Shown: piece after piece, positions 1-33,954 of the stretch
How the letters are laid out: every line of letters begins with the position of its first letter
Position numbering within the stretch: position 1 is the first letter of the stretch
Source of the DNA: Pseudobdellovibrionaceae bacterium
Lineage (GTDB): Bacteria; Bdellovibrionota; Bdellovibrionia; Bdellovibrionales; UBA1609
Assembly (NCBI GenBank): GCA_030591685.1
Contig: JAUVAX010000027.1
Span: 1 to 33,954 of the forward strand
Reading direction: 5' to 3'
Length of the DNA stretch: 33,954 nt
Made by a program: the position numbers and the translations under genes
The notes under the pieces: generated by a model
The model's database searches: none
Told to the model about the DNA's origin: nothing
Seen by the model: only the letters and a program-made list of their open reading frames with translations

Positions 1-631
1 ACTCACTTAAAAACAAAAAATCACCCATGCGGGGGTTTTCGATTTTAAAGGCTTTTGGCATAATTTTTATGTATTTATGCTTAATGGGTAATAAAACAAA
101 AAAAGACTTTTCATCAAAGGACTTTCTTAATTGATCATGCAGTGATGCTAACTCTTTTTTTAAAAAATATATATTTTCGGTATTACCTTGCCACCATGAG
201 TAGGTACTAATGTTGACTCGGTCTTCAATAGTAATCATGGGTAAAATTTTAGGAGCCCCCTCCATTTTATAAAGTAAGCCGTTAGCGAGAAGGGTTTTAC
301 TAAGGCTATCTAATGAAATTTTAAGGGATACATCCATTTTTATACCCTGAGCTGTTTTCTTTAAGGGCGAACCTCTCATGTATAAAATATATTTTCCGCT
401 TTTTTTGATGATTTTATTATCAATTATTTTTCTGTTTCTCTTGGCCTTCTCTTCGCCAATGATCCCAGAAATGTACTTTAAAGATATCTCTTCAATCGCC
501 TTTTCCATGATTTCTTTACGTGCCTGGGTACGGAGTCTTTTTTCACTGATCCCTTCAAATAGCACATCAATCACTTGAGCCTGTAATGTACATGAGCCCA
601 AAAAGACCAATAAAACAGCAAAGAACTTCAA
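1..631 (-). CDS. Hypothetical exported protein, partial (runs off the left edge)
   Basis: Manual translation: TTG at 631 preceded by AAGGGG, then 210 stop-free codons to position 1 (MKFFAVLLVFLGSCTLQAQVIDVLFEGISE...). The N-terminus resembles a signal peptide. It is absent from the ORF track because it is truncated. Confidence 0.75.
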   Translation of the reverse strand, partial: MKFFAVLLVFLGSCTLQAQVIDVLFEGISEKRLRTQARKEIMEKAIEEISLKYISGIIGEEKAKRNRKIIDNKIIKKSGKYILYMRGSPLKKTAQGIKMDVSLKISLDSLSKTLLANGLLYKMEGAPKILPMITIEDRVNISTYSWWQGNTENIYFLKKELASLHDQLRKSFDEKSFFVLLPIKHKYIKIMPKAFKIENPRMGDFLFLSE

Positions 632-799
632 ACCTAAACCCCTTAATAAAAAAGCTTTTTTAGTGTTGCATAAAAAAATTACACTCACAACCTAAACAAC
701 CCTCCGCTTTTGAATAAAATACAATCGCCCTCCTAAAAGCTGCCTATAAGTTAAATGTATTTAGGACCTACATGCCACATAGTGTAATCTACCTTAGTT

Positions 800-1840
800 G
801 TGAAAGTTTTAAATATTCTGCTCTTTAGTCTCTTTTTTAGTACAGGCTCTTTAATAAGCCTCAGCTTTGTGCACGCCAAAAACCCGGACCCAATAGTGAG
901 TGTTAAAATCAAAGAATTTGTCGCCGAATCAAAAAAGCAAGTGATCCACAGGCTTGAAGGGCTTTTACGAAATAGTGTGAACACCCCTACTCTTTTTCAT
1001 TTAGATGGTCGATTTAGGGGCACTGAATTTGCTGAGGTTATAAAAAAAAATACCCCAGAAAGCTCCGTTTACTACACACCTCAGCCTGAAAAAGAAAAAA
1101 AGTACAGAATGGGCGAAAAGTACACGATCATTGCCGTTCGAACCCTCACCCTTTCAGGCTTTGCCTACTACAACATCACTTTAACAGATGCTTCACCAGA
1201 GGTGGCTTACGCCTACGCAAGTGCTACTTTTGTACTACAATTTTTACTCGGACAATTTAATGATCTTGAGCTAAAATACATAGCCCATAAATTAAAATTT
1301 AAGGTCAGACATTTAAAAAAATTTAAAAACCCATTAAGCTTAGACTCATCACGCGAGAGCTCTATGCCTTCACAAATCAGTAAATGGGTATTATTAGAGG
1401 CGATTTTTCTCGCAGGTATTGAATCGGCAAAAGTTTTATCTGCTAATACGGAGTTTAGTGCTTTAAGTATAATGTCTGATGTCTTTGAAACGGGTCTTCT
1501 AACAGCCTTTATGCAAATGCCTTTAGATTCGTTAAACGCAATATATACTCAAAGAAAATTAAAATCTGCTGTTAAAAATTATGTTACAGGGTCTTCAATC
1601 CAGGCGATTAAAAACATTGCTAACGTTAGAGCAACTACTATTTCAATATACTCTACTCTTTTAGCTCTTATTGTTTTAAACCCTGAAGGCTTTGGTGACA
1701 AACTCCCTATTGATATAAAAACATATATGATCGCCACAGGGGCCGTTTATCACTCTCTTTATATTGCCTATAAAAAAAATTGGCTACAAAAGCTGAGGCC
1801 AAAGCCTATGACTTGTAACCTTCTTTTTAATCCGATTTAA
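800..1840 (+). CDS. Hypothetical exported/membrane protein with a C-terminal CxxLF motif
   Basis: 346-aa ORF with a signal-peptide-like N-terminus (VHA|K) and several hydrophobic segments; ends in MTCNLLFNPI. No recognisable family. Confidence 0.65.
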   Translation: MKVLNILLFSLFFSTGSLISLSFVHAKNPDPIVSVKIKEFVAESKKQVIHRLEGLLRNSVNTPTLFHLDGRFRGTEFAEVIKKNTPESSVYYTPQPEKEKKYRMGEKYTIIAVRTLTLSGFAYYNITLTDASPEVAYAYASATFVLQFLLGQFNDLELKYIAHKLKFKVRHLKKFKNPLSLDSSRESSMPSQISKWVLLEAIFLAGIESAKVLSANTEFSALSIMSDVFETGLLTAFMQMPLDSLNAIYTQRKLKSAVKNYVTGSSIQAIKNIANVRATTISIYSTLLALIVLNPEGFGDKLPIDIKTYMIATGAVYHSLYIAYKKNWLQKLRPKPMTCNLLFNPI

Positions 1841-1856
1841 TAAATAAAAAACAGGT

Positions 1857-1873
1857 GAGCTTTGTTAAAGCTC
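1857..1873 (-). terminator. Possible terminator between convergent genes
   Basis: GAGCTTT-GTT-AAAGCTC hairpin; a T-run follows a few nt downstream on the minus strand. Confidence 0.35.
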
Positions 1874-1878
1874 GTATA

Positions 1879-3267
1879 TTAAAGGGGCTTAAATCTAGCT
1901 GTGAAGTGGCGAAGTACCGGGGCCTGGTATTCAAACTCAAAACCCTTTAAATTTTTTAAATGGGGCGAAAGGCTCTGCATAACCTCAATCATATAATCAA
2001 CATGGCTTTGCGTATACACCCTTCTTGGCATTGCTAGTCGCACGAGTTCTTTAGGGGCTAAGACCTCTTCTCCGGTTTGTGGGTCCTTATGCCCGAGCAT
2101 AACGGTCCCTACTTCGACGCTTCTTATACCAACATATTGATATAAAGCAGCACTGAGTGCCTGCCCCGGAAACTGATGAGGCGGGATATGAGGTAGGCAC
2201 TTGCCCGCGTCAATATAGACCGCATGCCCCCCGTAGGGCCTTACTGTGGCAAACCCAGCCTCTTCAATGCCACGACCAAAATAATCTACAGAAGATATAC
2301 GGTAAGAAAGGTAGGACTCATCTAAGATCTCCTGTAGCCCAATGCTAAGAGCCTCTAAGTCACGGCCCGCAAGGCCACCATAGGTCGGGAACCCTTCGGT
2401 GATAACCATGGCAGAACGAATCTCGGCCGCTAACTTCTCATCATTAAAGGCTAAGAAACCCCCAATGTTTGCAAAAGCGTCTTTTTTTGCACTCATTAAA
2501 GCTCCATCACAGTATGAGAACATTTCTTGAGCTATTTTTTTAACCTCTACCTCTTCAAACCCTGGCTCTCTTAACTTAATAAAGTAAGCATTCTCTGCAA
2601 AACGGGCACAGTCTAAAAATAGGGGGATGTTGTATTTTAATAATATCTCTTTAGTTTTTTTAATGTTCTCCATCGAAACGGGCTGACCACCTACGGAGTT
2701 ATTTGTAACTGTCATAATAAGCAGGCTCACCTGAGCATGGTTTTTCTTTAAATACTCTTCTAATTGAGAGATATTAATATTGCCTTTAAATGGGGCTTCT
2801 AACTCTGAAGACTCATTTTCTTTACAGGGCATGTCAAGAGCCTGAGCGGATGCGTTTTCAATATTTGCTCTTGTCGTATCAAAGTGTGTATTACCAATAA
2901 CCACCTGGCCGGGCTTAATCATAGAGTTCATTAAAAGAGCTTCGGCAGAACGCCCTTGATGAGTAGGTATAACGTGCTCAAAACCAGTCAAATCTGAAAC
3001 TACTTTTTCAAATTTTAAATAACTCTTTGAGCCTGCATAAGACTCATCACCCATCATAATCCCCGCCCACTGGGTGTTTGACATGGCACTTGTGCCACTG
3101 TCAGTTAATAAGTCAAAAGTGACTAAACTGGCCGGAAGTGAAAATAAATTATACCCTGACTTTACAAGGGCTTTTGTTCGCTCATTAATGTCTATCATCG
3201 ACAAAGGCTCAACTGACTTTATACGAAAAGGCTCAATAATAGTTTTAGGTTTTGGTAGTTCAAACAC
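1879..3267 (-). CDS. tnaA: Tryptophanase (PLP beta-eliminating lyase)
   Basis: Motifs EPFRIKSVE, DLLTDSGT, PLP-lysine MSAKKD and EGFPTYGGLAGRD. C-terminal LRHFTARF has the His of tryptophanase rather than the Phe of tyrosine phenol-lyase. GTG start with GGGGAG RBS. Confidence 0.9.
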   Translation of the reverse strand: MFELPKPKTIIEPFRIKSVEPLSMIDINERTKALVKSGYNLFSLPASLVTFDLLTDSGTSAMSNTQWAGIMMGDESYAGSKSYLKFEKVVSDLTGFEHVIPTHQGRSAEALLMNSMIKPGQVVIGNTHFDTTRANIENASAQALDMPCKENESSELEAPFKGNINISQLEEYLKKNHAQVSLLIMTVTNNSVGGQPVSMENIKKTKEILLKYNIPLFLDCARFAENAYFIKLREPGFEEVEVKKIAQEMFSYCDGALMSAKKDAFANIGGFLAFNDEKLAAEIRSAMVITEGFPTYGGLAGRDLEALSIGLQEILDESYLSYRISSVDYFGRGIEEAGFATVRPYGGHAVYIDAGKCLPHIPPHQFPGQALSAALYQYVGIRSVEVGTVMLGHKDPQTGEEVLAPKELVRLAMPRRVYTQSHVDYMIEVMQSLSPHLKNLKGFEFEYQAPVLRHFTARFKPL

Positions 3268-3291
3268 AGACTCTCCCCAGTAAATGGATAT

Positions 3292-3320
3292 TTTATACTC
3301 GAAACCCTTAAAGCTGTCGA
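3292..3320 (-). promoter_or_regulatory. Sigma70-like promoter for tnaA
   Basis: Minus strand TCGACA-N17-TATAAA, about 25 nt upstream of the start codon. Confidence 0.5.
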
Positions 3321-3448
3321 CTGTAGATCTGTAAAAAAAAGTATAAATATTTATTCAACACAGTGACTCAGTGTGACCAAAACCCCTCAAAAGAGCTCAC
3401 TGAAGACTTAATGAGCGAAACAAAGGTTTTTAGCTTGGGGAAAGCACT

Positions 3449-6400
3449 TTAAAACTTAAGGTCTACAAAATCACTTGAGCCCATTTTTTGCAACACCTCT
3501 TCAAAAAACTCACTTGTAGCCATTATACCGTTAGGTTCAGAGATATCCATGTTTACTGATTGCTTTATGTCAGGCAATGAGATTTTTACACTTGCAGACA
3601 AGTCACCGGGGTGTGTACTGATTATTTTTTTTAAAGTCTCAATTTTTTCGGACATCTTAGCCTCAATGTTAAAAACAACCCCTCGTATTTTTTTAAACTG
3701 ACTGTCGATGCTTTCTATTTTTTCTACTAAAATCTTAGCGTGTGATTTATCTTCTGACACCTCAACTGTACCAGTGACAACAATAATCCCATCACCTTTT
3801 ACAACAAACTCGCAATTACTATAGGCATCGGGGAAAATTATAAGCTCTGCACTGCCTGTTAGGTCTTCGACTTGAGAAAAGGCCATACGAGTGCCTTTTT
3901 TTGTAATAATCTCTCTTAGAGCTGAAATCAAGCCCACCACTTTAACCGTGGATTTATTATTTTTTTGCTTAAGCTCATCAATGGTGCAACTTGAGAAGGC
4001 TTTTAAAATGTGTTCGACCCCTCTAAGGGGATGATCACTTAAATAAAACCCTAAAACATTTTTTTCGTACTCTAAGCGCGCAGAACGCTTCCATTCTGGG
4101 GCTTTGTCTAAAAATACCTTTTCTTGTTCTTCAATGTTTTCGTCCATAGAGAATAAGCTAAATTGCCCGGCCTCTTTATCTTTTTTGACTCGATCGGCGC
4201 GCTCTATAAATTTACTATACCCTTGCATGAGTTCGGCTCGATTGGCGCCAAAATTATCCATAGCACCGGACTTAATAAGGCATTCGATTGTTTTTTTATT
4301 CACCTTTCTTAACTCTACGACTTCAAAAAAATGCTCGATACTTTCGAATTTATTTTCGGGGAGAGTTTCACGGGCACATAAAATAGCATCTACAGCCGCC
4401 TGACCAACACCTTTTATCGCCCCTAATGAAAAGAAAATCTGATTTTCTTTTACTGTAAACTTGTATGCTGAACTATTTATATGAGGTGATAAAACCTCAA
4501 TATCATGAGCCAGGGCGTCTTTAACATACTTTACAACCTTATCTGTATCATTCATTTCAGTTGAAAGTAATGCTGCAAAAAATTCGACCGGATAGTATTT
4601 TTTAAGCCACGCTGTTTGAGCTGTAATTACACAATAAGCCGCAGCATGTGATTTGTTAAAACCGTACTTGGCAAACTCAGCCATAGAGTCAAAAAGTTCA
4701 GAGGCCTTTTTTTCATTGTGACCATTTTTTGACGAGCCTTGCATAAAACGTTTTTTTTGTCGCTCCATCTCATCTTGGTCTTTTTTACCCATGGCTCGTC
4801 TAAGTAAATCAGCTTCTCCCAGTGAGTAGTTCGCAATTTTTGCAGCAATTAATTGCACCTGCTCTTGGTACACAATTACACCGTAGGTTTGCTTTAAAAT
4901 AGGCTCTAACTCTTTAAATGCGTATTCAACTTTTTGTTTGCCCTTTTTACGGTCCAAATAATCTGGGATCATAGCCATGGGGCCTGGCCGATATAAAGCT
5001 GTAGCTGCGACGATATCTTCAAAGCAGTCTGGTTTCGCTTTTTTAATCATATCGGTGATACCGTCACTTTCAAATTGAAAGATCCCGTTAGTATCACCCT
5101 CTGACATCAACTCGTAAATACCCTCATCTTTAAGAGAAATATCTTGAGGCCTCAGCGATTTGTTTTTATTTTGCTTAATCAACCTAAACGCCTCTTTAAT
5201 GTGCGTGAGTGTTTTAAGCCCTAAAAAATCAAATTTTATAAGCCCTACTTTTTCAGCATGCTTCATGTCGTATTGAACGATGTACTCACCATCAGCTCCA
5301 CGAGAAAGGGGGCTGATTTTAACAATATCACCATCGGCAATTACGACCCCCGCAGCATGTATACCAGCATGGCGGGTGAGCCCTTCAACTTTACGAGAGA
5401 GGTCCATTAAGGTCTGCACCCTGGCATCTTGCTCCATGAGCTCTTGTATGCGTGGCTCTTGCTCTATAGCTTCATCTAATGAAATCCCAAGTACATCGGG
5501 CATAAGTTTTGATACCACGTCGACTTCGGCATAGGTCATACCCATCACTCGGCCTACATCCCGAATAGCCGCCCTAGCCTGCAACTTACCGTAAGTAATA
5601 ATTTGTGAGACCGAACTTTGGCCATACTTTTCAATTACATAATCTATGACAAGACCGCGGCCCTCTTGGCAAAAATCAATATCAAAATCGGGCATACTTA
5701 TACGTTCGGGATTTAAAAAACGCTCAAAAATTAAATTGTACGGGATGGGGTCTAAATCTGTAATCCGTAGGCTGTAAGCCACCAGTGACCCGGCCCCGGA
5801 CCCTCGCCCCGGCCCTACAGGGATATCATTTTTTTTAGACCAATTTATAAAATCCTGAACTATTAAAAAATAACCATTAAAACCCATGCCCTCAATAACG
5901 CCGAGTTCGTACTCTAAGCGCTCTAAGTAGGTTTGTTTTTGTGCTCCTTCAATAGCTTCTCCGGCCTCTTCAGCCTCTATAAACCGCTGCTCTAAACCCT
6001 CAAACGAAAGCCTTTTGATCTCCTCTTTTAAACCCACACCACCTTTTGTCGGAAAACTCGGTAAGTGATAAATAGGCATACCCTGGGCGTCTTTTAAGGT
6101 GAACTCTAAGTTACATAGCTCTGCTATTTTAAGCGTGTTATCACAGGCCTCGGGCACGTCTTTAAAGAGCTCTCTCATTTGCTCAGGGCTTTTAAAGTAA
6201 AACTGGTTGGGGCCTAATTTAAACCGTGTTTCATCCTGCAAAGTCCTGTTGGTCCCGATGCAAACCAACACCTCTTGAGCTATTTGATCTTCTTGGTTCG
6301 TATAATGAACATTATTTGTGGCTACAAGTGGTACATCTAATGATTTTGAAATGCCTATTAAAAAGTTATTGATTTCTGTTTCTTCAGGTAGCCCTGTGCG

Positions 6401-6931
6401 ATTGAGCTCTAAGTAAAAATTATTTGGATATATTTTTTTATAAAAATTTATTTTCTCTATGGCTTCGTCTTCGCCTTTGTTTTTATAGGTCCAAGACACA
6501 TCCCCCATTACGCCACCAGAGAGGGCTATTAAACCTTCTGAGTACCTCTCCAGCACCTCATAGTCGACTCGAGGCACATAATAAAACCCCTCGTGGTAGC
6601 CTATAGTACTTAGCTGACATAAGTTTTGATACCCGGTTAAATTTTGAGCTAAAAGTACAAGTCTTTTATTGGGCTCTTTAATAGCGTTAGGGTTTTGCCC
6701 CTTTACCAACATCCCCGAGGGGGCCAGGTAGACCTCTATACCCAGTATGGGCTTTACACCGGCCTCTTTGCAGCTAAAGTAATGCTGAATGGCTGCAAAC
6801 ATATTTCCGTTATCGGTGAGGGCCAGGGCTGGCATCTCCCACTGGCTGGCCTTTTTAGCCAAATCCTTCACTGAGGACGAGGCCATTAATAGCGAAAACT
6901 CACTATGCACATGTAAATGACAAAACGACAA
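3449..6931 (-). CDS. dnaE: DNA polymerase III alpha subunit
   Basis: 1160 aa with N-terminal PHP domain (HLHVHS), GRGSGAGS, catalytic PDFDIDF, KFDFLGL, FNKSHAAAY and a C-terminal OB fold. No intein seen. Confidence 0.97.
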   Translation of the reverse strand: MSFCHLHVHSEFSLLMASSSVKDLAKKASQWEMPALALTDNGNMFAAIQHYFSCKEAGVKPILGIEVYLAPSGMLVKGQNPNAIKEPNKRLVLLAQNLTGYQNLCQLSTIGYHEGFYYVPRVDYEVLERYSEGLIALSGGVMGDVSWTYKNKGEDEAIEKINFYKKIYPNNFYLELNRTGLPEETEINNFLIGISKSLDVPLVATNNVHYTNQEDQIAQEVLVCIGTNRTLQDETRFKLGPNQFYFKSPEQMRELFKDVPEACDNTLKIAELCNLEFTLKDAQGMPIYHLPSFPTKGGVGLKEEIKRLSFEGLEQRFIEAEEAGEAIEGAQKQTYLERLEYELGVIEGMGFNGYFLIVQDFINWSKKNDIPVGPGRGSGAGSLVAYSLRITDLDPIPYNLIFERFLNPERISMPDFDIDFCQEGRGLVIDYVIEKYGQSSVSQIITYGKLQARAAIRDVGRVMGMTYAEVDVVSKLMPDVLGISLDEAIEQEPRIQELMEQDARVQTLMDLSRKVEGLTRHAGIHAAGVVIADGDIVKISPLSRGADGEYIVQYDMKHAEKVGLIKFDFLGLKTLTHIKEAFRLIKQNKNKSLRPQDISLKDEGIYELMSEGDTNGIFQFESDGITDMIKKAKPDCFEDIVAATALYRPGPMAMIPDYLDRKKGKQKVEYAFKELEPILKQTYGVIVYQEQVQLIAAKIANYSLGEADLLRRAMGKKDQDEMERQKKRFMQGSSKNGHNEKKASELFDSMAEFAKYGFNKSHAAAYCVITAQTAWLKKYYPVEFFAALLSTEMNDTDKVVKYVKDALAHDIEVLSPHINSSAYKFTVKENQIFFSLGAIKGVGQAAVDAILCARETLPENKFESIEHFFEVVELRKVNKKTIECLIKSGAMDNFGANRAELMQGYSKFIERADRVKKDKEAGQFSLFSMDENIEEQEKVFLDKAPEWKRSARLEYEKNVLGFYLSDHPLRGVEHILKAFSSCTIDELKQKNNKSTVKVVGLISALREIITKKGTRMAFSQVEDLTGSAELIIFPDAYSNCEFVVKGDGIIVVTGTVEVSEDKSHAKILVEKIESIDSQFKKIRGVVFNIEAKMSEKIETLKKIISTHPGDLSASVKISLPDIKQSVNMDISEPNGIMATSEFFEEVLQKMGSSDFVDLKF

Positions 6932-7020
6932 AAAAACCCCTTAAAAAAAATTACAATAGATCATTTCAGCCCTAATGTTAACGAGTTACTCTACTAATCT
7001 CTTAATTTAATAATGATTTT

Positions 7021-7172
7021 AGCCATTTGTTCTGTAGTGGGTTTAGCCCTTATAGCTTCACCTGGCTATGAGGGATTTAACTCGTCGTGTAAGAACTTTC
7101 AAACCCTCTAGTTTTTGAGGGTTTTGTAAAGCTCAATTAAAGCCCATCGTACAGTTCACAAAAGATGAGCCC
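7021..7172. ncRNA. Candidate structured RNA (long closing stem enclosing two hairpins) upstream of dnaE
   Basis: Hairpins at 7047-7074 and 7101-7124 are enclosed by pairings of 7027-7046 with 7137-7161. Family not identified. Confidence 0.3.
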
Positions 7173-7221
7173 ACAACCTTTAAAGTCTCCGTCCCCATTT
7201 TACTTTTTTTGTCACTTTTTT

Positions 7222-8256
7222 TTAAAATTTTAAAGCAAGCTTTCCAATACTATTTCCAGATTCAATAAGCTTATGCGCTTCAGCGACCTGCTCTATTGGG
7301 AAGGATTTTACCTTTGGGGGTATTAAATCCCCCTTTTTGATCAACTCAAGTAAGCCCTGCATATTTTGGGCAAGTAGCCTTTGTTCCTCAAATAAAAAAC
7401 TAACATTAAAACAAATTATACTTTTGTTTTCAGAAATCATTTTCATCGGATCAAATTTAGGTGTTTTAAGCAGTCCCCATATGGCTTTAAAATAATTAAG
7501 CTTGCCGCCTGATTTTGGAATCAGGCTATGGCTGCCATAAATTACAAGTTTTCCAGTAGGGCGAAGTAAATCAAAGGATGATTGAATTGTTGTGTATCCG
7601 TTAGCATCAAACACAGCATCAAAACCCAAAAGGTTATCTTTTTGTACCTGAGCCCAATTAAATTTGGGGTCAGATTTATCATAAACATGATCAGCCCCAA
7701 GGTCCAAAACATGTTGTATTTTTTGGCTGCGGCCAACGACACCAGAAACTTTATAACCTTTATCTTTTGCTAAACTCACTAATGCCGATCCCACTCCGCC
7801 GGCAGCTGAGTGCACAAGGATATTGGCATCAGGTGGAAGGTAAAAAATTTGAAGCATGCTGTAATAGGCCGTCATGTAAACGGCCGGAAAACAAGCACCT
7901 TGTTCCAGTGTGAATGATTCAGGTAGGGGCATTACTTGGCAGGCAGGTATTGAGATTTTACTTGAATAACCATTAAATCGAGTAAAAGCCATGACTTTAT
8001 CGCCAGCTTTAAAATTTGTAACACCTTCACCAACAGCTGTAACGGTACCGCTGACTTCAAACCCTGGTGTGATGGGCCATCCAACGTATTTTTTGGCCGA
8101 GGCATAGACGCCAATTCTAACTAAGCAATCAGCGTAGTTAATACCGGCGTAAGAGACGTCGATTAAAACCTCACCTTTAATTAAAGAGGGATCATTGCAT
8201 GTAACCAATTTTAACTTTTCGTATCCTCCAGCTGATTCAATGTAGATTTTTTGCAT
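7222..8256 (-). CDS. Zinc-independent MDR-family NADPH:quinone oxidoreductase (VAT-1-like)
   Basis: GINYAD, TPGFEVSG, HSAAGGVG nucleotide-binding motif and C-terminal GKLAL; no Zn-ligand cysteine cluster. Confidence 0.85.
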   Translation of the reverse strand: MQKIYIESAGGYEKLKLVTCNDPSLIKGEVLIDVSYAGINYADCLVRIGVYASAKKYVGWPITPGFEVSGTVTAVGEGVTNFKAGDKVMAFTRFNGYSSKISIPACQVMPLPESFTLEQGACFPAVYMTAYYSMLQIFYLPPDANILVHSAAGGVGSALVSLAKDKGYKVSGVVGRSQKIQHVLDLGADHVYDKSDPKFNWAQVQKDNLLGFDAVFDANGYTTIQSSFDLLRPTGKLVIYGSHSLIPKSGGKLNYFKAIWGLLKTPKFDPMKMISENKSIICFNVSFLFEEQRLLAQNMQGLLELIKKGDLIPPKVKSFPIEQVAEAHKLIESGNSIGKLALKF

Positions 8257-8260
8257 GTAT

Positions 8261-10060
8261 TTACTTTACCCTTTTTGCGAGATTAAGGTTTTCATCCTTT
8301 TTGATGTCAAATCCTCTTAGTACACTAACAAACTCGACATTAAGATTTTGCTCACGAACAGAGCGGTTATTAAATATTTGGTAATCCCTGATAAGGGAAC
8401 TTAACGACTGCTTTAGTAGTTTAACCTCGGGACTTGATAATATCACTCCGTAGTTTCTCTTTATATTAGAAGCATTAAAACCATTTATAAGAGTCAAGTA
8501 CTCTTGGTGTTTACTGTTGTTGTAGGTTTCAGCACCTTTGAATTCTTTAAATTTAATGCGGACTAATTGGTCTATTAGAGCTAAGTGGTTGATTTCAAAT
8601 TCTTCAAGGGCTAGAGCTTTCTGACGTAATACCTTAGGCCACCTTGCTAAAGATTTACGATTAACAGTTTCTCTATCTATTGAGGCTTTAAGCTTTTGTT
8701 CTTTCATAGGCTCAGTTGGTTCAGAACCTAAAGGTGTTAGGCTTATATCAGTTTCGTATACCTTTCTTAGTGTTTTCAGAGGAATACTTTTTAAAAACTT
8801 TCGAATTTGAACTTCGTAAAGAGCATGGATATAAATAACTTCCACAGCTGTTGCGGCTTCTTTGAATATACTGCTCTGATCACTCTTTGAACTTTTTTGT
8901 TTTATTTCATGAAACGATTTTTTAAGCATGACACTTAAACGTGACCAATAGGTATCACCTCTTAAATATTTGTAGAGCCCACCAAATATACTTTGATGCT
9001 TTACTTCATCTTTTCTAACGTTACCAATCCAAGTTCCAAGATCTCCCTTAGCATGTGCTCCAAGAAAATAATAAGCACTGCCTGCATGCCATTCAGTATC
9101 ATTTCTGGCGAGTAGGTGAAAGTAGGCATCTTTCATGTTTAAAGGGTCTAAACCTTTGTAGGCATCAAATATATCTGAAGTTTCAAGATTTCTTCCGGCA
9201 ACAGCTCGGGCGACTCTGGACAGAGTCAGTTCATGTCGGCTTTCCTCAATGCACCATGAGTTTGAACAAAAATTACGTCTTTTGGATTGAGACGTTCTTT
9301 TTAAAAACTCAACCTCTTCAGTCGTTTTACCCATAAAACGCGAGGCCTGAGGGCTGGCAACCCTTAAAATTTCTCCGCTATTATCAGAGTAGTTATCAAT
9401 GGGCTTTTCGATCTCCGAGGCAAGCATGGAGATCTGTGCCCAAGTGGTTGGATCAAGATTAACAACATCATCCATTTTAACGGACTTATAACCGTCCTCT
9501 ACTTTATCCCATTTTCTCAGTTCAGAACTTTTCAACCTTAAATTTAAATATCCATAAAAATCAAAAACATATTCATCTAGATTCTCCTGAGTTAGCTCAG
9601 TGTTTATAAGCTTTTTGGCATTTTTTAAACTTTCAGGGAGAAATCTAAGCTGTTGTATATTTCTAGCGCTTAGATCTTTTATATTTCTTAATGTTTGAAG
9701 TGCTTTTGTTAGAATTGTCTTCGAAGCTTTATCATTAAAAATCTCCTTGTTCTTTCCCGTTTGCACAGGCTCAGTCTCAAGAGCCCTCACAATGACTTCT
9801 CGAAGATTATGGTTTTTAAATTTATCCGATTTAGAGTAGATTGAATTTAAGTTACCTCTGAGTTGCTCTAAACTTTTGCCCTCTCGAATGCCCTGTAAGT
9901 ATTGATTGAAGTTCTCGTCATTTCTTAACAAATCGACCAGGGTGGATACACTATCTTTAAATTGAAATATTTCAGCACAATGACTCATCCGAGAATGGGC
10001 AGGATACGTTATGCTTAAGGCCAATGATAAGGTGAGTATGGGTAATGAGTATTTCAGCAT
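8261..10060 (-). CDS. Putative exported ferritin-like diiron protein (acyl-ACP desaturase/AurF-like ligand set)
   Basis: Probable start is ATG 10060 (GGAG RBS), with signal-like MLKYSLPILTLSLALSITYPAHS. Motifs EIEKP, WCIEESRHE, DTEWHA and KDEVKHQ give the E / ExxH / E / ExxH pattern. Confidence 0.6.
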   Translation of the reverse strand: MLKYSLPILTLSLALSITYPAHSRMSHCAEIFQFKDSVSTLVDLLRNDENFNQYLQGIREGKSLEQLRGNLNSIYSKSDKFKNHNLREVIVRALETEPVQTGKNKEIFNDKASKTILTKALQTLRNIKDLSARNIQQLRFLPESLKNAKKLINTELTQENLDEYVFDFYGYLNLRLKSSELRKWDKVEDGYKSVKMDDVVNLDPTTWAQISMLASEIEKPIDNYSDNSGEILRVASPQASRFMGKTTEEVEFLKRTSQSKRRNFCSNSWCIEESRHELTLSRVARAVAGRNLETSDIFDAYKGLDPLNMKDAYFHLLARNDTEWHAGSAYYFLGAHAKGDLGTWIGNVRKDEVKHQSIFGGLYKYLRGDTYWSRLSVMLKKSFHEIKQKSSKSDQSSIFKEAATAVEVIYIHALYEVQIRKFLKSIPLKTLRKVYETDISLTPLGSEPTEPMKEQKLKASIDRETVNRKSLARWPKVLRQKALALEEFEINHLALIDQLVRIKFKEFKGAETYNNSKHQEYLTLINGFNASNIKRNYGVILSSPEVKLLKQSLSSLIRDYQIFNNRSVREQNLNVEFVSVLRGFDIKKDENLNLAKRVK

Positions 10061-10359
10061 TTTGACTCCAAATTTTAAGTCACTCTCTTGAACTCGAAAA
10101 CAGGACCACAGATGTTTGAGCAACTAATTACTTCACGATTAATTAATATTTAGCGGAAACTTTAACATGTTCTTAATACAAACAAAGGCCAAAGCTGAGT
10201 TTTGTAATAAATACCAGAGGGCTGAGTCAAATAGCTTTTGGAAATAAGTCCTGAAGGGCAAACAGTCGTGCTTCTAATTCAATTAGCAACAACAGTTTCA
10301 GGCTAAACTCGAATAAATTTAGAAGCTTAAAATTATCGCATAAAATATTGCACGAAAAA

Positions 10360-10435
10360 TGGTGGAGCGTACAGGGATCGAACCTGCGACCTCAACGCTG
10401 CCAGCGTTGCGCTCTCCCAACTGAGCTAACGCCCC
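10360..10435 (-). tRNA. tRNA-Ala(GGC)
   Basis: 76 nt, GGGGCGTTAGCTCAGTTGGGAGAGC...CT GGC AG...GGTTCGATCC...CTCCACCA, with G3:U70 identity pair and encoded CCA. Confidence 0.97.
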
Positions 10436-10572
10436 ACAGATGGAAGGGCTCAGAAACTACAATCACTTTTGTCCGGAATCAAGGGTTTTACCCTAAATAT
10501 AAAGATGCGTCATATATAAAAACTTAATAAATACAGCTAGATAAAGACACACTTTCAAGTGATCTATACCCT

Positions 10573-10599
10573 TATAGGCCCCTGCCGCCTTGCCGATAA
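10573..10599 (+). promoter_or_regulatory. Sigma28 (FliA)-like promoter
   Basis: TATA-N15-GCCGATAA (consensus TAAA-N15-GCCGATAA), about 40 nt upstream of ATG 10639. Confidence 0.4.
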
Positions 10600-10638
10600 G
10601 GGTGTGTGCATACACGCATTACAGGGATTGGGTCATTT

Positions 10639-11154
10639 ATGAACTATAAAGGTCACTGCATTACAAATATGGGGATACTTTTAGGCACTGTATATACGGC
10701 TCATAAACTTATGCCTACGACTCATGAAAACCTAGGAGCCTATATGGTCGGCTTTGCTCTAGGCACTCTTATACTCTCACCGGACCTAGACACCTTTAGT
10801 CGCCCCTATAAAAACTGGGGGGTGCTACGGTTTATCTGGTGGCCTTATCAAAAGTCACTAAAGCATCGCTCTTGGCTCACCCATGGGCCGCTCATAGGGA
10901 CTCTTTTACGATCTGTCTACCTCTTGCTCGTTTGTGCCCTTACCTACTCGCTTATTATCTATTTGTTTAAAGCGAGTGAAATACATTCAGTAGATAATTT
11001 ATTTTCTCAGTATAATTTTAATCTTGAGTTCTCTTTTACAAAAAATATAAATATCATTGCTTATCTTTTTATTGGCCTTGAGATATCAGCCCTAGGGCAC
11101 TTACTGGCCGATAAGGCCTCTGACTTTATTAAACTATTACGCTATAGATTTTAA
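10639..11154 (+). CDS. DUF2227-like putative metal-binding membrane protein
   Basis: Motifs GH, SPDLD, WGxLxxIWxPY, HRSxxTHG and GHLLAD, with hydrophobic helices. The ORF track starts at 10606; ATG 10639 is more likely. Confidence 0.75.
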   Translation: MNYKGHCITNMGILLGTVYTAHKLMPTTHENLGAYMVGFALGTLILSPDLDTFSRPYKNWGVLRFIWWPYQKSLKHRSWLTHGPLIGTLLRSVYLLLVCALTYSLIIYLFKASEIHSVDNLFSQYNFNLEFSFTKNINIIAYLFIGLEISALGHLLADKASDFIKLLRYRF

Positions 11155-11238
11155 AATAGTAAATTTCAAAATAGTGATTGAACTCATGTCTTTAAGAAGT
11201 TCTAATTCAGTTAAGGTTATTTTTAAGGAGAGATCCCT

Positions 11239-11694
11239 TTGAAAGACGCAGAACAAGCCATAAATGTACTTTTTCTCTGTACCCACAACTCTTGCCGTAG
11301 CCAGATGGCCGAGGGTTGGTGTAACTTTTTTCACCATGGGACTATTCATGCCTATTCAGCAGGGACCAAAAAAACCTCAGTAAACACTTTAGCTATGGAT
11401 TCTATGCTTCAGGCAGGGGTGGATATTTCAACTCAATACTCAAAAACTCTTGAAGAAGTTAAAAATATTGAGTTTGATTACGTTTTTACAGTTTGCTCTG
11501 AGGCCGATCAAAGTTGCCCCGTTTTTACAGGCAAGACTCAAAAAATTCATATCAACTTTGAGGACCCCCCAAAGCTCTCTGCTGAGCTCACAGATAAGAG
11601 CGAAATCATAAAAATATATAACCAAGTTCGTGATGAAATCAAAATATTTGTAAAAGACATTCAATATCATTTTAACGATAAGTACTTGCCTTAA
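11239..11694 (+). CDS. arsC: Thioredoxin-dependent arsenate reductase (LMW-PTPase fold)
   Basis: P-loop CTHNSCRSQMAEG, resolving cysteines in TVCSEADQSCP, and FEDP; AAGGAG RBS. Confidence 0.85.
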   Translation: MKDAEQAINVLFLCTHNSCRSQMAEGWCNFFHHGTIHAYSAGTKKTSVNTLAMDSMLQAGVDISTQYSKTLEEVKNIEFDYVFTVCSEADQSCPVFTGKTQKIHINFEDPPKLSAELTDKSEIIKIYNQVRDEIKIFVKDIQYHFNDKYLP

Positions 11695-11837
11695 GTGCAG
11701 CTTTTTTAATTAAAAGCAAAAAAACTTATTTTTAAAGCCGACAATGATCGAGTTCATCACCCAAGTACTTATTTTTTATTAAGATTTCACCGAGTAGACA
11801 CTGTAGATATTTATTTAATTTAAACTTTGAGAGCGTC

Positions 11838-12419
11838 GTGAAAGTAAACATGCTAGCTGTAGTTATTATATTTTTTATGAGCTCTGTCTCGTATGGCCAG
11901 TTATTTTATTATAATGCTTCTAAAAAATCTAAGGGCATAGATTTTTCAATCACTCAACTCACGCTGACTGATTTAACTCAAGGTGGTGGGGTCCCAACAC
12001 TTGTACCCCCCATGCTTAGCGGAGAACTCATGTTTAGACTTTATCACACACATTATTTAACTATTATTGGAGCCAACTCACTCTCGTCAACAGCCGTTCC
12101 TAACTTAAAATCTACCTCATTTGGACTGGGTATAAAATCAAACTTGCCTGGGTTTTTCTTTTTTAAATCTAGAAAAAGGCACTTACTCAATAAAGCCAAA
12201 TCAAAATGGCTTAATACAGCTGTCTACGCACAGATACTCAGCACTAAAACGACGAATAGCCTAACAAGCACAACCACTGAAGGCTATGAGAGCGTTTTTG
12301 GCATTGAGATAGACGCCTTTTTATTTAGCCCGCTTTATTTAAAGCTCAATTTTCAAATAAACAATAGGTTGGGTGATTATTTTACAGCTATGGGCGTTGG
12401 CCTTGGTTGGGAATTTTAA
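11838..12419 (+). CDS. Putative small outer-membrane beta-barrel protein
   Basis: Signal peptide, alternating beta-strand pattern and C-terminal GVGLGWEF (BAM-type beta signal). Confidence 0.6.
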   Translation: MKVNMLAVVIIFFMSSVSYGQLFYYNASKKSKGIDFSITQLTLTDLTQGGGVPTLVPPMLSGELMFRLYHTHYLTIIGANSLSSTAVPNLKSTSFGLGIKSNLPGFFFFKSRKRHLLNKAKSKWLNTAVYAQILSTKTTNSLTSTTTEGYESVFGIEIDAFLFSPLYLKLNFQINNRLGDYFTAMGVGLGWEF

Positions 12420-12436
12420 GAATAGTTCTTTTTAAA

Positions 12437-13717
12437 CTAAAGACGCCAGTAGGCCTTGCTGTATTTACTGGCCTCTTCAGAACCTATAGCCCCTTTAATA
12501 TCTACAAACACACCCTCTGGCTTTACAAACTGACCCCAGTTCCCATTGTTAAGTATTTTCTCATGGGGGACAGCTAAAACTAAAATAGACTGTGGAGTTA
12601 AGTCCTCTAATGGCACAGGGGCAACCCCGTATTGGTTCTCTAGCTCTCCCTGGTCTGCAAGTGGGTCACAAATATTTACTTTTAAACCAAGCTTTATAAA
12701 CTCATTATAAATATCTAAAACCCTGGTGTTTCTAATATCAGGGCAGTTTTCTTTAAACGTTAGCCCTAGTAGGTTCACCTCAGACCCTACAATTTCGTGA
12801 GACATTTTCACTAAAGTCTGAGTTACTTTGTTAACAACATACTCACCCATTGAATCGTTAATTCTACGCCCTGATAAAATAACTTCAGGATGATAACCTA
12901 CCTTTTGTGCCTTATGAGTTAAATAGTAAGGGTCAACACCTATACAGTGACCCCCAACAAGACCAGGGTAAAATTTTAAAAAATTCCATTTTGTTGAGGC
13001 CGCTTCTAATACAGATTTTGTATCTATATTTAATTTATCAAATATTATAGAAAGCTCATTCATAAAAGCAATATTCAAGTCTCTTTGTGTGTTTTCTATG
13101 ACTTTAGCCGCCTCTGCGACTTGTATAGATTGAGCTTTAAAAACACCGGCTTCTACAACACTGCCATAAATTTCAGCCACCTTTTCAAGGGTTTTTTCAT
13201 CTTGCCCCGAAACAACTTTAGTTATTTTAGTAAACGTATGCTCCTTATCTCCGGGGTTTATTCTCTCAGGGCTGTAACCAACGTAAAAATCAACACCGCA
13301 CTTTAACCCTGATGCTTTCTCTAAAACAGGGACACACTCCTCTTCTGTAACACCTGGGTATACAGTAGATTCGTAAACCACTATATCCCCTGACTTGAGT
13401 TGAGCCCCAAGGGTCTCTGAGGCCTTAAAAAGAATATTCAAGTCAGGTCTGTTTGAATCATCAATAGGTGTGGGTACTGCGACAATGTGAAAGTTTGCCT
13501 TTTGTAGCTCTTTTGGTTCGTTTGTAAAAAAAAGTGGTGTTGATTTAAGCTCTTCTTCTGACACTTCAAGTGTTTTATCAATAGAGTTGTTAAGCTCATC
13601 AATACGAGAATTATTGATATCAAAACCAATCACATCATATTTTTTTGCAAAAGCAACGGCAACAGGCAAACCCACATAGCCCAGTCCAATAATAGAAATC
13701 ACATCTTTATTACTCAT
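12437..13717 (-). CDS. UDP-N-acetylhexosamine 6-dehydrogenase (WbpO/TviB-like)
   Basis: GLGYVGLP, YESTVYPG, SPERINPG, GGHCIGVDP and FKENCPDIRN. Confidence 0.92.
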   Translation of the reverse strand: MSNKDVISIIGLGYVGLPVAVAFAKKYDVIGFDINNSRIDELNNSIDKTLEVSEEELKSTPLFFTNEPKELQKANFHIVAVPTPIDDSNRPDLNILFKASETLGAQLKSGDIVVYESTVYPGVTEEECVPVLEKASGLKCGVDFYVGYSPERINPGDKEHTFTKITKVVSGQDEKTLEKVAEIYGSVVEAGVFKAQSIQVAEAAKVIENTQRDLNIAFMNELSIIFDKLNIDTKSVLEAASTKWNFLKFYPGLVGGHCIGVDPYYLTHKAQKVGYHPEVILSGRRINDSMGEYVVNKVTQTLVKMSHEIVGSEVNLLGLTFKENCPDIRNTRVLDIYNEFIKLGLKVNICDPLADQGELENQYGVAPVPLEDLTPQSILVLAVPHEKILNNGNWGQFVKPEGVFVDIKGAIGSEEASKYSKAYWRL

Positions 13718-14763
13718 AAGGCCCTCTTTTTAGTGTTTTCGATGTACCAATTAATTGTTTTCTCTAGCCCCTCTGGCACACTAAACTCAGGGACATAACC
13801 CAATACCTCTCTAGAAAGGCTCGTGTCTGCTAACGAATGTAAAACATCACCAGGCCTGAAATCTCTATATTTTGCCTCTCCTACAGTTAGCCCCTCAATT
13901 TCTCGTCTTAAGAGAGTTTTTAACGACTCATAGAGCTCATTTAAAGTGGTTCTTTGCCCATACGAAACATTAAAAGCCTTACCATAGGCCATTTTATTAC
14001 TACATAATGCGGCTCTAATGTTAGCTTGTACTGTGTTGTCGATATAACAAAAGTCTCGGCTGGTCTCACCGTCTCCGTTAATAAATACATCATCACCAGT
14101 GATTAAAGCGTCTACCCATTTAGGGATCACTGCCGCATATGCGCCTTCAGGGTCTTGTCTGCGGCCAAAAACATTAAAATAACGAAGTCCTATCACAGGC
14201 AGCCCATAGGTTTTTGAAAAAATCTCCCCGTATACTTCATTAATATATTTACTTGCAGCATAGGGCGACAATGGCTTTCCTGTTTTTAATTCTTTTTTGG
14301 GTAAATCTGGGTCGTCCCCATAAACAGAACTACTCGACGCATACACAACACGCTTTACCTTGTTATCAACACAAGCCTTGAACATATTAAAAGTACCATC
14401 TACGTTATTTTTATGTGTACTCATAGGGTCTTTAATCGACCTAGGGACTGAGCCGAGGGCCGCCTGATGTAGTGTAAAATCTATACCTTCAGTTGCACTC
14501 ATACAATGGTCAATGTCAGTCACATCACCCTTTATAAAGTTAAAATTTTTATGAAGGCCCTGGTCTACATTTTTTAACACATCCTCAATATTGCTCTCAT
14601 GACCCGTTGATAAATTATCTAAAGCCACCACAGATTGGTGAGCGTTTAATAAAAATTCGATTAAATTTGAGCCTATAAAGCCTGCAGCACCAGTCACTAA
14701 CCACTTATGACTTGTCTGAGTGAGCTCATTTTTTAAACCTTCAAGCGTGTCTTTATTACTCAT
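13714..14763 (-). CDS. UDP-GlcNAc(A) 4-epimerase (WbpP/TviC-like SDR)
   Basis: GAAGFIG, HQAALGSVPRS, YAASK and RYFNVFGRRQDP; 4-bp overlap with the downstream dehydrogenase. Confidence 0.92.
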   Translation of the reverse strand: MSNKDTLEGLKNELTQTSHKWLVTGAAGFIGSNLIEFLLNAHQSVVALDNLSTGHESNIEDVLKNVDQGLHKNFNFIKGDVTDIDHCMSATEGIDFTLHQAALGSVPRSIKDPMSTHKNNVDGTFNMFKACVDNKVKRVVYASSSSVYGDDPDLPKKELKTGKPLSPYAASKYINEVYGEIFSKTYGLPVIGLRYFNVFGRRQDPEGAYAAVIPKWVDALITGDDVFINGDGETSRDFCYIDNTVQANIRAALCSNKMAYGKAFNVSYGQRTTLNELYESLKTLLRREIEGLTVGEAKYRDFRPGDVLHSLADTSLSREVLGYVPEFSVPEGLEKTINWYIENTKKRAL

Positions 14764-14900
14764 TTATACTGTCTCCAGAAAATATATTTTTTAAAGAAAT
14801 CTAAAAATATTAATTGCCTAGACCTTTGGCTTATTTTTTTAAATTAACTTAAACCTTTCGTACATTTATGTCGATTTTACCTTAAGAGGGCTCAAAATAA

Positions 14901-16325
14901 ATGTTTAAATCTGTAAATCCAAGTTTACTGTTTGCTATAGTTATATTTTCTACAGCATTGCTTACTTTTGCAATCAAAACTATTGCCAATAAAAAGAAAA
15001 TCCAAGCTAAGGTCGACTTTCGCAGAAAAAACAAACAATTAACCCCGCTTCTTGGTGGGTTGGCCATATACTCGACTCTTATTTTATCCACCCTTATCAC
15101 TCACGATCAGTTATTATTAAGTATTACTATTGCAGCACTACCAATTGTTATTATTGGTGTTTGGGATGACATTCATGAACTCTCAGCTAAACCAAAGTTT
15201 ATAGCTCAACTATTAGCCACAACAATTTTTGTTAATGTCTATCCTGAAAAAGATTTAATTTTTCACTCATGGGGTCTCCCTGTATTTATAAATTACTTTT
15301 TCTGCTATTTTTGGGCTCTAACACTGAGTAATGCTATTAACTTTATTGACGGACTTGACGGCCTAGCGGCTACTTTTTGCATTATTGCCAGCATCACAAT
15401 TGGCGTTATTTCACCTCATAATATGAATACGAGCATTGTCATTACAGCAGCCATTAGTGGTTTTTTACTATTTAATCTTCCACCTGCTAAAATCTACTTA
15501 GGCGAGGTGGGAAGCTCTTTTTTAGGCTTTGCCATGAGCGCGTCCACCCTATCAGTAGTCTCAGACCGTAGTTTTGCCGCAACTTCTATTACAATATTAT
15601 TCATTTTCTCATACCCTCTTATTGACTTAACATACTGTACATTTAGGCGTGTTCTTAATGGGCAATCCCCCTTTGTTGGTGACCATGATCATATACATCA
15701 TAAACTTAGAAAAATTGGGTTTCCCATAAAAGTCATACTGGGGACAATTATACTTATAGCTATTTTAACAAATTTAACAGCCTACATTTTAAGTCAAACT
15801 CAAAGCCTGCCCGTACTTGTTTTAACTGCAGGTGTTGTAGCCGGATCACTCTTAATCCTACTTATTTCATTTTTATACACCGAACACAAATTGGGGACAC
15901 AGGTCTCTACCTACGGACGTACTCTTTTGGAAAAACACTTTAGCTCCGAAGAGGCCATAACAGTCACAGGGCTCAAACAAGGCATAGTGATTGACCTATT
16001 ACCATACTATAAAGAGTTACAGGTCATGGGCATACCTGTTGTAAATAGTTTTTTAGAAGATCTCTCGGAGGTGGTGAAAACAATTCATGCCAAATTTGAA
16101 GTGCAAATTATTAGTTCTTACTCTCTAGGTATTTCGTTTTACACGATGGCCTCTGACCCAGAAAAATTGATTCAAGACTTTGACGCACTTATAAAAAAAT
16201 ATAAAATTCAAAAAAATATAAAAAAACTACCTGATGGGGTTTATTTTTACAGTAGACAAAACATAGGCCAGTTTGTTAAACTTACTCAAAGAACCCCTGA
16301 GAACGTTTATAAACAAGTTGGTTAA
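14901..16325 (+). CDS. MraY/WecA-family polyprenyl-phosphate HexNAc-1-phosphate transferase with C-terminal cytoplasmic extension
   Basis: TPLLGGLAI, GVWDD, NAINFIDGLDGLA, FNLPPAKIYLG and DHDHIHH; about 11 TM segments plus a ~145-aa soluble tail. Confidence 0.85.
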   Translation: MFKSVNPSLLFAIVIFSTALLTFAIKTIANKKKIQAKVDFRRKNKQLTPLLGGLAIYSTLILSTLITHDQLLLSITIAALPIVIIGVWDDIHELSAKPKFIAQLLATTIFVNVYPEKDLIFHSWGLPVFINYFFCYFWALTLSNAINFIDGLDGLAATFCIIASITIGVISPHNMNTSIVITAAISGFLLFNLPPAKIYLGEVGSSFLGFAMSASTLSVVSDRSFAATSITILFIFSYPLIDLTYCTFRRVLNGQSPFVGDHDHIHHKLRKIGFPIKVILGTIILIAILTNLTAYILSQTQSLPVLVLTAGVVAGSLLILLISFLYTEHKLGTQVSTYGRTLLEKHFSSEEAITVTGLKQGIVIDLLPYYKELQVMGIPVVNSFLEDLSEVVKTIHAKFEVQIISSYSLGISFYTMASDPEKLIQDFDALIKKYKIQKNIKKLPDGVYFYSRQNIGQFVKLTQRTPENVYKQVG

Positions 16326-16326
16326 T

Positions 16327-17430
16327 ATGAACATCCTACAAGTCGGTAAATACTCTCCATCTGCTTCTGGAGGTATCGAATCTGTTATTTACAAATTAAC
16401 AACCGGTCTTTGTAAAAAAAAATATACCTCTACAGTTATTTACTTTGAGTCAAAAAAGTATAAACCTATACGCCCTGAAGCCTATAACGCAATACATATC
16501 CCTGAAACTATAAATATCTTATCAAACCCTTATAATTTAAATTATCAAAAAAAATTATTACATCATATTAATAATGCTGACATCATACATCTGCACACAC
16601 CACATCCATTAGCCGAATATATTATTAGCAAATGTTCTTTTAAGGCTCCCCTAGTGACAACTATTCATGCTGATATAAATCGGTCCCCTTTAATTGAGAG
16701 CCTTTACCACAAGCTCAATTTGAAAATTTTAAATAAATCTAAAGCTATCACTGTAGCCTCACCCCATCATCTCAAATTTATTAAAAACCTCCGTGGGTTT
16801 GAGGCTAAAACCACTGTCATACCGTTTGGCACAGAGAGCTACCTATCCCCCCCTCAACCCCTCAAACATAGTGTTTGTTTTGTGGGTCGGCTGGTGAGCT
16901 ATAAAGGTCTTGAAACCCTAATAAAGGCTCAATTAAAGACCAATTGCCTTTTGCAAATTGTAGGCAGCGGCCCTGATGAAGGCCTGTTACGCAAGCTTGC
17001 CCTTCGCTTAGGGCTCAATCAAAGAATTCAATTTATGGGCAATCAAACCCCATTAGAAATAAAAAAAATACTCGCCCAGTCAAAAGCACTTGTATTGCCC
17101 TCAATAAATCAAAAAGAATGCTTTGGCATGGTCCTTATTGAAGCCCTCTCAGCAGGGGTCCCTGTTATAACCACACGGTTGGGCACTGGTGTTGACTTTG
17201 TAAATCAACACTTTAAAACTGGCATCACTACACCCATCAACCATCAAGACCGCCTTTCTGAAGCCATTAATTTAATCACTGAAAGCCCACAACTTAGAGA
17301 TGAGCTATCAAAGGGCGCATTAAAGCATTATGAAAACTCATTTACAAAAAAACAAATGATAGATAGTTTTGAAAAATTATATTTTGATTTATTTAATCCA
17401 TCGACAGAACATATAGTAAATAGCCTTTAG
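16327..17430 (+). CDS. Glycosyltransferase family 4
   Basis: GGIE, HLHTP, FVGRLVSYKG and ECFGMVLIEA (Ex7E). ATG 16327 lies 1 nt after the upstream stop. Confidence 0.9.
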   Translation: MNILQVGKYSPSASGGIESVIYKLTTGLCKKKYTSTVIYFESKKYKPIRPEAYNAIHIPETINILSNPYNLNYQKKLLHHINNADIIHLHTPHPLAEYIISKCSFKAPLVTTIHADINRSPLIESLYHKLNLKILNKSKAITVASPHHLKFIKNLRGFEAKTTVIPFGTESYLSPPQPLKHSVCFVGRLVSYKGLETLIKAQLKTNCLLQIVGSGPDEGLLRKLALRLGLNQRIQFMGNQTPLEIKKILAQSKALVLPSINQKECFGMVLIEALSAGVPVITTRLGTGVDFVNQHFKTGITTPINHQDRLSEAINLITESPQLRDELSKGALKHYENSFTKKQMIDSFEKLYFDLFNPSTEHIVNSL

Positions 17431-18315
17431 CTTTGAATCAAACAATAAAAACTTAATTACATAGTATTTTAATCGAGAGCTCCTTGGCCTTAGTAAGAAA
17501 TTTTTAGTCACAAACCAATTTAAACATAAATTATTTTGTTTGCTTTTAAATAAGTTGCATTTAAAACCTAATCTTTTAAATGCAATATCTATAGCGCAGA
17601 ATGAGTTTATTAATTTATTTTTTTTAAAAAGCACTAAAAGCTCTTTTTGTTTGATCTTAGAGCTGTATTTCTCAATAAACAAAGTGATGTCATAAAAATG
17701 CAATAAGTCCTCAAAGGTATTTAAAAACGACCAGTGTACACATAAGTAAAATAGCTCTAGTGTGGGGTCGAGCAATTTGTACTCCTGTGACTCGCTATCT
17801 ATAGTTAACCCTTGCCCCTTGGCCTCTATCCAAAAGGCCCTTGTATGAACCTCTAAATGTATTTCTAATAAATTCACATGAGCTTTGTAATCTGTTTTAA
17901 ATTCATCACCTAACCATCTTTTTTGATGCACTTGAGTAAAGCCAATACTCTTTAGCCCCGCTGTGAACTTTTGAAGTCCCTGGGGGGCGACGAGCAAATC
18001 AACATCAGACATTGGTCTAGCTCCGTAATTGGTATATACACCCCTAAGAAGCAAACTCACCCCTTTAAAGGGAAGCATGCTACCACTCCCCCCAATCACC
18101 TTATAAAGTGATTTATAAACCTCAAGTGAGGTCAAGTTAATAAGCCGATTAGAGGCCCAATGGGGTTTGAATTCATCTATAGAAAACAACTCAAACAAAA
18201 GACCTTGAAGCTTATGCTCAACAATTATTTGCCTATCTGATGAGTTTAACTGTGCCCCTCCAAGAGACGGCAACAGTTGCAGTAGGTTATTTTTAATATA
18301 ACTGATCTCTGGCAA
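17389..18315 (-). CDS. Nucleotidyltransferase (NTP_transf_5-like), lasso-cluster associated
   Basis: PFKG, RPMSDVDLLV (DxD), LEVH and LCVHW match this family's motif pattern. Confidence 0.8.
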   Translation of the reverse strand: MPEISYIKNNLLQLLPSLGGAQLNSSDRQIIVEHKLQGLLFELFSIDEFKPHWASNRLINLTSLEVYKSLYKVIGGSGSMLPFKGVSLLLRGVYTNYGARPMSDVDLLVAPQGLQKFTAGLKSIGFTQVHQKRWLGDEFKTDYKAHVNLLEIHLEVHTRAFWIEAKGQGLTIDSESQEYKLLDPTLELFYLCVHWSFLNTFEDLLHFYDITLFIEKYSSKIKQKELLVLFKKNKLINSFCAIDIAFKRLGFKCNLFKSKQNNLCLNWFVTKNFLLRPRSSRLKYYVIKFLLFDSKLKAIYYMFCRWIK

Positions 18316-18361
18316 AACTAATCCCTTGACGCTAACGCCGAAAACAATTGTACTTTTACTT

Positions 18362-19012
18362 ATGAACCATCATTTAGCAGTATCCATTGATAATCTATCA
18401 TGGTCGTATAAGGACTTAAAAGTATTATCTGCAATTCATTTACAAGTTTCTAGGGGTCAAACTATCTGTATCCACGGGCAAAATGGGTCGGGCAAAACGA
18501 CACTCTTAAAAATCATTTCAGGACTTTTAATACCTCAAAAAAAAAGTGTTGTTATAAATAACATTTGTACCCTTAAACACGGAAAAAAGGTAAGAAAACT
18601 AATTAGCTGGTCTCAAGCCAGCGACACTGGTTTTTTTAATTACCTCACTGGTTTTGAAAATTTAAAATGTTTTTACTTGTTATCTAATAACGATGAACAG
18701 TACTTTTTAAACGAACTTAAAAAAATGAAAGTTCACCCTATAGTTAATAAAACACTCAATTCCAAATATATTGATATGTCCACAGGCATGAAGCAAGTTT
18801 TAAGTTTTTTACGTGGGTATATCACCGAGCGGCCCCTTGTGTTGCTGGACGAACCTACCAGGTCCCTCTCTACCGAAATGCAAACATTAATTATTAAATG
18901 CATTAAAAACAAGGACCCTGGCAAGACCTTTATTATAGCCTCTCATAATGCTGAGCTCATCAACTCGTTTAAAAAATATACCCTTACAGATGGTCATCTA
19001 AAATGTTTATAA
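18362..19012 (+). CDS. ABC transporter ATP-binding subunit
   Basis: Walker A GQNGSGKTT, signature MSTGMKQ, Walker B LLDEPT and H-loop ASH. The ORF track starts at TTG 18326; ATG 18362 is more likely. Confidence 0.9.
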   Translation: MNHHLAVSIDNLSWSYKDLKVLSAIHLQVSRGQTICIHGQNGSGKTTLLKIISGLLIPQKKSVVINNICTLKHGKKVRKLISWSQASDTGFFNYLTGFENLKCFYLLSNNDEQYFLNELKKMKVHPIVNKTLNSKYIDMSTGMKQVLSFLRGYITERPLVLLDEPTRSLSTEMQTLIIKCIKNKDPGKTFIIASHNAELINSFKKYTLTDGHLKCL

Positions 19013-19812
19013 TACTTCGGCTACTGTTTAAAAATACATATAAGTATACGACGCCAACGCCATTAGTATATCTCAGTGATGTTTTTTCAATTGTGTTTAC
19101 ACTTATAATTTACAATTTAACGAGCAAGGCCCTAACCCCAAGCTTATCGGCTCACTACAACTGGCACTCACAGGATTACTTTACCTTTATTGTTATTGGA
19201 GAGCTCATATTAAGCGCTCCCATCTTATTTTTTGAGAGCCTCCCCAGGTCATTAAAAATGCATATATTCGATGGGAGTTTTACACACCTAATACTCAGCA
19301 AATCAGGCCCCGCAAAAGTGCTTATAATAAGTACTTTGAGCTTTCTCCCTAGAGAATTATTATCAACCTTTTTGTTATTTATGATCGCTAAAATCAGCTT
19401 TAACTTGAATGTTTCACCAAGTGATTTTGTGGCAATTATTATGTTACAGCTAGCTTTTCTGCCTAGCCTTCTTGCACTGAGTTTTATTATGAGTAGTCTT
19501 ATTTTATTAATGGGTCGAGGGTACGGGAGTGCTAGCCAGCTGGGCCTTGGGATGACTCTTTTAGCCGGGCAGTACTTCCCCATTGATGTATTGCCTGAAA
19601 CTATAAAAAAAATATCTGAACTACTATTGCCAACAACTGCGCTTATGCAAATTGGTCGTGAGCTTATCTCTGGAAGTTATGTTATTAATTTCATGCACAT
19701 AGGCACCATTTTACTATGGGCCCTCTTTTTATTACCACTTAGCATATATGTTTTTAACCAAACCTTAGAGTACAAACTAAAAAAAGGGTCTCACTTTACT
19801 TTTTATATTTAA
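19003..19812 (+). CDS. ABC-2-type transporter permease
   Basis: About 6 TM segments; GQYFPIDVLP...LLPTT...R motif; overlaps the ATPase gene. Confidence 0.85.
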   Translation: MFIILRLLFKNTYKYTTPTPLVYLSDVFSIVFTLIIYNLTSKALTPSLSAHYNWHSQDYFTFIVIGELILSAPILFFESLPRSLKMHIFDGSFTHLILSKSGPAKVLIISTLSFLPRELLSTFLLFMIAKISFNLNVSPSDFVAIIMLQLAFLPSLLALSFIMSSLILLMGRGYGSASQLGLGMTLLAGQYFPIDVLPETIKKISELLLPTTALMQIGRELISGSYVINFMHIGTILLWALFLLPLSIYVFNQTLEYKLKKGSHFTFYI

Positions 19813-19813
19813 A

Positions 19814-20917
19814 TTAATGAGATAGTTTTTTTAATAACTCTTTTGATAATGGTATTGAGTCAAAACTGCACTGATCCACTAATAACTCACCGTCTTTTAC
19901 AACCGACCATCTCCAAAGAGGAGAGTCAAAGGTCAGGTTTTGGTACATCCCGATTTTTACCTGTATTTGATCCCCTTGCTTTAAAGACAAGGTTTTATCA
20001 AAAGGTAAAAATATCTCCTGCCACAAATCATGATCTAATTCTAAAGGTGGTTTTGTGGATAAAAAGTTCTCTTTATCGTGTAAAAAACTATACCAACCCA
20101 TAAAACCTGTCATTACTGAGCTTCTGTTAATAGTAAAATTCATTTGCCACTCAAGATGATCCGACACTTTATCGGTTAAACATATCGGCTCACACGTATG
20201 ACCTTCAGCCATAGACTCTTTACCTGTAAACACAGAGTAAAGGGGGTGGTTAGCGGCCATTTCTCTAAGAGCACTAAAATCAAAACCAAATTTACTCGAT
20301 GACCAAAAATTAACCGTGTCCTCATAAAATGTTTTTACATCTACGGGAGTAAAATTTAACTGCAATTGATCCGGTATCACGCTCCCGCCGGGTTTTAAAA
20401 ATCTCATGGCAGCATCAGGCAAGCTCTCTATTGTTCCTAAAAACCCAATGTTTGTAACAATCACATCGACCTTTTCTGGCAATTCAACCTCTAAAGAGTC
20501 TCCGTATATAAATTCTATTTTTTCACTCATACCATTGTCTATGGCTACTTTTTTGGCCAGTTCAATAATTGGCTTAGCTTCAATGGCATACACCTTACTC
20601 GCCCCTAAGCGTACCGCATACATGGCATGAAGACCTGAGCCCGAGCCCAAATCTAAAACAACATCCCCTGGCTTAATGGCTCTTTGCATTTGAGTTAAAA
20701 AACTCTCCTGACAAAGGCGATCGCCCAATAAAACTCTATGTTCTTCAATTTCAGGGGCCGAAGTAATGCACATTTTTTTACTCGCCGGAAAGGCCCCACC
20801 ATCAGTTTTAGATCCCATACTAAAGGTCCGAGTAAATTCTTTAACTGATCCAAATTTAGTTAATTTTGGCTGAGCATAAGTTTTTTTAGTCTCTTTTTGC
20901 TTATCTTCAGAACTCAT
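19814..20917 (-). CDS. Lasso-peptide precursor fused to a PRMT-fold SAM-dependent methyltransferase
   Basis: Residues 14-29 YAQPKLTKFGSVKEFT match the lasso leader motif YxxPxLxxxGxxxxxT; core-like TFSMGSKTDGGAFP follows. From about residue 57: VLDLGSGSG, KVYAIE, ELPEKVDVIVT, FLKPGGSVIP, W..FGFDFS and a beta-barrel region. AGGGGA RBS before ATG 20917. Confidence 0.85.
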   Translation of the reverse strand: MSSEDKQKETKKTYAQPKLTKFGSVKEFTRTFSMGSKTDGGAFPASKKMCITSAPEIEEHRVLLGDRLCQESFLTQMQRAIKPGDVVLDLGSGSGLHAMYAVRLGASKVYAIEAKPIIELAKKVAIDNGMSEKIEFIYGDSLEVELPEKVDVIVTNIGFLGTIESLPDAAMRFLKPGGSVIPDQLQLNFTPVDVKTFYEDTVNFWSSSKFGFDFSALREMAANHPLYSVFTGKESMAEGHTCEPICLTDKVSDHLEWQMNFTINRSSVMTGFMGWYSFLHDKENFLSTKPPLELDHDLWQEIFLPFDKTLSLKQGDQIQVKIGMYQNLTFDSPLWRWSVVKDGELLVDQCSFDSIPLSKELLKKLSH

Positions 20918-20934
20918 GTGCTATCCCCTTAATA

Positions 20935-22500
20935 TTACCTATTGATGATTTTTTCTGCGTAATAGAGTTTCAAAATTTGATCAATGTTTGTATTATTACC
21001 CAAATCCTTAAATAATTCATTAACACGTTGTTCATCGATGACGTTTCGCATTACAAAATGTCCCCTCATCAGTTTTACTTTTAACTCATCCCTCTTCATA
21101 GATATTTGCTCAGATCTAATTATAGAGTAGTCCTGCTGGCTACGATGCTCAATTATTGAGCTCGGCAATAGGGTCTTTGACGCCTCTCTTAATATACATT
21201 TATCTCTCCCTCTCCATGTAAACGACTCAACATTTAAACCCATACACCAATTAATAATATCCATATCCAACAAGGGGTAGCTCATAAGTTGACCATAACT
21301 CAAAGCCTGCTGCTGCTCCATAGCCATTGCAAACTGATAAAATCCTGAACTAAAAAACCGATTAAAAATTGTTTTTTGAACTGCATTTTTGTTAAATCTC
21401 TTTTGTAAACCTTTAAAGTTTTTAGAGCTCCCATTATTTTTTATATCCTTAATAAACTGTGGCACCACGCCCTTTGCTAAAAGAGTTATCAAATCAAAAG
21501 TCTTTAAATTTCTATTCTCTTTTTCAAAAAAAATATCTTTTACACGTCCCTGCTTTAACAAATCACTCAAAACATAATTGTCCATTGAAAATAAATCATC
21601 TCCCCCCAGTCCTGTTATAATGTACTTAATCCCATCAGTAGCGGCGCTTTCTAATAGCGGAGCAAAAAGGGTCAACGTGGGATCATAAAAAACACTTGAA
21701 TGAGGCTCTCTACTGATTTCAGCCCTAAGATCATCATATTCAAATACCTGATTATTGAGTTTACAAAAATCAATAACTTGTTTTAAGGCCCAATACTCAT
21801 CGGCCTCACTGTGCCCTGAAAACCTCAATGAATATGTCTTTAAAACTTTAGCTTCTCTTTGTATTAAAGAGGCTAGAAGGCTCGAATCAAAGCCACCACT
21901 TAACAGTAAACCAACATCAAAACCTTTGGCTCTGCGTAATATGGATTTTTGTAACAAACCTTGAAGCTCATTAGTCAATTCAGCTAACGACTTACCCCTA
22001 TGACATACCGGTGACAACCTGAGCGTCTCAATGAAGCCTTCACCACCTTCACTCACTCGAACAATTGTACCAGGAGGAGCTTTTTTAATGCCTTTATAGG
22101 GCGTTTTAGAAAGGCCAGAGAAGTCCTCATTGTATATTGAGAGTAAGTATTCAAAATCGTAATTTTCACCCTCTAAGAGCTCCTGCAAGTGACTACTTAC
22201 AATAACTCTATCTTTAAATACTTTATAAAAAAGTGGTACAACCCCAAGCGTGTCAGTAGATAAAAGTGTCTCATTTTTTAAGGGCAAACTTAATGCTAGA
22301 GCAAATTCACCTTTAAATTGTTGTACTATTTTCTCACCCTGAGCTTCACAAAGCAACAATACGTCACCTTCAGGGCTTCCTGTGGGCTGTAAATCAAAAA
22401 AACTTATGAGCTCAGAAAGGTTAAATATACGACCGGTGAGATGCACCAGACTAGAGCTAGCAAAGGGGCATTCAATCATGTCGCTAGCACTCATACTCAA
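20935..22500 (-). CDS. Lasso peptide cyclase (protein C; asparagine-synthetase-like)
   Basis: LSGGFDSS PP-loop, TGLGGDDLF, YPLLD and DKCILRE. The glutaminase domain is truncated and lacks the N-terminal catalytic Cys. Overlaps B2. Confidence 0.85.
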   Translation of the reverse strand: MSMSASDMIECPFASSSLVHLTGRIFNLSELISFFDLQPTGSPEGDVLLLCEAQGEKIVQQFKGEFALALSLPLKNETLLSTDTLGVVPLFYKVFKDRVIVSSHLQELLEGENYDFEYLLSIYNEDFSGLSKTPYKGIKKAPPGTIVRVSEGGEGFIETLRLSPVCHRGKSLAELTNELQGLLQKSILRRAKGFDVGLLLSGGFDSSLLASLIQREAKVLKTYSLRFSGHSEADEYWALKQVIDFCKLNNQVFEYDDLRAEISREPHSSVFYDPTLTLFAPLLESAATDGIKYIITGLGGDDLFSMDNYVLSDLLKQGRVKDIFFEKENRNLKTFDLITLLAKGVVPQFIKDIKNNGSSKNFKGLQKRFNKNAVQKTIFNRFFSSGFYQFAMAMEQQQALSYGQLMSYPLLDMDIINWCMGLNVESFTWRGRDKCILREASKTLLPSSIIEHRSQQDYSIIRSEQISMKRDELKVKLMRGHFVMRNVIDEQRVNELFKDLGNNTNIDQILKLYYAEKIINR

Positions 22501-22855
22501 AAAGAGTTTTATATTTTACGGATTCATCCATGTTATAAATTTTATTATTCAAAAACACCCACGCGTGAGCCCTAAAGAAGGGTTTGGGTTGTACTCCTAA
22601 GCAAAGCCTTGATCGACCCTTAATACCGCAAAAAATAACTAAACTTGAAACTAAACAGGCGCTTTGAAACCGTCTTGATATTTGTTGCGAGGTCTTTATG
22701 AAGAACTCTACATTTTCAGGGGATAACTTTATTGAAATAATTTTTTTAAGATTTTTTGAAAAAGAAAATAGCCGTTTAGGGCTATAAATATATAAAAGAA
22801 AAATAAAAGTAAAACTCAGAGCAGCAACATGGATTAAAATAAGCCCCTTCTTCAC
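22484..22855 (-). CDS. Lasso peptide leader peptidase B2 (transglutaminase-like)
   Basis: ACLVSS catalytic Cys, LGV and AHAWV catalytic His; lies between the RRE and cyclase genes. Confidence 0.85.
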   Translation of the reverse strand: MKKGLILIHVAALSFTFIFLLYIYSPKRLFSFSKNLKKIISIKLSPENVEFFIKTSQQISRRFQSACLVSSLVIFCGIKGRSRLCLGVQPKPFFRAHAWVFLNNKIYNMDESVKYKTLFEYEC

Positions 22856-23115
22856 TGAAGAAGTTCGTTATTTTTTAATTCCTCAATGAGGCGCTTTAAA
22901 TGAGCCTCAGCAGTCGTTGCTTCAACATCATAATTATCGCAAATAGTGTTAATAATTGTGAGTTGATCTGTATTAGACTCTATTAAAGTCCAAATATCAG
23001 TACCTACTGGGTCTAAACCAAAGTAAAAACCAGTTTTAAGGTTCAGTAAAATTTGCTCACCCTGAACCGTTTTTGACACGACATCTTTATTGATTTTTAA
23101 CTCAGTGATTTCCAT
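22852..23115 (-). CDS. Lasso peptide B1 / PqqD-family RiPP recognition element
   Basis: 87 aa: GEQILLNLKTGFYFGLDPVGTDIWTLI...YDVEATTAEAHLKRLIEELKNNELL is a classic RRE pattern. Confidence 0.92.
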   Translation of the reverse strand: MEITELKINKDVVSKTVQGEQILLNLKTGFYFGLDPVGTDIWTLIESNTDQLTIINTICDNYDVEATTAEAHLKRLIEELKNNELLQ

Positions 23116-23155
23116 AAAATCATCTAACTATACAAAAAGTTTCATGGCAACAGGA

Positions 23156-24070
23156 TTACTTGATGCTGCGTGCAATGCGCTCCAAAGACTCCTGATTTTT
23201 TAAATAGCTCAATTTACACACAGGGACCTTAAGCAGAAAATCTGTAAGTTGGCTCAACTCATTTGCCGCCTTTTGACCTGAAACATCGATTCTATAAATA
23301 TTATCCAATATTTGTGGCCAAATAGATTGAGTCTCTTGGCTCATATTACTCGGATGACCGCATAAAGGTGGTCTTGAGTCTAATAAAAATACTTGCTTAA
23401 TTTTACTAGAGCTTAAAGCAAACATTTCTCCCACACTCAGCCTGACTTTCCCACAATGAGTGTTGGTGATTTTTTTTAAGTGACTCGTCACTTCACCATT
23501 ATCATTGAGTCGAATTTCTGAAAAACTTGACTGTGCCTCGTAGCCATCCAGTGAAGGACGCACCCAGACCGCATCATCCGAAATCAACATAAAGCCTTGA
23601 GTTACTAAGTAATGGGCAATTGTAGATTTACCACTACCAGAGGGGGCCACAAACACATAGGCCCTCCCCTTTTTATCGCACACAGCACTTGCGTGCAACA
23701 CAAGCTCTCCACTGAGCTGAAGCCATAACGGAATGACCTGGTTCATTAATAGACTCTCAACAGAAGCCAAAGGTGCATTCATATTTGAAATGATAATTTC
23801 TTTAAGATTCTTGTTTAAATAAAAATCGGCAATGTTTGGAATATGACAAATAAAAAAATCATTAGCCTCGCCGTACTCACACCACAATTGGTTGTCCTCT
23901 TCTATGTGATGGTACCAATTTATTTTTTCTGCAGTGAACTGTGAGTTTATGGAGATTTTTATATCAACATCTCCATCAAAGGCCGATTCAGAAGCATGTG
24001 GGAGCAAAAAATGAGACTCAATATTTAGACCAAAAGGCTTATAGAAAAATTTATTCACCTTTAAATCCAT
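23156..24070 (-). CDS. HPr-kinase-like peptide kinase (PadeK-type lasso kinase)
   Basis: LHASAV, Walker A APSGSGKST and LISDD. ATG 24070 overlaps the upstream amidotransferase (ORF track starts at 24091). Confidence 0.85.
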   Translation of the reverse strand: MDLKVNKFFYKPFGLNIESHFLLPHASESAFDGDVDIKISINSQFTAEKINWYHHIEEDNQLWCEYGEANDFFICHIPNIADFYLNKNLKEIIISNMNAPLASVESLLMNQVIPLWLQLSGELVLHASAVCDKKGRAYVFVAPSGSGKSTIAHYLVTQGFMLISDDAVWVRPSLDGYEAQSSFSEIRLNDNGEVTSHLKKITNTHCGKVRLSVGEMFALSSSKIKQVFLLDSRPPLCGHPSNMSQETQSIWPQILDNIYRIDVSGQKAANELSQLTDFLLKVPVCKLSYLKNQESLERIARSIK

Positions 24071-25997
24071 ATTTTCTGCGCCAACTCTCAAAGATTAAAA
24101 CATCCCATAATTTATACTGATAATTTGCCTTTTGAGATGAATGATCCAACCACTTGGAGCGAATAAGGTTCACATTAAATAGCCCTGAATCAGACAACGA
24201 GCTCTCGCTTAATAAATCCTCAGCCCAATCTCTGAGGTCACCTCTGAGCCAATCTTCGATAGGTACTCCAAAACCCTTTTTAGGGCGATCAATTAATTTT
24301 TGAGGCACATACTTGTTGAGTACTTGCCTTAAAAGCCATTTAGATTCGTTATCTCGTATTTTATACTTTTCCTCTAAGGGCCAAACGTGCTCAATGAGTC
24401 GACGGTCAAGCAAAGGGGCTCTTGATTCTAAGCTAGAGTACATGCTCGCTCGGTCCACTTTTACCATTATATCGTCTGGTAGATAGGTCATAGAGTCTAA
24501 ATACATCATTTCTTGAGTGAAACTCACGAATGAATGCCTCTGACTATCAAAGAGGGTTTTATTTAAAACGTCATCTACGCCAAGGACTACGCTCTCATTG
24601 TACCAATGACTTATTAAAGTTTCATACATTTCAAGAGGCTTATTTAGTTTTAAAAATTTTTCGATTTTATAAAGTTTCTGACCAAAATCATGTACTTGAT
24701 AAGCCTTCGGGAGCGTCCACTTAAAAGTTTGATACAAAGTGTCCCAAGTGTTTTCAGAAAATAGTTTAATTATAGTTGCGCCAAGGCCCCGACCTATCCC
24801 GGGCACAGAGCGCAACTGTCCCCATAGTTTATCAACCCAAAGGTATCGATTATAACCACCAAAAAGCTCATCCCCGCCATCACCTGATAAACTCACAGTC
24901 ACATGCTCTGAGGTCATTTGACTTAACAGTACTGTTGGGATCTGAGAGGAGTCCGAAAAGGGCTCATCATAAATTTCTGGTAAACGATCAACTATACCAA
25001 GGATTTGACTCGGGCTCACTATAAGCTCAGTATGGTCAGTCCCTAAATGTTCAGCGACGGCCCTTGCGTAATTAGACTCATCATATTGCTTTTGTTCAAA
25101 TCCAATTGTGAAGGTTTTTACTTTATCAGGGGAAACCTTTTTCATAATAGCAACAATTAAAGATGAATCTATGCCCCCTGATAAAAAGGCTCCTAAGGGG
25201 ACATCCGACACCATTTGGCTCTCAATAACTTCAGTGAGTTTATCCTCAAAGCCGTCAACTATCTGGCTATCCGAAAGATCACTTTCTATAGGGTGCAAAC
25301 TATCGCTAAGGCTCCAATAAGGCATTGGCACCATCTCAGTATTTGGAGAAGATAAGTCCACCTCTAAATATGTACCCGCTTGTAGCTTAAAAATATTTTT
25401 AAAAATACTTCTTGGGCCAGGGACATAATTATGCCGCAAAAACAGGCGCAAAGACTCTCTGTCAATTAAAGGGCTAAAATTTTTAATTGTAAAAAAAGCT
25501 TTAAGCTCTGACGCAAATAAAAACTCCCCATCAACCCAGCCATAATAAAGCGGCTTTTCTCCCATAGCGTCCCTTGAGAGAAACAAAGAGTTTAGCTCCG
25601 AATCCCATAGAGCAAAAGCAAACATACCCGTAATTTTAGTTAATGCCACTTTTAAACCATGAGCTTCAATGAGAGCTAATAAAACCTCCGTGTCAGAGTC
25701 ACCAGAAAAAGTATGACCTGACTTTAATACCTCTACTTTTAAAGCCCTATAATTATATATCTCCCCATTGTATACCAGCGTATAGCGCTTCGATTTAGAC
25801 TTCATTGGTTGAGCGGCATGGGTGCTTAGATCAATAATCGAGAGCCTATTATGAACAAAAGTTAGCCCAGTTTTATTGCTCCATATTCCCTGATCATTAG
25901 GGCCACGATGATTAAGTGCCTTTAAAAAGCACTGAGCGCGCCCTTCGCGGTCCTCGTCTGATAAATAATTGCTAAAAAAACCTGAGATCGCACACAT
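24051..25997 (-). CDS. Glutamine-hydrolysing asparagine-synthase-like amidotransferase (WbpS/AsnB type, likely sugar amidation)
   Basis: N-terminal MC Ntn nucleophile, HRGPND, NGEIYN, FLSGGIDSS, SGDGGDELF and KVDRASM; polysaccharide context. Confidence 0.9.
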   Translation of the reverse strand: MCAISGFFSNYLSDEDREGRAQCFLKALNHRGPNDQGIWSNKTGLTFVHNRLSIIDLSTHAAQPMKSKSKRYTLVYNGEIYNYRALKVEVLKSGHTFSGDSDTEVLLALIEAHGLKVALTKITGMFAFALWDSELNSLFLSRDAMGEKPLYYGWVDGEFLFASELKAFFTIKNFSPLIDRESLRLFLRHNYVPGPRSIFKNIFKLQAGTYLEVDLSSPNTEMVPMPYWSLSDSLHPIESDLSDSQIVDGFEDKLTEVIESQMVSDVPLGAFLSGGIDSSLIVAIMKKVSPDKVKTFTIGFEQKQYDESNYARAVAEHLGTDHTELIVSPSQILGIVDRLPEIYDEPFSDSSQIPTVLLSQMTSEHVTVSLSGDGGDELFGGYNRYLWVDKLWGQLRSVPGIGRGLGATIIKLFSENTWDTLYQTFKWTLPKAYQVHDFGQKLYKIEKFLKLNKPLEMYETLISHWYNESVVLGVDDVLNKTLFDSQRHSFVSFTQEMMYLDSMTYLPDDIMVKVDRASMYSSLESRAPLLDRRLIEHVWPLEEKYKIRDNESKWLLRQVLNKYVPQKLIDRPKKGFGVPIEDWLRGDLRDWAEDLLSESSLSDSGLFNVNLIRSKWLDHSSQKANYQYKLWDVLIFESWRRKYGFKGE

Positions 25998-26000
25998 AAT

Positions 26001-27110
26001 TTATTTTCTCAACTCTTTGTAAAGGTTCAAGTAGTTTTCACACATTTGTTCTACTGAAAACTTTTCTTTAATCCTGGATGAGGCTAAACTCCCATATTCT
26101 TTGATTTCACCAGGCGATATTACTAACGCTTTGCTTATTTCAATGACCATGGCATCACTTGACTCTGGGGGGATCACCGCCCCACAGTTGCCAATTATTT
26201 CAGAAGAAGACCCCACATCTGTTACAATACAGTACTTACCCATTAACATGGCCTCAGCAATAACATTAGAAAACCCCTCAGCACGAGAGGCTGATATGAA
26301 TATATCTGATTGTTCTAAATATGAAAACACATCACTCACCTCACCCAAAAAATGAAAATACTTTTTATACTCATCAGAAATCATGGGCTCAAGAGTCTCT
26401 ACATTACGGCCTACAAACACATAGTGAGATAGCCCCCCACGCTGTAAAAGCGTTAGTGCCGCTTTAATAAGTAGGTCTTGCCCCTTATCTCTATGCAGGC
26501 GCCCAATGTTAATAATTATAGGCAGATGAGAAGGGTTACTGATTATTTCACTCAATGGCGTCTCAGATTTTTCATTTAGGCTTGGGAGCTCTAACCCATT
26601 GGGTATATAAGCAAACTCACCCTTAAACCCCAGCTTTTTATGCTGTAATAGGGCTACTTTAGAGTTACAAACTGTCGATTTGGAAAATCGACTCAAAAAC
26701 ACACTTAAGTAAATAATAAGTTTAGTCGTCCACTTTTCGTATTTTAATGTTGTTAACGATTGTCTTATGTTCCAAACGATTACTGAGTTTTGAAAACAAA
26801 TGAACTTAATAATCAAAGCCAAAAGGTTACCATGGTACATCCAGCCCTGTATGACAAGGGGTGTTTTAAGAGCTATTTTACGTAAACTTAAAAGACTTTT
26901 TATAAATTTAAGGGGGTTTAAAGGTATTTGCATTGTTTGAATACCGGCTTGTTTAAATTTAGCCACCATACTCCCGTGAACAACGAATAAGACTAAAGGC
27001 ATATGACCTTGAGAGAGCATTTCTTGAGTGAGTCGAAGTAGTGCCGTTTCAGCCCCCCCACACTGCAGGCCTGTAATAATGTGTATAGAATCTACCTTTA
27101 ATTGGTCCAC
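26001..27110 (-). CDS. Glycosyltransferase family 4
   Basis: GGAE, QGWMYH, IGRLHRDKG, EGFSNVIAEAM and TDVG. Confidence 0.9.
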   Translation of the reverse strand: MDQLKVDSIHIITGLQCGGAETALLRLTQEMLSQGHMPLVLFVVHGSMVAKFKQAGIQTMQIPLNPLKFIKSLLSLRKIALKTPLVIQGWMYHGNLLALIIKFICFQNSVIVWNIRQSLTTLKYEKWTTKLIIYLSVFLSRFSKSTVCNSKVALLQHKKLGFKGEFAYIPNGLELPSLNEKSETPLSEIISNPSHLPIIINIGRLHRDKGQDLLIKAALTLLQRGGLSHYVFVGRNVETLEPMISDEYKKYFHFLGEVSDVFSYLEQSDIFISASRAEGFSNVIAEAMLMGKYCIVTDVGSSSEIIGNCGAVIPPESSDAMVIEISKALVISPGEIKEYGSLASSRIKEKFSVEQMCENYLNLYKELRK

Positions 27111-27122
27111 CTTAAGCCCCCC

Positions 27123-28472
27123 TCATAACGCTTGCTTCTTGGCTATAAACCTTAAGCAAGAATAAAAAACAAGGGCAGAAACTACAACATATGAGATGGA
27201 TGTGGACAGGGCAATTCCAGAAATACCAAAGAACTTAATTAAAATAATATTTCCTAGTATATTAAACACAAAACTAACTAGCACAATTTTTAAATTTAAG
27301 CTCCCTAAGAAATTAGAATTTAAAAACCTCACTCCGATCATTGAAACCAAATAAAAAGGGATCTGCAAAGCAAACATGGCTTGAACCTTAGAGACCTCTA
27401 GAACATCCTTTGGGTTAAAATCCCCATGTAAGTACAAAAGTTTCACTAGGGGCTGTGACAAGAGGATGATTGAAAGAGCCACCACAGACCCTACTAAAAA
27501 TACAGTCAAAGAGACCCTTTTTAATCTATTATAAGCCAGTGTGTATTTTTTTTGGGACATCAGTTCTGAATAATCAACTAAAAAAACCAAGCTGAGCGAA
27601 GAACCTATTATAAAGTTAAATAAATTAACAACCTTAAGGCCAAATAAAAGTGTCGACATACTGCCTTTACCAAGTGCCGAGGCCATGTTTTGATCCACAA
27701 CGATAATGAAGTACAAAACAACTGAGGAGAGGGCTAAAAAAGAAAATTCTTTTATAAATCCTTTTATTTCAGGGCTCCATTTTATTTTAATATGAAAATA
27801 ATTATACCTTTTAGATGATATAAAAAATAGCAAACAAAACTCGACAGCATGAGCCACAATTAAACCATAGAGTAAGCTTTTAATCCCCAGGCTTTCATTT
27901 AATAAATATAGTGAACTAATAACAACGACTAAAGATATATTGTTTAAAATCGAAGGCAAAACATAATTTTTGTATGAGTGTAAAGAAGATCTAATAAAAG
28001 CACACATTATTATAAAAAATTGTGCAATAAGGATTAATGGCAAAAGCTCTGTGCTTAACGTTGCGATTTCGTAATTTCTGACAATTAATTGTGCAAGAGG
28101 TGATCTGAAAAAATATATAATTAATAAAACAAGAGTTGAGGACACTAAACTTATGGTAAAGAGGGTTAAGTAGCTGTCTTGCTCATTATTTTTACATCTC
28201 TCCTTTAATAAAAAGGGGATCAAAACGCTCGGCACTACACTAATAAAAATTGATAATAAAAACCCTGGGATCATCCATGCCCCAAAATAGGCATCCACCT
28301 CTATACCCACACCAAATATCCATGCCATCAACAGGTCACGAGCGGCTAACAATAAGCCCGCCACTAAGTTAAAAACAGAAAGCACGGTGAGTGGGCCTAG
28401 TAATTTTTTAAAATCTACTAAAAATAAAGAAAGGGTTTTACTCAAGAACAATCCTCTATTAGTCTGGTACAT
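27123..28472 (-). CDS. MurJ/MviN-like MOP flippase (polysaccharide export)
   Basis: RDLLMAWIFGVGIEVDAYFGAWMIP is a MurJ-type N-terminal motif; 12-13 TM segments; GIALSTS. Confidence 0.8.
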   Translation of the reverse strand: MYQTNRGLFLSKTLSLFLVDFKKLLGPLTVLSVFNLVAGLLLAARDLLMAWIFGVGIEVDAYFGAWMIPGFLLSIFISVVPSVLIPFLLKERCKNNEQDSYLTLFTISLVSSTLVLLIIYFFRSPLAQLIVRNYEIATLSTELLPLILIAQFFIIMCAFIRSSLHSYKNYVLPSILNNISLVVVISSLYLLNESLGIKSLLYGLIVAHAVEFCLLFFISSKRYNYFHIKIKWSPEIKGFIKEFSFLALSSVVLYFIIVVDQNMASALGKGSMSTLLFGLKVVNLFNFIIGSSLSLVFLVDYSELMSQKKYTLAYNRLKRVSLTVFLVGSVVALSIILLSQPLVKLLYLHGDFNPKDVLEVSKVQAMFALQIPFYLVSMIGVRFLNSNFLGSLNLKIVLVSFVFNILGNIILIKFFGISGIALSTSISYVVVSALVFYSCLRFIAKKQAL

Positions 28473-28516
28473 GTGATTCTATAATGCTATAAACATGAGT
28501 GCAATGGGCTTTTTAT

Positions 28517-29626
28517 ATGAATATTGCTTTTTTTACACAGGAGCTAAATACAGGTGGTGCTGAGACTCAACTCTTAGTCTTAGCAAAGGAGCTCAAACAC
28601 CGTGGCCATGATATTCATATCATTACATACTACAAGGGCATTAACGACGACCTTGCAAAAAAAATGGGCTTTAAAACTTTTGTTGTTCGCAAGAACAAGC
28701 ACTTCACCCCATTCTCTCTGATTTATCAGACCATAAGGTACTTAAAGAGTAATAATATACAAATTCTTCATAGCTACCTAGCTGTGCCTAATCTCTATGC
28801 CTCTATAGTTAAAATTTTTTATCCTAAAATTATAGTGGCCTGGGGGCTTCGAGACTCAAAGCGATTTAAATCACTGTCTATTAAAGATAAACTTGGGTTT
28901 CTTCTCTCAATTCCACTTTCTATATTTTCTGACGTTATTATATGCAATTCAATTTGTGGTCGCATGACTTACTCCAAATTTTACCCGGTTAAAAAAATTT
29001 TTACTATATTTAATGGCATTGACACCAAAAAGTTTGTTATTTTTAAAAATCATAAAACTGACAGCGAAAAACCACGTTTAATAAAAATTGGTCTTCCTGC
29101 ACGCCTAACTGAAGTCAAAGACCACCTCACATTTATCAAAGCTATTTTTATTTTAAATAAATCTCTTAAGCATTTATCTGTCACCTGCATAGGGGTTGAT
29201 AATATTTCATTGCGAAATCGCCTACAGCATCAAATAAAAGCTATGGGCCTTAGCGAGCTTTGGACTTGGCGTAGCTTCACTCAAGATATGACGCAATTTT
29301 ATAATGATCTTGATGTCACCGTGCTTTCTTCAATATCTGAAGGGTTTCCAAATGTTTTAGCCGAATCCATGAGCTGTGGCACAGCTTCTGTTTCAACTGA
29401 TGCCGGTGATGCCTCTGTTATTATTGATAATGACTTATTTATTTCGCCAATCAAGGACCCTAAATCTCTAGCTAGTGCCATAGAGAACGCCTGCACAAGC
29501 TCTGTAAACAAAGAGCATCTTAGAGAACAAATAGTATGCCGCTTTAGCGTCAACAAGCTGGCCACAAATACTGAAAGTCTTTTAGAGCAAACTTTACTTA
29601 ATGCCTCTTATACAGGCCCGGCCTGA
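28517..29626 (+). CDS. Glycosyltransferase family 4
   Basis: GGAETQ, ARLTEVKDH, EGFPNVLAESM and TDAGD. The ORF track starts at 28499. Confidence 0.9.
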   Translation: MNIAFFTQELNTGGAETQLLVLAKELKHRGHDIHIITYYKGINDDLAKKMGFKTFVVRKNKHFTPFSLIYQTIRYLKSNNIQILHSYLAVPNLYASIVKIFYPKIIVAWGLRDSKRFKSLSIKDKLGFLLSIPLSIFSDVIICNSICGRMTYSKFYPVKKIFTIFNGIDTKKFVIFKNHKTDSEKPRLIKIGLPARLTEVKDHLTFIKAIFILNKSLKHLSVTCIGVDNISLRNRLQHQIKAMGLSELWTWRSFTQDMTQFYNDLDVTVLSSISEGFPNVLAESMSCGTASVSTDAGDASVIIDNDLFISPIKDPKSLASAIENACTSSVNKEHLREQIVCRFSVNKLATNTESLLEQTLLNASYTGPA

Positions 29627-30890
29627 TATATAAAACATAGTAGGGCAATAAAATTAATAAGGGGAATATCTGCAAACGAAACCTAATTGCTGTCCCTAAA
29701 TTTTGATAAGAGACAAACCCGTACATTAGGGACCACACTATAAGCAAAGAAAAAGAAAACACAATAAATCGATCTTTAAAAAAAGAAATGTTGAAATATA
29801 AGCACATGTAAGCAAAGACAACGAGTAAAACAGCATTTTCTATCCCTACCATAATGCCAAAAACATTATTAATTTCTCCGGGAAGTGGTCTGAAAACAGC
29901 GGCAAACATACCTTTTGGAGCAAAAACGATAAGATCTTTAAAGCTTTTAAACTCTGGCACCTCTTGGCGAGCGCCCCCTGTATTCCATGATTTTGAAAGT
30001 CTATTCATGCTATTTACCACATCGACCCCAGAACCAATTTTCATTTGAGTCTGCACATATGTGAACCCGCTAAAAAGAGTGGCACCTAACAAACCTATTG
30101 AAATTATTTTAACAAAAATGCGCCGATTAGAAGAAAAAATATACGTAAAAACATAAGGAGTCATTAATATGGGCACAAGCCACATTCGGATACTCCCTGC
30201 AATGAACACCCCCATTAGAATGCATGCGACGTATTTAAACTTTTGAACCCTTAGGGAGGAAAACGCACCAAAGGCAAATAACCCTATGCCAAAGATTACA
30301 ATAGGGTCCTTATTTAATATTGATGACCAAAAAATTGATGATGGAAACAGGCCTAAAAGCCAGAGCATTTTTACACTGTGTTTCTTTATATAAGCAGCAA
30401 ACCCATAATAAAATAATAGTAAACCCATTAACCCTACAAAAGACCATAAAACTTTAAGTGCGTGATACGACTCCATCAAGGGCAAAGCTTTGTTTGCAAG
30501 CCAAACCAACCAGACTAAGTTATAGGTGCCGTGCCCAAATTTTAACTCATAAATAAAATTAGGCTTTATGCCTTGCTTATAATACCAGTAAGCATCTAGG
30601 TTATAGGCGTACTCATAGTACAACATAAAACCTAGGGTGACGGCACACTTACAAATCCAAATTAAAATGATACTTCTATGGATCTCTTTCGAAAAGGGGA
30701 TCACAAGTAACAACACCGTCAAGCCTAAAGCCCAGATGGCCCCATCAATATACTCAGAAATCAAATTTTGACTAGGGATGTGCTGACCAAAGGCGGGCAC
30801 ATATTTTAACATTAAAGAGAACAGTACCCCCACAAAAAGGGCTGAGAATATAATTAAAACTAGTTTTTTAGACTGATCTGCATTCGACAT
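29598..30890 (-). CDS. Putative Wzy-like polysaccharide polymerase / GT-C membrane protein
   Basis: About 11 TM segments, DAYWY loop, WSSILNKD, FRPLP and NLGTAIRFR; position within the locus. Confidence 0.6.
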   Translation of the reverse strand: MSNADQSKKLVLIIFSALFVGVLFSLMLKYVPAFGQHIPSQNLISEYIDGAIWALGLTVLLLVIPFSKEIHRSIILIWICKCAVTLGFMLYYEYAYNLDAYWYYKQGIKPNFIYELKFGHGTYNLVWLVWLANKALPLMESYHALKVLWSFVGLMGLLLFYYGFAAYIKKHSVKMLWLLGLFPSSIFWSSILNKDPIVIFGIGLFAFGAFSSLRVQKFKYVACILMGVFIAGSIRMWLVPILMTPYVFTYIFSSNRRIFVKIISIGLLGATLFSGFTYVQTQMKIGSGVDVVNSMNRLSKSWNTGGARQEVPEFKSFKDLIVFAPKGMFAAVFRPLPGEINNVFGIMVGIENAVLLVVFAYMCLYFNISFFKDRFIVFSFSLLIVWSLMYGFVSYQNLGTAIRFRLQIFPLLILLPYYVLYIRPGLYKRH

Positions 30891-31016
30891 TAATTCACTT
30901 TATACCTCAAAATAGAATATAACGAAATCATCTCATAATTCTGGACCTATGACTCGCCATAAAAGCTAATAAACTTATGAAATCACACCGAAAAGAAATT
31001 TAAGGTACACGACTAT

Positions 31017-33038
31017 ATGAATAATGAATTAATATCTAACAGTTCAATAATTAAAAGTATTATTTCCTTAATATCAAGGAACTATGTGCTTATTATAATG
31101 ATCGTTGCCTTAGCAACACTTTCTGCAATTTTACATCACAAACTAAACCCATCATTTAAAGCCAATGCTCGGTTACACATACAGTCCCCTGAGGATAGTC
31201 CATTAATGTCTTCTATGGCCAGAATTAGTGGGAACCCGGCCCAAAGATATTCTGACACTGATTATGCCGATAAATACATAAAGATTTTATATTCAAATGG
31301 CTTTAATCAATTTTTATATCGAAATATTCTAAAAAATATCCCCTCAGTGAGAAAACTTTTACCTAATTTAAAGTTTAAAAACAAAAAAAATCTTGCCGAA
31401 CTCGCCTCCGAGCAACTCACTGTTTCGAGTCAATTTAGAAAGTCTGATTACGATATAATCACAGTGAGCGCGTGGAGTAAAAAACCCAAACAAGCTGTGG
31501 CCATTGCCAACTACATGAGTAAAGTGGCCACGTTGGCTATAGTAGAGTTCGAACAACTTGAGATCCAAGAGGCCTATAAGTATCTCTTATCTGAGGACAT
31601 GAAAACCTATCAAAGAATCACATCACTCAATAAATCACTTGAAGAATTTAAGAAAAAAGAAATTGTAAATCACCAGGCTACCGCCGAGTCTAGCATAAAC
31701 AAGCTTCAAGAAGAGCTAGAGCTAGCAAATGTAAAGGTCGAACAAAATAACCTGTTGGCTCATCAAATTAAAACACGTGCTCAATCAATAATAAGTGCAA
31801 ATCCTCAACTTAGAAACGTAGCCTCAGTAAATGGGAACTTTATGAATCATCGAGGTAAATTACTAGACACCATCAACTACCTCAAAGAGCAAAATCAAAC
31901 CCTTCAGGCCCATATCAAAGCCCTCTCTAATAGGCTGCAGATCCTTTACTCTAAAAGGACACCAAAATATGAACAAAAAATATATGAACTTAATAAACAA
32001 CTTGAACTGGAGCACACCTTTTACCAGTCAATAAAGAAGCAAATTTTTGACTCTAGTGTTCAAAAAATAGCTATTAAAAATAGAGTAAGGGCTTATGACC
32101 CTGCATCCTCTAAACAGGTCAGCGCGCAAATCCCGCTCTCAAAAAAGGTTCTATTTGTTATTATTTCATCCTTTTCAATTGTTATCATTTTTCTATATAT
32201 GTGGGAGCAACTCCACCCTGTTATCCTATCAAGAACAGAGCTCGCTGAATTAGGGATGTTTTACTTGGGACATATCCCAAAAATTTTAAAGGGCAAGGAT
32301 AAAGCCCTTGGAATTAGTCGATACATAAACAAGACAAAATACCCCACGCACTCCAAGTTTGACTCTGAAGCCGCCATGGCCTTTAGATACTTAAGAACAC
32401 GGATTTTACAATCCTTTGCTCTAAAAGACGGTGGAAAGGTCATTTCAGTTATTAGCCCCACAGCAAATGATGGTAAATCAGTAGTGTCTTCGAATATCGC
32501 TCTGAGCTTTTCACATTTAAGAAAAAGAGTCCTTGTTGTGGATGCTGATTTTAGAAAGGCCTCTTTAGATGAAGTCTTTAATGTGGGTTCAAATGTAGGT
32601 ATTTTTGATTATTTTTCTCGGAAAATCCCGTTGAGTGATATTATTCAAACAACTAAGTTCAAGAATCTTGATTTCGTATCCTCTGGAACATATTCAGAAA
32701 ATCAGCCGGATGCCATTAATAGTGAAAACATCAAAGACCTCCTCGATGAACTTAAACTTCACTATGATGTCATTGTGATAGACACCCCAGCCTTTCAGGT
32801 CAGTCCTGAGGCCCTTTTAATCACCGAACACGCCGACATTCCACTGCTTGTTTCTAAATACGGAAAAACGCAGTCTAATGATTTAGCAGAGCTTGTTGAA
32901 ATCCTCCATTATCATAATGTTGAAAGCATTTACTCTGTTATAAATGAATTTTCTACTGGCATCAGCGGATCCACAAACCTCTACTATGTGAACTCAAAAA
33001 AAATGCAACAACGGAGCGCTGCTAATGATGATTTTTAA
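31017..33038 (+). CDS. Wzc-like chain-length regulator / tyrosine autokinase
   Basis: Two TM segments flanking a coiled-coil periplasmic domain; Walker A SPTANDGKS, A' VDAD and B VIDTP. Confidence 0.88.
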   Translation: MNNELISNSSIIKSIISLISRNYVLIIMIVALATLSAILHHKLNPSFKANARLHIQSPEDSPLMSSMARISGNPAQRYSDTDYADKYIKILYSNGFNQFLYRNILKNIPSVRKLLPNLKFKNKKNLAELASEQLTVSSQFRKSDYDIITVSAWSKKPKQAVAIANYMSKVATLAIVEFEQLEIQEAYKYLLSEDMKTYQRITSLNKSLEEFKKKEIVNHQATAESSINKLQEELELANVKVEQNNLLAHQIKTRAQSIISANPQLRNVASVNGNFMNHRGKLLDTINYLKEQNQTLQAHIKALSNRLQILYSKRTPKYEQKIYELNKQLELEHTFYQSIKKQIFDSSVQKIAIKNRVRAYDPASSKQVSAQIPLSKKVLFVIISSFSIVIIFLYMWEQLHPVILSRTELAELGMFYLGHIPKILKGKDKALGISRYINKTKYPTHSKFDSEAAMAFRYLRTRILQSFALKDGGKVISVISPTANDGKSVVSSNIALSFSHLRKRVLVVDADFRKASLDEVFNVGSNVGIFDYFSRKIPLSDIIQTTKFKNLDFVSSGTYSENQPDAINSENIKDLLDELKLHYDVIVIDTPAFQVSPEALLITEHADIPLLVSKYGKTQSNDLAELVEILHYHNVESIYSVINEFSTGISGSTNLYYVNSKKMQQRSAANDDF

Positions 33039-33525
33039 ACCCTTAGTACTTTTTGTTTCTGTTATGTTTGTTAGCACCCAATTATGGGCGCAAAATCCAT
33101 TTTCTAATACCAATTTAGATGTTGATAAATATAGATCCAGAATAAGTGAGTATTTTTACTCCCCGACAGGGATAGAAATACTACAACCCGTTAAAATTTT
33201 AGGCAGTGTTGCCAAGCCTGGACTTTACCACTTGCCAAATAAAACCAGTATTACAACGCTACTTTCAATTACTGGGGGAACTATTAAAAATGCCAACACC
33301 AAGAAAATTTATATCACCAGTTTAAATGGAGAAAAAAAAGAGCTCAGCCTGCACGATTTAATGACCACTCAAAATGATGTTATTTTAAAAACCGGTGATA
33401 TTATTTATATCCCTGAAAAGGAACATTACTTCGACCAGTCCACTGTAAATGCAACAACTACTATTACTGGCATAATCAGCCTTGTTCTAACCGCCATTCT
33501 GGTCAACGAGCAGCTTAAAAATTAA
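33025..33525 (+). CDS. Short Wza-like SLBB-domain polysaccharide export protein
   Basis: Signal peptide, GSVAKPGLY, GG, LKTGDIIYIP and a C-terminal amphipathic helix. Confidence 0.75.
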   Translation: MMIFKPLVLFVSVMFVSTQLWAQNPFSNTNLDVDKYRSRISEYFYSPTGIEILQPVKILGSVAKPGLYHLPNKTSITTLLSITGGTIKNANTKKIYITSLNGEKKELSLHDLMTTQNDVILKTGDIIYIPEKEHYFDQSTVNATTTITGIISLVLTAILVNEQLKN

Positions 33526-33560
33526 AAAAAAAACCGCTCCTCTAAAGGTGCGGTTTTTTT
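33524..33560. terminator. Bidirectional rho-independent terminator
   Basis: A-run, ACCGCTCCT-CTAA-AGGTGCGGT, T-run, between convergent genes. Confidence 0.8.
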
Positions 33561-33605
33561 AATTCTCAGTTTTATTAATCTTTAAAGTCTAACTCTTTTT
33601 GAATA

Positions 33606-33954
33606 TTAAAGTAAACTCTCTATTTCTAAATCTGTTAAGTGATGCATATGAGGGTTATTCTTACAAGCTCCTGTTTTTTTGGCTTCTTTTATTTCAAATA
33701 CTCCACTTTCAGCAATTAAACCCTCGCAAGCATGCCTGCTCATGCACACCATTTCTGGCACTCCAGTTTCAGAGTTTAAACCACCCTCAAATGAAAGAGA
33801 TACTCTTGTACTATTCCCCATTCCGTTGTCAATGACACATGTGTAGTCCATAGCTCCTTGCTCTTGCTGAGAACCTTCATCGGATCCCTCATCAGAACCT
33901 TCATCGGATCCCTCATCAGAACCTTCATCGGATCCCTCATCAGAACCTTCATCG
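33606..33954 (-). CDS. Hypothetical protein with (DEGS)n linker and Cys-rich C-terminal domain, partial (start beyond the right edge)
   Basis: The frame is open from the window edge: ...DEGSDEGS...QQEQGAMDYTCVID...VCMSRHACEG...GACKNNP...; 4 Cys in the C-terminal domain. Confidence 0.7.
   Translation of the reverse strand, partial: DEGSDEGSDEGSDEGSDEGSDEGSDEGSQQEQGAMDYTCVIDNGMGNSTRVSLSFEGGLNSETGVPEMVCMSRHACEGLIAESGVFEIKEAKKTGACKNNPHMHHLTDLEIESLL
33870..33954 (+). repeat. 24-bp perfect tandem repeat (at least 3.5 copies), coding (DEGS)n on the minus strand
   Basis: AGAACCTTCATCGGATCCCTCATC at 33870, 33894 and 33918, with a partial copy at 33942. Confidence 0.92.

What the first reader, a model, noticed from the sequence alone, without database searches (positions are those of the whole stretch)
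19814..20917. Lasso precursor fused in frame to a methyltransferase (borosin-like logic in a lasso pathway, or a 'lassoed protein')
Seen: the gene directly downstream of the cyclase starts with a textbook lasso leader (Y14-x-x-P17-x-L19-x3-G23-x5-T29) and a Gly/Ser-rich core with an Asp, then continues with no stop into a ~320-aa SAM methyltransferase. No separate short precursor ORF was found, and the intergenic gaps here are 40 bp or less. Established: lasso precursors are normally stand-alone ~40-50-aa peptides, while precursor-methyltransferase fusion is the hallmark of borosins, which use a different MTase fold and a C-terminal core. Inference: either the enzyme modifies its tethered core and a protease then releases the peptide, or B2/C install an N-terminal lasso or macrolactam on a full-size protein, possibly controlling its activity or export.
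Basis: partly seen in the sequence, partly recalled or inferred. Interest (0 to 1): 0.93.

Follow-up and report, generated by a model that had tools for sequence, protein, structure and literature searches.

The report
Lasso peptide precursor fused to methyltransferase
In a probably predatory (Bdellovibrio-like) bacterium, the short peptide that is normally tied into a "lasso" knot is made as the front end of the enzyme that decorates it, a natural fusion I could not find described for lasso peptides.

Summary
ORF 19814-20917 (minus strand, 367 aa) carries a lasso leader and core (residues 1-51). It runs without a stop into a PRMT-fold SAM methyltransferase (MT), 17 nt downstream of the lasso cyclase.

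The fusion is conserved, not an artefact:
- 40 full-length homologues keep P17, G23, D39 and C50 in 40 of 40.
- All 8 loci I could read have kinase, B1, B2, cyclase, the fused gene and a nucleotidyltransferase.
- No other precursor turned up in those loci or in the whole genome.

New here is the origin. In other phyla, non-fused relatives of this MT sit in lasso clusters just downstream of stand-alone precursors that end in Cys-Leu. In one Nitrospira locus a single stop codon in the same frame separates the two genes. So C50-I51 is the old precursor C-terminus.

The fused clade has lost the roughly 70-residue C-terminal tail of its relatives. It has also rebuilt the arginine-binding loop.

Most likely this is a self-tethered precursor-tailoring enzyme handled by the neighbouring lasso machinery. 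I could not determine what is methylated, or whether the lasso is cut off or stays on the protein.

Earlier notes of this scan had found the non-fused family on other DNA, but not the fusion. Verdict: new variant of a known kind, high interest.

The parts
19814..20917 (-). Fused gene, 367 aa: lasso leader + core + PRMT-fold SAM methyltransferase
   Evidence: ORF list and translation. Pfam PrmA and PRMT_C. 40 full-length fused homologues.
20828..20917 (-). Leader, residues 1-30. With the cut placed after R30: Y14 (-17), P17 (-14), L19 (-12), G23 (-8), T29 (-2).
   Evidence: Sequence. Column counts over 40 homologues: Y 36, P 40, L/V/I 40, G 40, T 33/S 5/A 2. Same offsets as Tyr-17, Pro-14, Leu-12 of BsfA (PMC10368454 passages). 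The cleavage site is inferred.
20765..20827 (-). Core, residues 31-51 (TFSMGSKTDGGAFPASKKMCI). Proposed T31-D39 nine-residue macrolactam, S33 at core position 3, and C50-I51 as the former precursor C-terminus.
   Evidence: D39 and C50 are 40 of 40; S33 is S 26/T 12/C 2. The stand-alone-precursor HMM aligns to residues 10-51, ending at I51. AF2 pLDDT is under 50 for residues 28-50.
19814..20764 (-). Methyltransferase domain, residues 52-367 and stop. Class I SAM fold plus PRMT beta-barrel, with a remodelled double-E loop.
   Evidence: Profile match to PRMT3 2fyt_A at E 1e-51 over profile positions 63-335. AF2 block means of pLDDT are above 90 for most blocks after residue 60. N156 in 39 of 40. 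H97, Q70 and Y276 are specific to the clade.
20935..22500 (-). Lasso cyclase C (Asn-synthetase homologue, 521 aa, SGGFDSS PP-loop, no N-terminal Cys)
   Evidence: Pfam Asn_synthase E 5.5e-25. NCBIfam lass_lactam_cya E 9.6e-26, below its cut-off. Directly upstream of the fused gene in 8 of 8 loci.
22484..22855 (-). Leader peptidase B2 (transglutaminase-like, 123 aa)
   Evidence: NCBIfam lasso_biosyn_B2 36.1 bits, cut-off 33. Pfam Transglut_core3.
22852..23115 (-). B1, PqqD-type leader-recognition (RRE) protein, 87 aa
   Evidence: Pfam PqqD E 8.5e-15. NCBIfam lasso_PqqD_Bac E 3.2e-15, below its cut-off. Present in 8 of 8 loci.
23156..24091 (-). HprK-like peptide kinase, 311 aa, with H...GSGKS...DD
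   Evidence: NCBIfam HprK_rel_A E 1.6e-9, below its cut-off. Motif read by eye against the BsfK motif quoted in PMC10368454. Present in 8 of 8 loci.
17389..18315 (-). PF14907 nucleotidyltransferase (BsfN/PsmN-type position)
   Evidence: Pfam NTP_transf_5 E 1.2e-18. A member is present in 8 of 8 loci.
18326..19812 (+). ABC exporter pair: ATPase 18326-19012 and ABC-2 permease 19003-19812, convergent with the fused gene
   Evidence: Pfam ABC_tran E 1.9e-24; ABC2_membrane E 9.8e-6, just under its cut-off. Found by BLAST in 4 of 8 loci.

Best explanation
The gene encodes a genuine lasso precursor peptide (leader residues 1-30, core 31-51) that has become covalently fused, through loss of its stop codon, to the PRMT-fold SAM methyltransferase that followed it in the ancestral operon.

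Inferred order of events:
1. The disordered N-terminal tail is bound through its leader by B1.
2. The HprK-like kinase phosphorylates core Ser3 (S33).
3. The methyltransferase domain, to which the core is tethered, methylates it, in cis or across a dimer. The acceptor is unknown and is not arginine. The invariant C50 or the phosphoserine are the candidates I favour.
4. B2 cuts after T29-R30.
5. The cyclase joins the new T31 amine to the D39 side chain, giving a 9-residue ring around the tail.

Tethering replaces the C-terminal tail that non-fused relatives carry, which is possibly a leader-binding tail.

I favour, only slightly, that the roughly 21-residue lasso is then freed by non-dedicated proteolysis of the linker or enzyme and exported by the ABC pair. 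This resembles borosins, whose enzyme domain is used once.

Shown: the fusion, its conservation, its gene context, its homology to stand-alone precursors, and the remodelled active site. Inferred: every enzymatic step.
For: 1. Fusion conserved. 40 full-length homologues of 351-400 aa keep P17, G23, D39 and C50 in 40 of 40. In a library of 1.84 billion representatives, 15 of the best 150 hits match from profile position 12 or earlier; 12 of those 15 show leader, 8 residues then Asp, then Cys-[ILV] by regex.

2. Context. In 8 of 8 loci with the fused gene, the cyclase is directly upstream and B1 and kinase are present. B2-like and PF14907 genes are in 8 of 8. The loci are the window, G035, one metagenome contig, G329, G239, G398, G309 and G289.

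3. No other substrate. The HMM of 25 stand-alone precursors hits only the fused N-termini in those loci: E 1.5e-10 to 1.2e-5 among 3,230 frames, next best 0.22. In the whole genome it hits only this gene (E 1.6e-8; next 0.28), and there is only one C/B1/B2/K set.

4. Origin. Of 80 non-fused relatives with readable flanks, 26 have two or more lasso neighbours. Nine of 25 stand-alone precursors end in Cys-Leu; in 7 loci the precursor lies just upstream of the MT. In Nitrospira locus L014 one stop in the same frame separates '...GMGMCL' from the MT.

5. On MT-domain columns only, the fused rows are one side of a branch: 39 of 39, SH-aLRT 100.

6. The N-terminus is a flexible tail on a confident enzyme fold: pLDDT under 50 for residues 1-7 and 28-50, and block means above 90 for most blocks after residue 60.

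7. S33 is Ser/Thr in 38 of 40. BsfK phosphorylates core Ser3 with the help of B1 (PMC10368454 passages).

8. B1 with residues 1-52: weak support, ipSAE 0.54 against a best control of 0.15. The mark was reached by 116 of 157 solved complexes and 2 of 215 mismatched pairs. At 0.60 or under it was reached by only 18 of those 157 and by both mismatches that passed. Runs agree in at least 84% of contacts; partner pLDDT is at least 54. Similar B1-leader complexes are solved (recalled), so the pass may come from memory.

9. Engineered C-terminal protein fusions of astexin-1 and pandonodin are matured by lasso enzymes (PMC13352647 passage).
Against: - There is no experiment of any kind.
- The curated NCBIfam lasso model scores below its cut-off (27.3 against 33). 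It is not among the 25 families matched by most of the 40 members.
- The complex prediction is only a weak pass.
- AF2 does not dock the tail anywhere, so it gives no hint of the methyl acceptor.
- No protease other than B2 is conserved in the 8 loci, so release is unsupported.
- The ABC pair was found in only 4 of 8 loci.
- T29 is not invariant: 33 T, 5 S, 2 A.
- Core residue 1 is Thr or Ala (35 of 40), not the commoner Gly (the commoner residue is recalled).
- An internal start at M49, with a weak GGCGAG upstream, could also give a free enzyme. P0023 was called that way, but Met stands there in only 23 of 40.
- The idea that the lost tail of the relatives is an RRE is weak. hhalign against B1 gave probability 1.5%. 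Pfam PqqD was faint (E 0.037-0.075) in 3 of 10 tails and absent in 7.
Confidence: 0.6

Rival explanations
1. A lasso-capped enzyme. B2 and C process the N-terminus as above, but nothing cuts after I51. The final product is a roughly 337-residue methyltransferase carrying a threaded or branched N-terminal macrolactam. The folded domain acts as a permanent stopper, and the lasso acts as a stabilising cap, a regulator of the active site or a targeting device.
For: - No conserved protease besides B2 in 8 loci.
- The fusion is kept across a deep clade, down to 35% identity.
- Lasso enzymes tolerate proteins appended to the C-terminus (PMC13352647 passage).
- The ABC pair is missing from 4 of 8 loci as read.
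- The active site is remodelled (Q70, H97, N156, Y276) relative to most non-fused relatives, which could mean a new role.
Against: - The core is homologous to stand-alone precursors and stops exactly where they stop, at Cys-[ILV]. This suggests the same small product.
- An ABC-2 type exporter sits next to the gene in 4 loci.
- The H97/N156/deletion features also occur in a non-fused, tail-bearing relative, P0136, so they are not tied to the fusion.
Confidence: 0.25
2. A leader-like docking tag. The N-terminal stretch only recruits the methyltransferase to B1 or the lasso enzyme complex, or titrates it, and is not itself cyclised. The enzyme's target is something else, for example a component of the surrounding polysaccharide locus.
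For: The cluster is embedded in an exopolysaccharide locus. The methyl acceptor is unknown. The complex prediction is only a weak pass.
Against: - D39 at core position 9, the Ser/Thr at core position 3 and the old C-terminal Cys are conserved (40, 38 and 40 of 40), not just the leader.
- The genome has a full C/B1/B2/K set and no other precursor.
- Non-fused relatives pair with real stand-alone precursors.
Confidence: 0.08
3. An annotation or assembly illusion, or two products from one frame. The precursor and enzyme are really made separately, through a sequencing error at the junction or through internal initiation at M49. The fused polypeptide would then be irrelevant.
For: One gene caller started P0023 at the internal Met. 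There is a weak Shine-Dalgarno-like GGCGAG before M49.
Against: - The frame is open in 40 independent assemblies and 8 loci.
- A Logan contig spans the junction without change.
- Met at position 49 occurs in only 23 of 40.
- With no stop after I51, ribosomes starting at M1 must make the fusion.
Confidence: 0.04

Closest known systems
bsf lasso cluster of Bradymonas sediminis (BsfA/B1/B2/C/D/K/N; PMC10368454, abstract and passages read), and the paeninodin/pseudomycoidin type in general
   Same: Split B1/B2, cyclase, ABC exporter, HprK-like kinase and PF14907 nucleotidyltransferase. [quoted passage not shown] Ser or Thr stands at core position 3, the BsfK site.
   Different: There the precursor is a free peptide, and the passages I read list no methyltransferase among the bsf genes. 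Here the precursor is the N-terminus of a 316-residue methyltransferase.
Undescribed non-fused lasso clusters with a PRMT-fold methyltransferase and kinase
   Same: Homologous methyltransferase (27-40% identity by tblastn), kinase, B1 and cyclase. Homologous precursors, nine of them ending in Cys-Leu.
   Different: Precursor and enzyme are separate genes. The enzyme carries an extra C-terminal three-helix tail of about 70 residues and keeps an acidic residue at the first double-E position (E 46, D 25, V 4 of 75).
Borosins types I-III (OphMA; review PMC11285071 passages)
   Same: The precursor is fused to its own SAM methyltransferase. The enzyme modifies its tethered core and is then discarded.
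   Different: In borosins the core is at the C-terminus, the methyltransferase has another fold (recalled, not tested), the chemistry is backbone N-methylation, and there is no lasso machinery.
Engineered lasso-protein fusions (astexin-1, pandonodin; review PMC13352647 passage)
   Same: A folded protein is appended to the C-terminus of a lasso core and is still matured.
   Different: Those are man-made. Here the fusion is natural, and the appended protein is a tailoring enzyme from the same pathway.
Eukaryotic type I protein arginine methyltransferases (PRMT3, PRMT1, PRMT8, CARM1)
   Same: SAM-binding Rossmann domain plus beta-barrel. Profile E-values of 1e-51 to 1e-42.
   Different: The double-E loop is lost: Asn in 39 of 40 at the first Glu, and the second Glu falls in a deletion. 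The His of the THW loop is replaced by I/L/V in 40 of 40. The core has no conserved Arg.

Membership tests
Lasso peptide precursor (split-B pathway) | Leader motif YxxPxLx3Gx5Tx, with Thr at -2 | tested here: met
   Y14, P17, L19, G23 and T29. It is the only strict match in the window. Counts over 40 homologues: 36, 40, 40 (L/V/I), 40 and 33.
Lasso peptide precursor (split-B pathway) | Asp or Glu at core position 7-9 for the macrolactam | tested here: met
   D39 is core position 9 if the cut follows R30; 40 of 40.
Lasso peptide precursor (split-B pathway) | Encoded beside cyclase C, RRE B1 and peptidase B2 | tested here: met
   8 of 8 loci.
Lasso peptide precursor (split-B pathway) | Reaches a curated precursor model's cut-off | tested here: not met
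   NF033528 lasso_cyano: 27.3 bits, cut-off 33, E 2.6e-6. My own HMM of 25 stand-alone precursors gives E 7.2e-10. That HMM was built from sequences picked with a leader regex, so it is partly circular.
Lasso peptide precursor (split-B pathway) | Free-standing peptide of about 40-60 residues | tested here: not met
   367 aa with no stop after the core. No short relative was found for residues 1-56 (limited sensitivity).
Lasso peptide precursor (split-B pathway) | Threaded macrolactam product | not testable with these tools
   Needs MS and NMR.
Type I PRMT | SAM-binding class I fold plus PRMT beta-barrel | tested here: met
   Pfam PrmA and PRMT_C. PRMT3 E 1e-51. AF2 pTM 0.80.
Type I PRMT | Double-E loop that clamps the guanidinium | tested here: not met
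   N156 in 39 of 40 opposite the first Glu. The second Glu lies in a 4-residue deletion. Position 164 is Glu in 3 of 40.
Type I PRMT | THW loop | tested here: not met
   Position 298 is I/L/V in 40 of 40; W299 is kept. The mapping onto the THW loop was read by eye from the alignment.
Borosin-type autocatalytic precursor-methyltransferase fusion | Core peptide covalently fused to its methyltransferase | tested here: met
   but the core is N-terminal here and C-terminal in borosins.
Borosin-type autocatalytic precursor-methyltransferase fusion | Borosin alpha-N-methyltransferase fold and backbone N-methylation | tested here: not met
   The fold here is PRMT-like class I. No borosin or OphMA chain is among the 60 PDB matches listed of 98 found. 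The borosin fold itself is recalled. The chemistry is not testable.
Bsf/paeninodin-type phosphorylated lasso clusters | HprK-like kinase with H...GxGKS...DD, PF14907 nucleotidyltransferase and ABC exporter | tested here: met
   The motif was compared by eye with the one quoted in PMC10368454; the first Gly is Ala here.
Bsf/paeninodin-type phosphorylated lasso clusters | Phospho-acceptor Ser/Thr (core position 3 for BsfK, C-terminal Ser for paeninodin) | tested here: inconclusive
   S33 is S/T in 38 of 40, which fits the BsfK rule. Phosphorylation itself is untested.

The most novel reading that the evidence does not exclude
A natural 'lasso protein'. The lasso machinery ties a threaded macrolactam onto the N-terminus of a full-size, folded enzyme and leaves it there. 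The methyltransferase domain would be the permanent stopper of a genetically encoded [1]rotaxane. The knot would gate, stabilise or target the enzyme. This would be a post-translational topology not known for any natural protein made by RiPP enzymes.
Probability: 0.25. Interest if true: 0.95.

Novelty: new variant of a known kind. Interest (0 to 1): 0.8.

Why it matters
Lasso precursors are treated as free peptides, and genome-mining tools look for short ORFs. A whole clade whose precursor hides inside a 360-residue "methyltransferase" is therefore missed or mis-annotated. One member is named ribosomal protein L11 methyltransferase.

- It would be, to my knowledge, the second RiPP class after borosins in which the substrate is tethered to its own methyltransferase. 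It arrived there independently, with another fold and the opposite polarity.
- It gives a natural experiment on what leader-recognition domains are for. The fused enzymes lack the C-terminal tail of their free relatives.
- It shows nature doing what was engineered for astexin-1: maturing a lasso with a protein on its tail.
- It offers a compact one-gene handle for working out the unknown chemistry of the widespread PRMT-fold methyltransferases of kinase-bearing lasso clusters.

Tried and rejected
- Genome-contig scan with the full-length alignment A2. This was useful for the origin question, but gave no fused loci.
- N-terminal alignment A3. The tool found no stretch conserved enough.
- Smaller alignment A4 in metagenome contigs. 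304 pattern matches, none confirmed.
- Degenerate DNA pattern for PEKVDV..[TS]N.GF in metagenome contigs. One contig only (L093).
- hhalign of the long non-fused methyltransferases against B1 proteins. No match to the tail, probability 1.5%.
- Pfam on whole non-fused enzymes. No PqqD.
- Pfam on 10 tails. PqqD only faint, in 3 of 10.
- Search for short relatives of residues 1-56. No candidate; sensitivity is limited to shared 5-residue words.
- NCBIfam over all 40 members. lasso_cyano is not among the 25 families listed, so no member count can be given.
- Sequencing runs. No RNA holder listed. The RNA run X3 laid nothing on the stretch. Parts of the gene (19794-20216) had no contig cover.
- The best genome-wide runner-up for a precursor (C52:10712-10861, E 0.28) lacks the Gly and has no Met before the motif. 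Rejected.
- An arginine-methyltransferase reading. Rejected because the double-E loop is missing and the core has no conserved Arg.
Full report
THE OBSERVATION. ORF 19814-20917 lies on the minus strand. It has 367 codons, an ATG start and AAGGGG 7 nt upstream. Its first 51 residues read MSSEDKQKETKKTYAQPKLTKFGSVKEFTR|TFSMGSKTDGGAFPASKKMCI. With the canonical cut two residues after the Thr, D39 is core residue 9. The frame then continues without a stop into a methyltransferase (MT). The strict motif occurs once in the six frames of the window.

DOMAINS.
- Pfam finds PrmA (residues 74-181, E 2.7e-14) and the PRMT beta-barrel PRMT_C (190-327, E 3.5e-11).
- NCBIfam finds the lasso precursor model lasso_cyano on residues 11-39 (E 2.6e-6). 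Its 27.3 bits are below the cut-off of 33.
- A profile of the family matches PRMT3, PRMT1, PRMT8 and CARM1 structures at E 1e-51 to 1e-42, from profile position about 60 onward.
- AF2 with 40 sequences gives mean pLDDT 87.1 and pTM 0.80. Residues 1-7 and 28-50 are below 50, and block means are above 90 for most blocks after residue 60.
- So this is a disordered peptide tail on a confident enzyme fold.

THE CLUSTER. On the same strand, tightly packed, lie:
- an HprK-like kinase (23156-24091);
- B1/PqqD (22852-23115);
- B2 (22484-22855, NCBIfam lasso_biosyn_B2 above its cut-off);
- a Cys-less Asn-synthetase-type cyclase (20935-22500);
- and, 17 nt later, the fused gene.

Convergent with them are an ABC ATPase and permease pair and a PF14907 nucleotidyltransferase. 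The whole set is embedded in a polysaccharide locus: LMW phosphatase, UDP-glucose dehydrogenase, epimerase, glycosyltransferases, a MurJ-like flippase, a chain-length/tyrosine-kinase protein and an SLBB export protein.

IS THE FUSION REAL?
- Of the 46 best database hits, 40 are full-length fused proteins of 351-400 aa. P17, G23, D39 and C50 are invariant. Y14 is 36 of 40. T29 is 33 of 40, with 5 Ser and 2 Ala.
- The other six hits are short records. P0023 (318 aa) is only a gene call from the internal Met: its cluster-mate P0124 is the 363-aa fused form, from a Bdellovibrionaceae MAG. P0024 starts inside the core.
- In a library of 1.84 billion representatives, 15 of the best 150 hits align from profile position 12 or earlier. 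Of those 15, 12 show leader, eight residues, Asp, then Cys-[ILV] by regex; P0125, one of them, is G035's own protein.
- A Logan contig of run X1 spans 20231-20864 without a change. It is probably from the same sample, so it adds little.

CONTEXT ELSEWHERE.
- I could read seven further loci with a fused gene: G035, one metagenome contig, G329, G239, G398, G309 and G289.
- The six genomes were found among the 61 and 401 genomes searched, two sets that overlap. All six are in the same order as the window's genome.
- In 8 of 8 loci the cyclase is directly upstream, and B1 and kinase are present.
- A B2-like gene and a PF14907 gene are present in 8 of 8. Several B2s are below curated thresholds.
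- The ABC pair was found in 4 of 8.
- No protease other than B2 recurs.
- In none of the eight loci is there another ORF with the leader motif.

- The genome-contig scan returned 80 non-fused relatives of the MT. Of these, 26 have two or more of C, B1, B2 and K beside them, 4 have one and 50 have none.
- Those clusters carry ordinary stand-alone precursors. Nine of the 25 I kept end in Cys-Leu, often after a Met-rich stretch (I dropped five regex hits as chance frames).
- In seven loci such a precursor lies just upstream of the MT on the same strand.
- In Nitrospira locus L014, '...GMGMCL' is followed by one stop codon and then, in the same frame, by the MT. In L002 two stops intervene.
- An HMM of the 25 precursors finds only the fused N-termini in the eight fused loci (E 1.5e-10 to 1.2e-5 among 3,230 frames; next best 0.22). 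In the window it aligns to residues 10-51, ending at I51. The HMM's input was chosen with a leader regex, so part of this is circular.
- Across the whole genome (98 contigs, 100% complete by markers) it finds only this gene (E 1.6e-8; next 0.28, a frame without Gly or Met). There is one C/B1/B2/K set.
- So C50-I51 is the old C-terminus of the precursor, and the fusion is a stop-codon loss.
- On MT-domain columns alone, the fused rows form one side of a branch (39 of 39, SH-aLRT 100). The tree had 114 rows. Left out were P0032 (no motif match), four long-branch rows and one gappy row. The root is not known.

WHAT CHANGED WITH THE FUSION.
- Non-fused lasso-associated enzymes are about 380-400 aa. 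They end in an extra three-helix tail: P0051 helices 329-339, 347-357 and 365-379, pLDDT 91.5. The fused ones lack it.
- Whether that tail is a cut-down PqqD/RRE, as an earlier scan note says, is not shown. hhalign against B1 gave probability 1.5%. Pfam PqqD appears faintly in 3 of 10 tails.
- The fused clade has Asn where PRMTs have the first Glu of the double-E loop (39 of 40). The second Glu falls in a 4-residue deletion. The His of THW is I/L/V.
- Q70, H97, N156, Y276 and P291 distinguish the fused rows from the 75 non-fused rows, which have E 46, D 25 and V 4 at position 156.
- These features are not strictly tied to the fusion. P0136, which is non-fused and has a tail, shares H97, N156 and the deletion.

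KINASE LINK. For the bsf cluster I read the abstract and passages of PMC10368454. BsfK phosphorylates core Ser3, strictly at the third residue, and B1 helps it. [quoted passage not shown] Here the offsets are identical, and core position 3 (S33) is Ser 26, Thr 12, Cys 2 of 40. The kinase keeps H...GSGKS...DD (read by eye).

B1 BINDING. The complex of B1 with residues 1-52 gave weak support: ipSAE 0.54 against a best control of 0.15. The mark was reached by 116 of 157 solved complexes and 2 of 215 mismatches. At 0.60 or under it was reached by only 18 of the 157 and by both mismatches that passed. Runs agree in at least 84% of contacts, and partner pLDDT is at least 54. Similar complexes are solved (recalled), so this may be memory.

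MECHANISM. The best reading is a self-tethered precursor-tailoring enzyme.
1. B1 holds the leader.
2. The kinase marks S33.
3. The MT domain methylates something in residues 31-51.
4. B2 cuts after R30.
5. C closes the T31-D39 ring.

All five steps are inferred. The acceptor is unknown. Arginine is unlikely. The invariant Cys, or the phosphate on S33, are my guesses, and no tool result supports either. I cannot say whether the lasso is released. The homology to free precursors and the ABC pair argue for release. The lack of a protease and the known tolerance of lasso enzymes for C-terminal protein fusions (PMC13352647 passage) leave a lasso-capped protein open.

NOVELTY.
- Full-text searches found no natural lasso precursor-enzyme fusion. 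The searches were: lasso peptide with methyltransferase, fused and precursor (79 papers); with arginine methyltransferase (1 paper); a five-term search on fused to and methyltransferase domain (10 papers); with PRMT (2 papers); and with Bdellovibrio (12 papers). For these I read listings and abstract openings only.
- The 2024 review of RiPP methyltransferases names only LasF and LopH for lasso peptides and describes fusion only for borosins (passages).
- The 2026 review of interlocked peptides has no occurrence of 'fused' and mentions only engineered fusions (passages).
- Supplements and subscription papers were not seen. The RODEO-era surveys in particular could hold a remark I missed.
- Earlier notes of this scan describe the non-fused PRMT-fold and kinase lasso family on other DNA. 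Other notes call this genome Bdellovibrio- or Bacteriovorax-like (untested by me). None describes the fusion.

Noticed in passing
window 11239-33525; also L091, L093 and L102: The lasso cluster sits inside an exopolysaccharide or capsule locus: LMW phosphotyrosine phosphatase, UDP-glucose dehydrogenase, epimerase, WecA-like and GT4 glycosyltransferases, MurJ-like flippase, chain-length/tyrosine-kinase protein and SLBB export protein. Homologues of the tyrosine-kinase protein flank the cluster in 4 of 8 loci, and of the SLBB protein in 3 of 8.
   Followed up: partly
protein P0127 (977 aa, representative library): In one record the cyclase, the leader and core, and the methyltransferase are all in a single frame. 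The fused unit matches residues 597-962. It may be a true triple fusion or a lost stop in an assembly. Only this one case was seen.
   Followed up: no
L091 6980-7891 (-), genome G035: The fused-type cluster of the related genome G035 also encodes a PqqD domain fused to a 2OG-Fe(II) oxygenase (Pfam E 6.5e-7 and 2.1e-10). This is a second tailoring enzyme that would read the same leader.
   Followed up: no
L002, L003, L005, L006, L009, L014, L016, L023, L069 (stand-alone precursors): A set of lasso precursors from Acidobacteriota, Nitrospirota and Rokubacteria end in Met-rich tails followed by Cys-Leu, for example ...MMMMCL and ...GMGMRMGMGMRCL. The pattern recalls Cu(I)-binding Met motifs (recalled; untested).
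   Followed up: no
proteins P0133, P0134, P0136: These non-fused relatives already carry His at position 97 and the shortened double-E loop. P0136 also has Asn156 and the C-terminal tail. They look like intermediates between the free and fused forms. Their gene context could not be read.
   Followed up: no
window 24051-25997 (-): A second Asn-synthetase homologue with an N-terminal Cys lies here. NCBIfam asn_synth_AEB is above its cut-off; the XrtA/PEP-CTERM amidotransferase model scores 526 bits, below its cut-off. It overlaps the kinase ORF by 41 nt. A 45%-identical copy sits beside the kinase in L101. It probably belongs to the polysaccharide genes rather than the lasso pathway.
   Followed up: partly
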